Assembly (NCBI RefSeq): GCF_024223415.1
Contig: NZ_CP100501.1
DNA length: 64,000 nucleotides
From: Escherichia coli
GTDB lineage: Bacteria > Pseudomonadota > Gammaproteobacteria > Enterobacterales > Enterobacteriaceae
Direction: 5' to 3' (one strand)
Shown here: positions 1 through 64,000 of the stretch, one piece after another
How the letters are laid out: each line of letters begins with the position of its first letter
Position numbering within the stretch: the stretch's first letter is position 1
Notes under the pieces: model-generated
What the model saw: the letters and a program-made list of their open reading frames with translations, nothing else
What the model was told of the DNA's origin: nothing
Database searches by the model: none
Position numbers and translations under genes: made by a program

Positions 1-10099: not shown

Positions 10100-11097
10100 C
10101 AGTTCAGCCCCATTTTTCTCAGCTGCTCGCCCACCTGCTCCGCGCCGTAAAGCGTGCGAATGGTCGGATTCATCGCCTGACCGTCCATGACCACGATATG
10201 GCCTTTTTTCACCGCCTCCAGCTGGCTGACGGCGGGATCGCTTTTGAGGAATTTGATCTTCTCCTCGGCTTTATCCAGCGCCCAGCGGTTACGATCCAGG
10301 CTGGCGACCACGATCACATCCGGGTTGGCGGCAATAATGCTCTCCCAGCTCACCGTGGGCCACTCGGTTTCGGAGGTAATCGCATTATGTCCGCCCAGCA
10401 CGCTGGCGATAAATCCGGAGGCGCTGTTTTTGCCGCCGACATAGGCATCGGCCGAAGGTGAGGCGCTGGAGAACCAGAAGACGAAGGAGAGATCCTTTTT
10501 GCTTTTACCAAACTCCTGGCGCAGGTCGGCTTCACGTTTTTTGAAATCGGCAATCAGCGCCTGACCACGATCTTCGACGTTGAAAATGCGGGAAAAATCG
10601 CTAATTTCCTGATACAGCCAGGTCATATCCCACAGCTTTTGCCGGCTGCCGTACATATCGCCGGTGGCCTTTTTGGTGGCGCACACCCCCGGTGAGACGT
10701 AGCTGTTCACGCCGACGGTGGCGAGATCTTCACGCCTGGCGACTTTGCTTTCCGGCCCCAGCAGCAGCGGCAACTGGGCGGGAACGAAATCAGGATTTTG
10801 CGCCAGCACCGATTCCAGGCTCGGAATTTCCACCGTCAAGGTTTTAATCTTCGCGTTTTGCTCAGCCAGCTGCGGTAAAACGCTGGTCGGCCAGAAGGCG
10901 CTGGCGACCACCTGCTTTTGCAGCCCGAGCAGCAGCAGAATTTCGACCGTATTTTGCCCCAGCGCGACCACGCGCTCCGGCGGCCGGGTGAAGGTCTCCT
11001 GATAGCCGCAGTTTTCAATCGTCAGGGGGTAGGTTGTTGCCAGCGCGGAACTGACGGCGGTGAACATCAAGCCTAACGCGCAAAGGACCTTCTTCAT
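10099..11097 (-). CDS. eitA: Periplasmic substrate-binding protein of an iron/siderophore-type ABC transporter (EitA-like)
   Basis: 332-aa ORF with N-terminal signal peptide MKKVLCALGLMFTAVSSALA; first gene of the operon. Confidence 0.85.
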   Translation of the reverse strand: MKKVLCALGLMFTAVSSALATTYPLTIENCGYQETFTRPPERVVALGQNTVEILLLLGLQKQVVASAFWPTSVLPQLAEQNAKIKTLTVEIPSLESVLAQNPDFVPAQLPLLLGPESKVARREDLATVGVNSYVSPGVCATKKATGDMYGSRQKLWDMTWLYQEISDFSRIFNVEDRGQALIADFKKREADLRQEFGKSKKDLSFVFWFSSASPSADAYVGGKNSASGFIASVLGGHNAITSETEWPTVSWESIIAANPDVIVVASLDRNRWALDKAEEKIKFLKSDPAVSQLEAVKKGHIVVMDGQAMNPTIRTLYGAEQVGEQLRKMGLN

Positions 11098-11212
11098 TAA
11101 ACGCTATCCTTGTAAACAGGCGAGTGGATGACCAGCAAATGGGAGTAATGCAAATGAAACTCATTATTATCGCGGGGTTTTATACAATGCCATATTTACA
11201 GTGTCAATGTGT

Positions 11213-11420
11213 TCTTGCCCCCTTATTTCCAGACAGGGGTTGTATCTTAAGTTAATGTTACCCGCTGACGTCGATATTCTCGCGGAGAGCGATAACCCAA
11301 CGCACTGTGCGGATGGTTTTCATTGTAATGTTCGATCGCCACTGCAAGATTATGCAATGCCGTTCTTACATTCGGTTTCGGCATGAACGCGATGTAGTCT
11401 TCCTTGGGGTCCGCTTGGAA
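11213..11420 (-). mobile_element. Relic of an IS2-like right end (IR plus 3' end of OrfB), diverged
   Basis: Aligns by eye with the IS2 IRR/OrfB 3' end at about 75 percent identity; no intact ORF. Confidence 0.4.
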
Positions 11421-11451
11421 AACGGAAAATATCCCACGCTAAGACTATTTT

Positions 11452-12042
11452 CTATACAGTAACAGTTTGCTGTTTCGCTCTAACTCTCAGAATTGTTTGC
11501 CGTGTGGTTCGGAATTCCCTGGCAATAGCACTTATACTTGCTCCAGACTTAATGTGTTCGAGTACCTTCTGTTTTTGTTCTTCATTTAATACCGGTGGGC
11601 GACCAAAACGTTTTCCTGCATCCCGTGCTCTTGCTATCCCTGAATAAGTTCGTTCAAGTAAAAGATCTCGTTCAAATTCAGCGACCGCTGAAATCACTTG
11701 CATTGTCATTTTTCCTGCCGGACTGGTCAGATCAACACCACCTAATGCCAGGCAATGTACCCTGATGCCAGATTCGGTCAGTTGCTCCACTGTTTTCCTG
11801 ATATCCATTGCATTACGACCGAGGCGATCCAGTTTTGTGACTATCAATACATCGCCACTTTCCAGACGATCAAGCAACCGGTTAAAACCTGGACGTTCAC
11901 TGGCTGCTACTGATCCACTAATTTGTTCTTCGATTATTCGTTGGGGTCTGACGTTAAAACCCGCGCTTTCGATTTCCCGACGTTGATTTTCGGTCGTCTG
12001 TTCCAGAGTGGAAACCCGACAATAGGCAAAAATTCGAGACAT
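11452..12042 (-). CDS. Serine recombinase (resolvase/invertase family)
   Basis: 196-aa ORF, N-terminus [15 protein letters not shown] with catalytic Ser, C-terminal HTH. Confidence 0.9.
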
Positions 12043-12085
12043 AGTGAGATCTTCTGTACGAAATGGGTGTACATATTATAATGCA

Positions 12086-12157
12086 TGTCCGAAAGTAATT
12101 TCGCTGACTTTCGGATATATCTGTTTAACAATGTCCGAAACCGGTCGATTTCGGACA
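12086..12157. promoter_or_regulatory. res-like site: paired inverted repeats upstream of the resolvase gene
   Basis: TCCGAAAGT-N10-ACTTTCGGA (12088..12115) and perfect TGTCCGAAA-N8-TTTCGGACA (12132..12157), 45-115 bp from the resolvase start. Confidence 0.5.
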
Positions 12158-12542
12158 CCAAAACCACTGTTGTCCCGCCATTCTGGCGATTCCTGAAAGC
12201 CCTTTGGCTAAAAAATAGTCTTAACATGGTTTATTTTCCGAATTCCAAACTGACCCCGCTAACGCGGAGATACGTCCCGACTTCGGGTAAACCCTCGTCG
12301 GGACCACTCCGACCGCGCACAGAAGCTCTCTCATGGCTGAAAGCGGGTATGGCTTAGCAGGGCTGGGGATGGGTAAGGTGAAATCTATCAATCAGTACCG
12401 GCTTACGCCGGGCTTCGGCGGTTTTACTCCTGTGCCATATGCAACAACGGAGTGCCGCCTTACATGCGCTGACGCGCATTATTTGCCTTGTTCCGTCTGA
12501 AACTAATCACTATGATTAAATATGATTAACAACTAATCGGGT

Positions 12543-12827
12543 ATGCAAATGAAAAACAATACCGCACAGGCAACAAAAGTCATTACCGCGCATGTGCCAT
12601 TACCAATGGCTGATAAAGTCGACCAGATGGCCGCCAGACTGGAACGCTCCCGGGGCTGGGTTATCAAACAGGCGCTTTCTGCATGGCTTGCCCAGGAGGA
12701 GGAGCGTAATCGCCTGACGCTGGAAGCCCTGGACGATGTGAAATCCGGACAGGTTATCGACCATCAGGCTGTACAGGCCTGGGCGGACAGCCTCAGTACT
12801 GACAATCCGTTACCGGTGCCACGCTGA
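12543..12827 (+). CDS. Ribbon-helix-helix antitoxin (ParD/CopG-like)
   Basis: 94-aa ORF overlapping the downstream toxin by ATGA. Confidence 0.75.
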   Translation: MQMKNNTAQATKVITAHVPLPMADKVDQMAARLERSRGWVIKQALSAWLAQEEERNRLTLEALDDVKSGQVIDHQAVQAWADSLSTDNPLPVPR

Positions 12828-13102
12828 TGGAACTGAAGTGGACCAGTAAGGCGCTTTCTGATTTGGCGCGGTTATATGATTTTCTGGTGCTGGCCAGTAA
12901 ACCTGCGGCCACCAGAACGGTGCAGTCCCTGACACAGGCACCGGTCATTCTGTTAACTCATCCACGTATGGGAGAACAGTTGTTTCAGTTTGAACCCAGG
13001 GAGGTCAGACGGATTTTTGCTGGCGAGTACGAAATCCGTTACGAACTTAATGGCCAGACTATTTATGTATTGCGCCTGTGGCACACACGAGAAAACAGGT
13101 AG
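12827..13102 (+). CDS. RelE/ParE-family toxin
   Basis: 91-aa ORF, C-terminal ...YVLRLWHTRENR typical of RelE/ParE. Confidence 0.8.
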   Translation: MELKWTSKALSDLARLYDFLVLASKPAATRTVQSLTQAPVILLTHPRMGEQLFQFEPREVRRIFAGEYEIRYELNGQTIYVLRLWHTRENR

Positions 13103-13207
13103 ATTGTGTGTGGGGACAACTTAACATAGCCTGCAGATATTAATTCTGGAACATTATTATCAGGCCAGATATTTTTCATTCCATTAAATAATCTTGTAGG
13201 AGATAAA

Positions 13208-13447
13208 ATGAATTACGATGAAATAACGAAAATTACCGCTGAACGTATTAGCGACTACATGACCGAAGCAGTTAATACAGACTCTATAGCCGTTGCGGAA
13301 ATGTTTCATAACGCTGCATGGGGAGTGCGAACATTGTGGTTTGAACTCGTCACAAAAATAGATATGGATATACATAAAAAGAACAGGTATGCGAGTTATG
13401 ATCTTAGAAGGAAAATCGAAATACAGCATGAAGAGTTTCACGTATAG
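13208..13447 (+). CDS. Hypothetical protein (AT-rich island)
   Basis: 79-aa ORF with plausible RBS; no recognisable motif. Confidence 0.3.
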
Positions 13448-13609
13448 GAAATTGAAAAACTAAGCGATACCACTGTCCGCGTCTTATGCCTCGTGCGGTA
13501 AGCTGTTTTTCACATCACGCCGGTGTTTTTTCTCTCTGCGTGGTCGGTTTTTATACTGCGGATGGGGTTTTTTATCCTTTCCCCGGATTGCTGACACACT
13601 TACCCTGTA

Positions 13610-14902
13610 TCAGGCCGGCACATACCTCAGCAGACTGATATCCCGCGCGTTTTTCTTCAGCCCTGATACATTCAGCCCCGCAAGGGCCCGGCGGTATACC
13701 ATCCGGCCGCCACACAGCACGCATTCGAACGGGTCACGACTCAGGAACTGTTTCACCATTTGTGCATAGCACACTTTCGCCACCGGTTCCGGTTTATCCA
13801 TCCCCAGAGCTCGGTACACCTGCGGCAGCTTCTCTCCACACCCCCGGTTGGCAAGGAACCCGAAGTACCTCACCATCTTAAAAAACTTCTCCGGGATGTG
13901 CTGTTTCATCCTCGCGACCAGCTCACGCTGCGTCAGCGTTTCCGTCGCTGTCTCTCCCGTTTTGTGGTCCAGGTAACGGAAGCTCAGGCTCGCCCCTCCG
14001 TTGTAATGTGCCAGCCGGGAAGCCGCTATTGGTGGCTTCTTCAGATAACGACCCAGGTAGCGTGCCGTATTCCGCCCGCCGGCCGTCTTCTTCGACATGT
14101 ACACATGCCAGTATTTTCCGCCGGCTTTCAGCACCAGGCTTCTCCACTGTGATTCCGTCGTGATATGTGACAACGACTCCGGCATCGCCATCCCCTCTGA
14201 CCACGCTTTCAGAAGCAACTGCCGTATATTCCACATCCACCGCGAACGCATTGCGTCTTTCAGGAAGCTCAGCTTTTTCCACTGACCGTGCTTATTCAGC
14301 CCCCCGCAGGTTACTGACACATGTACATGCGGATGCCAGTTGAGACGACGGCCATATGTGTGGATGGCGCAGAAGATACCGGGTTCCAGCCCCCGTTTTC
14401 GGGCGGCATACAGCAGCCAACGGTTGCTTTCGAACACCGGCCACAGCGTGTCCGGCAGGGTGAAGACCAGGTGTACCCAGTCGCAGTCAGGAAGACGATT
14501 CAGCTGTGTCGCTGTCCACAGGTCTGTGGCCTTTTTTCCGCAGGACGGGCAGGCACGGCTGCCACATGAGTTAGTGACGTATCTGACGTGGGGACAGTCA
14601 GGTTTATCGCAGTTGTATTCCTTCACGCCCAGTATCCGCGTGCCGCAGGCCAGCATTTTGGTGACAGCCTCAACCTCGATATCGCGCAGACCGCCCGCAT
14701 CCAGGAAGGACGTCCAGCACTGGTTGGCTGTGAACAGGCGTTTCAGCGGACGGGGCTGAAAATCACCACCACTTCGGGTCATCCATCCTGCACGCTCCAT
14801 CTGATAATGTTCTGACAGGTAAAAATAATATCCCGCATGATTTGTGTGCTCATGATTTCTGATAATATCAGATATGGTTTTATCATCAATGATGAAAATC
14901 AT
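13610..14902 (-). CDS. IS91-family (HUH rolling-circle) transposase
   Basis: Cys-rich zinc-binding N-terminus, HxH (HPHVHV) and paired-Tyr region; true start probably internal (MERAGWMTRSGG...). Confidence 0.85.
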   Translation of the reverse strand: MIFIIDDKTISDIIRNHEHTNHAGYYFYLSEHYQMERAGWMTRSGGDFQPRPLKRLFTANQCWTSFLDAGGLRDIEVEAVTKMLACGTRILGVKEYNCDKPDCPHVRYVTNSCGSRACPSCGKKATDLWTATQLNRLPDCDWVHLVFTLPDTLWPVFESNRWLLYAARKRGLEPGIFCAIHTYGRRLNWHPHVHVSVTCGGLNKHGQWKKLSFLKDAMRSRWMWNIRQLLLKAWSEGMAMPESLSHITTESQWRSLVLKAGGKYWHVYMSKKTAGGRNTARYLGRYLKKPPIAASRLAHYNGGASLSFRYLDHKTGETATETLTQRELVARMKQHIPEKFFKMVRYFGFLANRGCGEKLPQVYRALGMDKPEPVAKVCYAQMVKQFLSRDPFECVLCGGRMVYRRALAGLNVSGLKKNARDISLLRYVPA

Positions 14903-15139
14903 ATCTGATATGATTTTATGTGAATTGCTTAATTAGCATATCATTTGCCCGTTTCCCGCCGTGCAGATCCGGTTTCCGGCGAAGTCGGATCGACCTAATC
15001 TTTGTTTCTGATATGAACATCTCGGAGAGGTGTAAGCAATGGTATAAACGAAATGTATTATGTATCTGCATCACAGCATGCGGGCACATTTTGCGGCAGG
15101 ATATGAATCCCCCCGGAATAACTGGCAAAGGACAGATAA

Positions 15140-17234
15140 ATGGACATTGAAATACGCCACTGCAATAACATCGTACGAGCACATATCACCCTCACTGCCG
15201 ATAAACTGAACATTAAGTTTGCGCCAAATGGTACTGGAAAAAGTACGCTGTCACGGGCCATAAGCTGTGCGGCGCGGGACGACATTCAGGGACTACAGGC
15301 ACTGATGCCCTTCCGGCTGCGCGGAGAAAACCCCGATAGCACCGGGCCCATTGTCATCGGTGCTGACGGGATTGGGGACGTGATGTGCTTCAACGAGGAG
15401 TACGTCAGTCAGTTTACGTTCCAACCGGACGAGCTCATCAGTGACAGCTTTAATATTCTTATCCGCAATCAAGCCCATGCGGAAAGAGAGCGTGAAATAG
15501 AAGAAATGACGCAAAAGATCCGGGCTGTTTTCACGGATCACACTGAGCTGAACTCTCTGATAGACCATCTACAGGAACTCAGTAATGCTTTCAAATCAAC
15601 CAGTTCCGGGATTTCACGTTCTTCAACCGGCATGAGAGGTCTGTCAGGCGGAAATAAAATACACCACATTCCGGCTGGTCTTGAGAACTATCAACCCTAC
15701 ATCCGCAGTGAACGCCGCGTGGAATGGATTGACTGGCAGACAAAGGGACTCGAGTTTTCGCCCCTTTCGGATGGCTGCTGTCCGTTCTGTACCGGTGATA
15801 TCACGGGAAAGGAAGCACAAATTCGCCAAGTCAGAGAGGAATACGATAAATCCACCATTAAAAATGACGGAGAGCGCCAGAGAACGCCTTCTGGCCATTA
15901 CTATGCTTCAGAACGGTCCGGAAGCCGAACATATCGAGTACCTAGTGGCGTTGAAACGCCAGACCGATACGCTGACAGAGAAACTCACTGCGCTGAGAGG
16001 CCTGAATGTTTTCAGCCTGCAGGAACAGCAGAACGTTCGGGAGGTGCTCACTGCCAGGTTGATTGACCTGCAGTTCTTCCCTGATCTGCAATCCGAACTC
16101 ATGCAGGGGATCACCGACAGACTGAACGCGGCCCTTATGGACCTGATAAACCTTGCCGGACCGCTGCAGGGAAAAATTAACCGGCACCGGGACAGCATGA
16201 TCCGGCTGATCGCACAGCACAAAACAAACATCAATAATTTCCTCACTTATGCAGGCTATAAATACAGGGTGGATATAGCCGGCGAGGGAGAGCAGAGAAA
16301 ACTCAGGCTACGACACATAGATTTTGACGGGTACGTCAGCGGCGGTAGCCAGCATCTCAGCTATGGAGAACGGAACGCCTTTGCGATTGTGTTATTCATG
16401 TATGAATGCCTGTCAAAAAACCCGGGACTGATTATCCTTGATGATCCCATATCTTCTTTTGATAAAAACAAGAAGTTTGCCATTCTTGAAATGCTGTTCA
16501 GACGTGCAAGTGGTGAATGCCTGAAGAACCGGACTGTACTTATGCTGACGCATGACGTGGAGCCTGTGATTGACACGCTGAAGTCAGTCAGAAGGTTGTT
16601 CAGTAATCAGGTGACCGCCTCCTGCCTGCGCCTGTCTGCTGGAGTCATAGAAGAATTACCTGTTAACGACGGCGATATCATGACATTCATGCAGATCTGC
16701 AAATCCATCACCGCGTCAGCAGACTGTGAGGAGATCATTAAGCTCATCTATCTTCGTCGCTACTTTGAAATCGTTGACGAACGTGGTGATGCTTATCAGC
16801 TTCTATCCAATCTATTCCATCGACGCGTCGCCCCGCTGGATTATCGCGAGCCTGCCGCTGCGGGCTCGGGCTATCCCAAAATGGCTCCTGAGAAAATTCA
16901 GCAGGCCTTGCGGGATATCCGGGAGTATGTGGACAGTTTTGATTACCCGCGACTTCAGGCTCTCGTCAGCAGCCCAGATGAAATAAAAAACCTGTACCGT
17001 CGCTGTCGTAACGGCTATGAAAAACTGCAGGTATTCCGTTTACTGGAACTGGATCAGGACCATCCGGTAATACGAAAATTCGTTAACGAAACGTACCACA
17101 TTGAAAATGAGTTCATCTGTCAACTAGATCCGTCCAGATTCGATCTCATCCCGGAGTACGTGATTATGGAATGTGACAAGTTCATCGCCCTGCCACCGGC
17201 AGCAAACCAGAGCTCGGTTGCCCGTATCGCTTGA
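15140..17234 (+). pseudogene. Rad50/RloC-like ABC ATPase with CxxC hook-like motif and about 240-aa C-terminal domain of unknown function; split by a frameshift in an A5 run
   Basis: Walker A FAPNGTGKST (N-terminal ORF 15140..16066); CPFC motif mid-insert; ABC signature LSYGERNAF, Walker B LIILDD, H-loop LMLTHD (C-terminal ORF, other frame); frames rejoin if one A is removed at 15860..15864. Confidence 0.65.
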
Positions 17235-17395
17235 GCCACTGTTTTTGCCGCCGGAAGATAGGCTTTAGCTCCCTGATAGTCTGATCTTCGAAGATACCCT
17301 ACAGTTTAGGACCGCTTACTGTAGATATCTGTTAAAACAGCCCGTATACGGGCTGTTTCTTGGTGCCCTTATCTCCTGACTTTGAAAAGAGTGTC

Positions 17396-17812
17396 TTACT
17401 TCACCCAGTCTTCCAGCACCAGGTCAGGCACTCGCTCAAATTCTCTTGTATTATTCGTTACCAGTATCGCCCCGGCGGCGATGGCGTGCCCGGCAATCGC
17501 CGTGTCGTTCGGGCCGATCGGCGTCCCGGCCAGCCGCAGTGCCACTTTAATCTTCGTGGTGGCGTCTACTGCGGCGCGATCCCAGGGCAGGATGGCATCG
17601 AGGCGGGCGCAGAATTCATCGACCAGTTGGACGTGACGTGGTGAGGCCTTTGGGCCGGTAGCCCCGAAGCGCATTTCAGAGTAGGTGATGGCCGAGACCA
17701 CTATACGGTGGCCGCGTAGCACCGCCTGCTCCAGACGCTTCAGGACGGCTTCTGGCTGTTCACGCATGATGAACGAGCAGATACAGGTATCAAGCATATA
17801 AGTCTTGTTCAC
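17396..17812 (-). CDS. vapC: PIN-domain toxin VapC (VagD-like)
   Basis: MLDTCICSF... PIN signature; overlaps upstream antitoxin gene. Confidence 0.85.
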   Translation of the reverse strand: MNKTYMLDTCICSFIMREQPEAVLKRLEQAVLRGHRIVVSAITYSEMRFGATGPKASPRHVQLVDEFCARLDAILPWDRAAVDATTKIKVALRLAGTPIGPNDTAIAGHAIAAGAILVTNNTREFERVPDLVLEDWVK

Positions 17813-18039
17813 AGGTTAAATCGCCCTTCGTCGCTGACAACATCCTCGCGCTCCGCCATAAAATCTGGATCGGCTTTTTCGTACTCTAGGAATGATCCCC
17901 AGGTTGGCCGGACGGGGCGCAGGATGATGCTGTCCCCTTCCCGGACGATCTCGAGCTCGCTCACCCCCTCAAAATCCAGATCACGAGGCAGACGGATGGC
18001 GCGGTTGTTGCCATTTTTAAATATCGATACGGTTCTCAT
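17809..18039 (-). CDS. vapB: AbrB/SpoVT-type antitoxin VapB (VagC-like)
   Basis: 76-aa ORF MRTVSIFKNGNNRAIRLP..., 4-bp overlap with vapC. Confidence 0.8.
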   Translation of the reverse strand: MRTVSIFKNGNNRAIRLPRDLDFEGVSELEIVREGDSIILRPVRPTWGSFLEYEKADPDFMAEREDVVSDEGRFNL

Positions 18040-18598
18040 GTTCTTTCTCTCCCGAGCATATGGATATGTGAAACATATCCGGAATATTCAAAGCACCGGG
18101 TGTGTGCATATGTTTAGTATAGGCAGATGTGTGGCATATGTATAGCGGTAGCATATGTAGATGCCATGCATATGTTTAGCATATCCCTATTTCTTTCTTT
18201 TTTATCGGAGATCCGAAAAAAGGTTGTTCAGGATCTTCCTCTCCCCCCACACAACGCCACCTCCTGTAAGCACAACATGTGGTGCCGGATTCAGCTGCTG
18301 ATGACACTATATGTTGTGTCATCTCCCTGACCTGTGATGCGTCGCGCAGGGGCGGAAAACAGCGATATGATGATTTCCTCAGCGTGGTACACTTCCGGAA
18401 AGTTGTGATATTCTGGAAAGTCGGATCTGACGGAAACGGCTCTCCGGTAATTTAACGGCGTGGTTATATGGATGCTTGTTATCATGGTGATGATGATAAC
18501 GGCATGATGTTATCAGACGGCGTGACGGTAAGGGCAGTGATGATGGATGACGTTATCGCATGACCGTCCCTGCCCGGAAAAGAAAAAAGGAGTCACCC

Positions 18599-19012
18599 AT
18601 GTTTTTTATTAAGAATGAAGGTCAGGCTGTCGCCAGAACGGATTACTGGCAGTCTGTACAGGCGCAGGCCGGATATGTCTACCTCAGCTGGAATGCCGGC
18701 GCAGCCAGGCTGCTTGTCCCGGATGCGGCAAAACATTTACTCAGGGAGATGCGGGGGGCTGAGTACGTCATCATCAGTAAGGGAACGCTGCATGGCCGCG
18801 ATGCGCTGGAACTGATATTTGAAGACGGCAGCGATGCGCCGTTCGTGATCCACATGCTGAGCGAGCAGTGCGATCGCCTGCTCCCCGAAAACAACCAGGG
18901 CGGGGGTTTTGTTGTCACCGTCTGGACGCGTGGCGGTAACCAGCTCCGTTATCCGGGAAAGTACCGTGTTGTGGAAAACCTGCCCGACGTTTCCCCGTGG
19001 AGTGAACACTGA
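18599..19012 (+). CDS. Hypothetical protein upstream of the recombinase
   Basis: Start at ATG 18599 with AAGGAG RBS; stop overlaps the recombinase start (TGATATG). Confidence 0.5.
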   Translation: MFFIKNEGQAVARTDYWQSVQAQAGYVYLSWNAGAARLLVPDAAKHLLREMRGAEYVIISKGTLHGRDALELIFEDGSDAPFVIHMLSEQCDRLLPENNQGGGFVVTVWTRGGNQLRYPGKYRVVENLPDVSPWSEH

Positions 19013-19013
19013 T

Positions 19014-19799
19014 ATGCAGCACCTGCCGGCACCGATCCACCATGCCCGGGATGTCGCTCAGCTTCCTGTTGCCATCGATTATCCGGCAGCGCTGGCACTC
19101 CGCCAGATGTCGATGGTTCATGATGAACTGCCAAAATACCTGCTGGCCCCTGAAGTGAGCGCCCTGCTCCATTACGTCCCGGATCTGCGCCGCAAGATGC
19201 TGCTGGCCACACTGTGGAACACCGGTGCGCGCATTAATGAAGCACTGGCGCTGACGCGGGGGGATTTTTCGCTTGCGCCCCCGTATCCGTTTGTGCAGCT
19301 GGCCACTCTGAAGCAGCGGACAGAAAAAGCCGCCAGGACGGCAGGAAGAATGCCCGCCGGTCAGCAGACTCACCGGCTGGTTCCGCTTTCCGACACCTGG
19401 TACCTCAGCCAGCTGCAGACGATGGTGGCCACACTGAAAATCCCCATGGAACGGCGTAATAAACGAACAGGCAGGACAGAGAAAGCGCGGATCTGGGAAG
19501 TGACGGACAGAACGGTCAGGACCTGGATTGGGGAGGCGGTTGCCGCCGCTGCCGCTGATGGTGTGACGTTCTCTGTCCCGGTCACGCCACATACGTTCCG
19601 CCATTCCTATGCGATGCACATGCTGTATGCCGGTATACCGCTGAAGGTCCTGCAGAGCCTGATGGGGCATAAGTCCATCAGCTCAACGGAGGTCTACACG
19701 AAGGTGTTTGCACTGGATGTCGCGGCGCGCCATCGTGTGCAGTTCGCTATGCCGGAAGCCGATGCGGTAGCGCTGATAAAACAACTTGAGAGGCGTTAA
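19014..19799 (+). CDS. Tyrosine site-specific recombinase (FimB/XerC-like)
   Basis: C-terminal HTFRHS...LMGHKSISSTEVYTKV with R-H-R-Y residues; track ORF 18909..19799 includes an unlikely N-terminal extension. Confidence 0.85.
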   Translation: MQHLPAPIHHARDVAQLPVAIDYPAALALRQMSMVHDELPKYLLAPEVSALLHYVPDLRRKMLLATLWNTGARINEALALTRGDFSLAPPYPFVQLATLKQRTEKAARTAGRMPAGQQTHRLVPLSDTWYLSQLQTMVATLKIPMERRNKRTGRTEKARIWEVTDRTVRTWIGEAVAAAAADGVTFSVPVTPHTFRHSYAMHMLYAGIPLKVLQSLMGHKSISSTEVYTKVFALDVAARHRVQFAMPEADAVALIKQLERR

Positions 19800-20039
19800 A
19801 AAGCCGTATTCGCGGTTCAGTCAAGGGGGAGCTGGTGCATCCATCTGTGGAAGATAGAGCACCAAACTCATAGAGGCCACGTTCTCAGGCCAGAACAGTC
19901 TTATATCTCTGGCGCTGACAACCCATAGTACTTGCCTGGATGGGAAACTCTTCTTGTGCTGAGCGTAAGAGCCATCTGCCGGAACGCTTCCTCGCCAGTT
20001 CGCTCGCTACGCACAGTTACATGGCTGCGGCGAGGGCTG

Positions 20040-20400
20040 CCTGATTCTAATAATGATATTTCAGCATGATAGCAGCAATAAAATAGATTGCAGCTATCAT
20101 GCTGTACACATACGGCCTAGCGCTCTGCTTATGTTATGCTATCTGCAATCTTGCGGCAATCTTGCTTCATCTGTCGATGCGATTCTGAATGAGGTTTCTT
20201 TTATTGTTAACGTGACACAAGTATTCGGCTGTCAATTCCAGCACTCTGCTAAGTAGCAAGATTTAATCTTGCTACTAGATTTTTTATTGTTGCAATCTTG
20301 CTGCAAGCTGTTATCTTGTTCTGGAAGAGTTACTCTACCTAACCTCAATCTGGTTTATATTGATGTTTGCTGCAAGATAGCAGCAAGTAAAGGGGGCTAA
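20040..20400. repeat. Array of GCAATCTTGC/GCAAGATTGC-type repeats and palindromes upstream of parA (putative operator/centromere)
   Basis: Recurrent motif at about 20065, 20140, 20255, 20290 and 20365; repeated again at 21410..21500. Confidence 0.55.
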
Positions 20401-21033
20401 ATGGCCTGGATAGTTGGTTTTATTTCTCAGAAAGGTGGTGTGGGCAAAAGCACTAAAGCGAGAGCGTTAGCGCGTGAAGCATCCGCCTGTGGTATCAAAA
20501 CAAAATTAGCTGATCTCGACTTGGAACAGGCAACGAGTGCTGAGTGGCATCGTAGACGTCTGTCAGCTGGTTTGTCACCGGTTGCTTCAGTTGAAGTGTT
20601 TTCAACAGCAAAGCAGGCGATAGAATCTGCCGGCGATTTTGACCTTCTGATTCTTGATGGCCCTGCTCGTGCAAGTAAAGGTACTTCAGAAATTGCTAAG
20701 GTCGCCGACCTTATCGTCCAGCCAACGGGGGCCTCCCTTGACGATCTTGTCCCGGCAATTAAAGTTTTCAACGCGTTGGTAAAAGAAGGTATACCACGTT
20801 CAAAACTGGTCTTCGCTTTAAGCCGGGTAGGTACCGAAGCGGAAGAGCTGGATGCTCGTGCATATATCAGTGAAGCAGGTTATGAAACTTTATCTGGATG
20901 CCTTTTTGAGAAGCCAGCATACAGAAAAGCGATGAATTCAGGACTCGCTGTGACAGAAACACGTTATAAAGGTTTAAACGAGAGAGCTGATGAACTTATC
21001 CAGGCACTCATCGATAAGATTGGAGAAGAGTAA
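20401..21033 (+). CDS. parA: ParA-family partition ATPase (small type Ib)
   Basis: Deviant Walker A KGGVGKST at the N-terminus; 210 aa. Confidence 0.85.
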   Translation: MAWIVGFISQKGGVGKSTKARALAREASACGIKTKLADLDLEQATSAEWHRRRLSAGLSPVASVEVFSTAKQAIESAGDFDLLILDGPARASKGTSEIAKVADLIVQPTGASLDDLVPAIKVFNALVKEGIPRSKLVFALSRVGTEAEELDARAYISEAGYETLSGCLFEKPAYRKAMNSGLAVTETRYKGLNERADELIQALIDKIGEE

Positions 21034-21407
21034 TGGCTGATGCGTCAAAACTTAGAACTAAAAGAACCCGTAGTGGGTTGGGGGTACCCCCGGGCCCCGA
21101 CGAAGTGGCTACCAGCTTGAATGCGCCTGAGATAGCTCCGGCTGTCGCTGCCACTGATGTTCAGAGACAACAGGCAGACTCATCGCCAGTGCACCATGAG
21201 CCTGTGGTTACGCAAACTGTGACCGAGGTATATACCCGCCGCGATGGCCGTTCTGCCAGAAAAACAAACAGGACGCTGGCATTTGCAACACGTGTCACAC
21301 CTGCTTTCGACCAAGAGATCCGGGATATCGCAGAGCGTGAGGGGTTGAAACTGGTGGAAGTTCTGGAAAAAGCAGTTGAGGCATATAAGGAAAAACAGGG
21401 CTATTAA
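21033..21407 (+). CDS. Putative centromere-binding partner of ParA (ParG/ParB-like)
   Basis: 124-aa ORF directly after parA (ATGA overlap), followed by a second repeat block. Confidence 0.5.
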   Translation: MADASKLRTKRTRSGLGVPPGPDEVATSLNAPEIAPAVAATDVQRQQADSSPVHHEPVVTQTVTEVYTRRDGRSARKTNRTLAFATRVTPAFDQEIRDIAEREGLKLVEVLEKAVEAYKEKQGY

Positions 21408-21409
21408 TC

Positions 21410-21500
21410 CGGGATGCAGCAATCTTGCTGCATTCTTTTTTTGTGTGCAATCTTGCAGCAAGATTTATGCTAGATAAATGCTAGATTGCTGCAAGATAAA
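21410..21500. repeat. Second block of GCAATCTTGC-type repeats, upstream of stbA
   Basis: gcagcaatcttgctgcattc ... tgcaatcttgcagcaagattt ... ctagattgctgcaagataaa. Confidence 0.5.
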
Positions 21501-21645
21501 TGATATAATGCTCAAATTGAGTAGTTAACTGCCCCAGGTAAGTACGCAGCTTGAGTACTTACCTGTGGTTTATGAACGTATTTACTTAATGTGAGTAGTT
21601 ATTGGGTGAAGATTAATACTCAAATTGAGTATAAATGGAGATGGT

Positions 21646-22620
21646 ATGAGAATTTTTTGCGATGATGGTTCTACAAATGTGAAACTTGCCTGGTTTGAAG
21701 GCAAGACGCTGAAAAGTGCGGTATCAGTGAACTCTTTTCGCCATAACTGGAAAGTCGAGGGCTTAGGCAGCAGTCGTACCTATAACTATTTGCTTGATGG
21801 CCGTAAATATACCTACGACCCGGTCAGCGAAGATGCGATCAGCACGACTCATATTGAGTATCAGTACTCTGATACAAATGTGTTGGCAGTTCACCACGCA
21901 TTACTGAACAGTGGAATTGAACCCCAGGAGATCGATCTCACCGTTACGTTACCTATCAGCGAGTTTTACACGGCCGACTGCCAGAAAAATACGCTTAACA
22001 TTGAGAGAAAAATTCGCAACCTGATGCGGGAAGTCACCCTGAACAAAGGGGGAACTTTTACCATTAAAAGCGTTGAAGTGATGCCTGAATCACTCCCGGC
22101 TGTATTTACTCGCCTAGTTGCTGACAATGTTGGTCAGTACGAAAAATCATTGGTTATCGATCTCGGTGGTACAACTCTGGATGTCGGGGTTATTGTTGGC
22201 CAGTTTGAGGATGTTTCGGCTGTACATGGTAATCCTGATATTGGTGTATCAATGGTCACGAAAGCCACGCTCACTGCACTGAAAATGGCCAGCAGTGATA
22301 CCAGTCCAATGATTGCTGACGAGTTGATCAAAAACAGGAAGAACCTGGATTTTGTGGGGCAGGTTGTAAATGAGGTTTCTAAACTAAATCTGGTGCTGGA
22401 TACCATTGATACAGCGATAAATAAACTGGGCGAGCTAGTTGTTGATGATTTGCTGCAGTATCGAAACGTAAACCGCGTATATATTGTCGGAGGCGGGGCT
22501 GCACTCATTGCTGATGCTGTTCGTAAGGCATGGAACCACCTTGGCGAAAAGGTGGTTCTTATGGATGAACCTCAGACAGCGCTGGTCCAGGCTATTGCAC
22601 GCTTCAAAGCGGAGGAGTAA
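21646..22620 (+). CDS. stbA: Actin-like segregation ATPase StbA/ParM
   Basis: MRIFCDDGSTNVKLAW N-terminus (actin-fold phosphate-1 motif); start at ATG 21646 with GGAG RBS. Confidence 0.85.
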   Translation: MRIFCDDGSTNVKLAWFEGKTLKSAVSVNSFRHNWKVEGLGSSRTYNYLLDGRKYTYDPVSEDAISTTHIEYQYSDTNVLAVHHALLNSGIEPQEIDLTVTLPISEFYTADCQKNTLNIERKIRNLMREVTLNKGGTFTIKSVEVMPESLPAVFTRLVADNVGQYEKSLVIDLGGTTLDVGVIVGQFEDVSAVHGNPDIGVSMVTKATLTALKMASSDTSPMIADELIKNRKNLDFVGQVVNEVSKLNLVLDTIDTAINKLGELVVDDLLQYRNVNRVYIVGGGAALIADAVRKAWNHLGEKVVLMDEPQTALVQAIARFKAEE

Positions 22621-22623
22621 TCG

Positions 22624-23016
22624 ATGTACGACGGCGAAGAAAGGAAAAAACTTTCACTCTACCTTCACCCGGAGGACTCTGCCGATTGTCTTGCACTGGC
22701 TGAAATCGAAACTGTTCCCCGGAAAAAACGGGGGGAGTTATATCGGCAGGCTTTGATAACCGGCCTGATAATGCATCAGCTTGATGAGAGAATTCCCGCC
22801 GTGTTAACCGCGCTATTCACCAGAGAACTGAATGCGGATGAGGTCATTAGTCAGATTGCCAGGATAACAGGCTGGAAACCCTCCTCCGGTGATTTAAAAG
22901 AGGTACTGAAGGCGTTGGGAGGGCTTCAGAGTACAGTTTCACCAGAACTCTCTCAGGATGACGGTGAACAGGCCCGTCTGAAAGCGGCTAGGGTGAAGAT
23001 GCAAAAGCTAATCTAA
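22624..23016 (+). CDS. stbB: StbB/ParR-like partition adaptor
   Basis: 130-aa ORF immediately downstream of stbA. Confidence 0.6.
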   Translation: MYDGEERKKLSLYLHPEDSADCLALAEIETVPRKKRGELYRQALITGLIMHQLDERIPAVLTALFTRELNADEVISQIARITGWKPSSGDLKEVLKALGGLQSTVSPELSQDDGEQARLKAARVKMQKLI

Positions 23017-23171
23017 AAAAGTCTCGCTCCGTGAAACCTGCAAAATTTCTCGGGGTGTGCGGCTTAATTTTTAGATTTCCGCGTTTCCCGTCATTTGAGT
23101 CAATGGAGTGCTGGTTGACAGCTCCCTGCTCTGAAGGACGGGGATTCCCACATATGCAGCCAGATTTCCGG

Positions 23172-23279
23172 CTAGTGTGGTTTCAGACGTTGTTCGATTT
23201 CATTCTGTAGCGCCTGAAGTGTGCCTGATTTGAGGTTTTTTGTGCTCTGGCGGTCGAAAAGAATTTCAATGCGGATCAT
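23172..23279 (-). CDS. DinI/ImpC-like small ORF, apparently truncated (35 codons)
   Basis: MIRIEILFDRQSTKNLKSGTLQALQNEIEQRLKPH resembles the DinI N-terminus; GGGAGA RBS; LexA box just upstream. Confidence 0.35.
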   Translation of the reverse strand: MIRIEILFDRQSTKNLKSGTLQALQNEIEQRLKPH

Positions 23280-23300
23280 GTTCTCATCTCCCTTTTATTT

Positions 23301-23320
23301 TACTGTGTATATATACAGTA
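23301..23320. promoter_or_regulatory. LexA (SOS) box
   Basis: TACTGTGTATATATACAGTA, one mismatch from the CTGT-N8-ACAG consensus palindrome. Confidence 0.65.
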
Positions 23321-23672
23321 TTCTAATAACTGAATCCACACACAGTCAAATGTCATTGTTGTGACTAAAAAACGCTCAATTCTCTGAGAGTGTGGCTGTA
23401 TGCCTGCTGTGGACTGCTGTGTCCAGCTTATCCACAGCATTTTGTGCACGGTTCTGTGGACAAAATACCTGGTTACCCAGGCCGTGCCGGCACGTTAACC
23501 GGGCTGCATCCGATGCAAGTGTGTCGCTGTCGCCGGCCTTCTCACCCGGTCACGTTTCGTCGTTCCTCCTCCACGAGCTGCGGCTTCGGGGCCGCACCTG
23601 CATTCGTATGCGGTCGCCCGGTTACAGGTGCGGCACGGCCTGATGGAGGCCGCATGTGAGAGGAGAATTCCC

Positions 23673-24599
23673 ATGCCAAACTGGTGCTCAAATCGTATGT
23701 ATTTTTCTGGTGAACCGGCACAGATTGCTGAGATTAAACGACTGGCCAGCGGTGCAGTCACACCGTTTTATCGCCGCGCCACAAATGAAGGTATTCAGCT
23801 GTTTCTGGCCGGAAGTGCCGGACTTCTGCAGACCACTGAAGATGTGCGGTTTGAACCATGTCCCGGACTGACGGCTGCCGGACGTGGCGTTGTATCGCCG
23901 GAGAATATCGCGTTCACCCGCTGGCTGACATACCTGCAGGACGGTGTACTGCTGGATGAGCAAAACTGCCTGATGCTGCATGAACTCTGGCTGCAGAGCG
24001 GTACTGGACAGCGTCGCTGGGAAGGATTACCGGACGATGTCAGGGATACCATCACCGCACTTTTCACCGCAAAAAGAGGTGACTGGTGTGGCTTCTGGAG
24101 TAACGAAGATGTATCGGTGTGGTGGAACCGTCTGTGTGACAACGTACTGCCGGAAAAAACCATGCCGTTTGACCTGCTGACGGTTCTGCCCACCCGCCTG
24201 GATGTTGAAGTGAATGGCTTTAACGGTGGTGTTCTGAACGGTGTTCCTTCTGCATATCACTGGTATACGGAACGGTATGGCGTGAAGTGGCCTGTGGGGT
24301 ATGAGGTGAATATCAGTAATCAGGGAGACAACTTCATTAAGGTGGATTTCGACACGCCGTGGTGTCAGCCGGAAAGCGACGTTATTGCAGAATTAAGCCG
24401 CCGTTTCAGCTGCACGCTGGAGCACTGGTATGCCGAACAGGGCTGTGATTTCTGTGGCTGGCAGTTGTATGAGCGCGGAGAGCTCGTTGATGTGCTGTGG
24501 GGGGAACTGGAATGGTCTTCCCCGACAGATGACGATGAGCTGCCGGAAGTCACCGGACCTGCGTGGATAGTCGACAATGTGGCGCATTATGGCGGATGA
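23673..24599 (+). CDS. Hypothetical leading-region protein
   Basis: Start MPNWCSNRMYF at ATG 23673 with GAGAGGAG RBS; conserved-looking, function unknown. Confidence 0.6.
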   Translation: MPNWCSNRMYFSGEPAQIAEIKRLASGAVTPFYRRATNEGIQLFLAGSAGLLQTTEDVRFEPCPGLTAAGRGVVSPENIAFTRWLTYLQDGVLLDEQNCLMLHELWLQSGTGQRRWEGLPDDVRDTITALFTAKRGDWCGFWSNEDVSVWWNRLCDNVLPEKTMPFDLLTVLPTRLDVEVNGFNGGVLNGVPSAYHWYTERYGVKWPVGYEVNISNQGDNFIKVDFDTPWCQPESDVIAELSRRFSCTLEHWYAEQGCDFCGWQLYERGELVDVLWGELEWSSPTDDDELPEVTGPAWIVDNVAHYGG

Positions 24600-24981
24600 A
24601 GTATGACGGAGACGGGCGGGCAACTGCCCGTTTCTTTTCCGGTAAAGGATGTCGCCATGCTCCTCTTTTTACTGCGCCGGCTGACGCGGCGCGGCATAAA
24701 CGCTGCCTGTGGTCAGTGTCCCGCGTCCGGTGGGCACGGGACGGGCGCTTTTACCGCTCCCGGCTGGCGTCGGTGACAGTGTACGCCAGCCTGTCGCCCT
24801 TTTCTGATGAACGCCCTTCAAGCCGCTTTCGCGGCATAACCTTGCCGTCAAACAGACGACGGCTGCGGTATTCCACGGTCGGCCTGACCCGTTACCGGAC
24901 GCGGTGAACAGCCCACAGGCAGCGGGGAACGGGCACCACAGGGGTGCCCTCCCGGTGCCCCCTGTAAGAGAAGGAGCTGTT

Positions 24982-25665
24982 ATGTCCCGTTTTATCCTGG
25001 GTGACTGCGTGCGTGTTATGGCCACGATTCCTGATAACGCCATTGATTTCATATTAACCGATCCGCCATATCTCGTCGGTTTCCGTGACCGTTCCGGGCG
25101 CACCATTGCCGGTGACGTTAATGATGACTGGCTGCAACCGGCCTGTAATGAGATGTACCGCGTACTCAAAAAAGACGCGCTGATGGTCAGCTTCTACGGC
25201 TGGCACCGTATTGACCGCTTTATGGCGGCCTGGAAACGCGCCGGATTCAGCGTGGTTGGCCACCTGGTCTTCACCAAAAACTACACATCCAAATCTGCGT
25301 ATGTCGCGTACCGCCACGAATGCGCTTACATCCTGGCAAAGGGCAGTCCGGCCCGGCCCCGTAACCCGCTGCCGGATGTGCTGGGCTGGAAATATTCGGG
25401 CAACCGCCATCACCCGACGGAAAAGCCCGTTACCAGCCTGCAACCGCTGATTGAGAGCTTCACACATCCGAACGCGATTGTGCTGGATCCGTTTGCAGGC
25501 AGCGGTTCAACCTGCGTGGCCGCCCTTCAGTCCGGACGCCGGTATATCGGTATCGAGCTGCTTGAACAGTATCACCGTGCCGGACAGCAACGACTGGCCG
25601 CCGTGCAACGGGCCATGCAGCAGGGGGCCGCGAATGATAACTGGTTTATGCCGGAGGCTGCGTAA
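24982..25665 (+). CDS. Orphan DNA methyltransferase (N6-adenine/N4-cytosine class, beta-group order)
   Basis: DPPY motif near the N-terminus and FAGSGST near the C-terminus; start MSRFILGD with GAAGGAG RBS; no adjacent restriction gene. Confidence 0.85.
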   Translation: MSRFILGDCVRVMATIPDNAIDFILTDPPYLVGFRDRSGRTIAGDVNDDWLQPACNEMYRVLKKDALMVSFYGWHRIDRFMAAWKRAGFSVVGHLVFTKNYTSKSAYVAYRHECAYILAKGSPARPRNPLPDVLGWKYSGNRHHPTEKPVTSLQPLIESFTHPNAIVLDPFAGSGSTCVAALQSGRRYIGIELLEQYHRAGQQRLAAVQRAMQQGAANDNWFMPEAA

Positions 25666-25887
25666 ATGAACTATGCCGGACACGAAAAACTTCGCGCCGA
25701 CGTGGCGGAGGTGGCCAATGCCATGTGCGACCTGCGTACAACCATGAATGAGATGGAGCGGCGGTACAGCTTTAATGCTGACACCCTGCCGGAACGTCTG
25801 GTGCGTCAGACGTTGTTTCGCGCAAACCGCCTCCTGATGGAGGCATATACCGAAATTCTGGAACTGGATTCCTGCTTCAAAGATTGA
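25666..25887 (+). CDS. Hypothetical small protein
   Basis: 73-aa ORF tightly packed after the methyltransferase. Confidence 0.5.
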   Translation: MNYAGHEKLRADVAEVANAMCDLRTTMNEMERRYSFNADTLPERLVRQTLFRANRLLMEAYTEILELDSCFKD

Positions 25888-25900
25888 GAAGGAGACGAGA

Positions 25901-26335
25901 ATGTACGGAACATGCGAAACGCTATGCCGGGCGCTGGCAGCAAAGTATCCGGGAGATACGCCGCTGATGCTGGTTATCTGGTCCCCGGAAGAAATTCAGG
26001 CCCTCGCTGACGGAATGGATATTTCCCTGTCCGATCATGAAATCAGGACTGTCCTGGCGCGGCTGGCGGACATCCCGGAAGACCAGCGGACTGAGTCCGG
26101 TATTTCTTCCGGCGTGGCGATGGAGATTATCAGCAACGTGAGCGAAAACCGCCAGGTGACCGTCCCGGCTGAACTGCTGGCGTCCCTGATTCAGACCGCC
26201 GAACAGGCACTGTGGAAACGTGAATGGGCCGCCCGTGATTACGGCCTCGCCGTCCCGGAATGCGTCACCCGCCGTCAGGCGGTGGTTAATCAGGCCCGCA
26301 TCCTGCTGAAAAACAACCCACACGAAAACGACTGA
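25901..26335 (+). CDS. Hypothetical leading-region protein
   Basis: 144-aa ORF; shares a ...R.VTVPA.LL... block with the ORF at 28037..28456. Confidence 0.55.
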   Translation: MYGTCETLCRALAAKYPGDTPLMLVIWSPEEIQALADGMDISLSDHEIRTVLARLADIPEDQRTESGISSGVAMEIISNVSENRQVTVPAELLASLIQTAEQALWKREWAARDYGLAVPECVTRRQAVVNQARILLKNNPHEND

Positions 26336-26379
26336 TGTTATCGCCGCCTTCGGGCGGCGATTCAGGGAGACCATGAATC

Positions 26380-27150
26380 ATGAACAAAACGCTGAATGCA
26401 CTGGTTTGTCACCACGCCCGTAACCTGCTGCTGGCGCAGGGCTGGCCGGAAGAGACGGATGTTGACCAGCGTAACCCGAAGTATCCGGGCTGGATCAGCA
26501 TTTATGTTCTGCTGGATGCGCCCCGGCTGGCGACGTTACTTATCAACCGTCACGGCGGCGTACTGCCGCCGCTCCTGGCCTCCGCCATTCACAAACTGAC
26601 CGGAACCGGGGCGGAAGTTGTACTGTCCGGCAGTCAGTGGCAGTCGCTGCCGGTACTTCCGGCAGACGGAACGCAGGTGTCTTTCCCGTATGCCGGAGAA
26701 TGGCTGACCGAAGACGAAATCAGGGCAGTTCTTGATGCAGTGCGCGATGCGGTACGCAGTGTCAGTTGCCGGGTGACAGAAGATGCGCGGCGTATCAGGG
26801 CGGCGCTGACCACAACCGGTCAGACGTTGCTGACCCGCCAGACGCGGCGCTTTCGCCTGGTTGTGAAGGAAAGCGATCACCCCTGCTGGCTCGATGAAGA
26901 CGACGAAAACCTGCCCGTGGTGCTCGATGCCATCCTGAACCGGGGCGCTCGTTTTTCTTCGGTGGAAATGTATCTGGTCAGTGAGTGTGTGGAGCATATC
27001 CTGTCCAGTGGGCTGGCCTGCGATGTGCTGCGTATACCGGATGAACCGCCCCGCCGGTGGTTTGACCGTGGTGTTCTGCGGGAGGTGGTCCGGGAAGCCC
27101 GGGCCGAAATCCGCAGCATGGCGGATGCCCTGGCAAAAATCCGGAAATGA
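26380..27150 (+). CDS. Hypothetical leading-region protein
   Basis: 256-aa ORF with RBS. Confidence 0.55.
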
Positions 27151-27217
27151 TGACGCTGGCGGGGAAAAATCTCCGCCTTTTCCAGCCGGTCCCCGGAAAG
27201 AGCAAAAGGATGTCGCC

Positions 27218-27548
27218 GCAGGCTCCGCTTTACTCGGCCATGCGGGGCATGGCCTTGTGGGTTTTCAGTTATGTGGCCTCAGCGTCGTGTGCGGGCTGTG
27301 CCGTGCCTCCATCGTAGCCGGGCTTCTGCGGGCGGGTTGCAAGGTAAGGTGAACCGCTGCGGTCACCCGGTCCCTCCTTCCCGTCTGCCGTGATTTTCCG
27401 GTCGTTCACCCGCTCAGATTTCGCGGTCTCACCCTCCAACTCCCGCCAGCCGTGTGCGTCAGGCTGCGGCTTCCCTTGCGCCCTTGCAACCCTGCAGGCC
27501 CGGCAAAGATGGAGGCACGGCACCGCCCGGTGTCGCGGAATATGTGAA
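27218..27548 (+). repeat. Leading-region repeat family A, copy 1 (single-strand promoter-like)
   Basis: About 330 bp, near-identical by eye to 34139..34478; ends about 17 bp before the klcA start. Confidence 0.6.
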
Positions 27549-27564
27549 CAACGGAGGAAATCCC

Positions 27565-27990
27565 ATGCAGTATGCGAAACCTGTCACCCTGAACGTTGAA
27601 GAGTGCGACCGCCTTTCTTTTCTGCCTTACCTGTTTGGCAACGATTTTCTGTATGCCGAGGCGTATGTGTACGCGCTGGCGCAAAAAATGATGCCGGAAT
27701 ATCAGGGAGGCTTCTGGCATTTCATCCGCCTGCCGGACGGTGGCGGTTACATGATGCCGGATGGCGACCGTTTTCATCTGGTCAACGGTGAAAACTGGTT
27801 TGACCGCACTGTGAGTGCTGATGCCGCAGGCATCATTGTTACGTCTCTTGTGATTAACCGCCAGTTGTGGCTGTACCACGACAGCGGGGATGCGGGACTG
27901 ACACACCTGTACCGGATGCGTGATGCGCAGTTGTGGCGTCACATCGAATTTCACCCCGAATGCAACGCGATTTACGCGGCACTGGACTGA
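27565..27990 (+). CDS. klcA: Antirestriction protein KlcA/ArdB family
   Basis: MQYAKPVTLNVEECDRLSFLPYLFGNDFLYAE... with GGAGGA RBS. Confidence 0.85.
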   Translation: MQYAKPVTLNVEECDRLSFLPYLFGNDFLYAEAYVYALAQKMMPEYQGGFWHFIRLPDGGGYMMPDGDRFHLVNGENWFDRTVSADAAGIIVTSLVINRQLWLYHDSGDAGLTHLYRMRDAQLWRHIEFHPECNAIYAALD

Positions 27991-28036
27991 TTAACGGACG
28001 GGGCGGCAATGCCGCCCCTGTAAAGGAGACGAGAAC

Positions 28037-28456
28037 ATGTACTGTACTGTTAAAGAAATTATCCGCGAAGTGCTGAATACAGACGTGCCGGACAGTGAAT
28101 GTGTTTTTGCCGTGGTGCTGACCCGCGGGGATGTGCGCCACATAGCCCGGGACTGGAACCTGTCAGACGATGAGCTGGAAACCGTCATGCAGCGGCTGGA
28201 CGATGCTTTTGTATATGGCGCATGTGACAGAGTTGTTTCCGATATTGTCAATGAACTGATGGAGGAAAAGCGCGTAAACCGTCTTGTAACAGTTCCTGCG
28301 GTGCTGCTGGAAAAAGTGATGGTGATGGCTGGTAGTGAAATTTATCGCCTCCATGCTGTAGGGAGCGAGAACGGGGGCGACGGTGACGCATTTGTCAGGG
28401 AAGAACGTGAGATTATGCGGGTAATGCGTCAGGCGCTGGACGGGGAGAACGGGTAA
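28037..28456 (+). CDS. Hypothetical leading-region protein
   Basis: 139-aa ORF, paralog-like to 25901..26335. Confidence 0.55.
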   Translation: MYCTVKEIIREVLNTDVPDSECVFAVVLTRGDVRHIARDWNLSDDELETVMQRLDDAFVYGACDRVVSDIVNELMEEKRVNRLVTVPAVLLEKVMVMAGSEIYRLHAVGSENGGDGDAFVREEREIMRVMRQALDGENG

Positions 28457-28647
28457 TGAATATCAGCACGGAAACCCGCGAAATTCTGCGTAATTACAGG
28501 GCCGTGATTAATGCGCGGCGTCGTGAAATGGGGCAGAAACCGCTCACCACCGCGCAGATTGTTGATGAAATCTGTGATTTTGTGGCGAATCAGCAGGCGG
28601 TTTTCCTCGGTGGTCACTATATCCTTCAGGGCAGCAGGCACAGGTGA
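28456..28647 (+). CDS. Hypothetical small protein
   Basis: 63-aa ORF overlapping the upstream stop. Confidence 0.4.
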   Translation: MNISTETREILRNYRAVINARRREMGQKPLTTAQIVDEICDFVANQQAVFLGGHYILQGSRHR

Positions 28648-28832
28648 TACAGGGGCAGGCGGTGGAGGCCGCCTGTCAGCCCGCGCGAAAACCCCTGGCA
28701 GGCTGGCGCCTGCCGGAAGGGATGCGGGCCACGCTGGCGCGTCGCCCGTTACCCTTCCTGTTGGTGACAGGCGTTGTTTCAGGAAGTACCTGTTACAGAC
28801 CTGTCGTTAAAGAACCTTCTTACACATGCGCC

Positions 28833-29395
28833 CCTTCGGCTCCCGGCTGCCTGGCGGCATCCGGTCGTCAGGCCCGACTCCGACAGGCAGCTGCTGGCGC
28901 ACCCGCCAGTCTCCGCCGAACCCGCTGGCGCGGTTTCGGGCTGTCGCTACGGTCCGATGCGTGAAAACCCGGGCTTGCAGCGACCGTTCCGGTCGCGCCG
29001 CCTCTGTCGCGCCGTGACCTGCGCTCCCTGCACACCTGACGGTGTGTGAGGAAACTGCGCCTGATGGCGCAGCAGTCCTCCCTCCTGCCGCCACCTCTGC
29101 GGCCTGTTTCCCGCTGTGGACTTTCCGGGGGGCAGACGTAACCCCCTCCCGTTCCATCTGTCCAGGGTGAGATGCACCGGCCACAAAATTTTTAGCCATG
29201 AACCCGGCAAAAAATTTTGCGTCCGCCCCCGGACAGCTGCCCCGTGAGGCGGTAAACGGGCCCCCATCGGAAAGGTCCACTGCGGGGAGAAACCCCTGTG
29301 AAGTGGACGGCAGGAGGAGCTTTCGCTCCTCTGAAGGGGCACATGAACGTCCCGTCGCCGGTATCCGGTTTATCTCACATCTTTCAGTCAGGAGG
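28833..29395 (+). repeat. Leading-region repeat family B, copy 1 (single-strand promoter-like), upstream of ssb
   Basis: About 560 bp GC-rich block, highly similar by eye to 35179..35720 and, over its 3' about 360 bp, to 38229..38585. Confidence 0.6.
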
Positions 29396-29400
29396 TTCTT

Positions 29401-29922
29401 ATGAGTGCACGTGGTATCAACAAGGTCATCCTCGTCGGGCGTCTGGGCAATGATCCGGAAGTCTGTTACATCCCCAACGGGGGCGCAGTGGCAAACCTGC
29501 AGGTCGCCACGTCAGAAAGCTGGCGCGACAAACAGACGGGGGAGATGCGGGAGCAGACGGAATGGCACCGCGTGGTGCTGTTCGGCAAGCTCGCGGAAGT
29601 GGCTGGTGAATATCTGCGCAAGGGCGCGCAGGTCTACATCGAGGGGCAACTCCGTACCCGTAGCTGGGAGGATAACGGTATCACCCGTTACGTCACTGAA
29701 ATTCTTGTTAAGACCACGGGCACCATGCAGATGCTGGGGAGTGCACCACAGCAGAACGCTCAGGCGCAACCGAAGCCTCAGCAGAATGGGCAGCCACAGA
29801 GTGCTGACGCGACGAAAAAAGGTGGCGCGAAAACGAAAGGCCGTGGACGTAAGGCCGCGCAGCCGGAGCCTCAGCAGCCGTCTGAACCCGCGTATGACTT
29901 CGATGACGACATTCCGTTCTAA
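29401..29922 (+). CDS. ssb: Single-stranded DNA-binding protein
   Basis: [21 protein letters not shown]... OB-fold N-terminus, acidic C-terminal tail DFDDDIPF. Confidence 0.95.
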
Positions 29923-29950
29923 CGAAAGACAGTGACAACCGCCCCGTCCA

Positions 29951-30211
29951 GTGCGGGGCATCACCGGAGAGATGAGGATGAGCGAATATTTCAGAATACT
30001 TCAGGGACTGCCTGACGGTCCTTTTACCCGCAAACATGCCGAAGCCGTTGCCGCACAGTACCGGAATGTCTTTATCGAGGATGATCAGGGAACGCATTTT
30101 CGCCTGGTTGTCCGCAATAACAGTGGCCTGGTCTGGCGTACCTGGAATTTTGAGGACGGTGCCGGGTACTGGATGAACCATGCCATCCGTGATTTCGGCA
30201 TTCTTAAGTAA
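29951..30211 (+). CDS. Hypothetical small protein
   Basis: 86-aa ORF between ssb and the ParB-like gene. Confidence 0.5.
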
Positions 30212-30274
30212 GAGAGGTGCCGGACGGGAACGCGTCCGGCAGACATACAACCATCCCGGTCAAAGGAGAAATAT

Positions 30275-32233
30275 ATGTCAGTTACAGAGTCTAAGACAAA
30301 AACGGAGCGTAAATCCAGCCGTAAACCTGCAAAAACGCAGGAAACCGTCCTGTCAGCCCTGCTGGCGCAGACGGAGGAAGTGAGCGTGCCGCTGGCCTCG
30401 CTGATTAAATCACCGCTGAATGTGCGCACGGTGCCGTATTCTGCGGAGTCTGTCAGCGAACTGGCGGACTCCATTAAAGGTGTCGGCCTGTTACAGAATC
30501 TGGTTGTTCATGCCCTGCCAGGTGACCGTTACGGTGTCGCCGCAGGCGGTCGCCGACTGGCTGCACTCAACATGCTGGCAGAGCGTGGCATCCTTACGGC
30601 TGACTGGCCTGTACGCGTGAAGGTTATTCCGCAGGAGCTGGCGACTGCCGCATCAATGACTGAAAACGGTCATCGTCGGGATATGCACCCTGCTGAACAG
30701 ATCGCCGGATTCCGCGCAATGGCGCAGGAAGGCAAAACACCTGAGCAGACTGGCGACCTGCTGGGCTATTCACCCCGCCACGTCCAGCGAATGCTGAAAC
30801 TGGCAGACCTTGCACCCGTCATCCTTGATGCGCTGGCAGAAGACCGCATCACCACCGAACACTGTCAGGCGCTGGCGCTGGAGAACGACACCGCGCGTCA
30901 GGTGCAGGTGTTTGAAGCCGCCTGCCAGTCAGGATGGGGCGGTAAACCGGATGTGCGGGTTATCCGCAACCTGATTACCGAAAGTGAAGTGGCGGTGGCG
31001 GGGAACAGTAAATTCCGCTTCGTGGGGGCTGATGCCTTCTCGCCAGACGAACTGCGCACCGATTTGTTCAGCGATGACGGGGACGGTTATGTCGACCGCG
31101 TGGCGCTCGATGCCGCCCTGCTGGAAAAACTCCAGGCTGTCGCTGAACACCTTCGGGAAGCCGAAGGCTGGGAATGGTGCGCCGGGCGCATGGAGCCTGT
31201 CGGTGAGTGCCGTGAGGATGCCGGAACATACCGCTGTCTGCCGGAGCCGGAAGCGGTGCTGACGGAGGCGGAATACGAACGCCTGAACGAACTGATGACG
31301 CGTTACGACGCGCTGGAAAACCAGTGTGAGGAATCCGACCTGCTGGAAGCAGAAATGAAGCTGATGCGCTGCATGGCGAAGGTCAGAGCGTGGACGCCGG
31401 AGATACGTGCCGGAAGCGGTGTGGTGGTGTCCTGGCGTTATGGCAACGTATGTGTCCAGCGTGGTGTGCAGTTGCGCAGTGAAGATGACGCGACTGACGA
31501 CGCTGACCGCACGGAACAGGTGCAGGAGAAAGCGTCAGTGGAGGAAATCAGCCTGCCGTTGCTGACGAAAATGTCCTCAGAGCGCACGCTGGCAGTCCAG
31601 GCGGCACTCATGCAGCAGCCGGACAAATCCCTGACACTGCTGGCATGGACGCTCTGCCTGAATGTGTTTGGCAGCGGGGCGTACAGTAAACCAGCACAAA
31701 TCAGCCTGGAATGTGAACATTATTCGCTGACCAGCGATGCGCCATCGGGGAAGGAAGGTGCCGCATTCATGGCGCTGATGGCAGAAAAATCCCGTCTTGC
31801 AGCCCTGCTGCCGGAGGGATGGTCACGGGACATGACGACATTCCTGTCCCTCAGTCAGGAGGTGCTGTTATCCCTGCTCAGTTTCTGCACCGCATGCAGC
31901 CTTAACGGTGTCCAGACCCGTGAGTGTGGTCACACGTCACGCAGTCCGCTTGACTCGCTGGAAATCGCTATCGGATTCCACATGCGCGACTGGTGGCAGC
32001 CGACAAAAGCAAACTTCTTCGGACACCTGAAAAAGCCACAAATTATCGCAGCCCTGAATGAGGCCGGACTGTCCGGTGCCGCACGGGACGCGGAGAAGAT
32101 GAAGAAAGGTGATGCGGCTGAACATGCAGAGCACCATATGAAAGACAACCGCTGGGTTCCAGGCTGGATGTGTGCACCACATCCACAGACAGATGCCACT
32201 GAACGCACCGATAACCTGGCTGATGCCGCCTGA
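30275..32233 (+). CDS. ParB/Srx-like nuclease-domain protein of the leading region
   Basis: 652-aa ORF; N-terminal ParB-type block (...LQNLVVHALPGDRYGVAAGGRRLAAL...). Confidence 0.8.
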   Translation: MSVTESKTKTERKSSRKPAKTQETVLSALLAQTEEVSVPLASLIKSPLNVRTVPYSAESVSELADSIKGVGLLQNLVVHALPGDRYGVAAGGRRLAALNMLAERGILTADWPVRVKVIPQELATAASMTENGHRRDMHPAEQIAGFRAMAQEGKTPEQTGDLLGYSPRHVQRMLKLADLAPVILDALAEDRITTEHCQALALENDTARQVQVFEAACQSGWGGKPDVRVIRNLITESEVAVAGNSKFRFVGADAFSPDELRTDLFSDDGDGYVDRVALDAALLEKLQAVAEHLREAEGWEWCAGRMEPVGECREDAGTYRCLPEPEAVLTEAEYERLNELMTRYDALENQCEESDLLEAEMKLMRCMAKVRAWTPEIRAGSGVVVSWRYGNVCVQRGVQLRSEDDATDDADRTEQVQEKASVEEISLPLLTKMSSERTLAVQAALMQQPDKSLTLLAWTLCLNVFGSGAYSKPAQISLECEHYSLTSDAPSGKEGAAFMALMAEKSRLAALLPEGWSRDMTTFLSLSQEVLLSLLSFCTACSLNGVQTRECGHTSRSPLDSLEIAIGFHMRDWWQPTKANFFGHLKKPQIIAALNEAGLSGAARDAEKMKKGDAAEHAEHHMKDNRWVPGWMCAPHPQTDATERTDNLADAA

Positions 32234-32284
32234 TGAACAACCACACCGCCCCGCCGGAGACGGGGCGGCAGCAAGGGAGATACC

Positions 32285-32722
32285 GTGATGAAAACTGAAC
32301 TGACCCTGAATGCCCTGCAGTCCATGAACGCACAGGAATATGAAGATATCCGTGCTGCGGGAAGCGATATGCGCCGTAATCTCACTCACGAGGTGATGCG
32401 TGAAGTGGACGCACCGGCTAACTGGATGATGAATGGCGAGTATGGCAGTGAGTTCGGGGGCTTTTTCCCCGTCCAGGTTCGTTTCACGCCAGCCCACGAA
32501 CGTTTCCACCTGGCATTATGTTCGCCGGGAGACGTCTCTCAGCTCTGGATGCTGGTTCTGGTGAGTGGTGGTGGACAGCCTTTCGCCGTCGTTCAGGTGC
32601 AACATATCTTCACGCCTGTCGCGATCAGTCACACGCTGGCGCTCGCCGCGACACTTGATGCGCAGGGATACAGTGTTAACGACATCATTCATATTTTGAT
32701 GGCAGAAGGAGGTCAGGCATGA
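32285..32722 (+). CDS. psiB: Plasmid SOS inhibition protein B
   Basis: [28 protein letters not shown]...; upstream of and overlapping psiA. Confidence 0.9.
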
Positions 32723-33438
32723 GCGCACGTTCACGGGCACTGATCCCCCTCAGCGCAGAACAACAGGCCGCTATGCAGGCTGTGGCTGTCACCGAACAAC
32801 GTCGTCGTCAGGGACGCACACTTTCAGCATGGCCTTATGCCACCGCTTTCTTTCGCTGCCTGAATGGCAGTCGCCGGATTTCGCTGACCGATCTCCGCTT
32901 TTTTGCCCCTGCGCTGACGAAGGAGGAATTTCATGGCAACCGTCTCCTGTGGCTGGCTGCAGTGGACAAACTGATTGAAAGTTTTGGTGAAGTCTGTGTT
33001 CTTCCCCTGCCATCCGATGCGGGGCATCGTTTGTTCCCGTCCGTTCCTTTTCGTGAAGGTGAGCGGCGTCGTCAGAAAACCACGCTGACAGAGCAGAAAT
33101 ACAGCCGCCAGCGGGAACGTGAGGCAGAACGACGGGAACGGGAATACCAGACATGTTTTGCTCAGGCGCAGATTGACCTTGCGTTTCATACTCCCGCCAC
33201 GGTCGGAAGCTGGTTGTCCCGCTGGTCTGGTGTTGTTGAGGAGCATGATCTGGAAACGATTTTCTGGGGGTGGTGCGGGCGTTTTCCATCACTGTCATCA
33301 TTTGACCGGTTTTTCTGGCAGGAGGAACCACTCTGGCGGTTGATTTTTGAAGCCGGTGAGGCCGGTCGTGGTGCACCGGTACAGGTACGTGCACTTGAGC
33401 AGTGGATGATCCCGAACAAGCTGGAGAACGTAATATGA
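32719..33438 (+). CDS. psiA: Plasmid SOS inhibition protein A
   Basis: 239-aa [25 protein letters not shown]... Confidence 0.9.
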
Positions 33439-34031
33439 TGAAATCAGACGAAAAATACCAGGTTCCCGCGTGGATGCGACCTCTGTTGCCGTTGCTCTGC
33501 AACACCGGGGAGAACGATCCGGAAGAACTGCTGAATGATACAGAAACCACTGCCAGTGCGAATGTTGTCCGTTATGTGCTGATAGTTGCTGTGCGGTCGC
33601 AGGTTGATCTGCTGCAGCTTCTGTACAGGAAAGGGCTGTTGCGCACAGAGATACCAGGTGGCTTTTCACCGGAAGAAGCGCAGGAACTCCTGGATAATCT
33701 GGTGCGCAGCCATATCAGCAGGGCGCTGTCGGGTGAGCGAATGGCAGCCCGTGACAGGAATGCCGATCTGGCCTGGATTCGACAGCAACTGGTCGATGCC
33801 GCCTGGTTTGTCCGTGCCACACTGGAAGCGCATGGGATGAGCGTCGGAAATGAGAGTCCCCCTGCTCAGCCGGAGACAATGCCGGACATACAGACACGGG
33901 AACTGGTGATGTTGATCAAGCGACTGGCATCATCGCTGAAAGCGGTGAAACCGGACAGTTGTGTGGTGCGTGAAGCGCAGGACTGGCTGCGCGACAGAAA
34001 ACTTGTGAGCATCACGGATGTTCTTCGGTGA
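33435..34031 (+). CDS. Hypothetical leading-region protein
   Basis: Start MMKSDEKYQ; overlaps the psiA stop. Confidence 0.55.
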   Translation: MMKSDEKYQVPAWMRPLLPLLCNTGENDPEELLNDTETTASANVVRYVLIVAVRSQVDLLQLLYRKGLLRTEIPGGFSPEEAQELLDNLVRSHISRALSGERMAARDRNADLAWIRQQLVDAAWFVRATLEAHGMSVGNESPPAQPETMPDIQTRELVMLIKRLASSLKAVKPDSCVVREAQDWLRDRKLVSITDVLR

Positions 34032-34138
34032 ACCAGTGGAGGTATGCTTGAGGAGCAGGGACATGCCGGTCATGATCGTTTCGTTCCAGGGGTGGTCTGG
34101 AGATCATGCGGCGTGTCCTCTGCACTCGCCGGAATAAG

Positions 34139-34478
34139 GACGTCGCCGCCGGCTCCGCTTTTACCCGGCCATGCGGGGCATGGCCTTGTGGGTTTTCAGC
34201 TCTGTGGCCTCAGCGTCGTGTGCGGGCTGTGCCGTGCCTCCATCGTAGCCGGGCTTCTGCGGGCGGGATGCAAGGTAAGATGAACCGCTGCGGTCACCCG
34301 GTCCCTCCTTCCCGTCTGCCGTGATTTTCCGGTCGTTCACCCGCTCAGATTTCGCGGTCTCACCCTCCAACTCCCGTCAGCCGTGCGCGTCGGGCTGCGG
34401 CTTTCCTTGCGCCCTTGCATCCCTGCAGGCCCGGCAAAGATGGAGGCACGGCACCGCCCGGTGTCGCAGAACATGTGA
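34139..34478 (+). repeat. Leading-region repeat family A, copy 2, upstream of ardA
   Basis: Near-identical by eye to 27218..27548. Confidence 0.6.
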
Positions 34479-34495
34479 CTATGGAGGATTCGGGA

Positions 34496-34996
34496 ATGTC
34501 TGTTGTTGCACCTGCTGTATACGTTGGAACCTGGCACAAATATAACTGCGGAAGCATCGCCGGCCGCTGGTTTGACCTGACCACGTTTGATGATGAACGC
34601 GATTTTTTCGCCGCCTGCCGTGCCCTTCACCAGGATGAAACCGATCCGGAACTGATGTTTCAGGATTATGAGGGTTTCCCGGGGAATATGGCCTCTGAAT
34701 GTCATATCAACTGGGCCTGGGTTGAAGGCTTCCGCCGGGCACGGGATGAAGGCTGCGAAGAGGCTTATCGTCTCTGGGTGGATGATACCGGTGAGACGGA
34801 TTTTGACAGCTTCCGCGATGCCTGGTGGGGCGAGGCTGACAGTGAGGAGGCTTTTGCGGTTGAGTTCGTCAGTGATACCGGCCTGCTGGCTGACGTGCCG
34901 GAGACGGTGGCGCTCTATTTTGACTATGAGGCGTATGCGCGGGATTTATTCCTGGACTCCTTCACCTTTATTGACGGTCATGTGTTCCGTCGGTGA
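34496..34996 (+). CDS. ardA: Antirestriction protein ArdA
   Basis: MSVVAPAVYVGTWHKYNCGSIAGRWFDLTTFDDERDFF..., strongly acidic 166-aa protein; GGAGGA RBS. Confidence 0.9.
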   Translation: MSVVAPAVYVGTWHKYNCGSIAGRWFDLTTFDDERDFFAACRALHQDETDPELMFQDYEGFPGNMASECHINWAWVEGFRRARDEGCEEAYRLWVDDTGETDFDSFRDAWWGEADSEEAFAVEFVSDTGLLADVPETVALYFDYEAYARDLFLDSFTFIDGHVFRR

Positions 34997-35178
34997 TTTA
35001 CTCCCCCGCTCCGGCGGGGGTATGGCCTGCCGGGCCGCCGGAAAACCCTGGCAGGCTTACGCCTGCCTGAAATACAGGAGGGCCGCGCCTGCGGCGCTGC
35101 CCTTCCTGCCCGTCATGGTGTGAGGCATTTTTCTGTTTTGTCGTTTCTGTTGTTCTGATGCCCGGAGGCGGGGACACC

Positions 35179-35720
35179 CTTCGGCTCCCGGCTGCCTGGC
35201 GGCATCCGGTCGTCGGCCCGACTCCGACAGGCAGCTGCTGGCGCACCCGCCAGTCTCCGCCGAACCCGCTGGCGCGGTTTCGGGCTGCCGCTACGGTCCG
35301 ATGTCTGAAAAACCAGGCCTGCAGCGACCGTTCCGGTCGCGCCGCCCCTGTCGCGCCGGAAACGGCGCTCCCTGCACACCTGACGGTGTGTAAGGCCACT
35401 GCGCCTGATGGCGCAGTCAACCCTTCCGCCGCCACCCCTGCGGCCTGTTTCCCGCTGTGGACTTTCCGGGGGCTGAAGCGGCCACAACACGGGGCAGCCG
35501 TCCAGGGGAGAGATGTACCAGCCACAAAACTTTTTGCCGCAGGCGTCAAAAACTTTTGCGTCTGCCCCCGGACAACTGCCCCGTGCCGTGGCAGTCGCTG
35601 CCCCATCGGAAAGGTCCACTGCGGGGAGAAACCCCGAAGAAGTGGACGGCAGAAGGGGCTTTCGCCCCTCCGGGGGAGCAACCGGTCGGCCCGGCGACCT
35701 GATTCAGCAGAAGGAGACGT
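35179..35720 (+). repeat. Leading-region repeat family B, copy 2
   Basis: Similar by eye to 28833..29395; immediately upstream of the ORF at 35725. Confidence 0.6.
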
Positions 35721-35724
35721 TTTC

Positions 35725-36159
35725 ATGACAGTCAGCAGCACGATTTCCGTTTTTTGCCGAGACGGGGTGTTCCGTACCGTTTACTGCCACCTGCACGGTG
35801 AGCCGACCTGGAACGGTCGCATCCTGCATACCCACTATGCCACCGGTCAGCTGGCCGAAGCCCTGGTTGAACACGGAGATATCCGTTGCCTCGGTCCCCG
35901 TTGCGACAAACCCGCCGGGCATACGCTTCAGAACCCGGTGGACGGTGTGACGGCTTATTACGGACGTGACAGTGGTTTCCGGATGGACAGTGAGGCGCGT
36001 GAGTACCGTTCTTTCAGGGAGGCTATTGCCACTGAAAGCACTGAAGAGGTGCGCTTCCATTATGTGTTCATCGACGGCTACTGGAAGGTGATGTACCGCA
36101 CGCCGGAAGGCTGGAAGATGAAAGCGCTCGCGCTGGCACTGCGTCGCTGTCCGGAATGA
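35725..36159 (+). CDS. Hypothetical leading-region protein
   Basis: Start MTVSSTISVF at ATG 35725 with GAAGGAGA RBS; 144 aa, Cys/His-containing. Confidence 0.6.
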   Translation: MTVSSTISVFCRDGVFRTVYCHLHGEPTWNGRILHTHYATGQLAEALVEHGDIRCLGPRCDKPAGHTLQNPVDGVTAYYGRDSGFRMDSEAREYRSFREAIATESTEEVRFHYVFIDGYWKVMYRTPEGWKMKALALALRRCPE

Positions 36160-36250
36160 AAAAAAGCAGGGCGATAAACCCTGCCTCTCTCCGCCGCTGC
36201 TTCCCGGCCAGGAAGAGCGGCAGTCATCAACAACATAAGGAGAAATATTT

Positions 36251-36517
36251 GTGAGACCATCAATTATCTTCGCAACCGCCGAGTATGTAAAGCGTCTGCG
36301 TGAAGAGTGCCTGCGGGAGAATAAACCCCTGCACCGCCATACCCGCTTCAGACGTCAGGAGCTGGCACAGGATGAGATTAACCCGGACGTCCTGGCGATG
36401 AGCGGTCATATCGCCAGACGCTGCAGTGAGCAGAAGCGGGTGCGTATCCCCGCCATGAAAGTCAGCGAATGGGGCCACCTGCTCCGCGCGCTTGAAATTG
36501 AACGGGTCTGTCACTGA
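36251..36517 (+). CDS. Hypothetical small protein
   Basis: 88-aa ORF from GTG with AAGGAG RBS. Confidence 0.4.
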   Translation: MRPSIIFATAEYVKRLREECLRENKPLHRHTRFRRQELAQDEINPDVLAMSGHIARRCSEQKRVRIPAMKVSEWGHLLRALEIERVCH

Positions 36518-36581
36518 TTAACCCTTGCCGTCTGCCTGTGCAGGCGGCAGGATACGTTCAGACATCTCACCAGGAGGAACC

Positions 36582-37460
36582 GTGAGTAAGAAGAAAAACA
36601 CCACAACGCCCACGCCGCATGATGCCGCGTTCCGGTCGTTCCTGGCGAATCCCGACGTTGCCAGGGATTTTCTGGAGTTGCATCTTCCTGCGGAGTACCG
36701 GCAGTTGTGCGACCTGTCCACCCTGAAGCTGGAACCCGCCACCTTTGTTGAGCCGGACCTGCATCAGTACGCCAGCGATATCCTCTGGAGTGTGAAAACC
36801 ACCGGGGGTGAAGACGGCTATGTTTATACGCTCATCGAGCACCAGAGCACCGAAAATCTGTACATGCCTTTTCGCATGTTACGTTACAGTGTGGCGGCGA
36901 TGCAGAGACATCTGGAGCAGCACAAAACGTTGCCACTGGTCATTCCGGTGCTGTTCTATCACGGTGAGCGCAGCCCGTACCCGTACAGCATGAACTGGCT
37001 GGACTGTTTTGAGAATCCGGCACTTGCGGCTAAAATATACACAAAGCCGTTTCCGCTGGTTGATATCACTGTCGTTGATGACAATGAAATCATGAACCAT
37101 CGCCGGATGGCCGCACTGACGCTGCTGATGAAGCATATCCGCCATCGTGACATGATGGAGCTGCTGGACAAACTCCCGCAGGTCATGGTGGAAATTTCAG
37201 ACGAGCAGGTGCGTGTTCTGATTCATTACATCGTTAACGCAGGGGACACTGTATCACCGGAATTTATGCGGGCGCTGGCCGAGCGCCTGCCGCAGCATGA
37301 GGATAAACTGATGACAATCGCAGAACGTCTTGAGCAGAAAGGTGCGCTTGAAAAAGCCCTGGCCATTGCGCGTCAGCTTCAGAAAATGGGGATGACACCT
37401 GAGCAGATTAAGCAGGCCACCGGACTTTCCGAAGCTGAACTGAAAAAAGTCATTCACTGA
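36582..37460 (+). CDS. Rpn-family (YhgA-like, PD-(D/E)XK) recombination-promoting nuclease
   Basis: Start GTG 36582 after AGGAGGA; MSKKKNTTTPTPHDAAFRSFLANPDVARDFLELHLP... is the hallmark Rpn N-terminus. Confidence 0.85.
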   Translation: MSKKKNTTTPTPHDAAFRSFLANPDVARDFLELHLPAEYRQLCDLSTLKLEPATFVEPDLHQYASDILWSVKTTGGEDGYVYTLIEHQSTENLYMPFRMLRYSVAAMQRHLEQHKTLPLVIPVLFYHGERSPYPYSMNWLDCFENPALAAKIYTKPFPLVDITVVDDNEIMNHRRMAALTLLMKHIRHRDMMELLDKLPQVMVEISDEQVRVLIHYIVNAGDTVSPEFMRALAERLPQHEDKLMTIAERLEQKGALEKALAIARQLQKMGMTPEQIKQATGLSEAELKKVIH

Positions 37461-37521
37461 TGAGAGCATCACAGCCCGGCAAAATGCCGGGCTTTTTGCC
37501 AGCAGGAGCAGAGCAAACAGC

Positions 37522-37728
37522 ATGACGATTGCAGAACGTCTTATACAGAAAGGTTTCGACGAGGGTTTTAAAGAAGGTTTTAAAGAAGGTTTTAAACAAG
37601 GAGCTCTTGAAGTGGCGCGGGAAATAGCCTGCCGGCTTCGGGATATAGGCTGGTCGCCGGAACGGATTCAGGAGGTCACGGGACTTTCCGGTGAAGAACT
37701 GAAAAAGCTGTTTCCTGATGAGCAGTAG
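37522..37728 (+). CDS. Stand-alone small protein resembling the Rpn C-terminal tail domain, with (EGFK)3 repeat
   Basis: MTIAERLIQKG...GWSPERIQEVTGLSGEELKK parallels the Rpn C-terminus MTIAERLEQKG...GMTPEQIKQATGLSEAELKK. Confidence 0.55.
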   Translation: MTIAERLIQKGFDEGFKEGFKEGFKQGALEVAREIACRLRDIGWSPERIQEVTGLSGEELKKLFPDEQ

Positions 37729-37758
37729 CCTGGCATTCAGCCAGGCTGTGAATCACGC

Positions 37759-38010
37759 TCACACATCCTCTGCCGTTTCCCCCAGTTCATTTTCCAGTCG
37801 CCTGATGATATCTGCCTTACGCATCCCCTGCATGTGAGGCAGCAGGTCACGGACTGAAAGTGCCTGGGTGGTCCTCCAGACGGTGACGTCCACCTGTTCC
37901 GCATTTTCCCAGGCGTGCCATGTTCTCTGCGTCACGCCAAATTCTCTGGCCGCTTTTTCGCGTGACCAGAGCATGCTTTTTCGCCAGATTCGCAGTTCCC
38001 ATCCGGTCAT
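37759..38010 (-). CDS. Small putative HTH DNA-binding protein
   Basis: 83-aa ORF on the opposite strand to its neighbours. Confidence 0.45.
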   Translation of the reverse strand: MTGWELRIWRKSMLWSREKAAREFGVTQRTWHAWENAEQVDVTVWRTTQALSVRDLLPHMQGMRKADIIRRLENELGETAEDV

Positions 38011-38228
38011 AAAACACCTTTGAAAAAGTGAAAAAACTTCACTTTATTTTATCATCACAATTGCCAAATCAGCGCGATAAATAAGTGTAAAAAAGTGAAG
38101 AAATTTCACTTTTTTTGGTTGTAAATGTCGTGCGGTTTTCTCTGTTTTCACCTGTGCGGGAGTGGTGTGCCAGTGACCACCACATGCCATTGTTGTGCCG
38201 TCGTTTTTCTTCAGTCGCGCCGGATGCG

Positions 38229-38585
38229 GCGCTCCCTGCACACCTTACGGTGTGTAAGGCCACTGCGCCTGATGGCGCAGCTGCCTCTGCCTGTCTGCCG
38301 CCGCACTGCGGCCTGTTCTCCGCAGACGGACTTTCCGGGGGTACATACACGACCACATCCCGTTTCAGTCGTCCAGGGGAGAGATGTACCAGCCACAAAA
38401 CTTTTTGCCGCAGGCGTCAAAAACTTTTGCGTCTGCCCCCGGACAACTGCCCCGTGACGTGGTGAGCGTCCCCCGTCGGAAAGGTCCACTGCGGGGAAAT
38501 CCCCGAAGACCCGGACGGCAGAAGGAGCTTCGCTCCTCCGGGAAATGACCTGGCTGACCCGGCAGTCGTGACGATGAGGAGACAA
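38229..38585 (+). repeat. Leading-region repeat family B, copy 3 (shorter), upstream of the ORF at 38587
   Basis: Similar by eye to the 3' about 360 bp of the other B copies. Confidence 0.55.
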
Positions 38586-38586
38586 T

Positions 38587-39438
38587 GTGATGAATCAGAC
38601 TTTACCCACTGCTGACCTGAATACTGCCGGCACGACAGATGTTATTCCGTCTGTGGCTATCGACCGCATCATCGCGCAGCGTAACGAAGGTATTGCACTG
38701 TTCATGCAGGCGATGGAATGCCTGGCGACAGCGCGCAGGATTCTGCTCGATGCTTCCGGTGACATTTTTCTCTACGGGTTTGAAGACTGCGTGACTGACT
38801 CCGTTCGATGCATGGATAAACCGGAAGAAGCGAAAAGGAATATCACCCGTCTTGCCGACCGGAAAATCTGGGACCGCCTGATGACAGATACGGGCATGTA
38901 CACCTTCATGAGTTCATGCCAGCGTGATGAGTGGAACAGCCAGCTGATGAGCGACACCTGTCCTGAAATCACCCTGGACAATGTACTGGCAACATTCCGC
39001 CATCTTAATGCCAGCAAGATGCAGACATTTGAACAGGGACTGATTGATGTCTACCGGAAATTGTCATGGGATTACAGAACCAATAATCCCTGCCGTCTGG
39101 GCAAGAAAATCATTATTGAAAACCTGCTGTACCGCTGGAGTAACGGGCGTGTGACGCTGGACTGCAGCAGACGGGAGGCACTGGATGACCTGGTACGTCC
39201 GTTTTATCTGCTGGAGGGGCGCAACGTTCCTGACTTCAGGAACAGCATCGGGGCGCAGTATGGTGAATTTCTCAGGAACGGCGACAATGTCGGTAAGTTG
39301 TTAGAAGGGGAATATTTTACGGTGCGTGGCTACCAGAAAGGGACCGTACACATTGTCTTTAAGCGTTCTGACCTTGTTGAAAAACTGAATGATATTATTG
39401 CACGGCATTATCCTGGTGCATTGCCGCCACGAGTCTGA
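38587..39438 (+). CDS. Hypothetical protein; first plus-strand leading-region gene next to oriT
   Basis: 283-aa ORF with GAGGAG RBS, directly behind B-repeat copy 3. Confidence 0.65.
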   Translation: MMNQTLPTADLNTAGTTDVIPSVAIDRIIAQRNEGIALFMQAMECLATARRILLDASGDIFLYGFEDCVTDSVRCMDKPEEAKRNITRLADRKIWDRLMTDTGMYTFMSSCQRDEWNSQLMSDTCPEITLDNVLATFRHLNASKMQTFEQGLIDVYRKLSWDYRTNNPCRLGKKIIIENLLYRWSNGRVTLDCSRREALDDLVRPFYLLEGRNVPDFRNSIGAQYGEFLRNGDNVGKLLEGEYFTVRGYQKGTVHIVFKRSDLVEKLNDIIARHYPGALPPRV

Positions 39439-39523
39439 TTAAACAGAAAAGCCCTGGTATTTATGCCGGGGCTTTTTTTTCTGTAATCATCATAATCTCA
39501 GAACACGATGTGACATTGTCACA

Positions 39524-39865
39524 TCAATTGTTGTTCATATCGATGCCATCTTTCCTGCCTGAATCTGTCTTTTTAGGTGCTGTTTTAGAGGAAGAACGGC
39601 GGGATGTTTTTTTCGATTCTGCTTCCCGAATAATGTCACGAAGTGCCTTCTCTCCTACTTCATACCCTGCATTTTTGAGCGTGTCACGAATATCTGCCAG
39701 TGTATAACCCTTTGTCCTTACCAGGACAATAATGTCATCACGAATGGCATCAAGAAAATCACGCAATGTTTTCCGTTGAGCGGTGAGATCTGGCAATTCC
39801 GATAAAGCAGCTTTTGCCAGCTGGATGTCATCATCTGAGTAAAATTTTTTAGAAGCCATTGGCAC
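39524..39865 (-). CDS. Hypothetical protein adjacent to oriT (basic C-terminal tail)
   Basis: 113-aa ORF; C-terminal KKTSRRSSSKTAPKKTDSGRK. Confidence 0.5.
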   Translation of the reverse strand: MPMASKKFYSDDDIQLAKAALSELPDLTAQRKTLRDFLDAIRDDIIVLVRTKGYTLADIRDTLKNAGYEVGEKALRDIIREAESKKTSRRSSSKTAPKKTDSGRKDGIDMNNN

Positions 39866-39959
39866 TTTCTCTCCGTTTAATCTTGAAGCCTGATTTTATC
39901 ATCAAAAACTGACTCCTGGCAGGGCTGCGCCCTGCCTCTGCCGTCTGCATAAGACTATG

Positions 39960-60603: not shown

Positions 60604-62763
60604 TTATTGTTTTATTCCGTCTTTATCATCTCTATTAATATTTTTCAGTTTTTCTTCACGAACGCCAGGTGTTCTGCGCATATTGGTATTACCTCCGGCA
60701 ATAATATCTTTGACGGATGAAACCATATTCCCCAGCATATTAACACCGTCACGTCCGCCCAGAAAATTAATCACATGGTCAGGCAGATAAGCCTGAAGCG
60801 CAAAAACGGCCGCAACCAGCGTGGTACAGACTCGGGCATAAATCAGCAAAAATCCTGCCATGCTGAATAGCCCCGTCAGGGAGTCTGTCTGTACATTGGC
60901 CAGTGCAGCTCCAAACAACGAATTTAGAATGGTTCCGGCAGCAATGATAGCGACTGACGCAAAGAAGAACCCGAATACCATCAGCAGCGGTCTGATCATG
61001 CTGTCTATCAGGTAGATGTAACCGTAAGCGGCCCGGCTTCCCCGGTCCTGGCTTGTTCCCAGGTGGGTGGCCGCCCAGAGGGGGCCAGCAGCACATCCAA
61101 TCAGCACGCTGACTATCCAGTTACCAATGCCGGTCATCCAGAAGATAAACGGAATAAACGGCAGGTAAATGGATAACGAAAAGCCGGCACAGAACAGCAA
61201 AAACAGCAGGAAGTAGAGCGGTGGAGCGGCTGCTTCCATAAAAGCCTTTGCAGCCTCAGGTAAGCCCGTAACGGTATTAACCAGCCGACCAAAAATGGAG
61301 TTGCTGCCGGCAGTCGAAAGCACCCTGACTGTGGTATAACCCGCCCAGATGCTTTCAGTAATGCCCATAGTGTAATCACCGATATTTTTCATTTTTATCA
61401 GTGGGTTTAGTTGGTCAGTGGTTGTGCCGGTTTTTGTAAAGATTGTTGCTACATTATTTGTAAGTTCTACTCCAGGAATTGAACTTAAAATAGCACTTTG
61501 CGGATCGTTACTGCCTGCGCTGTTATATTCATTTGCTGATTTTAATGTTCCCAGTGCAGGAGTATACGTTGAGTTCTGTAGCTGTGCCTGGTAAGCCCCC
61601 TTGACTTCCTTCAGGAACTCCGTATCCCCGGCTTCGCCCAGTGACGAGACGCCACTCACAGTAGGAGCGCGGTTGGCCAGGTCTTCCAGTCGCTGGTTGG
61701 CGGTGGCAAAGGTCTGGTACCAGGCGCCCAGGGCAACCCAGCCGTAGGTGGTCAGGTAGGATTTCAGCTGCTCCCTGCGCTCAGTTTCTGCGTTATCTGC
61801 CGGCAACGCCTTCTGCACCGTTTCTTCATACCGGTTGGCAGCCTTCTGAATACGGCTTTCAATATCCGGCAGGTTGCCGTTACCCGTGTCGCGTCGGGTC
61901 CGGTACGCTGACACAAATTCCTGCGCCGCGCTGTCCAGGTCACGGAGCATGGTATCCATGGCGGAGCGCTGTGCCGTCAGAACCCCCTGATATTCCGTTT
62001 CAATGAAGGGATTGAAAAAATGGGCCAGCGCGGACTGCTTGTTACTGCCGTTTCCTTTCACGGAGAGACTCACACTCCCGCAGGTGGCGCTGCCATTTGA
62101 GACGGTGACGGTATATCTGCCATTCTCTGTCCGTGAGGATTCGCTCATGGGCGGCGTTGATGAACGTGCGGTACGGTTAAAGTCATCGAGGCCCGTATTC
62201 ATGGCGTGTTTGCACAGTTCCATCTCCAGTATTCCCCGTGCTGCCGTGCGGGTGGAGACATGTACTGGCTGTACGGTCATTGAATAGCCTTCAGCGATGT
62301 TTTCTGCCGCTGTCTGAACCATGATATTGGCGGAACCGATGCCCATGATGGATGCGCCCCACAGCATGACCAGTTGTGCCAGACTCCAGCCGGAAGCGGT
62401 GGGCACAATCATCATAAAACCGCTCACAATACTGAGCATTCCGACGACGTCCCGTCCGTTGTTAAAGACATTGCCCTGGTGTCCCGTGCGGACAGCATGA
62501 CGGATACCAATAAACAGAAACCAGACTATCCCCATCGTGGCGATAATTGCGTTAAACACCATGAACAGGTTGCCAATGATGGTGTTGCTGCTGGCTGTCA
62601 GGGGATTTGTGACCACATCACCAAAAATGGTGACCAGTGCCTGGCGCGACAGGTCATCCGGATTGGTGGCGGCACTCACAATGTCCTGATAGGTGACGAA
62701 AGCCTGTGCAGGTACGGCAGCCAGCGCCAGACCTGCACTCAGTGCTCTGGGTATGATTTTCAC
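60604..62763 (-). CDS. traY: IncI1-type transfer protein TraY (polytopic membrane protein)
   Basis: 719-aa ORF with multiple hydrophobic segments. Confidence 0.75.
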   Translation of the reverse strand: MKIIPRALSAGLALAAVPAQAFVTYQDIVSAATNPDDLSRQALVTIFGDVVTNPLTASSNTIIGNLFMVFNAIIATMGIVWFLFIGIRHAVRTGHQGNVFNNGRDVVGMLSIVSGFMMIVPTASGWSLAQLVMLWGASIMGIGSANIMVQTAAENIAEGYSMTVQPVHVSTRTAARGILEMELCKHAMNTGLDDFNRTARSSTPPMSESSRTENGRYTVTVSNGSATCGSVSLSVKGNGSNKQSALAHFFNPFIETEYQGVLTAQRSAMDTMLRDLDSAAQEFVSAYRTRRDTGNGNLPDIESRIQKAANRYEETVQKALPADNAETERREQLKSYLTTYGWVALGAWYQTFATANQRLEDLANRAPTVSGVSSLGEAGDTEFLKEVKGAYQAQLQNSTYTPALGTLKSANEYNSAGSNDPQSAILSSIPGVELTNNVATIFTKTGTTTDQLNPLIKMKNIGDYTMGITESIWAGYTTVRVLSTAGSNSIFGRLVNTVTGLPEAAKAFMEAAAPPLYFLLFLLFCAGFSLSIYLPFIPFIFWMTGIGNWIVSVLIGCAAGPLWAATHLGTSQDRGSRAAYGYIYLIDSMIRPLLMVFGFFFASVAIIAAGTILNSLFGAALANVQTDSLTGLFSMAGFLLIYARVCTTLVAAVFALQAYLPDHVINFLGGRDGVNMLGNMVSSVKDIIAGGNTNMRRTPGVREEKLKNINRDDKDGIKQ

Positions 62764-62837
62764 GGTAACTCCGGAACCGAAGGGGATGCCCGGGCATCAG
62801 CCCCCGGAATGAGGAAAAGAAATTGCAGACCGGACGG

Positions 62838-63407
62838 TCAGTACTGCCGGTGGGTAATGGCCAGCCATGTGGCCTGTTTCCAGCCGTGCCGGGCCTGCAG
62901 GTAATCGGGGAAGGTGCCCTGTTCGTCCTCGCTGACCCGCCGTTCATTCAGCTGCCAGAGGCGGTATGACGCAATCAGGGCTTTTGAGGCACACAGTGCT
63001 GCAATGGTGCTCATCAGTAACAGGCAGACCAGGATACGTATCAGGGTGATGACCGGCAGTGCGGTGGCCGCAAGGGCCATACCACACAGCAGAAGTACCG
63101 GTATCATCATCAGCCAGAATCCTGTCCGCCAGAACATCCTGCGACGTCGCAGACGCCGGTCCAGTTCGTCGACCGTCAGTCCGCTGGCCCTGACCGCTTC
63201 CTCCCAGGTCATACAGACCGGACTCTCCGGTTGCCGGTCGGGCATGAGGCGCTTCAGGCGCGTTTTATGCTGGTCCAGCATATGGCGGCAGCTGCGCAGC
63301 ATCCAGCGGGTTTCTGCCAGTGGTGCGAACAGATTTATCCCTATATCACCGATGCGGCGGAGACGGGGGGCCGGTTTTTTTTCGTCGATGCTGTTGTCGT
63401 CTTTCAT
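62838..63407 (-). CDS. traX: IncI1-type transfer protein TraX
   Basis: 189-aa membrane ORF between traW and traY. Confidence 0.65.
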   Translation of the reverse strand: MKDDNSIDEKKPAPRLRRIGDIGINLFAPLAETRWMLRSCRHMLDQHKTRLKRLMPDRQPESPVCMTWEEAVRASGLTVDELDRRLRRRRMFWRTGFWLMMIPVLLLCGMALAATALPVITLIRILVCLLLMSTIAALCASKALIASYRLWQLNERRVSEDEQGTFPDYLQARHGWKQATWLAITHRQY

Positions 63408-63937
63408 CTTACGCTCCCCTGGCTCATGGCCTGTGACAGTTCGCCAAGGCGCTGTCCGTAATACTGCCGTGCGGCCAGCGCAAGTTGCTGCCCGGCGATA
63501 ACGTTACCCTGACGAATCTGCTCTTTCAGGTCGTTCATCTGCCAGTTCAGCAGGGCGGTGGTGCGCAGCAGTTCACGGAGAAGGTTATCGCCTTCCATGC
63601 CCTGCAGATCCTGCTGCCAGTCGGTGTTTGCATAGCGTCTGCCGGCTTCAAAGGCCTCAAACTCCCGCTGGCTCATGTGACCACGGGTGCGGGCCTCTGA
63701 TGATGCGGTCCGGTCAAAATATGCCGCAGCGGATGGTGACTGCAGGGCTTCAGTCAGCGCTCCACGGGTGGCCTCATTAGGGGTGCTGTCAGCTATCAGT
63801 GACAGTTGCGGATGAGAGGCGGCATCGATGATGCCGTTGTATTCATTCTGCAGGCCCACATACGTGCGCCCGGTCTGTGTTCCCACTTCACCTTTCCCCG
63901 GGGCACGACCCGCTGACGGTCTGGCGGTGTTTTTCAT
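63404..63937 (-). CDS. traW: IncI1-type transfer protein TraW; 5' end may lie beyond the window
   Basis: ORF overlapping the traX start; gene-order inference. Confidence 0.5.
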   Translation of the reverse strand: MKNTARPSAGRAPGKGEVGTQTGRTYVGLQNEYNGIIDAASHPQLSLIADSTPNEATRGALTEALQSPSAAAYFDRTASSEARTRGHMSQREFEAFEAGRRYANTDWQQDLQGMEGDNLLRELLRTTALLNWQMNDLKEQIRQGNVIAGQQLALAARQYYGQRLGELSQAMSQGSVR

Positions 63938-64000
63938 GTAAGCCGTGGCAGCATCAATCTGTTTCTGATCCCAGGTGAGGGCGGCAGGGGTATCTGCTGT

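Follow-up and report, generated by a model that had tools for sequence, protein, structure and literature searches.

Three long GC-rich repeats lie in a 64-kb window of Escherichia coli DNA (contig NZ_CP100501.1; the window is the whole stretch that was analysed, 64,000 nt), which is an IncI1-complex conjugative plasmid. What are these repeats? The initial annotation, made from the letters alone, took them for elements of the Frpo/ssi type, able to fold in the single strand as it enters the cell and to switch on early transcription. Our analysis leaves little doubt that they are the already described ssi3, ssi2 and ssi1 of this plasmid group (Frpo family, class 1 ssDNA promoters, also called ssp1) and that they act as early promoters; nothing about them is new.

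Extent, similarity and identity of the repeats

The window contains three direct-repeat copies, which we name A, B and C, and no further copy was found in the 64 kb. Pairwise alignment gave 86.4% identity between A (28832-29331) and B (35177-35670) over 501 nt (E = 2e-168). For B (35350-35674) and C (38214-38542) the identity was 85.0% over 333 nt (E = 6e-100), and for A (29003-29331) and C (38211-38538) it was 79.6% over 334 nt (E = 1e-71). The high similarity seen by eye in the initial annotation was therefore borne out. Its block starts were exact for A and B, but C was placed at 38229 and truly starts at 38211-38214. The blocks had also been called GC-rich, and the cores have 63-65% GC against 52.4% in the whole window. 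All coordinates are collected in Table 1.

Table 1. Positions of the repeats, their predicted structures and neighbouring features in the 64-kb window.
Feature	Position	Strand	Remarks
Class 3-like element	~24670-24969
Class 2 elements	27229-27528, 34160-34459
Copy A upstream extension	28832..29003		common to A and B only; several short hairpins
Copy B upstream extension	35177..35347
26-nt hairpin module	28977-29002 (copy A), 35321-35346 (copy B)
Copy A core	29004..29334	minus	ColIb-P9 ssi3 (listed 'Frpo3', AJ238399.1:11381-11711); upstream of ssb
Copy A long imperfect hairpin	29081..29317	minus	237 nt, 90 pairs; tip loop 29205-29198
Candidate -35-like hexamer TGGACA	29159..29164	minus	5/6 matches; T-strand 3' arm, copy A
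Equivalents of candidate -35, both TGGACG	35499-35504 (copy B), 38370-38375 (copy C)
ssb (plasmid)	29401..29922	plus	first operon gene after copy A; NCBIfam NF010292, E = 1.9e-110
ParB-like gene	30275-32233		copy A operon
psiB	32285-32722		copy A operon; NCBIfam PsiB NF010255
psiA	32719-33438		copy A operon; NCBIfam PsiA NF010258
Copy B core	35348..35672	minus	ColIb-P9 ssi2 (listed 'Frpo2', AJ238399.1:4353-4678); upstream of 144-aa ORF
Copy B long hairpin	35421..35657	minus	237 nt, 98 pairs; tip loop 35543-35540
144-aa ORF	35725..36159	plus	first gene after copy B; AAGGAG ribosome-binding site 8 nt before ATG
Copy C core	38212..38540	minus	ColIb-P9 ssi1 (listed 'Frpo1', AJ238399.1:1459-1787); upstream of DUF4942 gene
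Copy C uninterrupted upper hairpin	38327..38488	minus	162 nt, 62 pairs; outer closure ~38522-38291; tip loop 38414-38411
DUF4942-domain protein gene	38590..39438	plus	after copy C; Pfam PF13708, E = 2.3e-52
oriT nick-region motif ACATCCTGTCCCG, IncI1-type	39996..40008	minus	exact match, minus strand only
nikA	40092-40424		adjoins nick motif
nikB	40436-43138		adjoins nick motif

Copy C is shorter because it lacks the 172-nt 5' extension of A and B. This extension has 73% GC, folds with a z-score of only -2.1 and ends in a 26-nt hairpin module. The module is missing from copy C and is identical in the F plasmid.

The blocks had been described as ending at start codons. As drawn they do touch these codons, but the repeat homology stops about 50-67 nt short of them, at ~29334 before the ssb ATG at 29401 (copy A), at ~35672 before the ATG at 35725 (copy B) and at ~38540 before the ATG at 38590 (copy C). 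The genes that follow were expected to be ssb and two unknown genes, and ssb, a 144-aa ORF without a family match and a DUF4942 gene were indeed found there. In the operon after copy A, ssb is followed by a DUF905 gene, the ParB-like gene, psiB and psiA. The 144-aa ORF had no match in NCBIfam or Pfam, and the ColIb-P9 and pESBL annotations call it hypothetical; after it lie an ORF of 88 aa and a gene for an Rpn-family nuclease (36525-37460). Copy B sits 3' of ardA, which is itself served by another repeat family.

The copies were compared at full length with ssi3, ssi2 and ssi1 of ColIb-P9, whose sequences were taken from the supplement of published work. Identity was 99.4% for A (331 nt), 89.3% for B (326 nt) and 99.4% for C (329 nt). 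Against the pESBL copies it was 99.1%, 89.6% and 99.4%, respectively, so that pESBL ssi3 and ssi1, which have published activity, share 99% identity with copies A and C. Copy B represents a sequence variant of ssi2 with an F-like mid-stem. It differs from the tested ssi2 precisely in this mid-stem, where pairing is kept, and copies 100% identical to it are present in other E. coli plasmids. F ssiD aligned with copies B and C only (72-74% over 116-135 nt), whereas F Frpo1 and Frpo2 together matched the window copies in segments at 77-95%. This homology to ColIb-P9 ssi1-3 and to F ssiD/Frpo is that of class 1 elements.

Transferred strand, fold and covariation

An exact match to the motif ACATCCTGTCCCG, which we take to be an R64-type nick region, is present beside nikA and nikB. 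Copy C has its 5' end 1461 nt away from this motif, and the corresponding coordinate in AJ238399.1 numbering is 1459; this agreement corroborates the R64-type reading. Since the motif lies on the minus strand next to nikA and nikB, the minus strand is the transferred strand (T-strand). Since all genes downstream of the repeats are on the plus strand, the T-strand is also the template of the leading-region genes. Copy C is the nearest of the three to oriT, at 1.5 kb from the nick, followed by copy B at 4.3 kb and copy A at 10.7 kb. The leading regions of ColIb-P9 and pESBL are collinear with the window. Like class 1 elements, the copies are thus found close to oriT in the leading region, and the T-strand is the template of the genes that follow them. 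Position and orientation fit Frpo/ssi-type elements, as the initial annotation had proposed, and this reading is also supported by the near-identity to ColIb-P9 ssi3, ssi2 and ssi1 and by the T-strand fold described below.

Folding of the T-strand as DNA gave minimum free energies of -113.2 kcal/mol for copy A (29000-29400, z = -8.9), -126.9 kcal/mol for copy B (35344-35740, z = -10.1) and -109.8 kcal/mol for copy C (38208-38600, z = -8.0). The z-scores were computed against dinucleotide shuffles. The T-strand was more stable than its complement by 14-18 kcal/mol in the three copies and by 9-12 kcal/mol in both F elements. The claim that the repeats fold in the incoming single strand is upheld by these predictions. 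When T-strand windows of 300 nt were folded along 22.0-40.4 kb, the deepest minima were the three copies (-98.6, -111.4 and -91.6 kcal/mol) on a background of -51 +/- 14 kcal/mol. The hairpin of copy A was also seen as a match of the sequence to its own reverse strand. In the predicted folds, the 3' arm of copy A has an unpaired bulge at ~29178-29168. Copy B has a 10-nt bulge, GTACATCTCT, at 35518-35509, and the bulge GTACATCTCT recurs in copy C at 38389-38380. Each core is predicted to form a T-strand hairpin of about 240 nt, and the copies share the long stable stem-loop (~330 nt) of class 1.

The stem is kept through compensatory changes, which is a further property of class 1. Among 83 pairs common to A, B and C, 71 are invariant, 4 have one-sided changes, 8 are compensatory and none is broken. 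Variable columns among the three copies made up 20 of 166 paired columns and 72 of 170 elsewhere. For 11 family members taken together, 90.8% of cells were paired, compared with 40-50% when the partners were slid. Double changes were found in 12 of 23 consensus pairs in the 11 relatives, and 0 of 500 shuffles reached the observed values. The relatives with compensatory stem changes were those from F, Serratia, Salmonella and an insect metagenome.

Promoter boxes and other readings of the repeats

No linear sigma-70 promoter with at least 9 of 12 matches was found inside the repeats on either strand by a simple scan that is blind to weak or non-canonical promoters. Judged by sequence, the repeats appear to be without a conventional duplex promoter. 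Class 1 stems are described as reconstituting -35 and -10 boxes, with mismatches near the -10; strict and relaxed scans of the repeats found no convincing hexamers of this kind. With low confidence, we prefer as putative boxes TGGAC(A/G), a spacer of 17 nt and then a weak hexamer; at this distance 3' of the TGGAC(A/G) candidates, weak hexamers lie on predicted internal loops. The candidate -35 hexamer is within the CCC(C)TGGAC / GTCCGGGG helix, which is the same in copies A-C, ColIb ssi2 and F Frpo1 and differs little in remoter relatives. In the relaxed scan, the best positionally conserved pattern was T(G/A)GACN, 16-17 nt and a hexamer with a preceding TG, which makes a poor -10; in F Frpo2 this pattern requires a 3-nt spacer bulge. 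The alternatives TTG(Y)GG, 15-17 nt, TGGACN and, on the 5' arm of F-type elements, TTGAGA-N17-19 were equally conserved in position.

The repeats could be single-strand initiation sites only, which supply primer RNA for the complementary strand and have no role as mRNA promoters. Frpo was first isolated as the priming signal ssiD, and the RNA made from it stays in RNA-DNA hybrids, which DNA polymerase III can use in vitro (PMC7690428). Early conversion near Frpo-controlled loci is reported to be rifampicin-sensitive in vivo (bioRxiv 10.64898/2026.01.09.698686). However, deletion of Frpo1 or Frpo2 abolishes early production of downstream proteins in published work, whole operons are induced downstream of ssi1-3 in RNA-seq, and full-length pESBL mRNAs from the hairpin start through ssb to psiA are already reported. 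Each copy also stands 50-67 nt before a correctly oriented gene with a ribosome-binding site. A primer-only role is very improbable; we regard priming as an additional activity of one and the same promoter and not as a competing explanation. We give as small a chance to a role at the level of plus-strand RNA, in which the repeats would be structured 5' leaders or a small RNA that regulates the translation or stability of the downstream genes. The gene-proximal hairpin arm is probably within the 5' UTR and the plus-sense RNA is stable too (-156 to -179 kcal/mol with RNA parameters), but the minus strand is consistently more stable with DNA and RNA parameters alike. Selection for G-T pairs on the transferred strand would be expected to produce such an excess. 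Moreover, with a start inside the hairpin the plus-strand RNA would hold one arm only, and Rfam at gathering thresholds matched no family in 28800-38600; the only matches in the window (sok, ALIL and AgrB) lie elsewhere.

It is still less likely that the repeats are mobile or recombinogenic palindromic elements (REP- or MITE-like) or ParB-like binding sites with no promoter role. The copies are long palindromic repeats, a ParB-family gene is part of the copy A operon, and sequence has been exchanged between positions and plasmids: the copy at the ssi1 position of pDR19cip is 95% identical to copy A. Transposase genes, terminal repeats and target duplications are nevertheless all absent, the positions relative to the same genes are fixed in F, ColIb-P9 and pESBL, and published deletion and reporter data demonstrate promoter function. 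The least probable reading is that the repeats are protein-coding or coding remnants. In its favour, both strands have ORFs of 100-330 codons running across the copies, for example a 247-aa minus-strand ORF at 34998-35741 and a 333-aa plus-strand ORF at 35158-36159, and RefSeq 'hypothetical protein' annotations overlap copy A and its extension. The initial annotation had regarded such ORFs as spurious, and we agree. Indels between the copies are of 1, 2 and 5 nt, and substitutions between A and B are even over codon positions (23/19/20). The ORFs crossing A and B differ in frame relative to the alignment and do not correspond, annotated ORF ends vary between plasmids, and high GC alone accounts for long open frames.

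Relation to known elements and proposed mechanism

The ssi1-3 elements of ColIb-P9, R64 and pESBL (Bates et al. 1999; Nasim et al. 2004; Wen et al., NAR 2025, PMC12672017) are the same elements as copies C, B and A. Order from oriT, downstream genes, strand and predicted hairpin are all as in the window. They do not differ in kind from the window copies, of which B is an 89% variant of the reference ssi2.

In F, Frpo1 (= Frpo, ssiD) and Frpo2 (Masai & Arai 1997; Couturier et al. 2023, PMC9849209) have a homologous hairpin tip, GTCCGGGG/CCCCTGGAC helix and bulge (70-80%), and they carry the exact 26-nt upstream hairpin module too. Frpo2 precedes ssb, as copy A does, and the T-strand is more stable than the complement in the F elements as in the window copies. 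On the other hand, BLAST did not align the hairpin's lower half or the small hairpins that flank it. There are two copies in F against three in IncI, and the genes downstream of Frpo1 (ygeA and a DUF932 gene) are unlike those of IncI ssi1 and ssi2.

Class 2 (ssp2 / 'Frpo3') and class 3 ssDNA promoters follow the same principle of a long leading-region T-strand hairpin driving zygotic induction. Class 2 also roadblocks complementary-strand synthesis, which UvrD relieves (bioRxiv 10.64898/2026.01.09.698686). Class 2 and class 3 promoters precede klcA/ardB, ardA and an M.EcoGIX-like methylase gene, and class 2 and class 3-like elements are also present in the window (Table 1). Their sequences have no homology to copies A-C. 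The minus-strand origin of filamentous phages (f1/M13) and the ssoA-type single-strand origins of rolling-circle plasmids drive no gene expression, and their only product is a short primer for DNA synthesis. We know of no sequence homology between these origins and the ssi/Frpo copies. These origins are likewise folded ssDNA with promoter-like hairpins that host RNA polymerase recognises, making an RNA on a single-stranded template (see PMC7690428).

For the copies in the window, recognition by RNA polymerase, ssDNA-specific activity, mapped starts and priming would follow by analogy with the literature. Initiation by sigma-70 RNA polymerase on the single strand and element-dependent early, transient expression have been reported for F (PMC9849209) and pESBL (PMC12672017). 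With pESBL ssi1-3, operons were induced up to ~500-fold, and the starts were mapped by 5' RACE and early-conjugation RNA-seq in transconjugants (PMC12672017). Frpo-driven acrIIA4 rescues transfer only if it is carried by the T-strand within the leading region (PMC11541004).

In the proposed mechanism, the minus strand, starting at the nick (close to position 40000), would enter the recipient with its 5' end leading and bring in copy C after ~1.5 kb, B after ~4.3 kb and A after ~10.7 kb. While single-stranded, each core would fold into a long imperfect hairpin with an A/T-rich tip, the conserved GTCCGGGG/CCCCTGGAC helix and an unpaired 3'-arm bulge. The stem would mimic duplex promoter DNA and be bound by host sigma-70 RNA polymerase, which would use the same strand as template and move towards oriT. 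Copy A would serve the ssb-psiB-psiA operon, copy B the 144-aa ORF and Rpn operon, and copy C the DUF4942 gene. The transcripts may prime complementary-strand synthesis as well. Synthesis of the second strand would then iron out the hairpin and turn the promoter off, so that expression would come as a transient burst.

Copies of the repeat and their plasmid context

Repeat finding, three-way alignment and all-against-window BLAST revealed exactly three direct copies in the 64 kb, which we call A, B and C, and no further ones. A (28832-29331) and B (35177-35670) were 86.4% identical over 501 nt (E = 2e-168), B (35350-35674) and C (38214-38542) were 85.0% identical (E = 6e-100), and A (29003-29331) and C (38211-38538) were 79.6% identical (E = 1e-71). 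These alignments bear out the high similarity described in the initial annotation. Its block starts were exact for A and B, but C begins about 15 nt earlier than it had placed it. The blocks had also been said to reach within a few bp of start codons, whereas the homology stops 50-67 nt short. C is shorter than A and B because it lacks a 172-nt 5′ extension that the other two share. Each copy also matched its own opposite strand over ~240 nt (67-69% in A and B) and is thus a long imperfect palindrome. The GC content is 63-65% in the cores and 73% in the extension, compared with 52.4% in the window.

Five reference Frpo/ssi sequences were taken from the supplement of Samuel et al. 2024 (PMC11541004), and three of the five were matched end to end by the window copies, as listed in the table. 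These full-length ColIb-P9 matches confirm the proposed Frpo/ssi type: the copies are class 1 members, the elements named ssi1-3 in 1999. Box assignment and duplex inactivity aside, the defining class 1 features that could be tested here were found. The three repeats are a correct observation that was already known, and the window adds nothing new. In Frpo1 (ssiD) and Frpo2 of the F plasmid, the hairpin tip region is 70-80% like the window copies and an upstream segment 95%. The B variant was found 100% identical in other E. coli plasmids. There are signs that copies exchange sequence between positions. In pDR19cip, the copy at the ssi1 position (locus L001, 23532-23859) is 95% identical to window A 29003-29331 (ssi3 type), rather than to C, and the mid-stem of window copy B (35421-35657) is F-like on both arms, with pairing preserved.

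The window is collinear with IncI1-complex plasmids, and its best PLSDB matches are conjugative MOBP/MPF_I plasmids of E. coli. The gene order is the same as in ColIb-P9 and pESBL-EA11: methylase, klcA-type antirestriction gene, ssb, DUF905, ParB-like gene, psiB, psiA, ardA, 144-aa ORF, Rpn, DUF4942, nikA and nikB. The motif ACATCCTGTCCCG, which we take to be the R64-type (IncI1) nick region, occurs exactly once, on the minus strand, so the minus strand is the transferred strand (T-strand). The start of C lies 1461 nt from the putative nick, and ssi1 has been published at coordinate 1459 of AJ238399.1; this agreement supports the nick and strand assignment. The T-strand would enter 5′ end first, from about position 40000 toward lower coordinates, and would be the template for the plus-strand leading genes.

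Positions of the repeat copies and of associated features in the window
Feature	Position	Remarks
Core of copy A	29334-29004	99.4% over 331 nt, full length, to ColIb-P9 'Frpo3' (ssi3); 99.1% to pESBL-EA11; operon: ssb, DUF905, ParB-like gene, psiB, psiA
Core of copy B	35672-35348	89.3% over 326 nt, full length, to ColIb-P9 'Frpo2' (ssi2); 89.6% to pESBL-EA11; operon: 144-aa ORF (no family match), 88-aa ORF, Rpn-family nuclease
Core of copy C	38540-38212	99.4% over 329 nt, full length, to ColIb-P9 'Frpo1' (ssi1); 99.4% to pESBL-EA11; gene: DUF4942 protein
5′ extension	A 28832-29003; B 35177-35347	
26-nt hairpin	A 28977-29002; B 35321-35346	GCAGCGACCGTTCCGGTCGCGCCGCC
GC hairpin	28686-28718; 35039-35071	CCTGGCAGGC-NNNN-GCCTGCC; 85% identical
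Loop of tip helix	A 29205-29198; B 35543-35540; C 38414-38411	
Unpaired bulge, 3′ arm	A ~29178-29168; B 35518-35509; C 38389-38380	GT(A/G)CATCTC(T/A)
Candidate -35 site	A 29159-29164; B 35499-35504; C 38370-38375	TGGAC(A/G)
ORFs crossing A and B	28644-28964; 35158-36159	plus
Putative nick motif	40008-39996	minus
Second repeat family	27229-27528; 34160-34459	97% identical; 32-nt inverted arms 174 nt apart; T-strand fold z = -4.9
klcA/ardB-type gene; ardA	~27565-27990; ~34496-34996	
Class 3-like hairpin	~24670-24969	T-strand, -91.9 kcal/mol (300-nt window)
Marginal T-strand peak	23380-23679	-75.6 kcal/mol
A/T-rich inverted and direct repeat	38012-38116	AAAAAGTGAAAAAACTTCACTTT
Helix-turn-helix gene	37759-38010	minus
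Promoter-like site	38028-38055	plus; GTGAAA-16-TATCAT
12-nt tandem repeat, three units	37550-37597	AAGGTTTTAAAG-like
68-aa ORF	37522-37728	
Segment shared by Rpn gene and 68-aa ORF	37311-37343; 37522-37554	
sok antitoxin RNA (Rfam)	58936-59092	
ALIL pseudoknots (Rfam)	6132-6218; 44391-44477; 50042-50158	IS3-family frameshift signals
AgrB (Rfam)	55817-55904	

Folding of the transferred strand

Folded as ssDNA, the T-strand of each copy formed one dominant long hairpin, with an MFE of -113.2 kcal/mol for A, -126.9 kcal/mol for B and -109.8 kcal/mol for C (z of -8.9, -10.1 and -8.0 against dinucleotide shuffles), so the single-strand folding proposed in the initial annotation holds. The hairpin has an A/T-rich tip helix of ~21 bp, an unpaired bulge of ~10 nt on the 3′ arm, a helix in which (C/T)TGTCCGGGG pairs with CCC(C)TGGAC, a long lower stem interrupted by small internal loops, and three small GC hairpins on the T-strand 3′ side. 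Between A, B, C, ColIb ssi2 and F Frpo1 the (C/T)TGTCCGGGG helix does not differ, and remoter relatives show few changes in it. Compared with its complement, the T-strand is more stable by 14-18 kcal/mol in A, B and C and by 9-12 kcal/mol in both F elements; RNA parameters gave a difference in the same direction. An asymmetry of this kind would be expected had G-T pairs been selected for on the transferred strand.

Hairpins were also mined after Wen et al. along the T-strand from 22.0 to 40.4 kb, using 300-nt windows, a coarse step and a threshold of -75 kcal/mol. A, B and C were among the deepest minima (-98.6, -111.4 and -91.6 kcal/mol, against a background of -51 +/- 14), and the remaining peaks coincide with class 2 and class 3 positions.

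A set of 83 base pairs recurs in all three independent MFE folds. Among these, 71 are invariant, four carry one-sided changes, and in eight both sides change but still pair; no pair is broken. Of the paired positions, 20/166 columns vary, compared with 72/170 elsewhere. We then aligned 11 sequences, comprising A, B, C, ColIb ssi2, F Frpo1 and Frpo2, and the Serratia, insect-metagenome and Salmonella candidates of Samuel et al., for which RNAalifold gave a consensus of 23 pairs. Paired cells amounted to 90.8% over the 11 sequences compared with 40-50% when partners were slid by 1-3 columns, double changes occurred in 12 consensus pairs compared with 3-6 in the slid controls, and 0/500 column shuffles reached the observed covariation values, in a test that leans towards the structure, since it was predicted on the tested alignment. 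The slid controls and the independent pair count within the window point the same way as the alignment covariation. The pattern TGTCCNGGGN{40,70}CCCTGGAC, applied to genome contigs for diverse relatives, was rejected as too degenerate; the matches listed were chance hits in GC-rich DNA (Streptomyces, assorted MAGs).

Two other readings of the conserved repeats were weighed against a ssDNA hairpin. Plus-strand ORFs do cross A and B, but their frames disagree relative to the alignment. The indels separating the copies are 1, 2 and 5 nt long, and substitutions between A and B fall 23/19/20 by codon position. The indel lengths, the absence of codon periodicity and the non-corresponding frames rule out coding repeats and agree with the earlier view that the long ORFs inside them are spurious. 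A structured plus-strand RNA is disfavoured by the strand asymmetry, together with the lack of an Rfam match to the repeats.

RefSeq 'hypothetical protein' CDSs run across the extension and the ssi3/Frpo2 start in three plasmid loci (L001 13963-14265, L005 8467-8838 and L002 7808-8164), with ends and strands that vary from plasmid to plasmid. These are probably high-GC annotation artefacts, and ssDNA promoters are the appropriate annotation for the region. The Rfam matches elsewhere in the window are listed in the table; the three ALIL pseudoknots imply at least three IS copies.

Candidate promoter boxes and the upstream extension

The Frpo ssDNA stem-loop is described as offering E. coli RNA polymerase its -35 and -10 boxes (Masai & Arai 1997, as relayed in PMC9849209 and PMC7690428). 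According to the same sources, transcription initiates at the stem-loop and the RNA is able to prime DNA synthesis. For pESBL, PMC12672017 reports six leading-region operons induced up to ~500-fold within 15 min. In three of the six, expression is driven from ssi1-3, members of the strongest class (class 1), with one start per ssi1-3 operon mapped by 5′ RACE, and in a uvrD mutant the delayed ss-to-ds conversion led to longer induction. A Frpo-driven anti-CRISPR gene protects the plasmid only if it is on the T-strand in the leading region (PMC11541004). Given the 99% identity of A and C to the pESBL elements, and their shared context, the same mechanism would apply in the window. By this analogy, we accept the early-transcription role that the initial annotation had assigned to the repeats.

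A strict consensus scan, which does not reach weak or non-canonical sites, found no sigma-70 promoter inside the repeats on either strand. This fits duplex inactivity and implies reconstituted boxes that are weak or else broken up by bulges. A relaxed scan of the 11-member alignment gave several weak, mutually incompatible -35/-10 candidates. The conserved TGGAC(A/G) of the 3′ arm has 4-5/6 matches to the -35 consensus and lies directly below the A/T-rich tip, which would occupy the UP-element position. All three copies have an internal-loop hexamer 17 nt downstream, and in B and C a TG stands before it. With low confidence, TGGAC(A/G) and this hexamer are our candidate -35 and -10 boxes. The hexamers (TTACGT, CCGCTT and TCGTGT) are poor, the candidate spacer in F Frpo2 requires three bulged nucleotides, and the position of an alternative, TTG(Y)GG - 15-17 nt - TGGACN, is equally conserved.

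Topologically, the hairpin allows two geometries. The 3′ arm may be the non-template strand, with transcription running from tip to base and into the gene; alternatively, with the 5′ arm as non-template, transcription would run up the hairpin and around the loop. We favour the 3′ arm because the class 2 hairpin of the window, unrelated in sequence, has a recognisable TTGCAA ... TACGAT on its 3′ arm, because the working Frpo2-acrIIA4 construct (Samuel et al., PMC11541004) lacks the lower third of the hairpin, and because of the 3′-arm placement of TGGAC(A/G) and its downstream hexamer.

The extension of A and B terminates in the 26-nt hairpin GCAGCGACCGTTCCGGTCGCGCCGCC. It is base-for-base identical upstream of F Frpo1 and Frpo2 and in ColIb-P9, pESBL and pDR19cip, having stayed so while the promoter hairpins diverged to ~70%. 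Its occurrence is confined to class 1 promoters into which an upstream operon of the same orientation runs, and copy C (ssi1) has none. The boundaries published for ssi and ssiD, including those of the F ssiD fragment active in vitro, leave it outside, and the Frpo2-acrIIA4 construct works without it, so the 26-nt hairpin may be a module of its own. Missing from C, from the active fragment and from the construct, it seems dispensable for promoter activity. That the whole 172-nt extension is a separate functional module, not a promoter part, is a doubtful reading, whose strongest sign is the cross-plasmid identity of GCAGCGACCGTTCCGGTCGCGCCGCC. Such a module could insulate the promoter from read-through or complementary-strand synthesis coming from upstream, or could be a ssDNA binding site for a protein of the host or the plasmid. 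As a whole the extension is weakly structured (fold z just -2.1), which does not support a strongly structured element.

The CCTGGCAGGC hairpins lie shortly 3′ of the stop codons of the genes preceding A and B. From this sequence likeness, the duplicated unit may extend beyond the upstream edge of the obvious repeat by ~140 nt, and the hairpin may be a 3′-end or terminator structure of the upstream operons.

Further ssDNA promoter candidates and biological meaning

Copies of a second repeat family precede the klcA/ardB-type antirestriction gene and ardA. With 87-88% identity they match the two pESBL hairpins found at corresponding positions, which the literature describes as class 2 ssDNA promoters (ssp2 / 'Frpo3'), and the family is identified as the class 2 promoter pair. 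Another strong T-strand hairpin lies directly upstream of the methylase gene, an M.EcoGIX homologue ending at 25665. This position is that of the published class 3 ssDNA promoter, and the predicted hairpin is class 3-like. A marginal T-strand peak is given in the table.

The sole conventional promoter-like site found near the repeats is inside an A/T-rich repeat between the helix-turn-helix gene and copy C. This A/T-rich stretch may serve as an operator or a duplex promoter. The 12-nt tandem repeat falls within a 68-aa ORF whose similarity to Rpn-family proteins is confined to their C-terminal end and which repeats the end of the preceding Rpn gene. From its sequence, this ORF looks like a partial gene duplication.

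Two of the three copies are 99% identical to experimentally mapped elements. The ssDNA promoters of conjugative resistance plasmids are an active research topic, with papers from 2023 to 2026. They explain how SSB, SOS-inhibitor and anti-restriction functions are expressed within minutes of entry, before the second strand exists.

What the first reader, a model, noticed from the sequence alone, without database searches (positions are those of the whole stretch)
38587..39438. Unknown first-transferred gene behind a single-strand promoter-like repeat: candidate anti-defence or establishment function
The nick motif puts the transferred strand as the minus strand, entering from about 40000 toward lower coordinates. 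The first plus-strand gene met is the unknown 283-aa ORF 38587..39438, directly behind B-repeat copy 3. Another unknown ORF (35725..36159) sits behind B copy 2, while the other repeat copies precede ssb, klcA and ardA. Early-entering leading-region genes behind such elements are often anti-defence or establishment factors, so these two are prime candidates.
Basis: partly seen in the sequence, partly recalled or inferred. Interest (0 to 1): 0.6.

Follow-up and report, generated by a model that had tools for sequence, protein, structure and literature searches.

The report
Known early-entry plasmid gene, function unknown
The ORF is ygfB, a widespread but uncharacterised DUF4942-family gene that sits behind the published single-strand promoter ssi1 next to the transfer origin of an IncI-type resistance plasmid; others have already flagged it as an early-expressed anti-defence candidate, and its function is still untested.

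Summary
The window is an IncI-complex plasmid. The nick site is on the minus strand at 40001/40000, and the leading region runs towards lower coordinates. "B-repeat copy 3" (38212-38540) is 99.4% identical to ColIb-P9 Frpo1/ssi1. The ORF most likely starts at ATG 38590 (282 aa) and is the first gene readable from the transferred strand.

What I add:
- The protein is not a methyltransferase, despite common labels.
- A confident AlphaFold model matches no solved fold.
- The whole protein equals the non-catalytic half of phage and proteobacterial fusion proteins whose other half is an NPPF-type N-methyltransferase core.
- It is near-neutral in charge, so it is not an acidic, ArdA/Ocr-type DNA mimic.
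- At least 5,000 plasmids carry a homologue.

Best guess: an early-made accessory protein, possibly nucleic-acid-binding, that helps incoming DNA survive restriction. This is inferred, not shown.

The parts
Homology to the other two copies extends to about 38205-38570.
   Evidence: 327/329 identical to ColIb-P9 Frpo1. Three-copy family. The minus strand folds at -109.8 kcal/mol, z = -7.9. 98% identical to pESBL, where the start site was mapped.
38576..38581 (+). Shine-Dalgarno GAGGAG for ygfB.
   Evidence: Read from the sequence. It lies 8 nt before ATG 38590.
38590..39438 (+). ygfB (pESBL Hp22), a 282-aa stand-alone DUF4942 protein.
   Evidence: Pfam PF13708 E=2.3e-52, residues 90-275. 97-98% identical to RefSeq 'DUF4942 domain-containing protein'. 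AlphaFold2 mean pLDDT 90.3.
39450..39481 (+). Probable intrinsic terminator: AGCCCTGG, 8-nt loop, CCGGGGCT, then a T-run. It closes a monocistronic unit.
   Evidence: Read from the sequence. The consensus scan did not list it.
39524..39865 (-). 113-aa ORF (pESBL Hp23/'YggA', RefSeq 'MobC') between ygfB and oriT. It enters first physically but cannot be read from the T-strand.
   Evidence: No significant Pfam match.
40000..40045 (-). oriT core: inverted repeat 40010-40045, then the nick motif CATCCTG|T with the nick between 40001 and 40000.
   Evidence: Read from the sequence. Position matches the pESBL oriT. nikA and nikB follow at 40092 and 40436.
35348..35672 (-). ssi2/Frpo2 (B-repeat copy 2).
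   Evidence: 89.7% identical to ColIb-P9 Frpo2.
35725..36159 (+). Function unknown.
   Evidence: No Pfam match. PHROG 1987/23089, both unknown. Sources mislabel it 'PndC'. Probably Samuel family 23, matched by that label and the family's Selected annotation.

Best explanation
This is the ssi1-ygfB unit of an IncI-complex conjugative plasmid.

**Expression.** About 1.5 kb of the minus strand enters the recipient and ssi1 folds into a long imperfect hairpin that host RNA polymerase uses as a promoter. ygfB is then transcribed from single-stranded DNA, up to the terminator at about 39450-39481. It is the oriT-proximal ssDNA-promoter unit and so probably the earliest plasmid transcript. This step is shown by homology to published experiments on near-identical plasmids.

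**The protein.** It is a stand-alone DUF4942 module with a fold that matches no solved structure. It is not itself a methyltransferase. The same module, with the same invariant residues, forms the non-catalytic half of phage and proteobacterial proteins. Their other half is a small NPPF-type N-methyltransferase core with no other module that could recognise DNA.

**Inferred mechanism.** YgfB is an accessory protein of the methylation/restriction-evasion toolkit and possibly binds nucleic acid. Made within seconds to minutes of entry, it acts on the incoming plasmid DNA. It could do this by partnering a methyltransferase supplied in trans, or by occupying DNA. Either way it would lower restriction or another DNA-targeting defence in non-isogenic recipients, and it would be dispensable in undefended laboratory matings.

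**My likelihoods.** Early expression from ssDNA, about 0.9. An establishment or anti-defence role of some kind, about 0.6. The specific methylation-linked DNA-binding mechanism, about 0.3.
For: **Identity and expression**
- ssi1 is 99.4% identical to ColIb-P9 Frpo1 and the strand forms a strong hairpin.
- The locus is 98% identical to pESBL. There, RNA-seq and 5' RACE showed six induced ssDNA-promoter operons, with ssi1-3 classed as class 1, the strongest class.

**Enrichment**
- Samuel et al. family 24: 2,171 members, median position 1 from oriT, T-strand-compatible orientation.
- At least 5,000 PLSDB plasmids carry a homologue, 92% of them conjugative.
- The same geometry, co-oriented with ssb, KlcA-type antirestriction and RadC/JAB genes and pointing towards the relaxase, is seen in IncL/M pOXA-48 and a TrwC-type plasmid.

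**Link to methyltransferases**
- Fusions of DUF4942 with MTS/N6_Mtase domains carry the EPSAGxG and NPPF motifs. They are numerous.
- One fusion lies in the replication module of a Brevundimonas prophage.
- YgfB keeps the invariant residues of the fused forms: W94, D200, R203, H254, N267, R31, D90.
- About 14 basic positions are conserved.
- The same small methyltransferase core is itself a leading-region gene in IncF plasmids, where it is paired with another accessory gene.
Against: - There are no functional data for any family member. Literature searches for DUF4942, ydiA and ygfB found nothing functional.
- Insertions in pESBL Hp22 are neutral for maintenance and K-12 to K-12 transfer.
- No methyltransferase of the fused type is encoded in this window or near the stand-alone genes sampled.
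- The plasmid's own methylase (M.EcoGIX type, 24913-25596) belongs to a different class.
- No known DNA-binding fold was recognised.
- The many conserved polar and acidic residues would also fit an enzyme.
- The substrate of the fused methyltransferase (DNA, RNA or protein) is not established. Only weak Erm/KsgA/PrmC-level hits were found.
- Plasmid F lacks the gene in its leading region, so it is not universally needed.
Confidence: 0.45

Rival explanations
1. YgfB directly inhibits a host defence protein by protein-protein binding, as an anti-restriction, anti-CRISPR or other anti-defence factor. On this reading it has no connection to methylation, and the fusion to methyltransferases elsewhere is incidental.
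For: It has the earliest position and expression in the leading region. It neighbours ArdA and KlcA-type genes here and in other plasmid families. It also occurs in runs of small same-strand genes that look like phage early regions.
Against: Samuel et al.'s table records no sequence or fold similarity to known anti-CRISPR or anti-restriction proteins, and no solved structure matched in my fold searches. The charge is near neutral (pI 6.3, family median 6.9), so it is not an ArdA/Ocr-type DNA mimic. Many invariant polar residues are held across very distant taxa, and fusion to one enzyme class recurs. Both are unusual for fast-evolving inhibitors.
Confidence: 0.2
2. YgfB has a general DNA-processing or establishment role on the entering strand, for example protecting or handling ssDNA, or helping complementary-strand synthesis or recircularisation near oriT. 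It would not counter a specific defence.
For: It is the ssDNA-promoter unit closest to the nick. A fused relative sits between DnaB, RuvC and GcrA genes in a prophage replication module. The leading region also encodes SSB, PsiB and ParB-like establishment proteins.
Against: Transposon insertions do not reduce transfer or maintenance in laboratory matings. F and many other plasmids lack it. The family is found with several unrelated relaxase types, so it is not tied to one DNA-processing machinery.
Confidence: 0.15
3. YgfB is itself a DNA methyltransferase, as many database labels say ('Methyltransferase', 'Methyltransferase domain', 'Restriction methylase').
For: Names attached to family members in UniProt and AFDB. 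PHROG 6263, 'DNA methyltransferase', matches the protein.
Confidence: 0.03
4. The gene is a passenger. The selected function at this spot is ssi1 itself, acting as a primer or roadblock for complementary-strand synthesis, and the ORF has no role in conjugation.
For: ssDNA promoters in F also act as replication roadblocks and contribute to priming. The Hp22 insertions are neutral.
Against: The ORF is intact in about 1,900 of 2,082 related plasmids. The family is conserved at 30-50% identity across many plasmid types and phages, with invariant residues. It is strongly enriched at this position.
Confidence: 0.05

Closest known systems
ssi1-ygfB locus of IncI1 plasmids ColIb-P9, R64 and pESBL-EA11 (Hp22)
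   Same: It is essentially the same locus. ssi1 is 99.4% identical to ColIb-P9 Frpo1. The 2-kb region is 98% identical to pESBL. The protein is 97-98% identical to database YgfB/DUF4942 entries. The gene order is identical: HTH, ssi1, ygfB, yggA, oriT, nikAB.
   Different: The backbone here types closest to IncK2/Z rather than IncI1. Otherwise there are only minor sequence differences.
[not shown]
   Same: Same family and length (about 260-300 aa) and the same invariant residues, at 34-52% identity. In pOXA-48 and a TrwC-type plasmid they lie in leading regions co-oriented with ssb and antirestriction genes.
   Different: They are usually several genes away from oriT. Samuel family 76 has median position 6, and in pOXA-48 the gene is about 6 kb from the relaxase operon. 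They are not necessarily behind an ssi1-type element.
DUF4942-methyltransferase fusion proteins of phages, prophages and alpha/beta-proteobacteria (for example PHROG 6263, P0212, P0215, P0426)
   Same: The N-terminal 270 or so residues align with the whole of YgfB and keep its invariant residues.
   Different: They carry an additional class I methyltransferase core of about 170 aa with the EPSAGxG and NPPF motifs. YgfB lacks this core, and no such core is encoded in this window.
Frpo1-ygeA/ygeB (DUF932) unit of plasmid F
   Same: Same architecture: a class 1 ssDNA promoter next to oriT driving the first T-strand-readable genes, which are expressed in new transconjugants.
   Different: The gene behind it is unrelated (DUF932). 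F has no DUF4942 homologue in its leading region. F ssiD is only about 75% identical to B3, and only over the central 110 nt.
Characterised leading-region anti-restriction functions: ArdA, ArdB/KlcA and the ssDNA methyltransferase M.EcoGIX
   Same: Same region, same strand, and driven by ssDNA promoters in pESBL. All are dispensable in K-12 to K-12 matings.
   Different: There is no detectable sequence or fold relationship. YgfB is not acidic like ArdA and has no catalytic methyltransferase motifs.

Membership tests
DUF4942 (PF13708), the YgfB/YdiA family | Significant full-length match to the Pfam profile | tested here: met
   E=2.3e-52, profile positions 5-189 of 190, residues 90-275.
DUF4942 (PF13708), the YgfB/YdiA family | Family-invariant residues and the stand-alone architecture of about 280 aa | tested here: met
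   W94, P125, F136, L158, D200, H254 and N267 are invariant in 49 diverse homologues. AFDB50 hits are all DUF4942/YgfB/YdiA, with TM-scores up to 0.90.
Class 1 single-strand DNA promoters (Frpo/ssi) | Sequence homology to an experimentally defined Frpo/ssi element | tested here: met
   327/329 identical to ColIb-P9 Frpo1. About 75% identical to F ssiD over the core.
Class 1 single-strand DNA promoters (Frpo/ssi) | A long imperfect hairpin on the transferred strand, upstream of a gene whose template is that strand | tested here: met
   The minus strand folds at -109.8 kcal/mol, z = -7.9, 0 of 100 shuffles as good. The nick is on the minus strand and the ORF on the plus strand.
Class 1 single-strand DNA promoters (Frpo/ssi) | Transcription initiates on ssDNA in new transconjugants | not testable with these tools
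   Shown by RNA-seq and 5' RACE for pESBL, which is 98% identical here.
Class I SAM-dependent (DNA) methyltransferases | SAM-binding motif I (GxG type) and catalytic motif IV ((D/N/S)PP(Y/F)) | tested here: not met
   Neither motif is in the 282 aa. In the fusions both motifs lie outside the YgfB-aligned part. There are no Pfam methyltransferase hits.
Class I SAM-dependent (DNA) methyltransferases | Rossmann-like methyltransferase fold | tested here: not met
   [not shown]
Known anti-restriction protein families (ArdA/Ocr DNA mimics, ArdB/KlcA, ArdC) | Sequence or fold similarity to a characterised member | tested here: not met
   None in Pfam, NCBIfam or PADLOC, in PDB sequence or profile searches, or in fold searches. 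Samuel et al. also report none.
Known anti-restriction protein families (ArdA/Ocr DNA mimics, ArdB/KlcA, ArdC) | Strongly acidic, DNA-mimicking surface (ArdA/Ocr type) | tested here: not met
   pI 6.3 and net charge -1.3 at pH 7. Family median pI is 6.9.
Leading-region anti-defence island genes (operational definition of Samuel et al. 2024) | [quoted passage not shown] | tested here: met
   The gene lies 0.6-1.4 kb from the nick, on the plus strand, behind ssi1, with ardA, klcA, psiB and ssb upstream. Family 24 has median position 1 and strand 1.
Leading-region anti-defence island genes (operational definition of Samuel et al. 2024) | Demonstrated protection against a defence system | not testable with these tools
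   No experiment exists in the searchable literature. Tn-seq in an undefended mating is neutral.

The most novel reading that the evidence does not exclude
DUF4942 is a previously unrecognised fold that serves as the DNA-recognition or loading module for small methyltransferase cores lacking a target-recognition domain. Its stand-alone plasmid form, YgfB/YdiA, would then be a new class of restriction-evasion or establishment factor. It would be the first protein made by IncI plasmids, and an early one in IncL/M and other plasmids, on entering a cell. It would act without a catalytic partner of its own, for example by redirecting a host or co-resident methyltransferase to the incoming DNA or by shielding that DNA.
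Probability: 0.3. Interest if true: 0.65.

Novelty: already known. Interest (0 to 1): 0.35.

Why it matters
IncI, IncK and IncL/M plasmids spread ESBL and carbapenemase genes, and what they express in the first minutes after entry helps decide which hosts they can colonise. This gene belongs to the oriT-proximal early unit, is carried by at least 5,000 sequenced plasmids, and has no known function or known fold. A real anti-defence or methylation-adaptor activity would therefore add a new mechanism to plasmid establishment. As a scan finding it adds little: the element, its early induction and the family's candidate status are all published. The useful corrections are that the 'methyltransferase' label is wrong for the stand-alone protein, and that the link to methyltransferases is a domain-fusion association only.

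Tried and rejected
**Searches that found nothing useful**
- PDB sequence search with the protein, and a profile search with 49 homologues: no hit below E = 0.7.
- AFDB50 returned only family members.
- NCBIfam gave no hit. PADLOC gave one marginal 37-residue hit, which I dismissed.
- Rfam found no known RNA family in 34000-40500.
- Literature searches for DUF4942, ydiA and ygfB found no functional study.

**Hypotheses tested and rejected**
- YgfB pairs with the plasmid's own M.EcoGIX-type methylase (24913-25596). Rejected as a specific link. That enzyme has the reverse motif order (DPPY before FAGSGS) and shares only the generic SAM motif with the methyltransferase fused to DUF4942.
- A methyltransferase core of the fused type lies in the window, or near stand-alone DUF4942 genes in pOXA-48, an IncHI-type plasmid and a TrwC-type plasmid. 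None was found.
- IncF plasmids encode that methyltransferase core next to a DUF4942 gene. They do not. There it follows a DUF3560 gene, which is unrelated to DUF4942 (hhalign probability 0.2).
- Plasmid F has a homologue in its leading region. It does not.

**Left unresolved**
- I could not place the -35 and -10 boxes confidently within the hairpin by eye. The double-strand consensus scan finds none there.
- All three fold-search jobs went on the whole model, so the C-terminal alpha/beta half was not searched on its own.

Full report
**What the window is.** The 2 kb around the finding matches about 2,000 IncI-complex plasmids of Escherichia, Salmonella and Klebsiella at 95-99% identity. The best hit is an IncK2/Z plasmid. 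Its annotation gives this gene order: M.EcoGIX-type methylase, klcA-type antirestriction gene, ssb, DUF905, ParB-like gene, psiB/psiA, ardA, three small unknown genes, an Rpn nuclease, a divergent HTH gene, a 'DUF4942 domain-containing protein', a minus-strand 'MobC', then nikA and nikB. pESBL-EA11 has the same order.

**Transfer direction.** On the minus strand, an inverted repeat (40010-40045) is followed by CACATCCTG|T. From my own knowledge this is the RP4/IncI-type nick core, here directly upstream of nikA. It coincides with the oriT interval mapped in pESBL. The T-strand is therefore the minus strand. All leading-region genes except the 113-aa ORF 39524..39865 are on the plus strand, so their template is the T-strand.

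**The repeat.**
- The repeat finder and a three-way alignment show one repeat family with three copies, before ssb, before ORF 35725..36159 and before ORF 38590..39438.
- A second, unrelated pair lies before klcA and ardA (27229-27528 and 34160-34459, 97% alike).
- I compared the copies with the Frpo/ssi sequences listed in Supplementary Table 2 of Samuel et al. 2024.
  - Copy 3 (38212-38540, minus strand) is 327/329 identical to ColIb-P9 Frpo1.
  - Copy 1 is 329/331 identical to Frpo3.
  - Copy 2 is 89.7% identical to Frpo2.
- The minus strand of copy 3 folds at -109.8 kcal/mol against -73.4 ± 4.6 for shuffles, z = -7.9.
- So the 'single-strand promoter-like repeat' is the published ssi1, a class 1 ssDNA promoter. 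The klcA and ardA repeats correspond to the 'class 2' promoters of Wen et al. 2025.

**Published expression data.**
- Window 38100-40086 is 98% identical to pESBL.
- Wen et al. eliminated donor cells and ran RNA-seq on transconjugants. They found up to about 500-fold induction of leading-region genes arranged in six operons.
- Each operon was preceded by a hairpin. Three of the hairpins were ssi1-3, and all six start sites were confirmed by 5' RACE.
- The unit behind ssi1 in pESBL is Hp22, the orthologue of this ORF.
- I could not read the per-gene values because no supplement is held. Induction of this particular gene is therefore inferred from the text, not read from a table.

**Published candidate status.**
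- In the Tn-seq study of pESBL, Hp22 scored 1.00 'non-essential' for maintenance and for K-12 to K-12 transfer. So did ArdA, KlcA and M.EcoGIX. The result therefore says nothing about defended recipients.
- That table shows no DIAMOND or Foldseek hit to anti-CRISPR or anti-restriction sets. A second DUF4942 family (76) has 551 members and median position 6.

**The gene.**
- ATG 38590 lies 8 nt after GAGGAG and is the start used for homologues. The GTG at 38587 is one codon earlier.
- A hairpin plus T-run at 39450-39481 follows the stop codon, so the unit looks monocistronic.

**The protein.**
- Pfam finds only DUF4942, at E=2.3e-52. NCBIfam finds nothing.
- PHROGs gives one unknown-function family, plus 'DNA methyltransferase' phrog_6263. 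The latter matches only positions 26-286 of a 548-position profile.
- An all-against-all HMMER search finds 2,083 cluster representatives at E ≤ 1e-3. Most are stand-alone proteins of 255-300 aa.
- An AlphaFold2 model built on 49 diverse homologues is confident: mean pLDDT 90.3, pTM 0.80. It has a helical N-terminal half (helices 21-158) and an alpha/beta C-terminal half (160-275).
- The fold therefore has no solved relative, and the protein is not a Rossmann-type methyltransferase.
- It is near neutral (pI 6.3; family median 6.9), unlike DNA-mimic anti-restriction proteins.
- It has seven invariant residues, many conserved polar residues and about 14 conserved basic positions.

**The methyltransferase connection.**
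- Some relatives are 450-580 aa long.
- In them, the whole of YgfB aligns with the N-terminal half. The C-terminal 170 aa or so is a class I methyltransferase core with FFPTP, (V/L)LEPSAGxG and MNPPF motifs. Pfam calls it MTS or N6_Mtase.
- Such fusions are numerous in alpha- and beta-proteobacteria and in metagenomes. One sits between DnaB and the terminase genes of a Brevundimonas prophage.
- The invariant residues of YgfB are kept in the fusions.
- The methyltransferase core has no other domain that could recognise a substrate. I therefore infer that DUF4942 supplies substrate binding or loading. This is an inference.
- The substrate of the core (DNA, RNA or protein) is not established by sequence. 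There are only weak Erm/KsgA/PrmC-level hits. The FFPTP and NPPF motifs are, from my own knowledge, typical of gamma-class N6-adenine DNA methyltransferases.
- No such core is encoded in this window or near the stand-alone genes I sampled.
- The plasmid's own M.EcoGIX-type enzyme is of a different class.
- The same small core is a leading-region gene in at least 5,000 mostly IncF plasmids. In the two loci I examined it directly follows a DUF3560 gene, which is unrelated to DUF4942.

**Distribution and context.**
- At least 5,000 PLSDB records carry a DUF4942 homologue, and 92% of them are predicted conjugative.
- In pOXA-48 (IncL/M) the gene lies in the leading region, co-oriented with ssb, a KlcA-type gene, DUF1380 and a JAB/RadC-like gene.
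- In a TrwC/TrwB plasmid it lies beside an Antirestrict-family gene and RadC, pointing towards the relaxase operon.
- Distant members sit in long runs of small same-strand genes that look like phage or island early regions.
- F has no homologue in its leading region.

**Interpretation.** The expression mechanism is established by near-identity to studied plasmids: ssi1 hairpin, host RNA polymerase, transcription off the entering strand. What the protein does is not established.
- The reading I favour is a non-catalytic accessory of the methylation/restriction-evasion toolkit, possibly nucleic-acid-binding, that acts on incoming DNA.
- The rivals are a direct inhibitor of a defence protein, a general DNA-processing helper, a methyltransferase in its own right (contradicted), and a passenger gene (unlikely given its conservation).

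**The second ORF (35725..36159).**
- It is real and conserved, and it sits behind ssi2.
- It has no Pfam domain and matches only unknown-function PHROGs.
- It is widely mislabelled 'PndC'.
- It probably corresponds to Samuel family 23 (2,203 members, median position 7). I match it by the 'PndC' label and that family's Selected annotation, not by sequence. I did not pursue it further.

**Verdict.** The locus is a known one. The open question, what the DUF4942 module does, is genuine and directly testable.

Noticed in passing
window 38025-38045 and 38092-38112: There are two perfect copies of the inverted repeat AAAGTGAA-N5-TTCACTTT, 67 bp apart, with none expected by chance. They lie between the divergent XRE-type HTH gene (37759-38010, minus strand) and ssi1. 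They are probably operators of that repressor. They might control a conventional promoter reading towards ygfB once the plasmid is double-stranded: a promoter-like site at 38028-38055 overlaps the first copy.
   Followed up: partly
L018 7514-9486 and L019 6515-8486 (IncF plasmids): These two IncF leading regions carry a 187-aa NPPF methyltransferase core with no target-recognition domain. It is 35-37% identical to the methyltransferase half of the DUF4942 fusions. In both it directly follows a 453-aa DUF3560 gene, upstream of ssb. So the same small core pairs with different accessory modules in different plasmid families. At least 5,000 plasmids carry this core.
   Followed up: partly
window 37522-37728 (+), just after the Rpn nuclease gene 36525-37460: A 68-aa ORF matches only the last 60 or so residues of Rpn-family profiles (NCBIfam and PHROG 3300). 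It is a separate small gene resembling the Rpn C-terminal tail, and it is conserved in pESBL as Hp20.
   Followed up: no
window 27229-27528 and 34160-34459: A second repeat pair, 300 nt long and 97% identical, lies upstream of klcA and ardA. It is distinct from the B/ssi repeats and corresponds to the 'class 2' ssDNA promoters reported for pESBL.
   Followed up: partly
window 39524-39865 (-): A 113-aa ORF lies between ygfB and oriT (pESBL Hp23/'YggA'). RefSeq names it 'molybdopterin-guanine dinucleotide biosynthesis protein MobC', which looks like a naming error. It has no significant Pfam hit. It enters first but is encoded on the T-strand, so it can be expressed only after complementary-strand synthesis. 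It is dispensable for transfer in the pESBL Tn-seq.
   Followed up: partly
window 35725-36159 (+): The 144-aa ORF behind ssi2 is labelled 'post-segregation killing protein PndC' in many records. It has no relation to the Hok/Pnd system that I could see, no Pfam domain and only unknown-function PHROG matches.
   Followed up: partly
window 38044-38241 (-): An annotated 65-aa 'hypothetical protein' overlaps the left edge of ssi1 and the second operator-like repeat. Its translation is compositionally odd and has no family match, so it may not be a real gene.
   Followed up: no
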